The notes below the pieces were generated by a model that made no database searches, had not been told where the DNA came from, and saw nothing but the letters and a program-made list of their open reading frames with translations. A stretch of DNA of 64,000 bases from Octopus vulgaris. Lineage: Eukaryota. This document shows positions 1 to 64,000 of this stretch, piece after piece. The stretch lies in assembly GCA_951406725.2 (NCBI GenBank), contig OX597832.1, positions 60,450,001-60,514,000 of the forward strand, in the 5' to 3' direction. The translations under genes were made by a program, and so were the position numbers. Positions within the stretch are counted from its first letter, which is position 1; each line of letters begins with the position of its first letter.

Positions 1-314
1 CTGTGCAAATGTACATGTGTGTGTGTGTGTGTGTGTGAGGGAGGGAGAGAGTAATTGAACTTGACAGGCAGGGGTATGCATGTATGTGTTTGTGTGTATA
101 AATTCAAATAGCATAAGAAATAAGTACAACCCACCAGCACTACCATCATCATCATCAATATCACCAACACCTCCTTCATCATAATCATCATCATCATCAC
201 TACCACCATCATCATCATCATCATGGTGGATTGAATGAGAAAAAAAATGTCAGGGCTTTAATATTTATTTTTTCTCCTAATTTTTTTTTTCAAGTTTTGT
301 TTGGGGTGTTGGAG

Positions 315-389
<75 letters not shown>

Positions 390-1152
390 TCACACACACA
401 TACACATATTTTGTTCAGTTTTTTTTTTCTTTCTTTTTTAACTTCATCTTCTTTTTTCATCATCTTCTATCAGTTCCTTTAAATGATTGGCCGGATAAAA
501 AGATATCATTATCATCATCATTAATACGAATTGTTGCCGTTGTTGTTCTTGTAGTAGTAGTAGTAGTAGTAGTAGTAGTAATAGTAGTTGCTGTAGTAGC
601 AGTAGTAGTAGTAGTAGTAGGCTATGTTGTAGTACTCATCCCACCCGCCCCACCCTGTCAGTCATGTAAGACTATTATTAGTACTACTATTACTACTACT
701 ACTACTACTAACTTCTATTACTGCTACTACTGCAACTATTAGTACTGCTACATTGATTGAGCCTATTTCTTTTTTTCTTTTTTTTTTTCTTAATCCCCAT
801 TTCACATAGACAGACATGTAGATAGATAAATTGATAGATACTTAGATAGATAGACAGATAGAAAGATAGAGAATGAGAAAGTAAGAGAGTCTAGAATGAT
901 CAGTGTAGGCTCCCCACTAAAAATAATAATAATAATAGTAATAATAATAATAATAATCTTGTAGTGATGCAATAAAACAAAGACGACAATAACAACAACA
1001 CTGTCCACCGAAGTAATAACAGTAAGAGTAGTAGTAGTAGTAGTTGTAGTTGTAATAGTGGTTGTAGATGTAGTTGTAATAGAAGTAGTAGAAAGTTGCT
1101 GTAGTAGTAGTAGTAGTAGTAGTAGGTCGGCTGCTGCTGCTGCTGCTGCTTC
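1..1152 (-). other. putative mbnl 3' UTR built largely of simple repeats (AGC, CUA, UUA, UAG, AUG, UA)
   Basis: Follows the stop codon; one AATAAA at 264-269; the true end cannot be determined. Confidence 0.6.
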
Positions 1153-1289
1153 TCAAGTGGTCAAGTTGGGAGCAGCAAGGGCTGATAATATAACAGGGAT
1201 GTGATAGTATTTGCACAGGTGTCTTCGGCACTTCCCCTTAACTGAATCACGGCACACAGTCACCTTGCCCTCCGTCACTTCAACATAAT
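1153..1289 (-). CDS. mbnl: mbnl last coding exon: DYVEVTEGKVTVCRDSVKGKCRRHLCKYYHIPVILSALAAPNLTT*
   Basis: Acceptor ttttttcactttcag, phase 1 matches the donor at 4546; Muscleblind-type linker V...G.VTVC and a second C-x7-C-x4-C-x3-H finger; TGA at 1155-1153. Confidence 0.95.
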
Positions 1290-1667
1290 CTGAAAGTGAA
1301 AAAAAAAAAACGAAAAATAGAAAAAGAAGATAAAAATAAAAATTAATGAAAATAAAGGTAATAAAAACAATGAAGAATTATCATCATTGTCATTTTAATG
1401 TCTGCTTTTCCATGCTCACCTAGTTTGGATGGAATTTGCTGCGGCAAATTTTCCACAACCAGATGACCTTCCTGTTGCCAACCCTCACCTTGTTTCCAAG
1501 TAAGGTAATATTTCCTCATGACCAGATATGTCGTGGTGTGCAGGAAACAAAGAACACTATTTGTGTAATCTTCTGGCTTACAACTGTCATACATTGTCAA
1601 AGCAAAGAGACAAGCATGCATGCATGCACACATGTATGTACACGACAGGCTTCTTTCAGTTTACACA

Positions 1668-1993
1668 AGTGATTCCCAACTGGGGCCCTTTTAAGAATTG
1701 TGGGGTCCATGCAATAAAATAGTAAATTGGGGATCCACATTAGTATTTTAAGAACCCCTAAAAAATTTTCCTTTAGATATATGTATTAGTCTGTATTGCA
1801 AGAAACAACTGGGTTTCTTTCTCTAACATTTTACATAGTTCAACCTACACAAGTTAATGTGTGAAATACAAAATAAAAATTTTGAAAGAATTTTCTATTA
1901 AACTAGTTTTTAAACATTGAATAACTATGGGGGTTTCACCAGAATAAAATAGTAATCAAAGGGGTCCATAGGTAAAAAATGCTTGAGAGCCCT
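1668..1993. mobile_element. decayed hAT-like MITE
   Basis: Ends agtgattcccaac / gcttgagagccct resemble hAT TIRs; repeated subterminal ggggtcca motifs. Confidence 0.55.
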
Positions 1994-2337
1994 TTGGTTT
2001 ATACCTACCAAACCTACTCACAAAGCTTTGATTAGCCCAGGGCTATAACAGAAGAGAATTGGCCGAAGTAACACATGGTGGGACTGAACCCTGAACCATG
2101 TGCTTAGGGAGTAAACTTCTAACCACACAGCTACACTTGCTAACAATCTATAATGCACCTGAGCATGTTGCTTGTGATTTTTAGTACTGATTGTTATTTG
2201 CACATACAAAAAAAAAAAGAAAAAATGCAGCGAGTTAATTTGGCATGATTGGGTGGGAAAGAAATTTGAAGTTTCATATATTAGTCCTTCTTTGAAAGAG
2301 ATATGTGTGTGTGTAAATGCACAGGCCACATGTCATA

Positions 2338-2692
2338 GGTGCAGGCATAACTGTGAAGTCTGCTTTACAATTTGGGACAGTTTTGGGTTCAATACAATTG
2401 TGTGGCACCTTGGGTTGACCAGCGTCTTATGAATAAAATTTGCTGTGTGGAAGCATATCATGTATATGTCTTTGTGTAGCTTCACATCGAACTGATACTA
2501 CTTGGGCAGCAGTGGTGATGCTAGTGTCTCCAGTAAACAAAATCCAGACAGCTTGGCAAGTGGAAAGCACTGGGATAAAATACTCTACTTGAAAACAAGA
2601 AGGGTGTCTAGCTGTAGAATAATACTGCTGCAACAAATCTCGTCCAACTCATGCCAGCATGGAAAAGCAGACATGAAAACAATGATGATGAT
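2338..2692 (+). mobile_element. SINE-like repeat ending catgccagcatggaaa...(ATG)n; further copies at 1375-1500 (-), 10570-10710, 33820-33995, 49440-49580 (-) and 56010-56185
   Basis: Recurrent 3' tail motif in at least six places in the window. Confidence 0.7.
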
Positions 2693-3156
2693 CTTAATAT
2701 GCTGGATGTTGCTAAAAAGTATTTGAAGATCGACAAATGCCAGAAAAGTTAGATTTTTTTACTTTTATAAAAAAAGAATTCATTGTATTTTATTTTTTAT
2801 CTACAAACTTTTTTAAGTATAAATAACCATTGATTAAGCTTAACCATAAATAATTATTGAGGTATGTGTGTCTGTGGCCAAGGAAATATGTATGTTATTA
2901 CAGTTAATTTAGAAATACAAGTGTATAGTTCAAATCCTGTCAGGCATCTTGTGTACTTCTAGAAACAAGAGAGCTGACATCACAACAGGATATCAGAGAA
3001 ACATGCTATGAAGATGTAAATATTTAAAAAGATCTTTTAACTGTAAAGGTTTGCTTAGATGTCAAAAATATTAGTGTCATTAACAAAAAGTCTGATATGC
3101 ACACACAATGTGTGAGCATGTGTATACACACACACACACATATATTTCCAAATAAG

Positions 3157-3200
<44 letters not shown>

Positions 3201-3976
3201 GCGACACCAGTGCCTGAATAGACACTGAGATTTATATATATCATTGACAGGAGATTTGACTTATCATGCTGCTGGACATCTGTCACTGAGAACTATGTGT
3301 GCTATTATAGACTGAGCAATACGGATCATATGTTTGCATGGAGTCTAAATCCATACAGCAGCAGAGAGAATTGCTCGATGGTTGAACAAGCTGGAGAAAA
3401 AAAAAGCAGTCAAATCTATCCCAAAAACATATTCTGTCATCCTAAAAGAAGATATTATAGTTCCAGAAACACAAAGACTGGATGGTTATGGCTGGAACAC
3501 TTTCGATTAATAATAGGTCTGCACAGAGTCCGAAATGACACAATGGAGACAACAATGGGCATCAACAAGGTCAGTGACAAAATAAGATGCAGAGGCGGGA
3601 ACGCAGACAAGATTGAGAAAGTGACTGTCTGGTGGCACTAAAATGTAAGCCTCAGGGGGAAATAGCAGCAGGGTGCCTTAAAACCACATGGTAAAGGATC
3701 ATTGACAAGGAGGTCAGAACAGCAGCAGAAACAGAGGTGGCAGAAACGTTAGCATGCCAGGCAAAATGCTTAGTGGTATTTCATCTGTCTTTATGTTCTA
3801 AGTTCAACAGAAACATCTCCGTATTCAAGTTAAATTTTGCATTTGCTTATGATGAGGAATTTACAGAAGTGCAGTGGACAAAATGCGTTGCAGTATTTGT
3901 ATTTATTCTTACATTCTGAGTTCAGATCCCATTGAAGGTTCCCTGTCCCATACATTTCTGGTCTTGTGCAATTATA

Positions 3977-4300
3977 GTGGAGATGCAATGGCCCAGTGGT
4001 TAGGGCAGCAGACTTGCAGTCATAGGATCACAGTTTCGATTCCCAGACCGGGCGTTGTGAGTGCTTATTGAGTGAAAACACAAAGCTCTATGAGGCTCTG
4101 GCAAGGGGTGGTGGCGAACCCTGCTGTACTCTTTCACCACAACTTTCTCTTACTCTTTCTTCCTGTTTCTGTTGTACCTGTATTTCAAAGGGATAGCTGA
4201 ATCTCCCCACGAATTACGTTAAGGGTACATGTGTGTCTGTGGAGTGCTAAGCACCTTGCACATTAATTTCATGAGCAGGCTGTTCCGTTGATCAGATCAA
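3977..4300 (+). mobile_element. tRNA-derived SINE
   Basis: Pol III A box tggcccagtgg and B box gtttcgattcc in a tRNA-like head followed by a non-tRNA body; body fragment also near 30360-30410. Confidence 0.75.
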
Positions 4301-4545
4301 CAAAGTGCTGTAGTGTGCAATCATAATTGTCATCAAAAATAATTAACTATAAATTGTCATCTAAAATAATTAACAACAAACAAAATGAGGATAGATATTT
4401 GTCAAATGTAAATAATGTACATAACTCATCTCTTAAATATAGAACTGTATATCAAAAATAATGTAGAGAGAAAGATGAATAGAGTTGTAGATAGATAAAT
4501 AGAAAGTGATGAGTGAAGGCAAATACAAGTGAAAGAAAAACTTAC

Positions 4546-4630
4546 CCTCCATTAGATGCACAAACTTACATTGTGGCCTGTTACACTGGCTAGACTTAAA
4601 ATCGCGGCACAGTGGGAGGGTGTCCAGCAA
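4546..4630 (-). CDS. mbnl: mbnl CCCH zinc-finger exon, 85 nt, phase 0/1: LLDTLPLCRDFKSSQCNRPQCKFVHLME
   Basis: Acceptor cctttctcttccag, donor GAGG|gtaagt; C-x7-C-x4-C-x3-H pattern. Confidence 0.95.
4596..4630 (-). CDS. mbnl: alternative reading frame of the same exon when 16072-16184 is skipped: FAGHPPTVPRF*
   Basis: T|TT GCT GGA CAC CCT CCC ACT GTG CCG CGA TTT TAA; matches the insect Mbl C-terminus FTGHPPGVPRF as I recall it. Confidence 0.75.
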
Positions 4631-6496
4631 CTGGAAGAGAAAGGATAAACATAAGAAATGTATTCTTTGAGTCGGAACATTATTTCATTTGAGAGAGAGC
4701 AAAAAGAGAGACAAGTGAGAGAAAGACAAAAAGATTGATTAAGAGAGGAAAAGAAAAGGTGGAGTAAGAAAGTGACAGTTGTAGAGAAAGAGAGAGGGGG
4801 AGAGAGAAAGAATAAACAGGTTTGAAAGAGGGAGACAGAGAGAGATACACATATGTAATAGAGAGCAAGAGATGGATGAGGACAAGTATATAAGAAATTC
4901 CTATAATAAGGAATCTTGTTAATTTTGCTAATTACAAAATGAACTAAACAAGAATATGTTAATACACACAGCATCCCATACACACACATAAAAGATACAT
5001 GCATACCCATTTAATTTGGTGTGGTGTGTGTATAAAACAAAAAGAAAATTCATTTTAAAAAATTGCAAACATATACAACCTCACCAAAATATTTATAAAC
5101 AAACAAAAATACAATCAATCTATCAAATAAATATATACAGCAACTGCAACAGCAATATGTGGTTGCTAGTGAAGTAGCATGATCAAAATGAAGTAGCCAC
5201 ATGTTAACATCAAAGAAAATGTTTGGAGAAGAATTTAAAAAAAAGATAAATATGCTACATGAAGTATCTATGACAACAGAATTGTAACAACCAAATGCCT
5301 TCACATTCATCAGCCACCCCCACCATTATCCCCAAATGTTGCTAATTAAATAAAAACCCATTAGCAACAAAGCAGCCAATTTGGTAATAAAGTATAGACC
5401 AGACAAGATATGTTCTATGTAATGTTGCTGATAGAACCTAGACAACTGAGTGCCCTCTCCGTGTAGATGTTGCTAATTAAAGAGGAACTTGTTAGTAATG
5501 AAGAGGCAAACTCAATTAAAATGTAATTAACTTGACTATGTTATTACATGAAGACTGATTGATCTGTAGAGTTGGTAGCAATGAGGTTTTAACCAAATTA
5601 GTTAAACATGTTAACTAAGAAGATGGAGGTAACTAAATATTAAGATTTGAATAACAGATAAGCATACAGCAAAAACAGTAGGCTCAGCATTAGTAATGTG
5701 TTGCTAACAGGTTAATAGATGTGTGTCAAGTGGACAGAAACCAAAGGTGTTGACAATTAAATAGCAACACACAACAGAATGATACAAAGTAATGTTGAAC
5801 AATGAAATCAACTAAATGGCAACATGTCAGCAATGATTTAGCAACGACTTCATTGCAAAAAAAAAAAAAATCCAATGCATTAAAAAATAGATAGCAACAC
5901 ATTGCTATGCCACTGGTAGATATACAAATAGTGATGTGTTAATAATGGGATAGCAACATTTTGGGAAAAATGGATAGATATATCAAAAGGAAAAAACACA
6001 TACACACAAATACGGAATATGGAACCGCAAACAAGAATATAAATAGTGTGTATGTATGTGTAGGAGTCTGAAGGTATTAGTATGTTATGTGGATGCCACT
6101 GGAGGTTTTATTGTGCTAATGTGTGCATGCTACCACACATGATGCACATATGCACAATGGTAACAGTTGTTTTCAAGAATGACAATAAAAGACAAAACCA
6201 TAAAAAGAAAAAGAACATTGAGTGATAAAAGTAAAACCTAGACGAAATATTTAGTCCCCACGCCACCCCATCAACCTAACAAATGAACAAACTGTGCATG
6301 TTCATAACCTCAGGAATATTAGTGCATATACCAACATAGATGCATGAATACATCACATTTTGTAAGAATAAATACTTAAGCCATACATACATACACATAT
6401 ATATGTATATATATGCATATATAGGGTAGCGAATATTCGTTATAAATATCACCACCAATGGTCTTACATGTATAAATAGTCAATAGACAACATATT

Positions 6497-6724
6497 CATA
6501 TTTTAAAATAGTGTACATTTAAACACAAAAGAAAATTACCCATTAACAGGTAATTTTCACATGCTAGAAATAACAGCCAACATGGCCAAAACCACGATTT
6601 AATAGCAGAAAACTGCTATTAAATTGTGGTTTTGGCCATGTTGGCTGTTATTTCTAGCATGTAAAAATTACCTGTTAAAGGGTAATTTTCTTTTGTGTTT
6701 AAATGTACACTATTTTAAAATATG
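6497..6724. repeat. near-perfect palindrome: 112-bp arms, 4-nt loop, 3 non-Watson-Crick positions
   Basis: 6497-6608 is the reverse complement of 6613-6724 except pairs 6542/6679, 6558/6663 and 6596/6625. Confidence 0.97.
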
Positions 6725-7095
6725 TGTGTATATATATATATATATACTAAATAACTTTACACATACATACGCTTACATTATCCGACAAGCTTCTTTCAGT
6801 TTCTATTCACTTATCTATACAAAACCACACACACATGCGTGCCTGGGTGCAGGAGATCCTGAGTCCTTCTTATCAAACTTATGTGTCATCATAGGATCCA
6901 ATACCTTATAGTATATTTCTTTCTCGTTTTCTCCACATTTTTCTTTTCTCTCTCTCCCTCTCTCAGTATTAGTCATTTATTAATTTCCTAAATCTTCTGA
7001 AAGACACCTTACACAAGTGACATTTGTTATTGGTGTCAAAGTCTGAAACAAGGCCAGCTACATTTGTAATTAATTAATATTAAAAACATCGATAA

Positions 7096-7310
7096 GGCGG
7101 TGAGAGCAGGCAGAACCATTAACATGCTGGGCAAAATGTTTAGTGGCATCTCGTCCATCATTACATTCTGCAATCAAGTTCTGCCATGGTAGACTTTGCC
7201 TTCCATCTTATCAGAATTGATAAAATAAGTAGCCGTTGAACACTGGGTCGATGTAATCAGCTTACACTCACCCTCGGAATCGATGGCCTTGTGCCAAAAT
7301 TTGAAACCAG
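7096..7310 (+). mobile_element. SINE-like repeat (ggcggtgag..ggcagaa...gtgccaaaatttgaaac family)
   Basis: Multiple copies in the window: 3735-3850 (+), 12570-12756, 26565-26765, 26795-26970 and 37553-37759 (-). Confidence 0.75.
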
Positions 7311-7319
7311 TATTAAAAC

Positions 7320-7543
7320 CAGGGCTGTGGAGTTGAAACAAAAAACTTCAACTCCGACTCCTCTACTATTGGCACCTCCGACTCCAATATGTAATCAAGT
7401 GATTGTGGTCTGTATACCCCATAAAGCATATGCATACACTTGTACTTTGAGTAGGCCTATATGTTATAACTGGTTTATATTAAAGAATAAAGACATTGTG
7501 AGTTGGAGTCAGTATAGTTTTACTGACTGACTCCACAGCCCTG
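7320..7543. mobile_element. hAT-type MITE
   Basis: 14-bp TIR cagggctgtggagt / actccacagccctg, subterminal (g)actcc motifs, 8-bp TSD attaaaac/attcaaac (7 of 8 match). Confidence 0.85.
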
Positions 7544-8287
7544 ATTCAAACCATCATTTGCAATTTCTGAGTATTGATCTCCAATGGGTGTATCCATATT
7601 TTGCTGCATCAGTTTTCTGTTTTGTCTAATATTAATATTTTATATCCTGGTTGTGTGGGTCATGTTTCATGAGTGGTTGCATAACACTCACTAAATGTTA
7701 TGACATTTTCTATTGAGAAATTTTTTATATTATGGTAAATGTTATACCTTTTGACAATAACAGAAAAAACTACCTACTTAGTTATGCATGTTTCTGCCTA
7801 TTCACACACACACATGTGTGTGTGTGTGTGTGAGTTACTTTCCAACCACATCATTTCATGTTCCATCCCACGACATGGTACTTTATTGCTGGGCCACAAG
7901 CAGTGGCATTATTGTCATTTCTCCCGGCTTTGTAATTTCAAGGATGTGTGGAATAAGATACCCCTTACTTTAAAAACAGCTAAGAGTTAACAATGGGAAG
8001 GGTATCTAGCGGTAAAAAAAGAATATCCCAATAACATCTTCATGCAATCCATGCTGGATTGAAAGAACTAGTGCAAGAACAAGGGATATATTTGCATACA
8101 CAAAATGTTCCCCCACACATTCCATTTACCAAATTCCACTCATAATGGTCAACCCAAGGGTATAGTAAAAGACAATTAGCTTAAGTTCCGTGCAGTAGGA
8201 TTAAGCCATGTTGTTGCCAGAAAAACTCAAAATTTCTCCTTCTCATCCTTCTACCTAAATATTGAATTTTTCTTCATATACTACAGG

Positions 8288-8505
8288 CCTTTAGTGTTTA
8301 AAATGGCTATAGCTGGTCCAAATAGTCTATCTGGTTTATGTTCATACCAGCCAGATCCAACCTTTTACACCTATCATACAATATCATTTTAAAAATAAGC
8401 AATCACATCATAAAAATCTCAAGTTACAAAGTTGTGTATGGTTAATTTTGTTTTTAATGCAAATAATTAAACATTACATTTGACAGTAATCTGAATGCTT
8501 AAGGG
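8288..8505 (-). mobile_element. piggyBac-like MITE family 1 copy, opposite orientation
   Basis: Reverse-complement similarity to 46916-47135; ends cctttag ... aagggttaa. Confidence 0.75.
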
Positions 8506-8522
8506 TTAATATCAATGACTAT

Positions 8523-8559
<37 letters not shown>

Positions 8560-9506
8560 CACATCTGAGTATAAACACATAGATATAAGTGTAGCTAGTC
8601 ACAATTATCTTTTCAAGAAAGAGCAGACTTCTTTAACTTGAATCTGAAGAAGATGGCATATACCAACTCAAACAATTCTCCAGACTTTACCAAACTAACA
8701 CAGCACTGAAAGAATGGCATTGTGATGGCATCGTATAAGAAGTAGAATGTTGAACAGAATTAGAGATAGAAGAAAAATTCAAGTAGTAATTTTTGACAAA
8801 TGAAATTGGCAGAGCCTCTTTGGTATAATCGGTAGCACAATTGCCCACCGAACAATAAATGCATGGTTGAGCATAAACACAAAGTGAAGGAGGAAACGTT
8901 TCCTATACATAGAATGAAAAACAGATTTTTAATACAAAGAAAAAATAATGTACAAATACGAAAACTAATGCCAGATTTAAATAATTTTCCCCTCCTTTCT
9001 TAGAGGATAGCAATAGCAAAGTGTGTGGGCTAGTGGGTGCGGATATTGGAAGTGGGGGACGGGCAATGTAAAAAGAAATAGAACCATTGTGAAATAACAT
9101 AGGATATGACTAGAGAAAGAGTTATTTTGCTGTTTCTTTCTTTATTTTATCCACATTCTCAAGTTCTATTTTTTATAAAATTGTTTGTTATATGAAGTTT
9201 TGTTTGCTTTTAATGGGTTAAGTGTGATTGATAATTAAAAATATGCGGAGAACTTTTTCAAGAAGAAATGCTGAAAGCTTGAACTTTTTGCAACGTGCAC
9301 AAGCCTGACTGTGTGGTATAGATGTAGGTTCAATCTGACAGTGAAGTAAGTATCTTCTTCCATAAATGTGGGTTGATAAATATTTTAGTACTTAAAACTT
9401 GCTAAACAGAAACCTTGTAGTAGCTTGTCACATGTGTGTGTGTGTGTGTTTGCATGTATGAAAAATTAATGCTGTGAAAACTAGATGTAAATTAATTTGT
9501 GCTATA

Positions 9507-10330
9507 CATGGTGTGATGAATAAATTGATGCCATTTTATATCTTTAATTTTGTGCATGTGCATTATTTCTGATTTTGTTGACTACAGAGTATAGTAGGGG
9601 CAGCTGGGCATTGCCTGTGAGAAAAACAGTATCATGATGCAATTCACTTTGCTAGAAATTTGGAGACGACATGCTCTATTGCTTGGCATTCACACCAAAA
9701 GCACCAATACAAACATTTCAGAGAGTTTGGGTGTCAATCTGAGGACATGTCCTGAGAGTGATAAAAATCAAACATCCAGCCAACATCATGGGGTTTGGAG
9801 TGATCACTAGTGATGGCGATGTTATGCCTCCATTCATCTTCCCACATGGCCTCAGATTCAACACGGAGGCCTACATCAAGAGCATGGAGGAGGTAGTGCT
9901 GCTGGAAGACCCTATGTTTGGCAACAGGACTCTGCACTATGCTACACAAGCAGGAGAACCCAGTCATAACTGTCAGACAATTTCTGCAACTACATCACCC
10001 CTAACATCTAGCCATCTAATTCCCCTGACTGCAACCCCCTTGATTATTGTGTGGGGTGCAGTTGAGCAAGACACCAACAAAATTCCTTGTAACACCAAAA
10101 GATGAACTGAAGGCAGCATTCACAAACTTAAACAAAGAGACCGTCCATAGAAATTCAGAAGTTGTCTGGTGATTATAGTTGAAGCCAATGACGATTTTAC
10201 CGAATAAATTTACTCTTTAGTATTTCAAGATACTTTTATGTAATTTTGGTAAATATATATGTTAAAATGAGGTGCGAGTGTTATTTTTATTGTTGCGTAA
10301 TTTGGATGATAGTTTATTCACTGCACCCTG
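9507..10330 (+). mobile_element. internally deleted, decayed Tc1/mariner DNA transposon (probably DD37D/maT-like)
   Basis: Frameshifted transposase fragments KHPANIMGFGVITSDGDVMPPFIFPHGLRFNTEAYI, RPYVWQQDSA and PSNSPDCNPL; imperfect TIRs catggtgtgatgaataaa / tttattcactgcaccctg with TA on the left. Confidence 0.85.
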
Positions 10331-10530
10331 TGTGTATATATATATATACATATATATACATACACACACAAACACATATATATTCTCTCTCTGTTTATTT
10401 TGTGTTCTTTTCTGTTGAAGAGCGTAGACATGAAATGTAAAAGACTTTCACACCTTCCCAAGCGTTAAACTAATAAACTAATACGCCTGTTTGTTGTTTA
10501 TACACCTGTCTTTGTCTTTCTGTAAATTTC

Positions 10531-10566
<36 letters not shown>

Positions 10567-11249
10567 CAACATCACTAGTGCTAGTGGCACAAAAAGGTAC
10601 CTAGTACACTCTATAAAGTGGTTGGTGTTAGGAAGAGTACGCTCTGCAGCTTGTCAAACTGCCCAACCCATGCCAGCATGGAAAGCAGATTTAAATGATG
10701 ATGCTGCTGATATGTGCGTGTATGTGCTTCAGTCAAACAAAGCAAAGTCATGATCCTTTTCAGGCCTCCAAGACAAAAGATAAAAAGTCATTCTCAGCTG
10801 AGAGACCTGATCTGAATATTTTCTACAAAATGTAATTCTGAAAAGGCGCCCAAGGGCCAAGTGGTGATGTTCAACTGGACAATTGATTAATCCTTAAAAG
10901 AAAAAGAAATGCTTATTTATTTTTAAATGGGACGGGGGTAGGGGTAGGGGTTGGGTTGGACTAACTGAAGGTGAACTTAGCCACTTCAATAAGCAGAGAT
11001 CAATGAAACAAGCAGCAGACTAAGGACCAGACCAGACTGCCAGAACCAGTGTCAAATAATTGATAAAACCCCTTGAAAATTGTAGTCCAGCAAGACCACA
11101 AGAATATAAAGGCTGCAACCAAAACTGAGTCATTAGTTACATAGATCTCCTTTGTCACAAACAACTGTGCATCCAGACATTTATTTATCTGTCTATTCAA
11201 CCATCTTTTCCAATTGTCTGCCTACCAGTGCATCTCTTTTCCTCAATCG

Positions 11250-11311
<62 letters not shown>

Positions 11312-12455
11312 AATATATAAATATCTATCACTTCCTCTCCATCTATCTATCTCTCCCTCTCTATCTATTTAACCATCTATCTGTCAGGCTTGAATAAATG
11401 GAGAGCTGCCCCCTAGAAGGAAAAATGCCCCTACCCATCCCTGTAAATACTCCTCATCAATTTTTTTTTTTTTACTTTTGCATCTTACACTCCACCCTAG
11501 TAACCCCCTCTCTCCCATGGAAGGTCCTCATCCAGCTGTCTCTTGTCTAATCAATCCATCTTCTCTCTGTCTAGTAAATTGATAAAGGAGACAACCCAGC
11601 ACAAGTCACTGATCTGAGACACTATAAAATGCCACCTACCCCCTATTGCGCACCAGAGAAAAATAAACAAATAAATCAACCACCCTGTTCACTCATTGCT
11701 CATATGTAACCCAAGACCAGATGGCTCCTCCACCCACCTGGCCACCTCTTCTATGTCACATCCCATCGCACCTCACACTTCTGCTCTAAGCACATTACTT
11801 TCTCTGCTTCCCACTTCTTTGCTACCATTCCTAATTAATAGATTTTGCTGTCACTATCACCACGAGACACTACACACACACACACACACACACAAGGTTC
11901 TTCTCTGCCATACACTCATCTGCTTAGCCACCATATTCCCACACCACATCTCCTCAGCTTCACCATCCATCATCTCTCTCTCTCTCTACCTGCCTCCTAC
12001 CCCTCTCTCAAATGCAGTCTAATAACAATAGAAGGAATAAGAGAAGCCACTGCAGTTAGAGTGGCGATGGGGTAGGATACACCAGAGAAGCCAAGTAAAA
12101 AATATGTGAGAGAAAAAAAAACATGTCAGACATTTTGTTGGCAGAAAGGACTCTTGGGTGGTTGAACGGGTGGAATATATCAATCAGGGTGGAAGAGCAC
12201 AAGTAAAAAAAAAAAAGAGTTAAATTCTCTCTCTCTCCACACACACACACACATGTATATGGCTTGATAAGTGTATTGTGTAATTATTACATGAGACAAC
12301 ACAGTCTGTCACCAATGACAATTGTATTCTAACAGATTATTGTATTACATAAATTTGTGTACATATGTACGTGTGTATAAATATATAATGTCTGTATCTA
12401 CAGACATACACACACACACGTGTGTGTATGTGTATGTAGGATTGTAAAATAAGTG

Positions 12456-12499
<44 letters not shown>

Positions 12500-12929
12500 T
12501 ATGTGTGTATATATATATAAAATTCTGCTAATCCACCACCCATAATGATTTTTTTCTCCTATAGACACAAAGTCTGAAACTTTTGGGATGAGACGGGTGG
12601 GGGCTACTTGATTACATCGACCCAATACTTAACTGGTACGTGGCTTCATCAACCCTGAAAGGATGGGAGGCAAAGTCGACCATGGTGGAATTTGAACCGA
12701 GAACAAAGTCAGATAAAATGCTAAGCATGCTAACAATTTTGCTAGGTTGCTACCTTAACCATTCTTAATGATAATTGCTTCTAGTATCCTAATAATAACC
12801 ACCACCATATTTAGAGGTTCACATCCCCAGTAATTTTTCTTAACACTATGTACTTGAATACTTATAGTACTTACAACTATATTCCATGTATAAATTTAGT
12901 AAACATTTAACTAAATAATAATAACGTTA

Positions 12930-13780
12930 TTAGGTTTACACCCCAAAATTGGCAAGTTACAGACTGACAATGGGATTTACACTTTGGTTTACTCTTTGGG
13001 AACATTTCTCCTGAACAAAACTTCCATCACAAGAAAAAAATCAAGACCAACAATTTGCATTTCATTCCATACAGTTGTGGCAAGAAATATGAAGGTGAGG
13101 TCAGCTGCCCATGAAAAAGAAGGCAACAGAAACATTATAAAGCTGAAAATCCACGAGAAGATTAAGAAAATAAGGCATAGCTCAACCTTTGAGGAAGGAA
13201 AAACAAAGTCAGCAACTCATGTCAAGACAACAGAGAACAATACTGAAAGATAAAAGAATTGGTACATAAGTTGAAAGAATTGGTATGTAAGTTTGTGATA
13301 ACTTCCTCAGTAGATCCAGCAGAAAGATGAACACTAGATAAGAGCCTGTATTTAACAAAGAACATAAAGCCTAAGATCATAAACAAATAAGTTTAAAGCT
13401 CCTAAATTAATTGACCTATGGTACAATAGCACAGTGAATATAAGAGTTGATTAAACACCAAGTAATAAGGGCATTAATTTACTTAGTGGCTATAAGTTCA
13501 ATCCCTAGATCAGTGGATCTGTACATATTCTGGTTGTAGTGTAGTGAACTAGAGGCAACACAAATTTAAGTAAAACTAATATAAAAATATCTCTAACACT
13601 GACAATGGAAGGAGATCAGTTTACCACAGTTGTTTGAATTAAAGATTTGACTTGAAACTCCATGTACGTTACCAAATATGACAGACATTTGAAGAAGGTT
13701 GGAGGATACAACTGCTGAAATGTTGCGATTTACAACCAAAAGAGGAACAACAATCTTGATATATCAGTATACTCATAGTT
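12930..13780 (+). mobile_element. decayed Penelope-like retroelement (GIY-YIG endonuclease end)
   Basis: IPYSCGKKYEGE at about 13064-13099 resembles IPCSCGK.YIGET; tgaagaagg...gaaatgttg at about 13690-13725 resembles the Penelope pseudo-LTR hammerhead core (CUGANGA...GAAA), degraded. Confidence 0.6.
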
Positions 13781-14747
13781 TCTCTCAGTGACTGACCTGT
13801 TGGAAACCTGTAACCAACAATGCTCTCACTCACTAATTACAGTATGCCTTTTTTAAAAATGAAATGGAAAACAAAAATCCGCTTACAAGGAGTGGAACTC
13901 AGCACCATAAGCTAACAAAACATTTTGTCAATGTAACAGTGCATTTGATGCTTAGAGTAGAAACTTGTTCGACACTGCAATACTTATTTAGAGGTAGTGG
14001 GGAAGTTAAAACTTAATTGCAGGTAGACTGCAGATCCAGCACGGTACACGAGAGCTTCTTGCTTGGTGTGTCTGCTACTGCATCAACATGGTTATTTATA
14101 AGGTGATGGTCACCAGGTCAGTTATACATTTTGATTACCCAAAGACCCACTTCCAGAATATAATAATCCTTATCACCAGTAGAGTGAACAAGGAAAAAAC
14201 CCCAGAAAAATGAGCTGAAATATGGAACTGTTTCATAAAGCAGAGAGACAAACTCCATTTAACACATTCATACACACAAACTGATATCACATGCAAAAAG
14301 ACAGCCACTACCACACGGACCAAAATAAACATTGGTACTTAAAACCAAATTACAAACATGCAAGAATATATAACAGATAGGTGTTTGACATATATAAGAG
14401 ACAAGCGCACTCAATACTGGGTGGGAAAGTTTAATATATACCTGAGTATAGCATAATACAATCAACTAATGTGGCTTTGAGCCATTTCGTGAAATTATGT
14501 CGTAATTACTTAATGATACTTGTCAGGTGTTATAAACATCCCAACAGAGTTTGTACAAGATGAATTAACAAAGAGAACAAAAGTGATTGTATTATATATT
14601 AGCCAAAAGAGGAACTTAAACAAAAAAAAAAAAAAAAAGCAAGAAAAACGAAAGGGATTCAAACTAGAGATAAATGATATGTTTATTTTCATTTTGTGAA
14701 ACTGACGAGTTTGAGGACTGGCAAAATTGAGACAAAACTGCTAATTA

Positions 14748-15136
14748 TATGACATGTGTATATATATACATGTATATATACATGTGTATATATATACATG
14801 TGTATATATATATGTATATATACATACATGTATATATACATGTGTATATACATACATGTATATATACATGTGTATATACATACATGTATATATACATGTG
14901 TATATACATGTGTATATACATACATGTATATATACATGTGTATATACATACATGTATATATACATGTGTATATACATGTATATATACATGTGTATATACA
15001 TGTATATATATTTGTATATATATATACATGTATATATGTGTATATATATGTATATATACATGTGTATATATATATGTATATATATACATGTGTATATATA
15101 TATGTATATATACATACATGTATATATACATATGTG

Positions 15137-15225
<89 letters not shown>

Positions 15226-15253
15226 GTGTAATATATATATATATATATATATA

Positions 15254-15332
<79 letters not shown>

Positions 15333-15335
15333 ATG

Positions 15336-15366
<31 letters not shown>

Positions 15367-15369
15367 GTA

Positions 15370-15413
<44 letters not shown>

Positions 15414-15443
15414 CACACACACACACATACATACATACATACA
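14748..15443. repeat. compound (TA)n microsatellite with higher-order CATGTATATATA / CATGTGTATATA units
   Basis: Directly visible. Confidence 0.98.
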
Positions 15444-15659
15444 CAAATGTGAGAAATTTCTGAATACATAATGCAGAATGTATAACAATTAAAAAACTGA
15501 GATTTTTAGACCATTGTCAGTTTTGTGTTTTGCAATGCAGCTTTATGCCACAACTAAATATTATTGAGAAAAAAAAAAGTGGTAAGGCAAAAGCTAAAAT
15601 AACAACGGTTTAAAATTTCAGCTTTTCATTGTTTATGTATGCATGTATATATGTATGAA

Positions 15660-15693
<34 letters not shown>

Positions 15694-16071
15694 GGTATGC
15701 ATGTGTGTAAGTGTATGTATGTGTATATACATATATATATATGCACGCATAAGTGAACTCATAACTATGTATGTTGATATGTATATGGTTAAAAGAAGTT
15801 CGATATATGACAAAAGAAAAAAATGTGATACAGATATCTTCTTGGCCATGTATAAAAAATAAAAGACAAATCATATTTGTCTTAAGATTAAGAAAAGTTC
15901 AAGACACGAATGAAACAAAACCAAAAGATACTTAAACAGTAAGATAAGCAGAAATGAAGAAAGCAAACACGCAATACAATAATAATAATAAAACACTAGT
16001 AAAACAAAGAGCAGTAGTAGAAGCAGGTGTAGCACTAAGGATGATGAAGAAGAGTTTTAGAGCACTACTAC

Positions 16072-16184
16072 CTGGTTGTTCTCATCAAAGTAATTTACAC
16101 TAGCAGCATTAGTAGGAAGTGAGGTGGTGCTAGTAGCAGCACTTGCCATCGATGCAGGCTGGTTAGTGTTGGCAATCATCGGCA
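16072..16184 (-). CDS. mbnl: mbnl frame-shifting cassette exon (exon-8 equivalent), 113 nt, phase 1/0: LPMIANTNQPASMASAATSTTSLPTNAASVNYFDENNQ
   Basis: ccacag acceptor, CAG|gtagta donor; resembles vertebrate exon 8 VPM...SAATTSATSVP...NQ (recalled); bridges phase 1 to the phase-0 zinc-finger frame of exon 4630. Confidence 0.88.
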
Positions 16185-16507
16185 CTGTGGGTGGTTGTCA
16201 TTTGGAAAGTTTTTGTTTTTTTTCAGAAGACAAGAAGGGTCAACAACAGAGGTGGTGGTGGTGTGGTGGTGTTGGCGGCAGCAGCGGTAGCAGCAGCAGC
16301 AGCAGTAGTAGTAGATGACAGCAGCAGGAGCAGCAGTGGTAGCAGCAGCAGCCGATAGCAGCAGCGGCAGCAGGAGTGGTTATAAAAGTGCAGACGAAGC
16401 ACAGGTGACATGCAGAGTAGTGGTACAAGTGCACAGGAGAGGGTCAAGGTATGAAAGAGAGGAATAGCAAAAAAAAAAAGTAAAAAAAAAGAAAAGAAAT
16501 AGTAGAC
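16185..16507 (-). promoter_or_regulatory. about 320-nt AG exclusion zone containing an interrupted CUG tract (more than 20 YGCY)
   Basis: No CT dinucleotide on the plus strand from 16187 to 16507; distal pyrimidine tract 16441-16500; (CUG/CCG)n at 16274-16372; A/C-rich spacer directly before the AG. Confidence 0.75.
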
Positions 16508-17632
16508 CTTATTTTCCTTTTTTTTCTGTGATTTATTTACTATTGTTATTATTATTGTTATTATTGATTTTTTTTTCGCCAAAACATTAAAGGAAGCGAA
16601 AATCCTGGTCTTGGATTCTTCAAGCTTGTCCTGTGCCTGCCATAGGGTAAGGACCAAGAAAAAGCATGCAAGAACACTTCTTACAAGTTTCTAGCTCCAA
16701 AATCATTTGAGAGTTTCTTTTTGATTACAGCAAAATCTTAGCTGTTCTTCACAGGTTTGACCAATGGGAAATGGTGCAAATTATCAATAAAAAGGGCAAT
16801 TATTATTATAATTATTATCATTATCATCGATATCAAGAAGTGTAATTGAAGAGCTAGTGAGAGAAGTGCAAAAAAAATCTCTTGGAAAGGACAAGAGTTA
16901 GAGATGAAAGGCATGAGAAGTATAGAATAGAATAATATGGAAGTCTTAGAGTCATGAAAATGAAAGAATTCCAAGTTGTAAGATGGTGCTTAGTGTGAAC
17001 AGAGTGCATATGCATGTGTTAGTGCCCAGCCTCAAGTCAACCTTAATTAAAAGAAACAAAGAAAACCCAAGATCAAAAGATTCAACCCTGATTAACAAGC
17101 CCTTTATTCCAATACACTGTATTTAGGATTGCATAATTTAATGTCTCATGCCATTTTTAAAGCCTGACAAGAGTAATCAGAGTGAAGTCTGGTTGTTATT
17201 TGTTGCAGGTTGTTTGACCACACAGAAAAGACATGGGCAATGCTTTGATGACAAGAGGGCTGCATGGGATATGTCTCATCATTAGACAGGCCACACTACT
17301 AGTAATTTTTCATTAGGCATTAGGCTATTCAGAAAAGTCCATAGGCTACAGCTTACACATGACTGATATAGAAATTCCCTTGTTTACTCTATGTGATTGC
17401 TGCTTTTATTGTAAAATGGTAGCAATTGGTTTTAGTCAAGCACTGAGGGCTGAAACCAAATGATAGTTAAGGAACAAGCCGCAAGTCAAACACATCAAGT
17501 ATGGACTGATAATAACAGCTGACTAGAACACACAAAGTATATTCTGTATCTAAGGGTGTTAGGATTTTGAGAATGTAATATGCATATCTGCTTGGCTGCC
17601 TGTCATTTCTAGACAGAATTTGGAATGTAATT

Positions 17633-17767
17633 TGTAAACCAAGAGGCTTAAAGTTTATGCTAGTGTAACAGAATGGCTGTAAACCAAGAGGCTTAAAGTT
17701 TATGCTAGTGTAACAGAATGGCTGTAAACCAAGAGGCTTAAAGTTTATGCTAGTGTAACAGAATGGC
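17633..17767. repeat. three perfect tandem copies of a 45-bp unit
   Basis: tgtaaaccaagaggcttaaagtttatgctagtgtaacagaatggc starts at 17633, 17678 and 17723 with no spacers. Confidence 0.97.
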
Positions 17768-20700
17768 AGAGATTCAAAAAGTTAAACTATTCAAAGAGTA
17801 AGTTTTGATGGGATTAAAAAGAATAAAAGAGAAATTTCTGGTGAACTAATAGTCTTTCAAGAGAGAACTGCCTTAGGATTAATACAAAAGAAATGTCTTA
17901 AGGTTAATAATTTATTCTCATTTGAAGTCTTTAACCATTTGGTGCGATCTCGCTACAGACTACTATTGGTTTTATAATATAAAGTTTCCACTTTTAAAAT
18001 GGCTGAGTAGTTAGAGTCTTGACTAGAATGCTTGTCCTAGGTCTTTGATCTCTTGAGTTCAAATCCTGCAGTGGTCAACTTTTCCTTTTATCCTTTCAGG
18101 GATTGTAAATTAAGCACCAGTCCATGGTGAGGGATTAGAAGGATTGTAACACTGTCAGGACAAGATGCTGTGTTGTGTATGATCCAGCTTTTGCATCCTG
18201 GTCTTTGATGGCTAAGCAGAACTTGAATTCTGCTGAGTCATCAGTGAACAGAGCTTAATTACCCAAACATTGGCACGACACATTTAACCTGCAATTGGAC
18301 AAGCAAGCATACAACCAGCATAGATAAGCTGCTAACAGGATGCTGAAGTTGCATCTAGTAATGAAAATAGCTAAATAGAATTTAGATTAAAACCTTCCCT
18401 TATAATTTTTTGTAAAAGTCTCTTCTCAAATTACGTTTCAAACACTAACTTAAGAATAAAAAAATGTTCCAGTCTTGACCACCCCTTTCATGTTTTCTCA
18501 TGTTTTTTTTCTTTTTTCACAAGATAAGTTTACCTAGGACTACATTATCCAAAGAAGACTATGATTTGTTGTTGGTGAGAACAAGGTCAAAAAGTCCACA
18601 AAAGCACAACTATAATCAGAGTATGTAGGATTACTTTATCTAATCTACCCTTTCTCTAGTAAGATATGATTTAAGAAAGATGGGTGCTATTTCTAGCATA
18701 TTAAGAAGCCATGTAGAGGCCCTCTCTCATTGCCAAGTTAGAAATTAATGTTGTTTATTAGTGTGGTTAAAAACTAGAATTTTTCTTTCCTATCCACACC
18801 AGACAATTGCTGAGAAACAAATATTATCTAGCAGAGCTTCACAGATAGATTCATTCAGTAGCATGCAATAAGCCAATGAGCAGACAAAGAGCTTTTATTG
18901 ACAGCAGTAGGTATTTGATCTTGACAACAGGTTACTGGGAGAAAATACAGTAATGAAATAGGGAGAGAAAGGGAAGGAGAGAGATGGGAGATTAAGATTT
19001 TTATCCTCAATGAAAAATACACCTTTCATACCAGCAGCATGAAGATTTACTTAAGTTCTGTTGCAAAAAGCACATGTGGCTAATCTTTAGGATTAAGCAT
19101 AAAGAAGAAAAATATGAAAAAAGAGGAGTTTAACACAAAAGAATTTTGTTTTTAAACTTTATTTTGTTTTTGGTTTTTGAATCTTGTCTTTTTAACAGAA
19201 AAGGAAGAGTTAATGAAATAGAAATCATGCACAAATCCCCTTCAACATTGTCTGTTAAATAAGATAATAGCTAAGCTAGGTGTGGTGTTGTTATCCAGAA
19301 TGGGCCGCATTGTTTAAACTGGTTGATTTATGTATGAAATTTAGCAGCTGGAAGTTAAAGAAAGGAAAGAAAAAAAAAAAAGGAAAAAAACAAAGAAAGA
19401 AAAAAATGTGGTTTGAATAGTTAAAACAAATCTCATCTAGAAGCAGATTTTTAATGTATGCAGGGTAAGAATAAAAAGAAAAAAGAAAAAACAGGAAAGA
19501 AGACAGATGGCAGTACAAGAAGTGCCTACTTTTGCAATAAGCAGGAGGGATTTGTTAGCAATGAGATAGAAGAACATGAAAGGTTAACAAAGAATACAAG
19601 GTTGGAAGATAGGCAGTGATATGTAAGTAAAAGTGTATCTTGTTTTGCAAGTTTATGGCAGGTCAACCTATTAAATCTAGACCAGGATTTCCAAAAGCAG
19701 AATAGTTAACATTTAATATGCAAACTTAAGACAACAAATATTATTGAATGCATCTGGCCATAATATACATACATATACACACACGTTCATATATATAATG
19801 CACGTAAATAGAGTGGTATCGATTAAGTGACAAAAGCAAATTGATGATTAAGCAATTATTATTATTTATTCAAACTACAAACAAGTAACTATTAAATAAG
19901 CTTAATGCATTTATTGACAATATCAATAATACCACAAAAATTTATGTCACTTTTTAATCATTTTTTTCCCCCAGCAAAATGTAACGTTTGCATCTGGTAC
20001 ACTAATGTTAAACCAGGTACCTGAAATATCTAAAAATTGAATCGCATTTGTAAGGCATTGAATATATGTTTGAACATATGCTCTGGAGTTTCTGCCTGTT
20101 ATTTCTTTTTTTTTTTCTAGCTATATATTCCATATGATGCAAGTTCCTCAATTTTTTTCATTAAAATGCTCATGATGACCCATTTTTACAAGTTTTCTAT
20201 TAACTTAAATCTAAGGATGGTGAGGGCCACTGCAGTATGGACATTTTCTTGCTTTTACATAAGAACTTTTAATTATTTATGCACTATTTTTCAGATCATC
20301 ATTGTCATGCTGACAAATCCATTGACAATCAGCCCAACTAGCTCCTTGCAAATGGAAAGCATAACCTTCTCCAAGCCAGGTTCTTCAGATAATATGTTTT
20401 GTCCATTATGTTTTGACTGACTTCTTTTCCACAAATACAACGCCAAATCCAGGACATTGTCAGCACCATACATTCTTGTTGTAATTCTTCTCTTGTATGA
20501 CATCAGATGTATATTTGGCTGTCAAATCAAAGCAAATTAAATTTTGATTGATCCAACAACTACATCTTGGACCAGTCTGGTAATGCCCAATTCTTAAGCT
20601 CCTGAACAAATGAATGAAGAAGCATCAGGTTTTCAGAGAAATGTACATCATTTTATTAAACAAAATGCCCCCCCCCCCACCACAAGCCCAGACAGCATTA

Positions 20701-23700
20701 ATTCATTTCATTTTAATATGATACCCATCTGCAAGTGATATTTCAGCCAAATGCCATTTAAAATGTCAACAGCATTCATATTTTAGTTCCTCATAGATAA
20801 CCAATGAATGTATTGGTCCATCCTTCAGCAGACATTAGTGATGGTCCTAATAAAAAATGAGCAGAATAGTCACTAGTTTTGTTGAAGGTATCCACAGAAT
20901 GGCAAATAAGAATTGCTGAACAACTAATTTCAGAAGCGATGTCTCAAAAATTCCTTTACAGCTTATGTAGTAAGACAATTATTTATCATGTCCTTGATAA
21001 GCATTTTCTTTCATCAATTACAAAAGATCACAATATGATATAATCCAATATTTTTTAGAACTAATTTACATCATCTCAAATACAAATATTAAAATATTTT
21101 GCTTAAAATATACTTAAATCAAGTGACATTTACTTGTGTGGCTTTATTAATGTTTTCAATAACAATATTAGGTTAATTAAAATTTAGATTTTTAAACTTA
21201 CATCATGTAAAGGAGTAGAACAGACTTTTTATTTATTCATGGATACTTTCGGTCGTGATTAATGAGTGTTTAATCCCCACGTGCTTTTGACTTAAAAATA
21301 AGTAAGACCACTCTATATATTATATATATGCATTTACACACACACACACATATATACATACACACACATATACATACACACACACATATACATACACACG
21401 CACACACATATATACATACACACACACATATATATACACACACACACATATATATACATACACACACATATACATATGTATATATATATACAGACACACA
21501 CGTGTATACAAATATGTGTGTATACAAATATATATATGTGTATACAAATGTGTGTGTATATATACAAATATATATGTGTATATAAAGTAGTCATTGATTA
21601 TGGCCAGTCAGAAAATTACCATCAATTTCACATCTGCATACACACACAAACATATATTAAAGAGAGGGACAGAGAGAGAGAGAGAGAGAGAATGCGAAGT
21701 AAAAACTTCAGAGACTTGATTGAACAAAGTTTGTTAATCTCTCCTGTTTAGGATTCAGAATGAGGCTGTCAAGGTATAAATAATAAGGAGGGGAAAAGGG
21801 GTGGGTGGGTGTTATGGCCAACTGGCAAGGTGTTAGATTCTCAAGAAACAGAGTTACAGTAAAAAATAAAAAGATATATAAAGAAACAACCCTGTGATGA
21901 TAAAATAGTTATAGCAATGGTAGCAAGCAATAAGGGAATACAGAAATAGCAGTTGTTGGAACTGTTGTCAGGCATTCTGAATGGTAAACAAGGAAAGGGA
22001 GAAGAACAGATCATTAATTTCTGTTTTAGTTAAGCTTTAAGTATTTCAAAGAAAGCAGGATTCAGACACAAGAGTAAAAAAAAAAAAAAACATAGAAAGG
22101 AAAAAAAAAAGAGCAGATTGTCATTAAAGAAAGCAAAAAGAATATCATCATCATCATTGTTATTATTCCTTTTTTTTTTTTGCATCTTGGTTTTGTAATG
22201 TAACTTCATCTATCACACTGTGGCAAAGAAATTACTGTTACTGTTTTTTTTTTTCTCTTAATTGAAAGAAAATGAAGCAATATTAACATTGAGGGAGAAT
22301 ATAAGATAAGAAAAAAGCAGATAAGGAAGGGAAGGATAAAAATTGATCAACAACAGCAATGGAAAAAATGAATAACAAGTTAAATGTTACACAAAACTGT
22401 GTAGATCAAATGAAACTGAATGAGTTGTTAAGAATTCCATTTGAAGGGTGGACTGGGATTTAGAGAGAAAGAGAGAGAGAAAGGTGGGTAAGATAAACCC
22501 TGCCCTTTTAACTCACCAGGTGGGATACCAAGGTGGAAAAAAAAAAAAATAATAAAGTGTAAAAAGAATAAATCAAAACTAAATAAAAGACAATGAAACA
22601 TTTAAGACAAAAGATCTGCACTAATTTAGGGTAAAGTGCACAATGATGGAAATATAATGCCTCTCTGGTTGGGGAAAATAAGGATACTCTACAAGTTCTT
22701 TATGCAGAAGGCAACCCGAGGAAACTTACGATTGCTTATTCAGAAATTATTTCCACACCAGAAACAGGTATACGAATTATCAAATTATTCTCATGTTTTG
22801 GCCTTCCATTAAGAATTTTCTGTGATAAAAATAGAAAGTATGTTTTTGCCCCCACCCCCATAATTTTTAGGGAAAAGTTGGACTAGACTTGTCAGTTGAA
22901 TAAAATGTCAAACTACATTGGCAGGGGTTTTGCAAACCACAGCTTCTCTTGCTTGACACATTTAAGTTTGCTTAAAAAGTTCTTGATTAAGGAGTTTCTA
23001 ATGAGGGAAAAAAAGTACTCTAGCAGTTCTGTGAGTTTGTGGTAATTATGATGTTTTGCTAGTTGAAAAGATCTAATGAAACAAAAACAAGATTGTGGAG
23101 TTGTACCAGATCAGACCCCACACCCACCCCACCACCTATTTCCATTTAATTTCAGAGATCTCTTTCCTGTTCCCTTTCAAAAAAAAAAAAATAATAATAA
23201 TTTTAAATCAAGTATTCTTTAAAGTAAATGCTTTTTGCCAACATAATGTGGCTGTCCTGAAAGGGACGATGTTACTGTTGTTATAGTCCCGAGAAACATT
23301 GTTTCTAGCTGGCTATACTACACACTGTGTCCTTATATTTTCAAACGGGGAGCTCAGCAAATTAAAATATTATCAACACAAATGACTTTTATTCTTGTTA
23401 CCATTATAAACTGATAAAAAGGATAAAAAAGAAACAAAAAACCTTCTTGGTTTCACACTTGAAACATTTTAGTCAGCACTTAACTATAAACCCACTGGGA
23501 CTGAAAAGTTGCTTGCTAAAAGTGGAGAGTTCAGACTGTAACAAGACACAAGTTTTAAAATTGAATAAAAAGTACAGCAGAAATATATTACTAGCAAGTC
23601 AGGAGTTGCAGATAAGATGAACAAACATTTCAAGTGAGATCAGTGAATTAAAGATAACACCCTAGAGTGGGTAAGCTGCTGCAGAGTCTGGAATTTCAGT

Positions 23701-26564
23701 AATTATATTGGAAATGAAGAAGAAAACATCCCGGGAAGAATTGTATATTGGTAAGTTATGAGGTGAAGGAACATTATCTCATATCTCATCATAACCTTAT
23801 ATTGTATGAGATGGAACCAGAATTTAAGACATACACATTGTATGTGTGTGTGTGTGTGTGTGTATTTGTTTGTATATGAATGTGTGCATACATGTATATT
23901 CTTCTCTGACAGCTACAGGAGAGGAAAAAGTTACCCTACATCATCACAGAGCAACTCAAACAGACTGTTGGTGGTTTCATCATATCTACTTTTATGTTAA
24001 GAGAGGAAGTTGGTTAAGGATACATTTCCCTCCTAAAGTGCAAGATGAAGATTAATTTCAAGTCAGCCCAAATCAATGAAACTATTTGTCTATCAACTTC
24101 AGTAACTGGCAACTTTTACTAAGCAATGTGGGGAGGGTTAAGGGTTAAGCACACACACACACACACACACAGAATCAATTTGAACAAGTAGTAAGAAATA
24201 GATATTAAATCAAGTTTGCAAATATATGCAGCTTGTACAGTGAATCTCTAACAAGAATTCTCCGTTTGTAATGATATAAACTAGTCGGTTCGTAACAGGA
24301 AATTAGAATATACTCCTGCACCACTATAATAATAATAAAAAGAAAACAAAGACTGCTGACATTGGCATGAAACCACACATTTATAAAGGAGTTATGTCCT
24401 CAATCAAATCAATCAATCTCAATATATTGATGTATCAGTATTAATATTGTAATTTTATTGACTCTGGAGAGATGAAAACCAAAAATGATGTCAGCAATAT
24501 TTGAACTCAAAACACGAAATAATTAAACAAGAACTGCTAAGAGTTCAATCTAAACTTCTTTGGGTTTTCTTCTCCACAGACTGTAGTGGTAGCAGAAGTA
24601 GTAAGTAAAAGGAGTAGACAAAGGAACACACACAAATTAATTTACAGATTAAACAAATGAAAAGAAAATATAGATTGTTGTGCTGAATACAAGGCTGTGT
24701 TGTTAAGTTGTTTGCTTTGCAAGTACAAATCTCTAGGTTCAATTCCTTTGTGTGTACCACGGGCAAGTGCTTTCTGTCACAGCCTCACTTTGCCTGATAC
24801 CATGTGAGTGAAATTTGGAAGCCATCATGTGTGCATGTTCTATGTATGTGTGTGTGTGTGTGTGTGTTCTTGTTTGTTCAATTCAATATATATTGAAATA
24901 AAAAGTAAACATGAGGCAAGGAAGAAGAAAAAAAGAGAAACAAACTAAAAAAAAAAAGCCAGAGCTAGGTAAGTACATATGTTCTACTTTGAGTTGAACA
25001 TTCCCTTGTCAAGTGCAAAGCCATGAACAAGTAAGTGAATGGTCCTTTGAGACCCATAGCTTTCCACAAGTAGTATTTGTGTTTTGGCTGGACACTTAAC
25101 TGTAAGCATCCCAGTTTATCAAGACAGGAATAAGAACACAGATTCTGATATAGTTACCTGCAACAGACAAATGTCCTATCCAGATAAAGTTATCAATTGT
25201 CCACTTTATAACATTAAAAGTAAGGTAAGGCATGGGTCCTTACAGATAGATCCTCTGACAGATGAAGTAGGATATTTATGGGAATGTTCTATATCCAATA
25301 TTTCAGATTAAGGTAAGAAAGATGGTTTTACAAATTTCAACATCTAAACACTGCTGAAGCAAAAGCAAATGGTATTTTGTTTAACTTTTTGCTTTTTAAA
25401 GCTAATTGCTGTTTCTGTTTAGCTTCAAGTTAACTGTGACTGAGCAGACCATGATAAAAGACATTCCAACTGTGAATAAACCTACCTTTTAAAGAAGCAT
25501 GCATACAAATACATTATTCCAGGTGTTCATTGCTTACTTCTGTCAGTTCCTTACTGAAGGGCAGTTTCAAAGGAAATTTAGCTCCTGTTTTAGCAGAATG
25601 AGCAACTGTGTAGGAAATCCTTCTTTGGCTTGAAAAATTTTCTGCTACATTGGGGAATGAATTTGGTTTTTATCTCTTCTTATGGCAAGCCATTTAACAA
25701 CGAAGTAGCATTCCTTATTCATTTGCTGATTAAGTAGTTACAGAAACGTCTTATCTAGCAGGGAGAGAAAAGACACAAAAATCCCAACAGATGTATCAAA
25801 GTTGGAACTGATAATTTATGTAGTCAGGAGTCTACTGAGAGCTGAGTAGCATGGTCAATTAGTTGCTATGAATTCTATTGTCTCAGGCATTCACCACAAA
25901 GAAAGGGACTATAAAGCTGGAGAAGCCCTTGATTTTAGAGGTAAGGAGACAATGGACTGAGTATGTGGCTGGAACTGATATTTGTGAACATACCTTCTGT
26001 GAAAGACAGGAACAACAGAATATTCTAGACACTCCCAAAATGCAAATTAAAAACAAAAGAAAAAAGTCCACCCCCACCCTATCTCTGTTTCTGAATTAAT
26101 GTAAAGACAGTTGGCTGGCAAAAGCGAGTGTGTTAAATATGAGTATTCCACAGTCGATTAATCCATAGTTGTCTAAAGATTTCTTCAAGCCATCCCATTT
26201 GAATGACTTCCAGCATACCCAAGTCATTCTGGAGTTATGCCCATGTCTCACTGCTACCATACCACAAGAGAGAGATGATAAAGATAATAAATGTGGATTT
26301 TTGTGTGCATATTGAGCTGTTCCATTGTTTCTGAACATGCTAATTAAGGAGGCCAGAGGCCAAAGATGTCAATACAAATCTTTTTTTGGTACATAATGAA
26401 GTAGAAATTTCATTTTCTTCAACTAATGATCCAAGATATGGAAACATTGTGACTTGTCCCATTTGTACTCTGAATATAATTCATTGAAATTTTATCTGGA
26501 ACAAGTATTTTGGACTCAGAAATAAACCATCCAAAATTAGAAAGAATTAGAAATAATTCTTATT

Positions 26565-26970
26565 TTGGCACAGGACCAGCAGTTTTGAGGGGAAAAGCAA
26601 GTTGATTACATCAGCCTCATACTTGGTTGATACTTTATTTCATCGACACCGAAAGGATGAAAGGTAAAACTGACCACGACAAGATCAGAACTCAGAATGT
26701 ACGGAACCAGATGAAATGTCACTAAGCATTTTGTCTGATGCACCATTTTGCCAGCTCAATGCCTTTACTACTACTGTGCTAATAATAATAATCCTTTCTA
26801 TTATAGGCACAAGGCCTGAAATTTTGTGAGAGTGCTCAACTGGTATTGTTTTATTGATCATGAAAGGCTGAAAGGTAGAGTCGACCTTGGTGGAATTTGC
26901 ACTCAGAGCATCAAGACATACACAATGCCAGTAAGCTGGCATGCTAATGATTCTACCAGATTGCCAGCTT
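26565..26970 (-). mobile_element. two tandem SINE-like copies, same family as 7096-7310
   Basis: Each has ggcaca(a)gg...gaaagg(a/c)tgaaaggta...gaactcag/gcactcag...gccagct. Confidence 0.7.
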
Positions 26971-27027
26971 AAATAATATTATGCGATTGATTCTGCCATT
27001 AATTGATAATAATAATAATGATAATAA

Positions 27028-27365
27028 TAATGCCCTGATGTAGTACCAGGCAGTGGCTCTCATGGCTTTTGATCTTAACTGATTGGAATTGTTATCATAT
27101 ACATTGTTTTGTCTTGGTATAAAAGATGGGTTACAGCAAATATTCAGCACAATACCACAGATTTGCTTGCCAGTTGTTTGATCATAACCAGTTGAGCATG
27201 TCCCTTGGTTGCTGACGAGATGTGCATTTCTGATCAAGAGCAGGAGTAGTGGGGGAGCATCATAACCATGTATGGAGTTTGAATAATTCACCTCTGGAAA
27301 CATGGGTGTTTTGTTCAACATCGTTAAACAACCCTTATTCAAAGACCATTTGAGTGGAATGGGTT
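27028..27365 (-). mobile_element. truncated copy of the repeat at 37003-37545
   Basis: Shared aggcagtggctctcatggct, cttggtataaaaga, taccacagatttgcttg and gggtgttttgttcaacatc blocks. Confidence 0.75.
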
Positions 27366-30300
27366 CAAATTATGCCACGGTCAACTTTGTTTTCCATCCT
27401 TTTGGCAATTGATAAAGTAGGAATCATTTGAGCAGTGGGGTCAATGTAATCAACTTACCCCTTGCCCCAAAATCACTGGTCATGTACGAAAATTTGAAAC
27501 GAATATTATGATCAAGAAGACAAAGAGGAGAGTGGGAGGAGAAAGATGTACTTAGAGTAGACAAGTAGATAAATATAGAGGAAAAAAAAGGGGTAAATCA
27601 GAGAATGATAAAGACATTTAACATTTTTTTTTTCAAGATGGCAAAAATTTTTTAAAAAGTGTTTAGAATGTGAAATTAGATTACAGAGTAGAGCAGAAAA
27701 ATTAGAAGTATGTTGTAAAACAAATTGAATAATAACTCTAAGTTTCTAATGAAAACAGCCATTCAAGGCAAAATATCCAAGCGATTTCATCATACAGGCA
27801 ACAGGGTGGGAATGGCAGGGAGTGCAGAAGGATGAGTGAGGAAGAGTTGACGCGAGGCTGTGTTTCTGTGTGAGTGTGTGTGTGTGTGTGTGTGTGGTGC
27901 AAGGGTAAAGGCAGATAGTAAAGCACAAATCAGCTCGGATTATACATTACACATCTATATATATATAAATATATATATATCTTATAGAAATGGCATGATT
28001 GTATGTATGTATGTGAGTGTGTGTATAAGTATACGTGTATGTATGTATTTATTAATTTATTAAAAATCCAAGATTTTCCTCCGTTACTACTCTAAGTTAA
28101 CCGATTCCATTTTACCACAAAAACAGAAACAGATACCTTAAATTAGTACTGGAAGGAACACTCAGCTGTGAGTGAAAAAGTAAATTCTGGTGAGTGTGTA
28201 GATATAATAATTTTTACTCCCATTGGTGAGTCCAGATGCACATATAGAAATATGTAAGAATATATGTTGAGATAGATGTTAGTAGTTCTTTGTGAGTGTG
28301 TAAATTAATGTACATGTGCTTGTATTTAAAGCATGCATGTATGTATAGGTATAGATGACACAAATCAATCGGTGAAAAAAAATCAAACTTGAAGGCGAGG
28401 GGAGGGAGTGGCCTGTGCATAACAGTAGAGAGCAGCCATTACAGAAATGCATGTATGTTCAAGTCAGTAGAGAGAAACAGCCGCGAAACATATGCATACA
28501 CATACACACAAACATATACATACACACAAAAATACACTATACACATATACACAAACATACACTATGCACATACACACAAACATATACACTCATATACATA
28601 AACATACACACAAACAAACACTCATACACATACACACAAAACCCATTACTCATATTTACATATACAAAATATGCACACGCATACTCACACATACATCAAG
28701 CACCATATATCTTATAAACCCTTAAACAATGCAGGTAAGTGGAAAAGTTAGTCAAAATATAGTGATGGCAATAAATAAAGACAAAGGCAAAATATTATAT
28801 CACCCTCCATTCATCGTATAATGCTTCTGATTTATTTAAGGAAAATTTCACCTTATTAAATATAAGAAAGAAAACATCAAAAGGGCAGGCTGATACACTT
28901 TTTCTCTAAGGCTTTAGATTACTTTCTTTCTTATATTTGATAAGGAGAACCTTTTCCCAAAATATGATAGAAGCATTAAACAACCAATGTAAGGCTGTTT
29001 TCTTTTTATGTACTGACATCACTTTTCACATTTTGCCAAATTTCTCACTGGCATTGCTTAAAGGTTTCTTTAAAATATGTCATTTGCACATTGCAATGCT
29101 TCAATCAGAGAACAATATCCGTTTAAATGTAAATACATAAAAACATATACATAAACACATGTTCATATATACATACACAAACATATATACATAAATAAAC
29201 ACACACATTTTCTTATACCTACATATTCACATAGATACATATACAGAATTATTGAGATAGATGTATACACACACATTCAAATATATACAAACAATTACGT
29301 AGATACAAATTTTATGTATACACACAAATACAAATATACATACATATACTTACATACAAATACACACACAAACACATGTACAAGTCATATACACATACAT
29401 GTACAAGTCCATATACATTGATACATCTGCACACATACACACATGAATACATACACATACAATCACACACACACACACACGCGCAAATACACTCGTCCAT
29501 TCAGACAAAACATACATAAAATCAACTAAAAACATTGAAAATAGAACACTTAAAGCAATAATTATATGAGGCTATATATATATATACACGTTTATATAGT
29601 TAGGGCTATTAGAATGGCAGAATTGGCATCAGGCAAACAGGTAACAGAAGCAATTGGACAGAAAATGGCATGTCTCAGGTATATTTTGTTAATCAGTGAG
29701 GTCATCGTTAACTTAGGTTTCATTTTCTTTTCAAGTTTAACTTAAATTGTAAGTTTAAGCAGTGGTTGGTCATTGTAACATTATAAGAAAATAAATAATC
29801 GTAATAAGGAGCTGACAACCATGTTGTATGACTGTGTATGGATGCATATGTATGTGTGTGTATATATATTTATATATACATATATAAATATGTATACATA
29901 TTATTTATAGCTGCACACATATAAACACACACACATACATGCTCACATATATTTCAACAATTACACATAAATGTATGTATAAATACACTGTAGATAGTAA
30001 AATTTGATAAAATGTACAGCGAACTTGCTGTGGGAAATGGGAAACCCAGCATTTCAGTTTCACTATATACTACTACAAGTCATACCAGCACAGACCAATT
30101 ACCAGCCTGTTTGGAATCAGTTTCATCATACACTCACACACACACATGAATATATAGACACATAAAAACGCATATGGCTGAACATTCGCTTCACAGCCAC
30201 AACGTCCTAAATTCAAATCCACAAGCTTGGCATCTTGGGTGAATGTCATTTTCTATGGCCCAAACCTTGTGAGCGAAACTGAGAAGACAGACACAGTATA

Positions 30301-30934
30301 GAGGTCTGTTGGGTGGACTGTACATGTAATTTAAAAGCTACACCTTTGACATACACTGTCACTCTATTTTCTGCCCGAGAGTTATGTTGAAGGTACACGT
30401 GTCAGCTACTTGAGGGTATACAATGCTCAGCTATTTAAGGGCAGGTCATTCAGCTCATTGAAGAGCTGAATCCTTGTCCTACAAGAGAGATTTGTAGGAC
30501 TATGTGTGTGTGTGTGTGTGTTTACACAAACACACACATACATATGCACATGGATATAAATATATGTGTATATGCATATACATGCATATTTATAAAAATA
30601 TATATACACACACACACACACACACATACACTACCACAATCATGTAAATACGCATTTACTCAATTTGTTTTTCTGATCAAAACGCAAACTTTTCAAAGCA
30701 AACCAGTGGAAAAGTGTGTAGTGTTTGAGTATAACTTTGTATTTACTCACACCAAGAGATTTTCTATATACAGTGATTGAGTTAAACTCACTGACGAGTA
30801 CACTTGACTTTTGCAAATGGCACAGATCCTATATGCATGAAGGATTAATCCAGTTTACCAACACACAATTATACCTATCTATCTGCATGTGGTAGCGCAG
30901 GTGAGTGTGTGTGTATATACATATATACACACAA

Positions 30935-30983
<49 letters not shown>

Positions 30984-31512
30984 TACACACTCATGTATGA
31001 AAACACACATACATACATGGCTGTGTGCCCATTTTAAGATAACAAAATGGAAGTGGGGATACAAAAAGCTGTAGCAATGCAGAAAGTGTGAGCAATGTAC
31101 ATTTTATAAAGGCTAAATTGCCAAGCTAGAAGTAGTAGTAGTAGTAGCAGTAAAAGTAGTAGTAGTAGTAGTAGTAATATAAAGTAGCAGTAGTAGTTAT
31201 AGTAGTAGTAGATGCAGGATTAAAGCCCTTCTGGTGTTTTTTTTATATTTTGGATTTTATTGCTTTAAGTTTTATTTTGAACATGCACTTGCCGAGTCAA
31301 GTGCTGCACAACCACTACTACTACAACCATAACCATCACTGTTATCATCACCAACATCACCACACCACCACCAGCACCGCCACCACCACCACAACCTGTA
31401 ACAGTACCACCACCATCATCATGACTGCTCCAATGTAACCACCACCACCACCAACACCACCACCACTACGATCACGGATGCTGCCCACCATTGCGGTGTT
31501 GGGTGAGGGGGT

Positions 31513-31600
31513 TCTGTCTGTCAGTCTGATTGCCTTGTCTGTCTGCCTGCCTGTGTGCCTGCGTGCCTGTCTGCCCGTCTGCCTGCCTGTCTGCCTGCCT
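31513..31600. repeat. degenerate (CCTG/TCTG)n repeat (CAGG/CAGA in the pre-mRNA)
   Basis: Directly visible, immediately after the candidate stop at 31600. Confidence 0.9.
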
Positions 31601-31730
31601 CATGACTGGGTACTGCTAGGCTGTTGTAGGCAACCATCGGTTTGGACAATGAGCCAGCTGGGCAGATGTGATGGAGGGACATGAGTGAGGTGCGGGAGTC
31701 CAGCACTGTACTCCAAGTTGCTAGTTACAC
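31600..31730 (-). CDS. mbnl: candidate alternative terminal exon: CVTSNLEYSAGLPHLTHVPPSHLPSWLIVQTDGCLQQPSSTQS*
   Basis: Strong acceptor tttcttttcctcctcctcttcactgcag; only phase 1 (the phase of this intron) is open; GC-rich relative to flanks; AATAAA at 31271-76 and 31256-61; no recognised homology. Confidence 0.45.
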
Positions 31731-33040
31731 CTGCAGTGAAGAGGAGGAGGAAAAGAAATGACGACGACGACGTTGGCGACGAACATAATAATAACGATAA
31801 TAATAATACTGATAATCTTTCGTTAATAATGATTTTTGTTATGGGACACAAGGGCCCTAGACATTGAGGACAAAACAAGGATGACGATGATCTGATGATA
31901 CTTATAATGATGATGTTAACGATGATGATCATGATAATGGAGACATAATGATGATGACGACAATTAGGATAACAAGAACAATACATTTCCAATACTTTTT
32001 TTCAAAATGTTACAGAAAAAATTTTTCAACTAGTTTAAAACAGTGAATGTCCATCCAAACATTTCTGTTAATTCATTGTGACTGCACATCTAAGTATCTC
32101 GGCCCATATATTGCAAATGTGCATCAAAACATCTCTACGCTTTTATCAGCATTAAAGAGAAATAAACACAACCATAAATACGAACACCAAAACCTGAAGC
32201 TTCTATGCGGTTGACCTTCTAGAAATAGGAGCAATATCTCCTTTAGATCACATTCTGTTTGTTTTAGGAAAAAGGACACAGTGGATTATATAGTATGCTA
32301 CAGGGTTTCCTGCATACATGAAAAAAATGTGATGGTCACAGCAGAAATGCCTTTGATCAGAGGCTTGCTTGATTGAGCCTGACCTGGGTGGGATGGGGGC
32401 CTAAACAACAACAGCAGCAACAACACTGACATTCAAGTCAAGATTTGAAAATCAAACATAAGAGTTCAGAAGCTGAAATCTGCATACAAACATGTGTGCA
32501 CACACATGTATATATCTATACACACAACTCAACACAAACACCTACACAGGACAGCATACGGTCGCACTCATATTCAAATACATGCCCACACACAAAATAC
32601 AAGAGTAAATGCTTAACAAAAACAGGGAAAAGATCTAAAGATTCTTGGAAGTTTAGTAACAGGGTTTGATAAACAAATAGAGCATCAGATCAGAATGTTT
32701 CCAGTTTTATCTTTCAACAACTAAAATTGTTGTTGTCACTGTTTAGGTCAACATCAACACTATGTCCATTCTAGAGAAGACTTAGTGATAGGTTCGAATC
32801 AATGAGGGAATTTCTTTACTTATTCACACGCCTGTTAAAAGTAAGAGTAAAATGTGTTTCAAATCACTCCCTAGCTCTTTACATGATCTCTCATCCGGTT
32901 AGAAATATTTCTGTCAGTACAAAGTAGCACAGAGTGGAACCAAACCCGATGCTGTGTGGTTATAAAGCCAACTGCTAGGCCACATAGACCATGTCTGTAT
33001 CTGGTGAGCTTCTTAACCACCCAGCTATGATTATTTTAAA

Positions 33041-33245
33041 TCCTTTAGCATTCAGATTACTCTGTCAAATGTTATGCTTCTTTATTCACACTGTTTTGAA
33101 TTAATCATGCATTATCTCATAGCTTTGAGATTTCAAAGATGTGATTGTTTATCTTAAGAATGATATTGTAGGGTAGGTGTGAGAGGCCAAATCTAGCCAA
33201 TTTGAACAGAAAACAGGCAGAATATGATGCGGCCAGTTTAAATAC
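33041..33245 (+). mobile_element. piggyBac-like MITE family 1 copy
   Basis: Colinear similarity to 46916-47135 (taatcatgcattatct, ggtgtgaga, aaaacaggcagaata, ggccagtttaaat). Confidence 0.8.
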
Positions 33246-35439
33246 TATCTGTCATGCTATCATTGAAGTCCTAAATCTTGAAAGATGCAAGTACCAGAGT
33301 AGCTGAAGGATGGTCAGAATAACTTAAGTGATTGCTTTGCTAAAATACCAATTCCCAATAAATGAGCCAATAAGAGAAGCCTCTCTGTAGCCATTCAACC
33401 TGCTAGATATGACAGTCAAATCTCTCTTCAAGAACAACAGTGTCAAAAGAGAAAAAGAAAGATGATTTGGGACTAAACAACAACACTAGTCATTTAATCT
33501 ACTAGAAATAAGTCAAATCTCCCTCAAATCACTTCCTACCATCTTTAGAAACTGGAAGTACATATTGCATAATGTAATTCAAGAAATGATATCTGAAAAC
33601 CAAAACATAGGATGGAATGTTTTAGATGATAAGACAACTTGATCAGAAATGATCTAAATAAGCCAGCAATGGGAGTGCTGAAATATAGTGACATTTATGC
33701 ACAGAAACAAAAATTTTCAAGTCTCAAAGAGGACATGTGTTTCAGTATGAATAACACCAACTCAAAACCTCCATGGATAATTTGCTAAAAGCATCAACGC
33801 AAAGTGACTCATAATTGCTGTGAACTGCATGGCAACCTCATTAATGCTGGGAGTATGAAAAATCACTCAGTACATACTGTAAAGTGGGTGGCATTAGGAA
33901 AGCATTCAAATGAAGAAACCACAACAAACTGGAGCTGGATCTTGTCAGACCATCTAACCCATGCCAGTTTAGAACATGGCAGTTAAATCATGATGAGGAA
34001 GAGGACTATGAAATAAATTTATATATAAAAATGAATGTGTAAATGCCTCTAGTCATAAGCAACAAGTTTGTACGTAGGGAGCTGAAATTTGACATAAGGA
34101 CACAACTTTTCAAGAAGATTATAGGATATATGACTTAGAAAATAGAAAAACAACTCCTTTTAGGTTTCCCAGAAATTTCTTTTTTTAAATGTAAAATTTT
34201 ATTTTAGGTTGCATACTTTTTTTTGTGTGTGTGTGTGTGTGTGTGCATGTGCATTCTTTTTTAGGCTGAAACTATCTCCTGGATTCTATGGATGCAAAAC
34301 TTATGAATGAATCAACATTCTTGGACAACCCTAATATCATCACTAATTTTATTTATTGCGATTAACCCCAAGTATGAATTCTTATTATATTCTAAACATC
34401 AATAAATTCAAGCAGAGTACTACTAATATTTCTTTTTGTCTTGCTGCAACATTATGCCCTACAGGCACATCAAAGGGCCCGTTTTTTTTTTTTAAACTTT
34501 TGTAGCTAGGAATGAAGATTAAATTGTCTAGTTTTGCCATCTTTATAGCTCATTAGGACATACTTATCTTTCCAATGTAAATCACTGAATGTTACTAGCC
34601 AACACTACTTATAAGTAAAATTCATTTATCAATATCTATAATATCATTATAAATGAGTAATAATCAGGTGTCTATCTTTTACTTTTACTTGTTTCAGTCA
34701 TTAAACTGTGGCCATGCTGGGGCACTGCCTTGAAGAATTTTTCAGTCAAATGAATCAACACCAGTACTTTTCCTTTTTTTCGTTCCTTTTGCTGAACTGC
34801 TAAGTTACAGGGATATAAACACACCATCACCAGTTGTCAAAGTTGTGAAATGGCCTTAAAATATATATTGTTTTGAGTCCTCTTTTAGTTTTACAGTCAT
34901 AGGCTCAGGGACATCCTGGGGTATCATGACTTTAAAAGGTTTTAGTTGATTATATTAGCCCCAACATTAATGTTTTAAACCTGATATTTAATTCCTATTT
35001 TATTTGTTCATCTTTTAAGTTACACAGCATAGAGTGCTGTTTTTCAAGCAGTGTCAGCATTTGTTCTTGAGCAAAACACTTCATTTCACACAGCTCCAAG
35101 TCCGCTCAACTGTAAATGCGTAAATCTGAGACGGACTAGTGTTCCATTCAAGAGGAATGTTGGCCTACTTGCATAGTCAGCAGGATGGAATCATTCAAAA
35201 TTTGTAAGATAACACAAGTATAACAGTTGATAGTATGATCCATATAATGATGTACGGATGAAAGAGAGAGAGAATTATGCGTGTACACACATACATATCC
35301 CATTAGTGCACATGTGAAATTTAGTAATGGTTGAGGGTCTCATAAAATGAGTTATTCCTAATTTTGTTAAACACAAGTATGATTAATATAATGAATTACA
35401 CAATAGTTTCATAATTTTTATAAAATTTTTATCTCTTAA

Positions 35440-35656
35440 CCCTTTCGTTACTGCATTTATTTTGAGATACTCTATGTTCCTTTCAGTTACTATAAATATA
35501 GCAAAGAATTTAGTAAAATAACTTAGTTATTATCAGTCAGCTAGTGTTAGGAACATAAATTGTGACTAAGGTTTGGTGGAAAATTTTAATTCAAAACTTA
35601 TCAACACAAGACATTTGTTCTCAGAGCTGGTTTCAGCTGGGTTGGTAAGGAAAGGG
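35440..35656. mobile_element. piggyBac-like MITE family 2
   Basis: TTAA TSDs at 35436-39 and 35657-60; TIR ccctttcgttac / gtaaggaaaggg. Confidence 0.8.
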
Positions 35657-36659
35657 TTAAACAGTTTATTTCTTTTTTTAAACTTTGCATACAAAGTGCT
35701 AAATTCAACCTCAGTTGGCTAAAATTACAATCTGGGAAGACATACAGAACTAATAACTTCCAATTATGAACTTAGAACAAGCCTGAGTAAAACACTAGTG
35801 GATACCAAAGTGTTAAATTGAGAGTAAGTAGAGAGTAACTAAGAAACTGCTATTTATCAACTTCATCAGCTTAAACTATTTATTAAAAGATGAACTGCAA
35901 CTAAAATTACACAACCAACAAAATTAGAATGTAAAGAAGTTGGTATTAGGACTAAACTATTCAAAGAAGTTTGGAATAGCATGGTGTTTTAGAAACTCAT
36001 TATTAGAATAATGTGCTTATTCAGACAGAAGACAAAAGATACTTCAGAGGATAAAATAATTTTTCCTATCCTATTCTATCATATATATATATGTATATAC
36101 ATAGATACACGTAAGCACCAAGCCATACATATGAACATATACATAGGCACATATACACAGTAAACTTGCACGCACACATGCATATTCATCGAAGTTTTGA
36201 TCAGTTTTTGCTTTTTTTTTACTTAGGAAATTAGACAAATCAAACAAACAAAAAACAAAATTGAAAATACAAAACAAGGAGAAAAGGGAAAATAAATGAC
36301 AGAAAATATTTTGATAAATTTATAAGAACAACAACAAAAATACAATAAATTTATAAGAAAAAATACCCCATTTCTATCATCCATCCCACCACTTGAAAAA
36401 ATAAAGGGAGAAGCCCCCCACTTCTTTCCCTGAACCCCCTTCCAGCGAACTGACATACCATTACAACATCAATTACAAAAAACAACATAAAAACAAAACC
36501 AAACAAAAAGTGTTAAGTTTGGTGATTAATTAATTAAAAAAAGGGTTAGGGGGAATAATGGTAGAGGAGTAGGGGCTTTTTTCTTTTCTTTTTTTTTGCT
36601 TTTCTTAAGGTATTAAAAAAAAAGAGGAGGAGGTGACAAGTTAATAGAAGATTACTTAC

Positions 36660-36695
36660 AAGTGAAATAAGGTTCATTCAGCTTGGTTGAAGAAT
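36660..36695 (-). CDS. mbnl: mbnl microexon B, 36 nt, phase 1/1: YSSTKLNEPYFT
   Basis: ctcac branch candidates, tract cccctttttctctccttc, caacag acceptor and TT|gtaagt donor; frame-preserving; same size, phase and position as vertebrate MBNL1 exon 7 (36 nt). Confidence 0.85.
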
Positions 36696-37002
36696 CTGTT
36701 GATTAGAAGGAGAGAAAAAGGGGCAAACGTGTAGTGAGTGAGTGAGAAACAACAACTGCACCAACAACAACAACAATGTAATGTTATAAAACAAATAAAC
36801 CAAAACAAAAATAAAAGGAAAAAAAAGAAAATTGTTGCTAGAGCCACAAAGCAAAATGTGGAATCATCATCATCATTCATTTAGTTTTTGCATGATAAGA
36901 AATGTCAACAGCACAAAGCATTTTCAGCAATGCTTTATGTTCTACTATTTACTACCTCCTTTAATAATAATCATAATAATAATAATAATAATATTAATAA
37001 TA

Positions 37003-37545
37003 ATGCTCTGATGCAGTAGCAGGCAGTGGCTCTCATGGCTTCTGATCTTATCTGATTGGAAGTGTTATCATGTACATTGTTTTATCTTGGTATAAAAGAC
37101 AGGCTATTACAGCAAATATTCTGCTCTATACCACAGATTTGCTTGTCAGTTGTTTGACCGTAACCAGTTGACCATGTCCCTTAGTGGCTGACAATATGTG
37201 CATCTCTGATCCCAAGCAGGAGTAGTTGGGGAGCATCATAGCCATGTGTTGAGAGAAATTCTTTGGAGTTTGGATAATTCACCTTTGAAAACATGGGTGT
37301 TTTGTTCAACATCCTTAAACAATCCTTATTCGGGGACTTTTTGAGCAGGATAACTACTCGACCTGAAGAAAATTCTAACTGAGCCCTACCTGCAAGGTCA
37401 TGTGCTGTTTATCTTAACATACGATCACCATGTTGTGCATATGCCTGGTGTACCCTAATCAGACAGGTAGTTATGATGGGTATGTTGGGCTTTGTATATT
37501 TTACCCCAGTGTCACTTAGATGTCATGCACTGCTCCCTCACTCAA
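37003..37545 (-). mobile_element. non-LTR-type interspersed repeat with (TTA)n tail; second copy at 27028-27365
   Basis: Roughly 330 bp of colinear high similarity between 27028-27365 and 37003-37350, both abutting (AAT)n on the plus strand. Confidence 0.75.
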
Positions 37546-37552
37546 TAATGAT

Positions 37553-37759
37553 AGTTTCAAATTTTGGCACAAGGCCAGCAACTTCAGGAGTTAAGTTGAT
37601 TACATCAACCCCAGTACTTCACTGGTACTTAATTTATTGAACCCAAAAGGATGAAAGGCAAAGTCAACCTCGGTGAAATTTGAACTCAGAACGTAGTGAT
37701 AGGCGAAATACAGCCAAGCATTTTGTCCAGGGTCCTATCGATTCTGCCAGCTCGCCACC
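37553..37759 (-). mobile_element. SINE-like repeat, same family as 7096-7310
   Basis: Reverse complement of the family: gtttcaaattttggcacaaggcc ... ttctgccagctcgcc. Confidence 0.75.
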
Positions 37760-40326
37760 AATAATGATGATGATGAATGTAATAATCTTAGATTAGAGTG
37801 CAATGGAAGCAATAACAATTAGAGCAAAGAGTTAAAAGATTTAATCCATGGATTTGCATCCCTGTTGTTTGTATGTGTGTGTGCATTATGGAAACTACTA
37901 ATCCTTCAAAAAGTGAATGGCATCACTACATGCACTTTATTTTCATGATATTACTGTTAGGAAAGGGTTGAAAACTTGGATGAGAAGTGCCCTAGCTAAT
38001 AACCAAGGAATACAGGAAAAAGGGACATGTATACTGGGTGATACACCTGGTCTCTCTAAACAAACATCTTTATGCCCTGCTTATGGACCAAAGCTTGTCT
38101 TACAGAGTATTCTACAATTGTCTTAGATATTTTGCAAACAACTTGTATATGCAAGTGCTACCAGTTGAGAGCTCTGCATACCAGAAGCCAGCAAGTGTAT
38201 GGGGTTACCAGGAGAGAATGCATTCCGTTTCAGGGCCTACCTCTCGATGGTATCAATGCGCATGGCTCCCCTTACTGATATGAGGCCCCACTTGCTAGAT
38301 CAACTGGTTATCAAATAAAGCTTAATATTTTCAAACCATCGCTCATCGTCTCTTTTTAACCAAATCCAGTGGCTAGCTTTTTCCACTGTAGTTTGGATAT
38401 CGGTCATGGTGGTATTTACTTTATAATGAGTTAGGCCTAAGGATAACAACAATTGCCTCACACTGTGTCCAACAAACCCTCTACATCTGACTTTGAATGG
38501 AAAATGCTCTGCTTTCCAGCCTGCATCTTCACATTCCTTGAGGAGGTTTACATAATGGTCAATCTTTTTGTTAGCAAAAGAATTATATAAGATTACGAGA
38601 GTACAGTGAACATGTGTATTTACTATTTATTGTATAAGATGGTGGAAAGTGTGAAACATGTATACGATTGAAAAGTAACCTCTTGAAATGAAAGATAACA
38701 ATTTTCAAACTCCTGAAGTTACTATAATCAACTATGTCATCAATAAACACCAGCGCTCCTATGTTATGTCATCAACAAGATTCAACCCTCCTGTGTGAAA
38801 AGATAATCTTGCAAAGGTCACTGATAAATTTATTATCCAGTTTGAAAGATATCTTTAGCTGTATGAAACCAGATGAGAATGATAAAATGGATTCATTTCA
38901 ATTAAGTCTGGTAGATACAGCAGCCAATTACTATAATGAAATGGAGCAGCTTGAAATAACAAAAGGGCAAACTAACGATGGTATTATATATTATTCAAGA
39001 TTAAAACATTTCATTGCAACTAAATTAAATAGCAGCAAAAATGTATTCAGGGAACAAATAAGAACATAGTCACTGAAGTAACAGCCTGCTGGAGAAACCT
39101 ATTACTGATGAATATCAGGATATTATAAATCAGCTACATTATGAGGCCAATAGAAATGTATCTTGCTAAAGACTTGAGTAACTGATTAAGAGGCAGTTTT
39201 GCTATAGCTCTGCCTTATCCTATAAGACAGGGAAAACCGTTACACATTAAAGTTGGCTGTTTCTGTAGTCCTGGTGAAAGAGTCAGCCAGTGTTATGACT
39301 AGTATTATGGACAATGCTGATATGAATTACTACATCCCTATGGTACTGATGTTTGGAAATCAATTTCCATTTCGGCTAAAATTTGATTTTGGTGAGAATC
39401 AAGAAGATTAAAGAACTAAGATACCTTGGCACAGGTGTGTCGAAAACATTTTGTAAAGGTGTGTAGAAAATGAAATAGTATTATCAGCAGCACCATGCTG
39501 TCAAACACCTCACCAGGTTCTGTAAATAGGCACAATCAATAGTGGCTTACTGTAAGCGCAAGTCAATTGCCTTTAATTTGTAAAAATAATGTATAAAAAG
39601 TTGGTATTAAAATTATGGCCCATATCAAATCAAGAACTTTTAAGGGAATGAAGTTTAAAATAATTAGGAAAATAACTGTAAACACCAATGTAAACAATTA
39701 CTACCTAGACAATGAAGTTTTGTTGACTACAGAATATCTATGCAATGAAAAGGTAGAGTCAGTAAAGAATCAGAATTCAAATTGTATTAATAATGTTTTC
39801 TGCTGTGTCTAATCCATGGTGATACTCATTGCCCTCATCACCATTATTTTTACTGCCTTTCCATGTTGGTATGGGTTAGATAGTTCACTTTCAACAAAAC
39901 ATCTCCCCTACATTTGTTACTATGTCACAGTGAGACACAGCATACTGAGATCATCCTCCACATCTACCTGTATCTTTTCTACTCTTCCTGTTCTGTTGGT
40001 TCCATTTCCTTGCATTGTCCTTCACCCAACAACTATTCTTTACATGCATCTCATGCTCATAGCTTTCCAGCCTTCTGTCTCACACACTGTAGTGGATACT
40101 TTTATTAATGTCCAGTTTTTCTCTCGTCATCCAACTTTGTCCTTCATGCAAGCTGACTGCTTTCAATAACCCCATCTACCACCAAACATTATTAGTTAAG
40201 GCGTGGTGTGTGTGTATGTGCCTGGATCCTTATTTATAGGTACTCCTCCCATCCCTGATAGGTTAGGAAACGTTATGTTCTATTTTAGTTGGGTCTCTAT
40301 GGCTGGATGCCCTTTCTAAAACTAAC

Positions 40327-40392
<66 letters not shown>

Positions 40393-41439
40393 TCTTTAGA
40401 TGGTTTAAGTCATAGAACTTCAGCCATGCTGGTTGATGCATATAATATATAAAATTAATTTAGCCATGCATGTGTTACTTTGTAAAAGCTTTTTTTAAAA
40501 AAATGAAGCATAAATAATGCATTTGAGAATGAGACAGAAAATATAATTACAACATACAAACGAAAAAAAAAGGACACCCTGCTGCCCACAAATGTTTAGG
40601 ATAAAGAATAAAGTGTATTGAGAATAGAACACAGAAATATGTACAAAGGATAGATGGTAGTACAAAGAGAAACAGAGAAAGGAAGAATGAGAAGTTGTAG
40701 AGAGAGAGAACCTAAGGTAAATATGAAAATATAGAGAAATCAGTACTACAATAACAGAGCCAGCACGCAAACCATTATTGGTAGGGAGCTGAGGATGGAG
40801 GTGGGGGATGTGGTTGATAATGATGGGTGTAGGGTGAAGGGGAAGAGAGCAAAAAACAATTTTAACATTGGTTTAGGGGTTAAAAACAATTATTTGGGAA
40901 CAATTACATTTGTTACTATTGTAGTGAGGGATGTTAGTGGTATTGCTTTCGTTGCTGGTGGCATAGTTGTTGTGGTTGTTGTTGTCGTTGCTGTGCAGCC
41001 TCACATGTATCAAGCAATCTTATGACATGCAGTTTAATCAGTTGAATGATGAGGTACAGCTCACAGACCCTGCCTTCCATCAAGCTGAGCACTATACCAC
41101 ATACTTGGCATTGACCATTTCTGTATGCCTACAGATGCTACTGGAGGCCACAATGTCAGGCAAACAGGAACCAGACAAGATGGGAGTCAAAACTATTGAA
41201 AAGGTTGCAAGATGCAACGAAAATTTTAGGACAATAAAATTTGAAAAAAGTGGAAATTTTACCGGTGAGTGTGTTATATAATAAGGCACAAAGCCATGTT
41301 GTGACTTGGAGATAGGAATTTGTAGGCTGATGAGGTCAAGGATTTACCCATCAAACATTTTTGATGGTGTGCTTAGGAGGATCAGGGGTCTGTATGCCAC
41401 TACTTCACTTGGGTTGTTGTTGTTGCTGGACTTTAGAAC

Positions 41440-42150
41440 CGTGATAGTTTTGACCAGCTTCCAAATTATAGGAATTTAACAGTGTAGGCACAAGTTATTG
41501 TAAACATTCACAGTGCAGTGATTCCTTCAAACCACAAGGTATTTCAGGCATATATTTGTCATTTTGTCAGACCCTGAGGCTTTTATGCTTCTAAATTTCA
41601 CAATTGCTTATTGGGCATCTGATAGAAGGAACAAGCTAAAGCCATAGTCTCTGTGAATGGTGCCTATTTTTCCTATTGTGTTTCAGCAGTTTTCATGAAA
41701 TGTCTACTCAGAGCATATACTTGGCGTTGCCATATGGCAATATCATTTGAGGCTATTATTGTGACATGGAATGTGTAGTGACCATTGTTGCTGCTGATAC
41801 TGCAGCTAAGTACATAGGGTTTTACTGTTAGTTTTGTGCTTAATCTTAGATACAAACATTTGCCAGTTTTCGGTTTTCCTATGTCTGTTTTTGTTATTAT
41901 TTCCCTGTTTAGTTTGTTTGATGTTGAGTTTTATTTCAGTTATGTGTAGTTATGGTGTATTGTGTTTCAGGTTGTCTCTGGTTTTTATGAGGTTGGCTAT
42001 TCCTGATATGTAATTGGGGTTGTATGTATTTTTTGTAGCTTTGTGGGATACAGATTCTTTTTCTTTTTTTTTTTATATAGAAGTGTCTATAATTATTATG
42101 TTGAATGCAATGTACTGTGGTGTTGGTGTTGTGATTGTGCTGTTACTGAA
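41440..42150 (-). mobile_element. possible decayed Penelope-like remnant
   Basis: Stop-riddled fragments such as NLCLH (compare CNLCL.EK); weak. Confidence 0.35.
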
Positions 42151-42509
42151 TTCTGAAAAGATTGATTCTCTTTCAGGTGACTTGACCTGTAAGAAATTGC
42201 AGCCAAATCTTCCAGAAACACTACCCTACTGTCTTCAAATTGGTTAACTATACAGGATAAACTAATACTTGAATATAATAATAGACCAGAACAGAATGAG
42301 ATGGTTATGGTTAGAGAAAGCCAATTGAATGATGAGTACTTGATATGCAGAAATATTTATCATCAATGACGATGATGTTGAAGATGATGCTGCTGCTGCT
42401 GATGACGATGACAATGATGATAATGAATGCAAGCGGTATGTGTGTGAATGTATGTGAGAGGAGTGATGTTAACGCAATGATGGTGGTGCATGAATGATGT
42501 TGTGTAAGT

Positions 42510-42570
<61 letters not shown>

Positions 42571-45500
42571 TGCATATATATGAATATGTTATAATTTGCA
42601 TACATGCAAGTGTGTACATATATGTGTGTAACTGTGTATATGATTGTATTATCATTGTTAGCAATGTATATTCACATAATGTCCATAAGTAACTCTGCTC
42701 CTCTATTAAAGTGTGTGTATATATATATATATGTATGTATGTATGCCACTGTCTACATACACAAACATGTGTTATGCACATATGTGTTTGTGAGTATACA
42801 TTATAAATCTATATCACTGTCTGTATGCATAATCACATGCACAAACACACACAAATGTGTGTTTGCACAAACGTATTACGAATGTATAAATGACTAAATT
42901 TATAACTGTGTGTATGTGTACAAATAGATGTTTATATGAATGGATAGACGTGTGTGTGTATGTGTATGCAAGTACACAATACAACAAGAATGTTACTGGA
43001 GAGTGAGGGAAGGAGGTGGTGGTGGTGGTGAAGATGCGAGATACACAGAAAGAGCCTGTGACCGATGCCAATAAATAACTCGGTCATTGATGCAGTCAGC
43101 AGGAAATTGCAAAATTTATGGTTCAAATTCATCACCGATATACAATTTAGTTACAGAAATAAGTCACAATTACCTGGGGTTTGCTCTTTTGGCTGTATTG
43201 TTGTGTTTTTTTGTTTTTAATTGTGATCATAATTTTTTTTAATATATATATTTTCATCTTCTCTCCATCATTGTGATTATTATACCCTGTTCTCTCTTCC
43301 TTGACTACATCACCCCCACCACCTGTCTGTTACACTTCCCCACATTATTCTCTTTATTATTATTATTATTATTATTAATTATTATTATTGATATTGTTGA
43401 AATAGTTAGAGATGTATTTTGCCTCACCTCACTCGATATTATGAATTAAAGAATTTATTTTTTATTAATTGAAATTATGTGGAAAAATATTTTATTTTTC
43501 AATGTGGAACTTCTTCACAGAGAGGTAAATATTGAATTGTTTGTTGAATTTTCCCTACACTCTGTTCAGAGGAAAAACAAAATGATTTTAATTTGTAAAA
43601 AGGAAATTTCTTTTTCCACTCACTAACAAAGAACTGCACCATGTAAACACATTCCCTGCACCAAAAAATAAGAAAAGGAAATCACTGATGACAGAAATGA
43701 GAAAAACAAAATTAAGACTTTCATCATCCTCATCACCACCACCACCACCACCACCATCCACACTAACGTAGAAGAAACAATGTGGTTGCTCAATATACTA
43801 GAAACAGCAGCCAAATGCACTTCAAGTAACATCATGAGGGAAAATGAAGAGGGCACATAAGAATGTAGAAGCTCTAAAAAGACAAGTTGGATATGAAGGG
43901 GATTCCTTTGGTTATAAGTTTTCTTGACTAGGGCTGACCTGGTGCTAAAATGATAACTATGCTTCTTATCATATCTAAAACAGTTCTTAATTTTTGACTT
44001 AACATCATAAACAACTTTGATGTTATCATCACCATCACAATCAGTAAAACTGGATTTCTGTCGTACTTAGTGTTACATCATGATCATTGTTCATATTGAT
44101 GCTAACTACCACCATCATTTATAATCATTAAGTCAACAGAGGAACCTTTATGTGGTTGCTCAGGTTGCTAGAAATACCAGCCAAATTCCTTAACTGACAC
44201 TACTATTTCAAGTGAAGAACACATTGGATGATGTGGTCTTGGGTTCCATGCTCATAGGAAAAAGACAGGGTTGTCATGGCTGGAATGCCTTTTATTACAG
44301 GTCTGCTCAATCAGGTCAGACCAAGGGAGTAACACATGATATAAGCACAGCTATCCGATGAAGGATTTTCTATGCAGTTCTTCAGCTTGTGAAAAACAAC
44401 GGTGGAAATATCCTTTAAAGCAAACCCTACCACTTTTGAACAGGAAAGAATGCTATGGAGAATGTGGTCCTTTACATGCAGGTATGATTGGTTCAATCCT
44501 ACAGTGTGGCACCTTGGGCAAGTGCCTTTTACTATCAAAGCCTTGTGAGTGGACTTAGTAGATGGAAACTTAAAGAAGCCCATCATATGTGTGTGTGTGT
44601 GTGTGTGTGTGTGTATTTGGCAACCAGTCTTGGTGTGTTTATGTCCCTATAACTTGGCAGTTCAACAAAAAAAGTACCAGGCTTGAAAAGCACTGAGGTC
44701 ACTTCAGTCAACTAAATTCCTTCAAGGCAGTGCCTCAGCATGACCGGAGCACGTAAAAAGACAGAAGACTATGTATATAAACCAATCGCATGTCATTACT
44801 GGAATGTCTTTGATCATGAGTCTGCTCAATCATGAGTGACCTGGGGCTACACACCACTAATAGCAACAACATAATCTTCAAAATCTAATTAAGTAAGAAG
44901 CTGCTGTGTAATCACTTGGTCTACTCTCCATATTGGTTCTCAGTTTAAAATAGTAATTCATGGTTCCACTATAGGAGATAAGATGTCATAGGATAGAATC
45001 TGACTGAGAATTCAAGCAGTTCAAAGACATTAAGTCTACAATAAATATTTTTGATTCAGTTCTGTGTAATGTATATAGATCACGTGTGTGCCATGAGTTT
45101 TGGGAATTGAAGGATACTGGAAAATAAAAGGATGATTTTAAAACCTCATGGGTTTTTTTTTTAATATATCACACTAGCACATATGTTCCTTTGTGGCAAA
45201 GTGCAGCATCCATTTCTGTTTTATAAAATTTTAATACTGCTTTTTGTTTTTTTTTTGTTGTTTTTCATTTACTATAACTTTCAAAAAGCTGATGGTGTGC
45301 CATGACACTGTGTCTTTATACAGTGGATAAAAAAAGATTAATACTACCACCACCACCACCACTACTACTACTTTTTGTAGATAAGACAGGTAAATAGTAA
45401 ACTATGAGAAGAGGCTACAAACACACCCACACATTTGGATGAACAGAAAGAAAAAGTACTCAATATATGAAGGAAAGTTTCTTTAGTTGTTGAAGCTCAT

Positions 45501-45834
45501 GATACACTGTTACAACTAAGAGTTTCTCATTAGATGCAATTCTTCAGGTAAAAAAACAATAGACAGACACACTAACAAGCAGGGATAAGAAGGTAGTTTT
45601 TAAATGGTTGAATGATCTGCTAAAAATAATAGCAAAATCTCCTTTAAATCATGTACTTTTGTGGCAGGAGGGGTGAAAAAACAACATATATAATGCAAGT
45701 GAGTAAAACTGTATCTGGAAGAAAAAAATATATGGGATGACCATGGATAGAATGTCTTTGTTTATAGGTTTCCTCAATAAGATTGTCATAGATCTAAAAA
45801 AACAGCAACAAAAATGTATTAAAAAGTAACTTAC

Positions 45835-45876
45835 AAGTAAAATACGGTTGAATTTCATTCAGCTTTGTGGATGAAT
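45835..45876 (-). CDS. mbnl: mbnl microexon A, 42 nt, phase 1/1: YSSTKLNEIQPYFT
   Basis: Branch-like attaac, pyrimidine tract, aatccag acceptor and TT|gtaagt donor; frame-preserving; paralogous to 36660-36695. Confidence 0.85.
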
Positions 45877-45961
45877 CTGGATTTAAAAAGAGGAAAATGA
45901 AACAGAAATGTGTTAATAGAGCAACTGGTGGTTATGCATATCAAGAAATAAAGCGTTTCAA

Positions 45962-46535
45962 CACTTTAGCATTCACATTACTCTGACGAATGTAAGGCAT
46001 ATTTTATTTGTCAATTTCTATCTTTTACATATCTCAGTCATTCAACTGTGGCCATATTGCGGCTCTGCTTTGAAGAATTTTAGTCAAACGAATTGATTCC
46101 AGCACTTACTTTTTTTTTAAAACCTGGTACTTATTCTATTTGTCCTTTTTGCTGAACTGCAAAGTTATGGGGATGTAAAGACTGCAACACCAGCTGTCAA
46201 ACAGTGGTAGGGGACAAAGGCAGACAAAGATACACACACACGACAGACTTTTTACAGTCTCTGTCTATCAGATCCACTCATAAGGCTTTGGTTGGCCTGG
46301 GGCTATAATGGAAGACATTTGCCCAAAGTGCTACACAGTGGGACTGAATCTGGAACAATGCAGTTGCCAAGCAAACTTCTTACCACACATGCATGCCAGC
46401 ATCGCATTGCTCTGAGATGCTCATGTTAATTTTTAAAATGACATTATGGGAAAGGTGTGAAAGGTTGGATCTGACCAGACTGAAGATAAAATAGAATATT
46501 TGGACCAGATATGGCTGTTTAAATGCTAAAAGGAT
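45962..46535 (+). mobile_element. MITE family 1 copy interrupted by a SINE-like insertion (about 46015-46400)
   Basis: Left end ctttagcattcacattactctg and right end gtttaaatgctaaaagg flank a repeat shared with 34675-34840 and 1995-2140. Confidence 0.65.
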
Positions 46536-46915
46536 AAACCCTTCAATTGCAACCTTCCTGAAGCCACCGTAATTTCATATGAGAAACTTTTCTTATATTC
46601 AATGCATTAATTTCTTTATTATCACTATCATTTTTGTACTGACTTAAATTTACACACAATGCACATTATTTCACAGAACGAAAGGCATTTTGTAAAAAAA
46701 AAAAAATTTTTATAAGTCACACCAACAGATATATAATATATATATATACTCTAACAGAGAAGTAATTAAATTTTAATGCATATAATTATTACTCATTAGA
46801 TGTAAATATTATTAAATATTAGTTGATCTGAACAATGAGTTATGGCCTTGCTGGAGCACTGTCCCACATTAATGGGTCTTCTTTTGCAATGAATATCTGA
46901 TCCTTTAATGTTTAA

Positions 46916-47135
46916 CCCTTTAGTGTTCGCATTATTCTGCCAAAATTAATCCTTTGTCATCCACATTGTTTTGAACTAATCATGCATTATCTTGTAGCTA
47001 TGAGATTTTGATGAGGTAGCTGTAATTTTTAAAACGATATTGTAGGGTTGGTGTGAGAGACCAGATCTGGCCAGTTTGAACATAAAACAGGCAGAATACT
47101 TTTGGTCGGATATGGCCAGTTTAAATGCTAAAGGG
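46916..47135 (+). mobile_element. piggyBac-like MITE family 1, intact ends
   Basis: TTAA TSD on both sides and TIR ccctttag / ctaaaggg; related copies at 33041-33245, 45962-46535 and 8288-8505. Confidence 0.85.
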
Positions 47136-47183
47136 TTAAACATGTAAATGTTCATGGGCAATGTCTTGGTGAAAGTTGCTGCA

Positions 47184-47492
47184 AGCTACTCTATACGGCT
47201 CATAGCTTTTTAGAAGTTGCACTACATGGCTTATATAAATTGATGGCATTTGCTCTACACAGCTTATATGGCCTTCTGAGGGTTGCCATCACAGAGGTCT
47301 TATGATCTTTGAGAGACTATTCTGCATTTATCATATAGCCTTCAGGATAATGTTACTCTAAACAGCTTATGAAACCTTTTCGAAGCTGTTCTACACCCTT
47401 CCAGAGATTGCACTACATAACATCTATAGCCACCTGGAAGCAGCTTTACGCAGTTATCACAACCTTCCAGAGGCCCACAGTACACAGTTCAC
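47184..47492. repeat. degenerate minisatellite, about 33-bp period, about 10 units
   Basis: Recurring gttgc(t/a)ctacacagcttat...ccttc(t/c)gag-like units near 47184, 47216, 47250, 47282, 47316, 47352, 47385, 47407 and 47440. Confidence 0.6.
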
Positions 47493-47644
47493 TGATGTTA
47501 TAGAACTCCAGGCCAGCCTTGACTGAGCAGACCTATAATAAAGGGTGCACAAGTAATGACAATTTCATCCATTTTCAGAGGTACTGTATATATACAGAAA
47601 AATAGTAAAATAACCAAACCAAACTAAATCAAATAGATACTTAC

Positions 47645-47786
47645 ATGTTACTGGTAAGTATGGCTGTTGAAGTTGCATTGCAAGTGCCTGCTGGTAGGCC
47701 ACATTGCCAGGTTGATAGACTGGGACGCCACTTTTACTATCTGCCACTGCCACACGTTTAGCATAAGGTGCACCGGTAATACCACC
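47645..47786 (-). CDS. mbnl: mbnl exon (exon-6 equivalent), 142 nt, phase 0/1: GGITGAPYAKRVAVADSKSGVPVYQPGNVAYQQALAMQLQQPYLPVT
   Basis: Acceptor tttcctcttgttggcactag, donor ACAT|gtaagt; KR..., KSG.PVYQP and YQQALAMQLQQ are Muscleblind family motifs. Confidence 0.95.
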
Positions 47787-50700
47787 CTAGTGCCAACAAG
47801 AGGAAATATCAAATTAAACTTGAAATTTGGTTTTGTATTTATGAGAATACGACGAAAATAAAATAAATTAATTTTTTAAAAATTCTTTTTTTTTTTTAAT
47901 TTTTTTTTATTTTATTCAAGATAAATAAGGAAAGCAGAAATTATTATAGAAGGAAGAAAAATAGAAATAAAACTTTAGAAAAAAAATTATAAAAATAAAT
48001 CGTCTGGGAGACATTTAAAAAAAACTGAAAAAAGTAAATTAAAATATTTTTTTTTTGATTATTATATTTAATTTTCCTTTGTATGATTTTATATATTTGA
48101 AATATTTTTTGACTTTACTTGTATTCTTCTTTGAAGGACAGTTGCAGGAAGGAATTAAAATTTAAAAAGTAAAAGATAAAAAATAATAATAAATAAATAA
48201 ATAAAACCCCTCTAAGATAAATTTGAAATGTCAGTAAACCACTTGTGACTTGCTGCTATGTATGGTTATATTTTATTTGAAAGCATTTTGAATGAACCAT
48301 GAAGATGAATAAATCAATAAAGAATTTAATTTTCTTTCTGTTTTCTTTTTTAATATCTTCGAGTTGCACTTGTTTCACAAGTGACTTGATCTAAGAGAGT
48401 GTATTGAAATACAAAATAATTACACCATGGAAGAAACATTAAAACCATTTAAAACACACACACATATACTGTTAGATTCACATTATTTTCGTGTGTGTCT
48501 GTGACAGTATTTATATACTATTAATTGTTCAATAATTTTGTTGTACATCTACGAGCAAGTTAGTCACTAACACACAATTTTGCTATATTTCATACACTTT
48601 ATTGGATAAAATACTGTTAGAAAATAAAGTGGATATAACAGTATAAGTGTGTATGTGTGTTTGTACTTTAAATGGCAAAAGCAACTAAGACCCCCTTCCC
48701 ACCATCACTTTGCAAATTGGAAAAATAAACTATGATTTTCCCTGGTTTCCTCTCCTTACTATAAATAAATAAAAAAAATTGCAATTTGTGTGTTTGATTG
48801 TCTTTAAACCATATATAAAATATAATAACTTTAGAGAAATATTTGTGTATGTGGGAAACATCAACAAAGTCATTTTTATAGAGATATCATATGGTTAGTG
48901 AAGAATTCTGGAGTCTCTTGAAATGCAATGTTAGAGGACTGTTAAATGGAATGCACAAATAGAGAAACTGTTGCAAGTGGAGTTTAGCCCTCATTCTTCT
49001 GAAGAACACAAAATTAAGAAAACAAAGTAGTTAAAATGAAGAGAGACAGAGAGAGACAGAGAGAGAAGTGGGGAGGATGAAACTAAGAAGGAGAAAAGAA
49101 AAACAGACTAAAAATGATAGGCAAAGAAAGAAAAAAGGAATAAAAGACAAACGAAGAGAAGGATTAAATGATTATCACACACAAGTGAGAGCCAGTATTG
49201 TCACCAGAAGTGACACTGATGTTATATTCAGTAGAACTAGTGCTGTCACACACATAAGTGAAGGCAATAATATCCAAATGAAACCAGTGTTGTCACAGAC
49301 AAGCAGAGGCAGAGTGGTTAGACACAAGTGCATGGAGAAAGAAAACTCAAAAATGAAGTTAAGACAGGCACATTTGAGTGAAGTCAATAACGGTACACTT
49401 GAGTGAGATGGCGAAGGCACGAATGAGATATACTTGACTTATTGTCGTCATCATCATTTAGTGTTCATATTTCACGCTGGCAAGGGTCAGATGATGTGAC
49501 AGGATACTACAGGTCCAAGAACTGCAACATAGTCCAGTGTCTTGGTATGGTTTCCATGGCTGGATGCCCTTCCTAATGTTACTGAGTGAAATTTATATAT
49601 CATTTCAGTTACTGTTTACTCTGGGACATTTCAACTAACAGTTTTAATAAGAAATATTTTTGCATTCCTTTTAATTTATTTAAAATTTAATGTATATTGA
49701 TAGCTCACTGAATTTCCAACAAAAATAACATGGGTGAATCTATAACTCAATGTAGAACAAATATCACAAAAGACATTATCCATTAAACATTGGTTTCTTG
49801 TTTTCTTTGCCAACCCATAGCAGCAACACACATATAACTTGCTGGCTTTTGCACAGTTTCCATTAACTAAATTACACTTCAAAGCTAGAGAAGAAAACAT
49901 TTGCTGAGGCTGCTATGCAGTGGAATTGAACCAGGAACTACACTGTGAAGTAAACTTATGACCAGTTAGCAGTGTTGGTATACAATAGCTGACTGGTAGG
50001 CTGTGCTGGCATACATATAATTTATAGCTTAATAAATTAAAATGACTAACTAGGAATGAGACAGGATGGTAATAAAAGACAGCAGGGGGGGGGTAAGAAG
50101 GGAAAGAAAAAAGTATGTAGTGATGTTGAGATAAAGGTTAGTTAAGTTAATTAGCAGGTCAAATAGCTTCAGGTTAAATATTTGAGTTAATTAATACGTG
50201 AAATTAGGACATCACAGCTGCCACTTCACTACAAAAAGAGCACAAGTTAATATATATATGCATATATATATATGCAAAGAAAATAAATAATTAAAAAAAA
50301 TTTATCCTGAAGATGATGCCTTGCTACAAGCAACAACACCAATGACCAAAAATTACACAAAAGAAAACCATTTCATCATTCCAACAGCTGTAATTTACCA
50401 GTTAATATTTAGTATTGATTTTGCAGTAGATTTCAGAATTAAATTAACTTATGACAAATAGAGAAGCTACAAGTGGGTGTGTGTGTGAACCACAGGAGTA
50501 ATGAACAACAATGAATGTCTTTGACTGAGCATTGCAAAAAAAAAAAAAAAAAGAATCTGGGAAATTGGAGGAATAATTTCCCAAATACAACTGGTACTAA
50601 TTCAATCAATGCTGGTTTGATTGCAGGACGAGTCAAGACCAGAAGAAATATGAACATAGAACATGGAGGTGTTGAAAAGGGCATGTTGCACCACTAACTT

Positions 50701-53700
50701 ACCAATTTTATACTTAAAAATAAAGAACAATTGATACAGAAAAGTTGGCCATAGTCATTTGGATACAACTAAGTATATTACTGGTACACAAACTAAAGAT
50801 TCAGAAAAGAAATTCTAAGGAGGTGGGCATGGATGTTGCTCCTGCCCAACAATATCCAACTGGGATTTTGAACTCAAAATCAAAAAAAGAGTCAAGGCCA
50901 ATTTAATGGGCTTAGTGCAATACAGACATCTCAAGCATCTTGAAAATGGCAAATAATAATAACTGGCATTATATACTCTGCTAGCAGTCAACTAGCTCTC
51001 ACTAGCTTAAAGCAGATCATGCAAATAAGTGCAATGGAGTGGTGCTGCCCAGCATTGCAAAATTAAAAAAAATACAAGAGCACTCTGTGAATAAAAATAA
51101 AGGTTTCAGTATTTTATTAGTGTGCAGTGCTGCATTGCAGAATCCTCTCATGATGTGCACACACAGTACAACCTTATGATAGGCTGATGGCTGGTCTAAT
51201 GAGAGATAAGGCTATCCATGTGTTATCACCTTCAAACCTGTTACAGAAACAGTTAATCAGAACATGACCAAATGATGACAAGCATCAGAAAGCAGTAATG
51301 AGATACAATATTGAATGTATTTAGACACACAGAGATTCTTTCTCTCTCTAACACATGCATACACATACATACATCTATATATGCTAAGGCCCCTAAGTGG
51401 AATTTTAATCACTAGGTTAAAGTTTCTTTGTTTTCATGAATCTTTCCTTTCTGCAAATGCTAGTCTTCTATATATGCAAACATTTTCTGAGATACCAGGA
51501 AATTCCTAGTCACCTATCTCTTACAGAGGCCCTCTGTGTGTACATGAATGCATACACACACACATATATGCATGTATGTTTGCACATGTCTGTGTGTGTG
51601 CATGTAGACACATGTCTGCATGTTTGTTTACATTGGCAATTTCTGAAAAATTTGCTCAGCTACAGGTAGTGTTGTTGCTGTAATTTTTCCTACCAACAGG
51701 GATTGTCCACTAAGTGAAATAAGTGAACTCACAACAGAATATCTAACCAGATAAAGGATTAGAGTTGAGAAGGTGTCAGTTTAACAGCAAATAAGTCACT
51801 GGTATGATGTTGCAATAAAAACTTTAACAACTCAGCAGCTTGTCTCCAGTTGTCTCTGGTGCATGCACTGCTATAGCAAAAGGCAAATAGACTTAACTCA
51901 GGGTGGCCACTGTCTACTAGTTGTAAGTAGATATGTACTACCAGAGAGAAACAAATGTTTTAAGCTGGAACCTCTTTCTTTATTGCTCAGTTCAATTTCT
52001 CTTGCTATTAACAGAATAGTTGCTTTGACCCACTGGATGTGTGTAAATATCTTAAACTCTACCATTACATGAATTCTTGCTGTATATCTAGAGACAAGAA
52101 CCAAGATTGTTATATATTAATAACCTTTGAAATATGAATAGAATTGCACACATCTGATGTTTCTGACAATAAAATGCAAATTGTATATGTATATATTGCC
52201 CAGGTTTTCTTGAGTTAAAAGGTAAGGCACATACAAGGTGAGACAACAAGATGCACAGGTAAGCAAGATAATCAGCAATGCTAAATTCGAAAGCCTTTAA
52301 CAGGACTCTTCTCTATCTGATGGTCAGATGGTTGGCTAATAAGTCACTGTGGAGTTCACCTATCCTTGTAAACAAATATTGACCAATCACTCTACACACA
52401 CCAAATTGACATCATTAAAGGGATGTTTGTTGCTGATTTAGTCATATGATTAAATGATCTACAGAAACGGGCTCTTGGAATGACACAGAGAAAATTCAAT
52501 AAGTTTATGGAATTCAGGAATCTAAAGCAGTAGACAACTGGACAGTTGTTTCGACACCATAGCAGAACTTTGTAGATATTGATGATGACAAAGTATATCC
52601 TTGTGTGTGTGAAAAATATGATTACATAGTGATGTATATATGAAAATATATTTACAAACATAATATACATTCATATTATACATACATTATATATATAATT
52701 TTTGTGTGTAATATATTTATATACATGTATATATGTAAATATATTTACAAACATACACACACACACATTCAAATCTTAGAAGAATGTTTCCTAGAGGCAA
52801 GAAAAAAGGTGTTGGGTGATTTTACTTAAGAAAAGGGAATATAAGTTACCACATATAGACTAACTAGAGTGCAAAATAATAAAGTAACAATATTGATGAC
52901 AATAATGATAATAATTATTAAATAACGACAACACCAACAGCAGTAGTAATAGTAATGATAGTGCTTTCCAGATTTTAAATGAAGTACCAAATAGTTTACT
53001 AACATTTCAATTAAAAGAATTCAAATATTCTTTAAAGTAAAAAAAAAAAAAAAAAAAAAAAGCAGTTCCGAAAAAGTGGCGTTAGATTTTTGAGAAAGAA
53101 GGAAGTATAGAAAATATCCCCATCTCATCATAAAGGTTAAAAGAAAAAACAGAAAAATGTACAAAAAATTGAAAACATGCTGAATTTGTCACCCAGACGA
53201 TTAAAAAAAATTAAAAAATTCAAAAGAAAAGGAAACTGCAGAAAAGAATAATAGCAAAAGATTTAAGAAAAAATATTAGATATATATATGTATATACATA
53301 TATGATATTATATCATATTTAGAAATTATATACTATATTGCATTACATTGTGGAAAACATAGTCACCAGCTTCTGAATGTGTTAAAAAGAATCATATTTC
53401 TTTGTTAGGTTTAATTTAGGTTGATATATATGTACGAAGCAGACAGTATTATATTCTTTGTATTTTAAATAATGAAGATAAATTTCAATCTATGCAGAAA
53501 ATACATGCATTATATGTTTTGAGTATGTTTCAGTTTACAAATGAGAGGAAATGAGTACCTGATATAGAGGTAGAGTTTAAATATTAATGGCAGTGCTGGG
53601 GTTAATTTCTCTGACTACAGGGTTTTGTGAATAGAGTTGTTAAATTTACAAACACATACTATATATATATATATATTTTTTCTTTCTTAATATTAATTAG

Positions 53701-53757
53701 CAAAACAAAACAAAAAAAAACAGAAAGAAAAAATTGTAATAACATAACGCAGAAGCA

Positions 53758-53810
<53 letters not shown>

Positions 53811-54243
53811 CATACACATAAAGGATAAAATATTTGTTTGGTTAATTAATTTATCAAAGAGAAGAGAAAAAAATAAAACTCAAGATAGTTAAATCTAGAA
53901 ATTGAAGTTGGATATGAAAATTTATATATATATACATATATAAATATATATATATATATAAAGTAATAGCATATACAAGTGCTTTATTAAGAAAATAATA
54001 TTAATAATAATAATATAACATATAATATAGAAAGAGTTTATGTATATATATGTGTCCTAGATAGATATTGTATAAGAAATTACAGCATTTTCTCTAATAA
54101 ACATCTTGCAAAATCACATGACAATAGAATAGAAATGTAAAAATCTTAGAGGCGTGAGTTTTAAGAATTCGCAGAAATGGCCAGTTAGGCATTCAAGGAA
54201 AAAACATGCAAAATGTGACAAACGTCCATAGAATGTGGACTGC

Positions 54244-54280
<37 letters not shown>

Positions 54281-54524
54281 TACATACACACACACACATA
54301 ATCAAACAGTGATTATCCTCTGAAGTACATGTGTGCACGTGTGTGTGTGCATATATATGTACGTAAGTATATGTATATATACATACATATATATATGAAT
54401 GTAAAAGGAAAACTCTACATTGCTAAGTAAAGCATATTGAAGGCCAGATTTTATTGTTATTATTAACTAATATTATTTTGTCATGTGACTGTGCAAGTAA
54501 TTATCATTATATATATATAAAAAA

Positions 54525-54570
54525 AAAAAGCAGACTACAGCAACATGCAAAGCATGATGGGATATAGTAC
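54525..54570 (-). promoter_or_regulatory. downstream intronic motifs of the NLS exon (Rbfox UGCAUG plus YGCY)
   Basis: Minus strand reads gtactatatcccatcatgctttgcatgttgctgtagtctgctt: UGCAUG at 54544-54549 and three UGCU. Confidence 0.6.
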
Positions 54571-54639
54571 CAGAGTAACGAGATCGTCTGCAGGCTCACG
54601 AGGTCGCTTCTTGCCCGTCAAGACCTCAACCACTTGCGG
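54571..54639 (-). CDS. mbnl: mbnl NLS cassette exon (vertebrate MBNL1 exon-5 equivalent), 69 nt, phase 0/0: PQVVEVLTGKKRPREPADDLVTL
   Basis: Acceptor actaattag, donor CTG|gtacta; KKRP basic motif followed by D..L as in vertebrate exon 5 (KSLKRPLEATFDL, recalled); splices in frame to 47786. Confidence 0.9.

Positions 54640-64000: not shown

Follow-up and report, generated by a model that had tools for sequence, protein, structure and literature searches.

Two overlapping reading frames in one muscleblind exon: an ancient switch between a short tail and a third zinc-finger pair, viewed from octopus

The 3′ exons of octopus muscleblind

The window, a stretch of 64,000 nucleotides of Octopus vulgaris DNA, holds the octopus muscleblind gene on the minus strand, the strand of every feature described here. 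P0004, a protein record bearing the source name Octopus vulgaris muscleblind, is a 100% match to the second KR (nuclear-localisation) exon and terminates in the short tail discussed below. The first KR exon, a 69-nt cassette in phase 0 (54571–54639), occurs in P0007 and P0008 and is missing from P0004; 5′ of it lies what is by motif count the gene's second densest YGCY cluster (54640–54775; 12 motifs within 250 nt of the exon on that side, 15 in the richest window), which serves as an internal positive control. The second KR exon (47645–47786, 142 nt) ends in phase 1, and two near-duplicate microexons of 42 nt (45835–45876) and 36 nt (36660–36695), both translated in P0004–P0007, run from phase 1 to phase 1, just as the original prediction had it for the exon ends of this region. 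An alternative last exon, with its coding part at 31600–31730, ends 11 of 12 O. sinensis records; proteins that end there have neither the tail nor the third finger pair, which makes it a further outcome beside these two.

Downstream lie a 113-nt switch exon passing from phase 1 to phase 0 (16072–16184), an 85-nt dual-frame exon (4546–4630) and a last exon whose coding part (1153–1289) supplies finger 6 and a stop, and becomes 3′ UTR in the skip isoform. A YGCY array had been claimed upstream of the switch exon, and 23 motifs do stand there, 93–285 nt away, in a CTG/CTA microsatellite-like tract (16277–16469). The donor, predicted to be weak, is the non-consensus gtagta, and the acceptor at 16184 is also weak-looking, with no adjoining pyrimidine tract. 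The donor is non-consensus in six of the seven lineages examined, so its weakness is conserved. Other AG acceptors within the exon (16158, 16141 and 16129) were considered, none of which gives the phase 1-to-0 shift. The linker that the switch exon encodes aligns end to end with that of clam (13/37 identical, E 3e-6), and the 3′ end of the exon specifies a conserved stretch that leads into the finger pair.

The two readings of the dual-frame exon are as foreseen. With the 113-nt exon included, frame 0 reads LLDTLPLCRDFKSSQCNRPQCKFVHLME, a CCCH finger that runs on into a second CCCH finger in the last exon, from 1289. With it skipped, the first 35 nt (4596–4630) read (F)AGHPPTVPRF and stop at a TAA (4598–4596), 50 nt ahead of the last junction. 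Because an optional second finger pair lies at about 74286–74044, outside the window, the pair at 4630/1289 is the third, hereafter TZF3.

Transcript and protein evidence in octopus

Production of the skip form in octopus is supported, indirectly, by P0004 together with the lengths of contigs presumed to derive from RNA. P0004, P0007 and P0031 all end in the tail. Contigs of runs X2, X5, X9 and X14 were compared over 3210–8520, a stretch with the switch exon outside it. In three of the four runs exactly 4546–4630 is present as one piece; in X14 no piece at this exon is among the matches listed. The X5 and X9 contigs extend 412 nt upstream of 4630, which is the summed length of the P0004 exon chain (192+142+42+36). 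The 221 nt carried by the X2 contig fit either 142+42+36+1 (skip) or 30+42+36+113 (inclusion). Among 17 transcript-like loci, the tail frame is open upstream in 16 and the inclusion type appears in none; TZF3 is likewise in none of the 14 Octopus protein records examined. No inclusion junction appears among the contig matches listed, and inclusion in octopus is a matter of inference.

A third tandem zinc-finger pair

Fingers 5 and 6 form an adjacent CCCH pair with all Cys and His ligands present, and these residues are invariant or nearly so in alignments A1 and A2. Finger 6 has the second-finger spacing CX7CX4CX3H. Finger 5 has this same spacing and not the CX7CX6CX3H described for the first finger of an MBNL pair (PMC11837677), and is thereby distinct from pairs 1 and 2. 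In a phylogenetic tree the third pairs make up one clade (support 99/97), which, with the true second pair lying upstream, refutes the idea of a misplaced second pair. When the orthologous pair of P0330 was modelled, all ten structure matches at E<=0.001 were MBNL1/2 pairs; on this model, TZF3 is predicted to share the MBNL-pair fold. It may bind RNA.

The distribution of the pair is broad. The TZF3 region was matched in 214 of 217 candidates (120 listed), and linker plus TZF3 are present in named records of bivalves, snails and spiders, of Trichinella, and of insects, Drosophila montana among them. For Anopheles atroparvus the annotation has the two forms side by side (P0146; P0254, P0274). 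As judged from sequence comparison, TZF3 is a separate and old clade that extends from molluscs to hagfish. A 2026 review allots one finger pair to invertebrates and two to vertebrates (PMC13044900), and the “TZF3” of PMC11837677, in the text available, denotes fingers 3/4 and not a third pair. A search of the open literature found, among the papers listed, no description of the third pair, of a six-finger MBNL in hagfish or of conservation of the tail frame, nor of two-frame selection or of the switch exon as ancestor of the vertebrate 95-nt exon (ex.95nt).

Selection on both frames

The original prediction held that both frames are conserved and that synonymous change would be depressed in the first 35 nt. 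Both points are borne out, by third bases and by the tail core. Representatives were found by the finger frame alone, giving 21 divergent copies; these are interrelated, so that counts among them overstate independence. The search patterns demanded Asp in the finger frame and left out lineages with Glu at that position (Clonorchis, hemichordates), whose sequences are unable to encode the His of the tail. Third bases of finger-frame codons 2, 3, 4, 8 and 11 are identical in 21, 21, 20, 21 and 20 of the 21 representatives. Mean third-base identity before the tail stop is 0.72 at fourfold and 0.83 at twofold sites, against 0.32 and 0.53 past it: five synonymous sites hardly vary ahead of the stop, the sites beyond are saturated across the 21 copies, and the finger frame is thus constrained at synonymous sites only where the tail frame codes. 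When synonymous codons were redrawn, the mean chance of keeping the tail core was 0.038 for each sequence; the core is kept in 23 of 23, which rules out the tail as a mere shadow of the finger frame. The ending FTGHPPGVPRF closes 59 of 117 matches; three end in PRFQ, the form of the Zeugodacus records. The base patterns, then, show both frames of the 35 nt to be under selection.

A frame switch probably shared with flies

The frame switch is ancient, and it has already been published in Drosophila: inclusion of fly mbl exon AE3 shifts the frame and adds two fingers (Pamudurti 2022, PMC9352392), and the mbl-C and mbl-O/P proteins have both been detected and differ in the cell types that express them (PMC9352392). 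The octopus exon resembles AE3, the match being set by the text of that paper: each is a cassette exon in the 3′ part of the gene whose inclusion changes the frame and brings in two fingers, the last exon is common to both forms, and the octopus exon has the length 3n+2 of the AE3 type. Fly AE3-type linkers are shorter, at about 21 residues against 37 in octopus, and the fly long form, unlike that of octopus, carries a long disordered extension. The available text of PMC9352392 treats AE3 as a fly isoform pair, with no mention of tail conservation, a third pair or other phyla. An earlier study described Drosophila MblF with a second, divergent finger pair, 32% identical to human (Irion 2012, PMC3315501). 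That pair is probably the third pair described here, although the accessible text sees in it a pair that matches vertebrate pair 2 poorly and not a separate third pair; the true second pair corresponds to new exon 5 of the same paper.

It is very likely that the octopus switch is the mollusc orthologue of fly mbl-C versus mbl-O/P, with skipping as the default and inclusion yielding TZF3 in some cell types. Ordinarily the 113-nt exon, which is weakly defined, would be skipped, so that a phase-1 donor joins 4630; the ribosome would then read the 11-residue tail and stop, consigning the third-finger exons to the 3′ UTR. In some cell types inclusion would move phase 1 to phase 0, and the same bases would begin TZF3. 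The tail itself may act as a C-terminal motif. The choice is most likely set mainly by cell-type factors, by analogy with the fly, where isoform choice tracks cell type and promoter use (PMC9352392). Repression by MBNL at the YGCY array may add to this in octopus, at somewhat under even chances.

Alternative readings of the locus

Could the frozen bases instead be an RNA-level element, such as a splice enhancer or protein-binding site, with a need for a stop and the peptide as by-product? This seems unlikely. It is true that 21 of the first 35 nt, directly after the 3′ splice site, are invariant in 23 sequences, and that the literature examined, as far as its text was available, reports no function for the tail. 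But such changes as there are spare the tail protein. At four variable sites the change is silent for the tail (His, Pro, Arg and stop), and at three of these it alters the finger protein. The third base of codon 9 is only A or C, giving Arg either way (21/21), codon 12 begins AA or AG (TAA or TAG), and a Thr-to-Ile change in the finger retains the tail's His. The single free site yields V, M or L. Still less probable is a switch grown vestigial in octopus, in which the 113-nt exon would have dropped out of splicing and every transcript would end in the tail or in the alternative last exon. Consistent with it, both splice sites of the switch exon are non-consensus and no octopus protein record or contig, the latter compared over 3210–8520, displays inclusion. 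Yet the switch exon and both finger exons remain open with all Cys and His kept, the linker aligns with that of clam, and the weakness of the donor is itself the conserved state. It is just as improbable that the skip form is an unproductive transcript that limits MBNL levels through nonsense-mediated decay (NMD). The skip stop, 50 nt upstream of one further junction, sits at the edge of the 50–55 nt rule for NMD; the skip form is nevertheless the commonest, in 16 of the 17 transcript-like loci, and fly MBL-C protein is a main western-blot band (PMC9352392).

A more serious contender makes MBNL the main controller: it would bind the YGCY array and repress the exon, so that high MBNL gives the short form. 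We regard this as a genuine possibility, a little short of evenly balanced. Across 123 kb of sense strand, where the median is 2 YGCY motifs per 250 nt, the richest cluster (25) covers sequence upstream of the switch exon and part of that exon. The next two adjoin the KR exon on its upstream side (15) and the second-pair exon on its downstream side (13), so that the top three all stand at alternative exons. The KR exon is autoregulated in worm and human (PMC10773944), and in mouse Mbnl2 exon 9 is included more often once MBNL1 is lost, with iCLIP sites both ahead of the exon and within it (PMC9943662). Set against this, the array consists of simple-repeat sequence, 15 motifs also cluster on the antisense strand, and YGCY enrichment recurs in one of five other lineages (L054/L058, not L043, L045, L053 or L060). 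Fly knockdowns revealed no crosstalk between the two forms, none between mbl-C and mbl-O/P being detectable in heads, and brain mbl-O/P, already very low, was unaffected by MBL-C overexpression (PMC9352392). Autoregulation of the octopus exon by MBNL, as suggested by motif counts, thus has rather less than even likelihood, and cell-type control is the reading we prefer.

Relation to vertebrate MBNL exons

The octopus KR exon at 54639–54571 has a counterpart in the bilaterian-wide, MBNL-repressed KR cassette of Verbeeren 2023 (PMC10773944). That exon is in frame and governs nuclear localisation, and the available text counts one or two finger pairs. Two studies of alternatively spliced dual-coding regions (bioRxiv 10.64898/2026.05.28.727796; 10.64898/2026.02.24.707805) likewise describe one exon with two constrained frames and list MBNL1/MBNL2; as far as their accessible text goes, they are human-centred, and their MBNL cases are vertebrate C-termini rather than the invertebrate overlap of finger and tail.

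Vertebrate ex.95nt (Mbnl2 exon 9) is a cassette preceded by the KR-region exon and by a 36-nt exon that is optional; it has length 3n+2 and shifts the frame of the C-terminus on inclusion (PMC9943662; PMC5137450). Mouse MBNL1 represses this frameshift exon at the same place in Mbnl2 (Nitschke 2023, PMC9943662), whereas the octopus side consists of motif counts. In jawed vertebrates as described in the available text, no finger pair follows ex.95nt (PMC9943662; Sznajder 2016, PMC5137450), and the frameshift costs MBNL2 a PEST degron (PMC9943662; PMC5137450); the octopus tail has 11 residues and no acidic one, which makes a PEST motif unlikely. The 113-nt switch exon shares the position, phase and 3n+2 length of ex.95nt, and the 31-residue hagfish linker fits 95 nt, its 5′ boundary being inferred. 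No linker query was significant against the vertebrate exon using eel-model residue sets, and with the frame-shifted eel model the octopus score in the likely frame was attained by 113 of 200 shuffles, a weak test given low complexity. Position, phase and size, and these only, make the switch exon a possible ancestor of the vertebrate exon.

A tentative scheme, with the balance leaning against it, would give the MBNL of the bilaterian ancestor three pairs, with a phase 1-to-0 cassette exon as the way into the third. In protostomes a selected 11-residue tail would have been overprinted on the first-finger exon; hagfish would have kept the third pair, and jawed vertebrates would have lost it while retaining the cassette as ex.95nt. 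If orthology holds, the vertebrate 95-nt exon, which is mis-spliced in myotonic dystrophy (PMC5137450), has its origin in this switch. On the scheme above, this MBNL-repressed exon would survive from a switch that set the number of RNA-binding domains, and one that would still be under MBNL control in octopus. A third pair extending from molluscs to hagfish changes the ancestral architecture of the MBNL family, and the 35 dual-coded bases offer a clear and very old instance of two-frame selection. Fly isoform tools already exist to probe the third pair and the tail separately.

Anatomy of the muscleblind locus

The 3′ half of a muscleblind (MBNL) gene lies on the minus strand of the window, where a protein record with the source name Octopus vulgaris muscleblind (P0004) is a 100% match to the exon at 47786-47645. 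Re-reading the sequence bore out all phases and both translations of the original prediction: inclusion of a 113-nt switch exon (16184-16072) sets the finger frame of the 85-nt dual-frame exon (4630-4546) and, with the last exon from 1289, yields a CCCH finger pair, while skipping gives the short tail FAGHPPTVPRF*. This finger pair is the third, because the first two are both upstream of the window, the second as a single optional 243-nt exon (G000:C19 ~60524044-60524286, 74286-74044 in extended window coordinates; L007/L068). Finger 5, the first of the third pair, has CX4 at the place of CX6 in pairs 1 and 2.

Other variable segments lie on the same strand. Two near-duplicate phase-1 microexons (45835-45876, 42 nt; 36660-36695, 36 nt) are translated also in other cephalopod-like records, and an alternative last exon (31730-31600), present in 11 of 12 O. 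sinensis records, stops the protein before tail or third pair. The last intron carries high-copy repeats at 3730-4450 and 7110-7500, where most contigs aligned to 3210-8520 match, and a degenerate 650-bp TA repeat (14759-15413) sits ~660 nt downstream of the switch exon.

Selection on the tail frame

Scanning metagenomes with two patterns that specified only the finger frame returned 52 loci, with the 5′ part found by pattern in 37, recovered by hand in 3, and only the 3′ exon present in 12; 38 exons, the window's included, reduced to 21 representatives (<88% identity). The third base of finger codons 2, 3, 4, 8 and 11 is the same in 21/21, 21/21, 20/21, 21/21 and 20/21 of these. The synonymous-rate test proposed for this exon came out as anticipated: mean third-base identity is 0.72 (fourfold) and 0.83 (twofold codons) up to the tail stop, versus 0.32 and 0.53 after it, where one locus with an extra downstream codon (L045) is out of register. 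Conservation of both frames likewise held, with the tail core kept in 23/23 sequences (the 21 plus L014 and L020), at a mean chance of 0.038 each with synonymous codons redrawn; these sequences are related to one another rather than 23 independent trials, and the patterns demanded Asp, placing lineages with Glu there, in which the tail His is not encodable, outside the sample.

What variation there is tracks the tail protein. One variable site takes A or C alone, either giving Arg in the tail frame; a Thr-to-Ile change in the finger protein leaves the tail His intact; the tail stop varies between TAA and TAG; and one free tail site is V, M or L. The tail is one codon longer (PRFQ) at locus L062:601-640 and in protein records P0190, P0191 and P0195, and the fly tail may have this extra Gln, because the L062 finger frame matches D. 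montana P0142 across the dual-frame exon. Several lineages (L012, L014, L015, L020, P0016 and P0260) have additional exons, inserted after the second KR exon and ahead of the tail, that leave the phase unchanged. In the rotifer Adineta steineri, a four-finger MBNL (P0395) closes with a sequence resembling a diverged tail; were the third pair lost in this lineage, the tail would have been retained by itself.

Range and fold of the third finger pair

A scallop-region query gave 214 matches from 217 candidates, and among the 120 listed, named records with both the switch-exon-encoded linker and third pair come from bivalves, snails, spiders, scorpion, sea spider, insects including Drosophila montana, and Trichinella. 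The third pair is present too in sea urchins, hemichordates, Clonorchis and hagfish. The tree built from 68 finger pairs has only 62 columns, so its supports are rough; third pairs group as one clade (99/97) and first pairs stand apart from it (95/95), with second pairs forming no resolved group. A predicted model of an orthologous third pair matches the MBNL1/2 pairs. Residues 21-40 of that model, at the end of the linker, have pLDDT 72-88, which predicts order, so part of the domain may come from the switch exon as well.

Hagfish records P0432 and P0435 are vertebrate MBNLs with six CCCH fingers, and in hagfish models P0433 and P0434 finger 5 is fused to a C2H2 array, possibly a read-through annotation. 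Mosquito records (P0120-P0124, P0128, P0172, P0174) share a 9-residue in-frame extension at the switch exon/finger 5 junction, which suggests an alternative splice site.

Splicing of the two forms

Contigs of four runs, presumed RNA, were aligned to window 3210-8520, and in three of the four a piece spanning exactly 4546-4630 lies inside a longer contig. By length arithmetic only, the 412 nt upstream of 4630 in the X5 and X9 contigs equal the exon sum 192+142+42+36, which is the skip form as annotated in P0004; the 221 nt in the X2 contig fit either skipping (142+42+36+1) or inclusion (30+42+36+113). Among 14 Octopus protein records, 3 end in the tail and 11 in the alternative last exon (31730-31600). 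Because none of the 14 carries the third pair, inclusion in octopus is only inferred, from intact exons and from a linker that aligns end to end with the clam linker (13/37 identical, E 3e-6). The 17 transcript-like scan loci comprise 16 that enter the exon in the tail frame, 1 unspliced, and none of inclusion type.

Relation to fly and vertebrate exons

The octopus feature is real, and orthologous to a switch previously described in flies. In flies, according to Pamudurti 2022 (PMC9352392), mbl-C lacks exon AE3, and when AE3 is included the reading frame changes and the protein gains two zinc fingers. Western blots showed both products; mbl-O/P was found chiefly in photoreceptors, whereas neurons and muscle had mbl-C, and the authors could detect no crosstalk between the two. 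We equate AE3 with the octopus switch exon from that paper's wording. MblF, a fly isoform with a divergent extra finger pair, is mentioned in Irion 2012 (PMC3315501).

The vertebrate 95-nt exon is a further candidate counterpart. Mouse Mbnl2 exon 9 (95 nt) shifts frame, is MBNL1-repressed and removes a degron (Nitschke 2023, PMC9943662), and alternative exons of 54, 36 and 95 nt follow in that order (Sznajder 2016, PMC5137450). Octopus shows the same succession, with exons of 69 nt, of 42 and 36 nt, and finally of 113 nt. The octopus 36-nt microexon resembles its vertebrate namesake in size and place, and the 31-residue hagfish linker ahead of the third pair fits 95 nt. We put orthology of the switch exon and the 95-nt exon as somewhat probable and no higher, because their sequence comparison gave no significant similarity. 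Two 2026 preprints count vertebrate MBNL1/2 among dual-coding genes. The third pair is unmentioned in the accessible portions of PMC2238819, PMC5041496, PMC11837677, PMC4978528 and PMC13044900; within the open-licence papers searched, the depth of conservation, selection on both frames, the hagfish third pair and the possible link to the 95-nt exon appear unreported.

Regulation and the number of finger pairs

Across 4,906 overlapping 250-nt windows (123 kb, sense strand; median YGCY count 2), YGCY density peaks at the switch exon with 25 motifs, followed by a cluster of 15 upstream of the KR exon and a third, of 13, downstream of the second-pair exon. The KR-exon cluster is a good internal control, because MBNL repression of that exon is known (PMC10773944). 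The predicted weak switch-exon donor was upheld, being non-consensus in 6/7 lineages. The array itself is a simple repeat, only 1/5 other lineages is enriched for YGCY over the 300 nt that precede the donor, and an antisense cluster of 15 was also found. Autoregulation, with MBNL at the array repressing the switch exon, is a hypothesis that we hold tentatively, as somewhat less probable than its alternative.

MBNL bound downstream of an exon usually activates it, and the second-pair exon has its cluster just downstream. One possibility is that MBNL favours pair 2 and holds back pair 3; muscleblind isoforms could include between one and three finger pairs.

Follow-up and report, generated by a model that had tools for sequence, protein, structure and literature searches.

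A candidate muscleblind-responsive splicing silencer upstream of a frame-switch exon in the octopus muscleblind gene

Muscleblind (MBNL) proteins bind the YGCY motifs of CUG repeats and are sequestered by them in myotonic dystrophy. The octopus muscleblind gene carries a CUG-rich tract of its own, directly upstream of a 113-nt exon (exon E) and within a long stretch devoid of AG, which raises the question of what such a tract does in the pre-mRNA of the protein that recognizes it. The initial annotation took it for a second autoregulatory module with the design of the element before the NLS exon, built from a microsatellite whose length could tune exon inclusion. Here we ask what exon E encodes, how unusual the zone before it is, whether its layout recurs in other animals, and which explanation fits best.

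Exon map and a frame-switch exon

The window, the whole 64-kb stretch of DNA analysed here, is rich in AT and microsatellites. Exon coordinates were obtained by mapping named octopus muscleblind proteins onto it, and all exons lie on the minus strand. They include a 69-nt KR/NLS cassette exon (54571-54639), a second KR exon of 142 nt (47645-47786), which is 100% identical to named muscleblind of Octopus vulgaris and O. sinensis, a 42-nt exon (45835-45876), a paralogous 36-nt exon that is the last internal exon preceding E (36660-36695), and an alternative terminal exon that bypasses E (31600-31730). Exon E itself (16072-16184) has a weak donor and is followed by an 85-nt exon (4546-4630) and the last coding exon (1153-1289). 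Pfam CCCH matches support the muscleblind/MBNL identity of the gene, and the first two zinc-finger pairs are encoded further upstream on the same contig.

Several other features of the locus were observed. The 42-nt and 36-nt exons encode near-identical peptides and represent one exon duplicated in tandem; in the cephalopod-like proteins P0006-P0011 the 42-nt-type exon occurs twice. The alternative terminal exon is used by 11 O. sinensis isoforms, and the sense strand after it carries CAGG/CAGA repeats, which read on the opposite strand as a CCTG-like YGCY cluster. In the intron that precedes exon E, a 45-nt unit is repeated three times in perfect tandem (17633-17767). Open frames at 2715-2585 and 1460-1343 (minus strand) have in common a short near-identical stretch and the same peptide end, and are probably a dispersed repeat, not exons.

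Exon E is 2 mod 3 in length, and its use changes the reading frame. When the exons are joined by coordinates with E skipped, the protein stops ten codons into the 85-nt exon, which reproduces the tail of annotated octopus proteins. With E included, the 85-nt exon is read in another frame, in which it encodes zinc finger 5, and translation continues into the last coding exon, which encodes zinc finger 6 and is in frame with E inclusion only, so that two more CCCH fingers are added. P0051, a close relative of the octopus third pair, matches the solved MBNL1 and MBNL2 finger pairs with an E value of 6e-15. The included form, with both junction peptides and the third pair, is present in annotated bivalve, scorpion, spider and sea-spider proteins, and a hemichordate protein also has a third finger pair, while the skip tail occurs in cephalopod, scallop and unnamed proteins. 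The exon E length implied by 12 proteins ranges from 86 to 119 nt, and the scorpion peptide implies the 95 nt discussed below. Together, the proteins and the coordinates indicate that exon E is a real exon whose inclusion switches the frame and brings in a third tandem CCCH pair. This is the more interesting part of the locus, and it was missed by the initial annotation.

The nonsense-mediated decay rule places its boundary at 50-55 nt before the last exon junction, and the skip-form stop is at its edge, lying exactly 50 nt upstream both in the window (4630-4546, minus strand) and in L172, a genomic contig described below (9283-9367). The skip form is common among transcript-derived proteins despite this stop position. 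An AlphaFold prediction for the bivalve model P0064 (21 rows) had a mean pLDDT of 43.5, too low for use.

In cephalopods, spliced exon E is found in none of the 15 named octopod proteins, of which three skip E, 11 end at the alternative terminal exon and one is partial, and in none of six unnamed cephalopod-like proteins. Of 24 listed sequencing runs, none recorded as RNA, four were used; two runs that we guessed to be RNA gave only unspliced contigs across E, with zero splice joints. Searching proteins with the open frame of exon E returned 27 candidates, none of them scored, and a search of representative proteins returned one match, a 40-residue unspliced open frame. Reading through the exon E donor (16071-16057, minus strand) adds four extra codons before a stop, and the 40-residue frame of this type is present on four public contigs, which are unspliced RNA or DNA.

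The DNA of exon E has changed little. A contig from organism E has no substitution in 278 nt spanning exon E and its flanks, including the downstream intron flank (15918-16071, minus strand), whereas intron farther away has 42 in 517 nt (Fisher p about 1e-8). In a contig from organism D, exon E likewise has no substitution. These comparisons argue that exon E is under constraint.

The AG-free zone before exon E

Upstream of exon E, the minus strand is free of AG for 321 nt, from the AG at 16509-16508 to the acceptor AG at 16186-16185 (zone and acceptor, 16185-16507), in agreement with the roughly 320 nt first noted. It is the third-longest such run on the minus strand of the window, the two longer ones being TA microsatellites. 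The zone opens with a distal U-rich polypyrimidine tract (16460-16502), followed by a pyrimidine-rich middle part (16376-16459) that contains one UGCAUG near -229, which we take to be an RBFOX-type motif. Next comes a degenerate CUG/CUA/CCG tract (16274-16375), with 21 overlapping YGCY motifs and a longest pure run of (CTG)5; TRF finds 73% matches at period 3 and no long uninterrupted repeat. A CAC/CCA cluster (16252-16274), a short pyrimidine tract preceded by a proximal branch candidate, A16240 at -56 (together 16225-16243), and an A/C-rich spacer where a proximal U tract would otherwise stand (16187-16224) complete the zone, all on the minus strand. The distal U-rich tract and the A/C spacer had both been recognized in the initial annotation. 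So had an abundance of more than 20 YGCY in an interrupted CUG/CCG tract and further motifs in the exon and just downstream, and the counts bear this out: 23 overlapping YGCY in the zone, 21 of them between 16372 and 16274 and 22 within 150 nt (14 when counted without overlap), with six more inside exon E and another six in the next 320 nt.

The acceptor of exon E has only four U between -25 and -4, where the lowest control exon has seven. With no U tract close to it, this acceptor would depend on a pyrimidine tract and branch point located further upstream. Three branch candidates had been proposed, of which 16444 (-260) and 16240 hold up, each being the A of TTGAC, but 16505 is a C, and the nearest branch-like adenosines, near the U tract, are 16509 (-325) and 16481 (-297). 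The zone has the AG-free run of at least 150 nt and the upstream pyrimidine tract expected of distant-branch-point exons, and it resembles these exons, which are enriched for alternative splicing, in its internal motifs as well (PMC1431707). In that work no more than one-half to one-fifth of long zones indicate a distal branch point, and the branch adenosines of exon E are candidates in this sense.

The reads compared cover the proximal 54 nt of the zone, repeats having been skipped over 16239-16576. In three other organisms these 54 nt have three substituted places and three indels, none of which creates an AG, a weak result because any acceptor is AG-poor there. The octopus zone folds with z = -3.1, chiefly through pairing of the U tract with the A-rich spacer (z = -2.3 with flanks), but the corresponding zone of L172 has no fold (z = -0.3), which rules out a conserved RNA structure. 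A purine-rich stretch just upstream (window 16533-16460, minus strand) can form a hairpin with the distal U tract in competition with the spacer, and is absent in L172. Rfam gave three matches, each far under the gathering score.

To place these numbers, we used 47 arbitrary 10-kb stretches of the octopus genome (940 kb of strand) and 93 octopus kinase and myosin exons, probably mostly constitutive, whose acceptors were chosen by pyrimidine score; 92 were usable, one having no acceptor candidate. AG-free length alone is not rare in the genome: runs of at least 300 nt number 29 in 940 kb of strand (31 per Mb), and shuffling gives each sub-segment of the zone a probability of 0.10-0.84 of being AG-free on its own. 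Before control exons, the AG-free zone has a median of 44.5 nt and reaches at least 300 nt in one of 92. The YGCY density is far more unusual. None of the 29 background runs contains more than four YGCY, the control exons have a median of 2.5 per 320 nt and a maximum of 10 (n = 92), and clusters of at least 20 YGCY per 150 nt occur once in 940 kb, so that the chance of a 20-YGCY cluster lying within 300 nt of a chosen exon is about 0.0003 (upper bound 0.002). Along 194 kb of the sense strand of the muscleblind locus, only the two stretches that precede the NLS exon and exon E reach at least 10 YGCY per 150 nt; one antisense place in the same 194 kb likewise reaches this density. The sole background cluster that matches the density of the exon E zone is a long TGCT-type tetranucleotide tract in L181 (locus plus strand, about 2750-3070; detected on its minus strand at offsets 6931-7235).

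A distant invertebrate intron and the vertebrate 95-nt exon

Of seven loci from a metagenome scan, five weak matches (L173-L177) were discarded. The remaining two are L171, an intronless spliced transcript of the skip form, and L172, a genomic contig of 10.1 kb with five muscleblind exons. L172 shares 47 of 60 protein residues with octopus, which makes it as distant as chelicerates (48-49) and bivalves (43-45), unlike P0051 (54), and in a tree of 12 rows it falls within no group. Its exon E measures exactly 95 nt, and the dual frame is preserved. Within the 10.1 kb, the longest AG-free run (194 nt; 557 AGs in total) ends directly at exon E, and the top YGCY window, 16 per 150 nt, also lies directly before it. 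On both measures the NLS exon comes second, and the remaining three exons of the contig have AG-free stretches of 24-84 nt with 0-3 YGCY. In L172, a branch-like yUnAy at -203 leads into a pyrimidine tract, and the acceptor of exon E is U-poor as in octopus (six U between -25 and -4, again below the lowest control). Both exon E donors deviate from the U1 consensus. The two tracts contain a 29-of-32-nt match that exceeds 300 of 300 shuffles; an unrelated octopus repeat scores equally, so this match is no proof of descent. The single orthologous intron obtained thus keeps an AG-free, YGCY-dense zone before the same exon, as the initial annotation would expect of orthologues, and we conclude from this one intron that the layout is conserved between octopus and L172.

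The NLS exon is preceded by a sister element, a 186-nt AG-free zone with 12 YGCY (54640-54827, minus strand). This element can be aligned position for position between octopus and L172, scoring 127 against at most 37 in shuffles, whereas the two exon E elements are alike in composition more than in sequence. Around the NLS exon (window 54520-54840, minus strand; L172 920-1210) we also observe a long near-identical YGCY block upstream of the exon and, just downstream of its donor, a UGCAUG-containing block kept in both. The bivalve model P0064 seems to translate the NLS intron element as a false N-terminus. The layout of the octopus NLS exon is also that of C. elegans mbl-1 exon 7 and of the MBNL1 e5 loop, in which a 54-nt NLS exon with MBNL sites in the upstream intron, an AG zone of 173 nt and a distal branch at -141 is skipped at high MBNL. 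Exon E differs from e5, which keeps the frame and alters localization, in that it shifts the frame. Deep conservation is described in print for the NLS exon (PMC10773944, PMC5786016).

The closest vertebrate likeness to exon E is the MBNL 95-nt exon, ex.95nt (e8; Mbnl2 exon 9). It has the same place in the exon order, after a KR exon and a 36-nt exon, a length of 2 mod 3 (95 nt in L172, 113 nt in octopus), a frame shift into an alternative C-terminus, a peptide that begins with a hydrophobic residue and PM and ends with Q, and the longest AG-free zone among the examined exons of its gene. In human MBNL1, the AG zones before the 54-, 36- and 95-nt exons are 173, 134 and 224 nt, and the main branch point for the 95-nt exon is at -229 (PMC2991248). 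Myotonic dystrophy disturbs the splicing of all three exons (PMC5137450), and loss of MBNL1 increases inclusion of the 95-bp Mbnl2 exon, with a frame shift that removes the PEST tail (PMC9943662). A review lists e8 among the exons under feedback control (PMC13044900). There are also differences. In vertebrates inclusion leads to a short tail and MBNL2 loses its PEST degron, whereas exon E would add a third zinc-finger pair; furthermore, the octopus zone is 321 nt long and contains CUG runs, as against 224 nt in the vertebrate gene. The peptides of scorpion P0037 and MBNL2 are both 32 residues long with eight ungapped identities, five of them at positions 2-6, in a by-eye comparison of low-complexity sequence. 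On position, phase and length, and more tentatively on this peptide comparison, we judge exon E to be the probable counterpart of ex.95nt.

The 224-nt AG zone, distal branch and MBNL1-dependent repression of the vertebrate exon, together with the L172 zone, support the earlier proposal of a second autoregulatory module with the NLS-exon design. Reviews describe invertebrate muscleblind with one or two finger pairs and state deep conservation for the NLS-exon loop only. According to Irion, insects have two pairs and the MblF form has a divergent pair (PMC3315501), which may be the third pair. We found no paper on exon E or on a third finger pair in invertebrates within a literature search that covered mainly openly accessible journals. 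We regard the zone as a real regulatory element, in which the known MBNL ex.95nt design is coupled with a third zinc-finger pair and can be followed to distant invertebrates.

A candidate silencer and its alternatives

We consider it probable that the zone acts as an intronic splicing silencer for an ancient, MBNL-repressed frame-switch cassette exon that operates in negative feedback, with muscleblind binding and the branch point proposed from motif content. Branching would be distal, at -260 to -325, or alternatively at -56. Muscleblind loaded on the YGCY block would stop spliceosome assembly or AG scanning and so block recognition of E, and high muscleblind levels would therefore yield the short form with E skipped, low levels the six-finger form. 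The resulting negative feedback would run parallel to the NLS-exon loop. The reading predicts a six-finger octopus isoform, so far unannotated.

The same silencer could be run mainly by other repressors from a distal branch point, an RBPMS/couch-potato type factor acting on CAC, RBFOX on GCAUG or a pyrimidine-tract binder, with YGCY secondary. The last 100 nt of the octopus intron contain nine CAC, a number equalled or exceeded in only one of 92 control exons, GCAUG is present in both the octopus and L172 zones, and RBPMS is a repressor of the mammalian 95-nt exon that works through upstream CAC clusters on other exons (PMC6613909). L172, however, has two CAC in the last 100 nt of its intron yet 16 YGCY, and YGCY is the feature in common. 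Co-regulation by other repressors would also fit repression by muscleblind, and we regard a mainly non-muscleblind silencer as unlikely.

Still less probable, in our estimate, is that the CUG microsatellite is itself the working unit, with a length that varies among individuals and species and sets inclusion like a dial. Its appeal lies in the overlapping YGCY counts (23 in octopus, 16 in L172), in the rarity of (CTG)5 runs in the octopus background (three in 940 kb), in the indels that the spacer next to the tract shows in three organisms, and in a report that activity correlates with motif number in a fixed structural context (PMC6158504). Counted without overlap, though, the sites are equal, 14 and 14, and L172 has almost no pure repeat. 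The same report finds that overlapping UGCU motifs are bound but have absent or reduced activity; it concerns an enhancer context, so that transfer to silencing is uncertain. The equal counts and the overlapping-motif result together weaken the dial, and the microsatellite part of the initial annotation was overstated. The expanded CUG RNA of myotonic dystrophy type 1 is alike in that its CUG units offer YGCY, but the octopus tract has five pure units in an interrupted stretch of about 100 nt, acts in cis and is intronic, with no basis for sequestration.

Highly improbable is a neutral trinucleotide microsatellite beside a pyrimidine tract, with an ordinary branch at -56, the AG-free run as a by-product and E nearly silent in octopus: the frequency of long AG-free runs, the shuffling probabilities and the lack of a spliced octopus product among the proteins and the two guessed-RNA runs would suit it, but it must contend with the small chance of such a YGCY cluster near the exon, the same layout in L172, and the near-invariance of exon E and its flanks.

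Under repression by muscleblind, the silencer would be old, its layout homologous to that of vertebrate ex.95nt, and the octopus CUG runs would have arisen by slippage within it and not be its origin. We give roughly even chances to the broader proposal that this exon was already a feedback switch in the bilaterian ancestor, with muscleblind turning off its own third finger pair, and that vertebrates lost the pair and kept the switch for control of the tail and stability. The full statement, in which slippage-prone CUG runs of octopus are added to this ancestral switch and vertebrate loss and allele length sets the share of the six-finger form, seems to us quite doubtful; if true, the kind of RNA that causes toxicity in myotonic dystrophy would here serve a healthy function. 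If muscleblind repression of exon E holds, the gene would contain a second muscleblind loop as old as the NLS-exon loop, the octopus would offer a natural test of interrupted CUG runs as a cis silencer, and the vertebrate 95-nt exon, mis-spliced in myotonic dystrophy, would ancestrally have turned a third RNA-binding module on and off.

Follow-up and report, generated by a model that had tools for sequence, protein, structure and literature searches.

The window analysed here comprises 64,000 nt of the Octopus vulgaris genome (GCA_951406725.2 OX597832.1:60450001-60514000), and positions are counted from its first letter. Its minus strand carries coding exons of a muscleblind gene, among them two similar microexons, designated A and B; the sequences first quoted for A and B are absent from the plus strand. 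A protein search with the exon upstream of A (47786-47645, minus strand) gave muscleblind sequences from Octopus vulgaris, O. sinensis, O. bimaculoides and Argonauta that are 98-100% identical to it. This exon has a length of 142 nt, ends in phase 1 and contains the second KR motif, which makes it the equivalent of vertebrate exon 6, and it is called exon 6 below. The first KR motif is located on an alternative exon of 69 nt (54571-54639, minus strand), the equivalent of vertebrate exon 5 (PMC10773944), which is present in some proteins only. On this strand, A and B are flanked on either side by coding exons of a single muscleblind gene. The protein has seven matches in the genome, all on the minus strand of C19 at 60.48-60.63 Mb. 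Since the further matches share contig and strand with the exons of the window and are upstream of these, there is one muscleblind gene of more than 180 kb, and A and B are exons of this single gene.

Downstream of B, three possible next exons were identified, all of which start in phase 1, like A and B themselves. An alternative terminal coding exon (31600-31730, minus strand) follows B in 12 of 26 proteins, and its first codon, which spans the junction, is Cys. A predicted frame-shifting exon of 113 nt (16072-16184, minus strand), leading from phase 1 to phase 0, resembles a scallop exon and is absent from all cephalopod proteins retrieved. An exon of 85 nt (4546-4630, minus strand) can be read in two frames: joined to B, as in 13 of 26 proteins, it encodes a short tail and a stop, while entry in phase 0 would encode zinc finger 5. 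Zinc finger 6 would be encoded by the final coding exon as predicted (1153-1289, minus strand, its end being read from the translation), which is 62% identical to scallop. Protein mapping and exon order upheld the first-pass annotation, in which the pair had been assigned to muscleblind as phase-1/1 exons.

Microexon A (45876-45835, minus strand) consists of 42 nt in phase 1/1 and encodes 14 residues, corresponding to residues 234-247 of the protein P0001; splice joints were found at both of its ends. Microexon B (36695-36660, minus strand) consists of 36 nt in phase 1/1, encodes 12 residues (248-259 of P0001) and is covered by the A-B joint. In front of each, a pyrimidine tract ends with CAG, and GTAAGT follows on the other side. 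The intron between exon 6 and A has a length of 1768 nt and the A-B intron one of 9139 nt, with 9181 nt from start to start, so that the pair of 42 and 36 nt proposed to lie about 9.1 kb apart was recovered on the minus strand. Direct comparison also reproduced the five silent substitutions and the 6-nt indel that had been reported. Outside the gap, five of the 36 sites are different between A and B, all of them silent third positions (TCA/TCT, TCC/TCA, ACA/ACC, CCG/CCT and TTT/TTC); three adjacent placements of the gap are possible, with five differences under each, and a core of 12 nt is the same in both. Differences are found at 4 of 6 fourfold sites and at none of 25 non-synonymous sites. 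Five randomly placed changes were all silent in 0.03% of 2,000,000 trials, and in neutral simulations such an outcome was obtained in 3 of 1053 runs with at least five silent changes at d 0.3 and in 18 of 230 such runs at d 0.15. The Jukes-Cantor dS is about 1.3. Silent sites between A and B are near saturation while the peptide is the same in both, and with five silent against no replacement changes, the proposal of an old duplication under protein-level selection was borne out.

The similarity of A and B extends over 72 nt (the exon and its splice signals) at 76% and ends at the splice signals. The remaining blastn matches of one flank to the other consist of T-rich runs or dispersed repeats and are non-collinear, in agreement with the claim that the introns are unrelated; for the 300-nt flanks, comparison with other intron segments gave 15/500 upstream and 68/500 downstream. 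As homologous neighbouring exons of equal phase and above-chance similarity, A and B represent a tandem exon duplication. On the whole minus strand of the window, they are the only in-frame segments of 12-51 nt that combine a GTAAGT donor with a pyrimidine tract of 75%, and no further copy was found within six mismatches of a 23-nt core. A tight A/B pattern matched twice in the 2.8-Gb genome; a fully degenerate pattern matched five times (control, one), and three of these five matches were devoid of the second half of the peptide or of the donor. A dispersed repeat, which had been named as a finding that would speak against the pair, was ruled out, since A and B each occur once in the genome.

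The splicing of A and B was followed in eight runs consisting of assembled contigs without tissue labels, whose RNA nature was guessed, though their joints are typical of spliced RNA. GT-AG joints from exon 6 to A (47645-45876) and from A to B (45835-36695) were identified in contigs of three of the eight runs (X4, X13 and X14, representing three studies and three organism labels), the shorter sides measuring 42 and 36 letters and the depth being the same at the two joints. In X6, a contig of 102 nt reads exon 6-A-B with 30 letters a side, against a bar of 31 letters. In X1, the introns are covered throughout, and among the joints listed none is at A or B; X7, X15 and X19 have no contig on A, and these four runs are uninformative for splicing. 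The possibility that neither segment is spliced into muscleblind transcripts, raised together with the pair, was dismissed by the exon 6-A-B joints. Joints skipping A or B were not found among those listed in these contigs; since rare variants are dropped by assembly and a further 31 joints fall outside the listing, rare tissue-specific or regulated skipping could be hidden. A and B are included together as the main mode, and since A is joined straight to B, mutual exclusion is ruled out as the main mode. The choice between none, A, B and A+B, or a mutually exclusive switch, that had been expected of the pair was not confirmed: A+B is the only form seen, in 26 of 26 proteins and at the A-B joint of the three runs.

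The splice sites of A and B are strong, like those of constitutive exons, with GTAAGT donors and pyrimidine contents of 81% and 86%. No TGC is present within 20 nt of either acceptor. The AG exclusion zones of A and B are 46 and 58 nt long, those of exon 6 and the two-frame exon 30-32 nt and those of exons 5 and 8 186-297 nt. Five YGCY motifs were counted upstream of each of A and B (90th percentile of the window) and 12 and 22 at two likely autoregulated exons, and no GCATG is located within 300 nt of A or B. The eMIC-dependent class of microexons comprises lengths of 3-27 nt, which both A and B exceed. Weak splice sites, a UGC close to the acceptor and a long AG exclusion zone have been described as marks of eMIC/SRRM4-dependent microexons (PMC8797185), and most of these marks, including the first two, are missing from A and B.

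Among 104 muscleblind proteins retrieved, the peptide was identified in 26, twice in each (copy B being partial in one Argonauta protein). These are exactly the 26 proteins with an exon 6 of the cephalopod type, none of which contains a single copy or none. Of 15 named octopod models, which are partly dependent on one another, 14 have 14+12 residues and one, from Argonauta, ends inside B. In the O. sinensis isoforms X1-X12, other exons vary while A+B is kept in 12 of 12. Eleven Logan/JGI proteins contain two identical copies of 14 residues (14+14), and no candidate for a shorter single-copy protein was present among proteins of 30-162 residues. The exons had been suspected to be missing from annotations, which was found not to be the case for the NCBI proteins of O. 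vulgaris, O. sinensis (X1-X12), O. bimaculoides and Argonauta. The co-included pair is already in gene models, yet it has apparently not been discussed in print: in titles and beginnings of abstracts, outside subscription journals and supplements, searches for octopus, cephalopod and squid muscleblind exons and for cephalopod microexons gave nothing on this gene. Further background is given in PMC3315501, PMC5041496, PMC2238819 and PMC9352392.

In trees from which the microexons had been left out, the Logan/JGI proteins were placed outside Octopus+Argonauta (support 99/95 in one tree; 92/88 in the second, with a borderline p-AU of 0.049) and grouped with Octopus+Argonauta against the other molluscs (94/99 and 93/98). 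Squid and cuttlefish are their most likely sources. Since these sister-lineage proteins have two 14-residue copies, the duplication would have preceded the split, and octopus copy B, which is two residues shorter than the sister-lineage copy, would have lost them later. The split has been placed at about 277 million years ago (PMC13736915), and the duplication would be older than this if the sister lineages are squid and cuttlefish. Across the 26 proteins, neither copy contains a replacement change; over the same span, the adjoining exon 6 contains two to three replacements and two indels in 47 residues. The peptide is absent from all 78 other muscleblind proteins of the retrieved set, to which neither vertebrates nor Nautilus contributed. 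A pattern scan of metagenome contigs for the DNA of the sister-lineage copy gave no match, and a protein scan of metagenome contigs gave five muscleblind loci of other animals, three of them readable at the position after exon 6 and none with the peptide. In the sample seen, the pair appears to be specific to cephalopods.

The slot after exon 6 was readable in 77 other proteins. In 37 of these, exon 6 leads straight into the following exon, and in 40, most of which are isoforms of three scallops, an insert is present. In two protein pairs, scallop P0044 versus P0048 and also P0065 versus P0100, the insert is optional. Like A and B, the inserts of scallop, abalone, Gigantopelta, Littorina, Patella and annelid-like and arthropod-like proteins provide an extra in-frame peptide after exon 6. 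In contrast to the two copies A and B, they are single copies of unrelated sequence and optional at least in scallop. None of nine inserts of other animals resembles A (shuffle p 0.37-0.85), and homology with the mollusc, annelid-like and arthropod-like inserts was rejected on this ground. In scallop, the insert itself duplicates exon 6, with a score reached by none of 2000 shuffles. That the octopus peptide was derived from exon 6, at its 3' end, could likewise not be shown, the match being limited to three residues (shuffle p 0.12). Judged from these proteins, the slot appears to be a recurrent site for new in-frame exons.

For vertebrates, exon 7 of MBNL1 and MBNL2 has been reported to comprise 36 nt and to be included to about 60-80% in myoblasts (PMC6530876), and dimerization through exon 7 was reported to require its cysteine, which forms a disulfide (PMC13227107). 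As far as these sources describe it, vertebrate exon 7, like A and B, is short and in frame, belongs to the unstructured C-terminal tail and follows the KR exons 5-6, with a frame-shifting exon next in order (PMC13044900, PMC13227107, PMC6530876). The first-pass annotation was right in placing the pair at this position, after the second KR-motif exon and before the frame-shifting exon. However, compared by slot, size and the published role of the cysteine, A and B differ from exon 7 in having no cysteine (0 in A+B), in being two copies and in that no skipping was seen. In the absence of the dimerizing cysteine, the common position does not transfer the function of exon 7 to A and B, and the link drawn earlier to exon 7 self-association, whose role in vertebrates needs the cysteine, was not sustained.

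In the predicted model of P0001, built on a 16-sequence alignment, the zinc fingers alone are folded, and residues 108-267 have a pLDDT below 50 (30-41 in the tail), low pLDDT being weak proof of disorder. A search of the ESM Atlas with the tail gave muscleblind clusters only, the best at 0.80. Each repeat is neutral, with one K and one E, the tail has a net charge of +3 over 84 residues, and aromatic residues account for 23% of the repeat. PY nuclear localisation signals for Transportin-1 consist of an R/K/H-X2-5-PY core and an N-terminal motif within a disordered region (PMC7930572). A basic residue at most four positions before PY is frequent by chance. P0001 contains six PY dipeptides, and a basic residue 2-5 positions upstream distinguishes those in A and B from the other four. 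Both copies contain K-X2-5-PY, with the spacing changed from 5 to 3 by the deletion in B and still within the rule. At least two R/K/H-X2-5-PY sites are present in 25 of the 26 cephalopod-type proteins and one site in the incomplete Argonauta model, while such sites are absent from 69 of the 78 other muscleblind proteins. A and B share with the Transportin-1 signals the core, the predicted disordered region and the presence in an RNA-binding protein. Unlike these signals (PMC7930572), they are neutral, have a K in place of a basic patch and are devoid of the N-terminal motif, since no hydrophobic or basic one was found in the repeats by inspection. A and B thus appear to match only the core of the PY signal. 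Transportin is the leading candidate partner, since each copy contains K-X2-5-PY and the deletion in B remained within the allowed spacing; aromatic self-association would be the second candidate.

A and B are co-spliced copies of one small cephalopod muscleblind exon, by which a tail predicted to be disordered receives the same short peptide two times in succession; this peptide probably acts as a doubled docking motif, with likely stronger partner binding. A short linear motif is suggested because the peptide is kept letter for letter and doubled, with both copies always seen, in a disordered tail. A single exon would have arisen in the cephalopod line, in the phase-1 slot taking lineage-specific inserts in many animals, and its duplication would have preceded the separation of the octopod line and its sister lineages, likely squid and cuttlefish; octopus copy B would afterwards have lost two residues. 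Selection would retain both copies for the same job and not for two jobs, the doubled motif raising the avidity for a protein partner. The far more specific proposal that the single coleoid muscleblind gained a doubled Transportin-type import signal, frozen for about 277 million years and independent of the ancient autoregulated KR exon, by which the sharing of this master splicing regulator between nucleus and cytoplasm would be rewired in neurons, is speculative and quite unlikely.

Alternatively, A and B might be regulated cassette exons, by which the motif dose would be set to 0, 1 or 2 according to tissue or stage, with A+B as the commonest form. Each exon preserves the frame, the insert of this slot is optional in the protein pairs mentioned, vertebrate exon 7 is included only in part in myoblasts (PMC6530876), and the YGCY count upstream of each exon is high for the window. 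However, this count is far below those of the likely autoregulated exons, GCATG is missing nearby, the splice sites are strong without UGC near the acceptor, and a skip form was found in none of the 26 proteins and in no listed joint, so that regulated use is unlikely, though it deserves consideration. Mutual exclusion is a frequent mode for tandem duplicated exons (PMC9741552), but the direct joining of A to B in transcripts and in all 26 proteins, together with a 9.1-kb intron and an equal phase that impose no steric or frame block, makes it practically untenable here.

A role in cephalopods equivalent to that of vertebrate MBNL1 exon 7, driving self-association of the protein, would agree with the same gene slot, the similar size and the aromatic residues, which might provide sticky contacts. 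It is nevertheless very unlikely, since the cysteine required for dimerization (PMC13227107) is missing and the peptide is unlike all nine inserts of the same slot, the slot being common and the sequence not. The doubling could also be without a function of its own, the second copy being a passenger that is tolerated, with gene conversion or exonic splicing signals maintaining the likeness to the first. Octopus B tolerates change, as seen from its loss of two residues, and short exons need enhancer sequences, for which the identical 12-nt core could be taken. The differences at four of six fourfold sites argue against recent conversion and against constraint at the nucleotide level, and the lack of replacements in both copies, compared to the changes in exon 6, also renders a passenger highly improbable.

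The A/B pair alone brings no new mechanism. It would represent a clear example of tandem exon duplication in which the copies were retained to double a motif and not to create alternative isoforms, in a splicing regulator relevant to neurons, muscle and myotonic dystrophy. By its constancy, the peptide would mark a cephalopod-specific interaction site in a tail considered poorly conserved, and A+B offers a target of 26 residues for localisation or pull-down tests. Like the tandem duplicated exon substitution events described in PMC9741552, A and B go back to an ancient tandem duplication and encode homologous, conserved peptides. In contrast to the mutually exclusive homologous exons of the same source (PMC9741552), they are included together and lengthen a repeat, and their peptides have not diverged. 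With the neural microexons dependent on the SRRM3/4 eMIC domain (PMC8797185), A and B have in common that they are very short, preserve the frame and are located in long introns; unlike in those, the donor and the pyrimidine tract are strong, UGC is absent from the vicinity of the acceptor, and there is no sign of switch-like inclusion (PMC8797185).

The introns surrounding the muscleblind microexons A and B contain dispersed repeats of high depth (window 36881-38023, 41072-41452, 44501-44881, 46025-46405 and 46787-47167), and their arrangement in the flanks of A is not collinear with that in the flanks of B. Two open frames on the minus strand, 38626-38303 and 63583-63221, for which no Pfam family was found above the cut-off, resemble decayed pieces of non-LTR retroelements. 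Elsewhere in the octopus genome, one match to the fully degenerate A/B nucleotide pattern (L003, G000:C2:40790469-40790493, minus strand) is preceded by a long pyrimidine tract and AG, and its frame is open. This match is due to chance, and the site is probably exonic in an unrelated gene.

In scallops (proteins P0015-P0025 and P0042-P0062), the slot of A and B is occupied by a partial duplicate of exon 6, which arose independently. The duplicate is optional, as is another piece of four residues preceding it. In octopus, the alternative terminal exon (window 31730-31600, minus strand) begins with a cysteine codon made across the junction with B, and this cysteine was also found in P0038, a protein from a sister cephalopod lineage. 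It may be speculated that the junction cysteine could provide a disulfide resembling that of vertebrate MBNL1 exon 7.

Compared to a window mean of 2.2 YGCY motifs per 250 nt, 12 are present upstream of the 69-nt KR exon (window 54640-54889, minus strand), and the frame-shifting exon is preceded by 22 (window 16185-16434, minus strand). The AG-free zones of these two exons are long, at 186 nt and 297 nt, respectively. Such clusters and zones would be expected of autoregulated exons, which both exons probably are. In the intron preceding the frame-shifting exon, a 45-nt unit is repeated head to tail in three perfect copies (window 17633-17767).

Use of the predicted frame-shifting exon (window 16184-16072) together with the two-frame exon (4630-4546) and a predicted last exon (1289-1153), all on the minus strand, would result in a third zinc-finger pair. 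This predicted isoform is not represented among the 26 proteins obtained from cephalopods. A third pair like the one predicted for octopus is present in scallop muscleblind proteins, and is also described for Drosophila mbl-O/P (PMC9352392).
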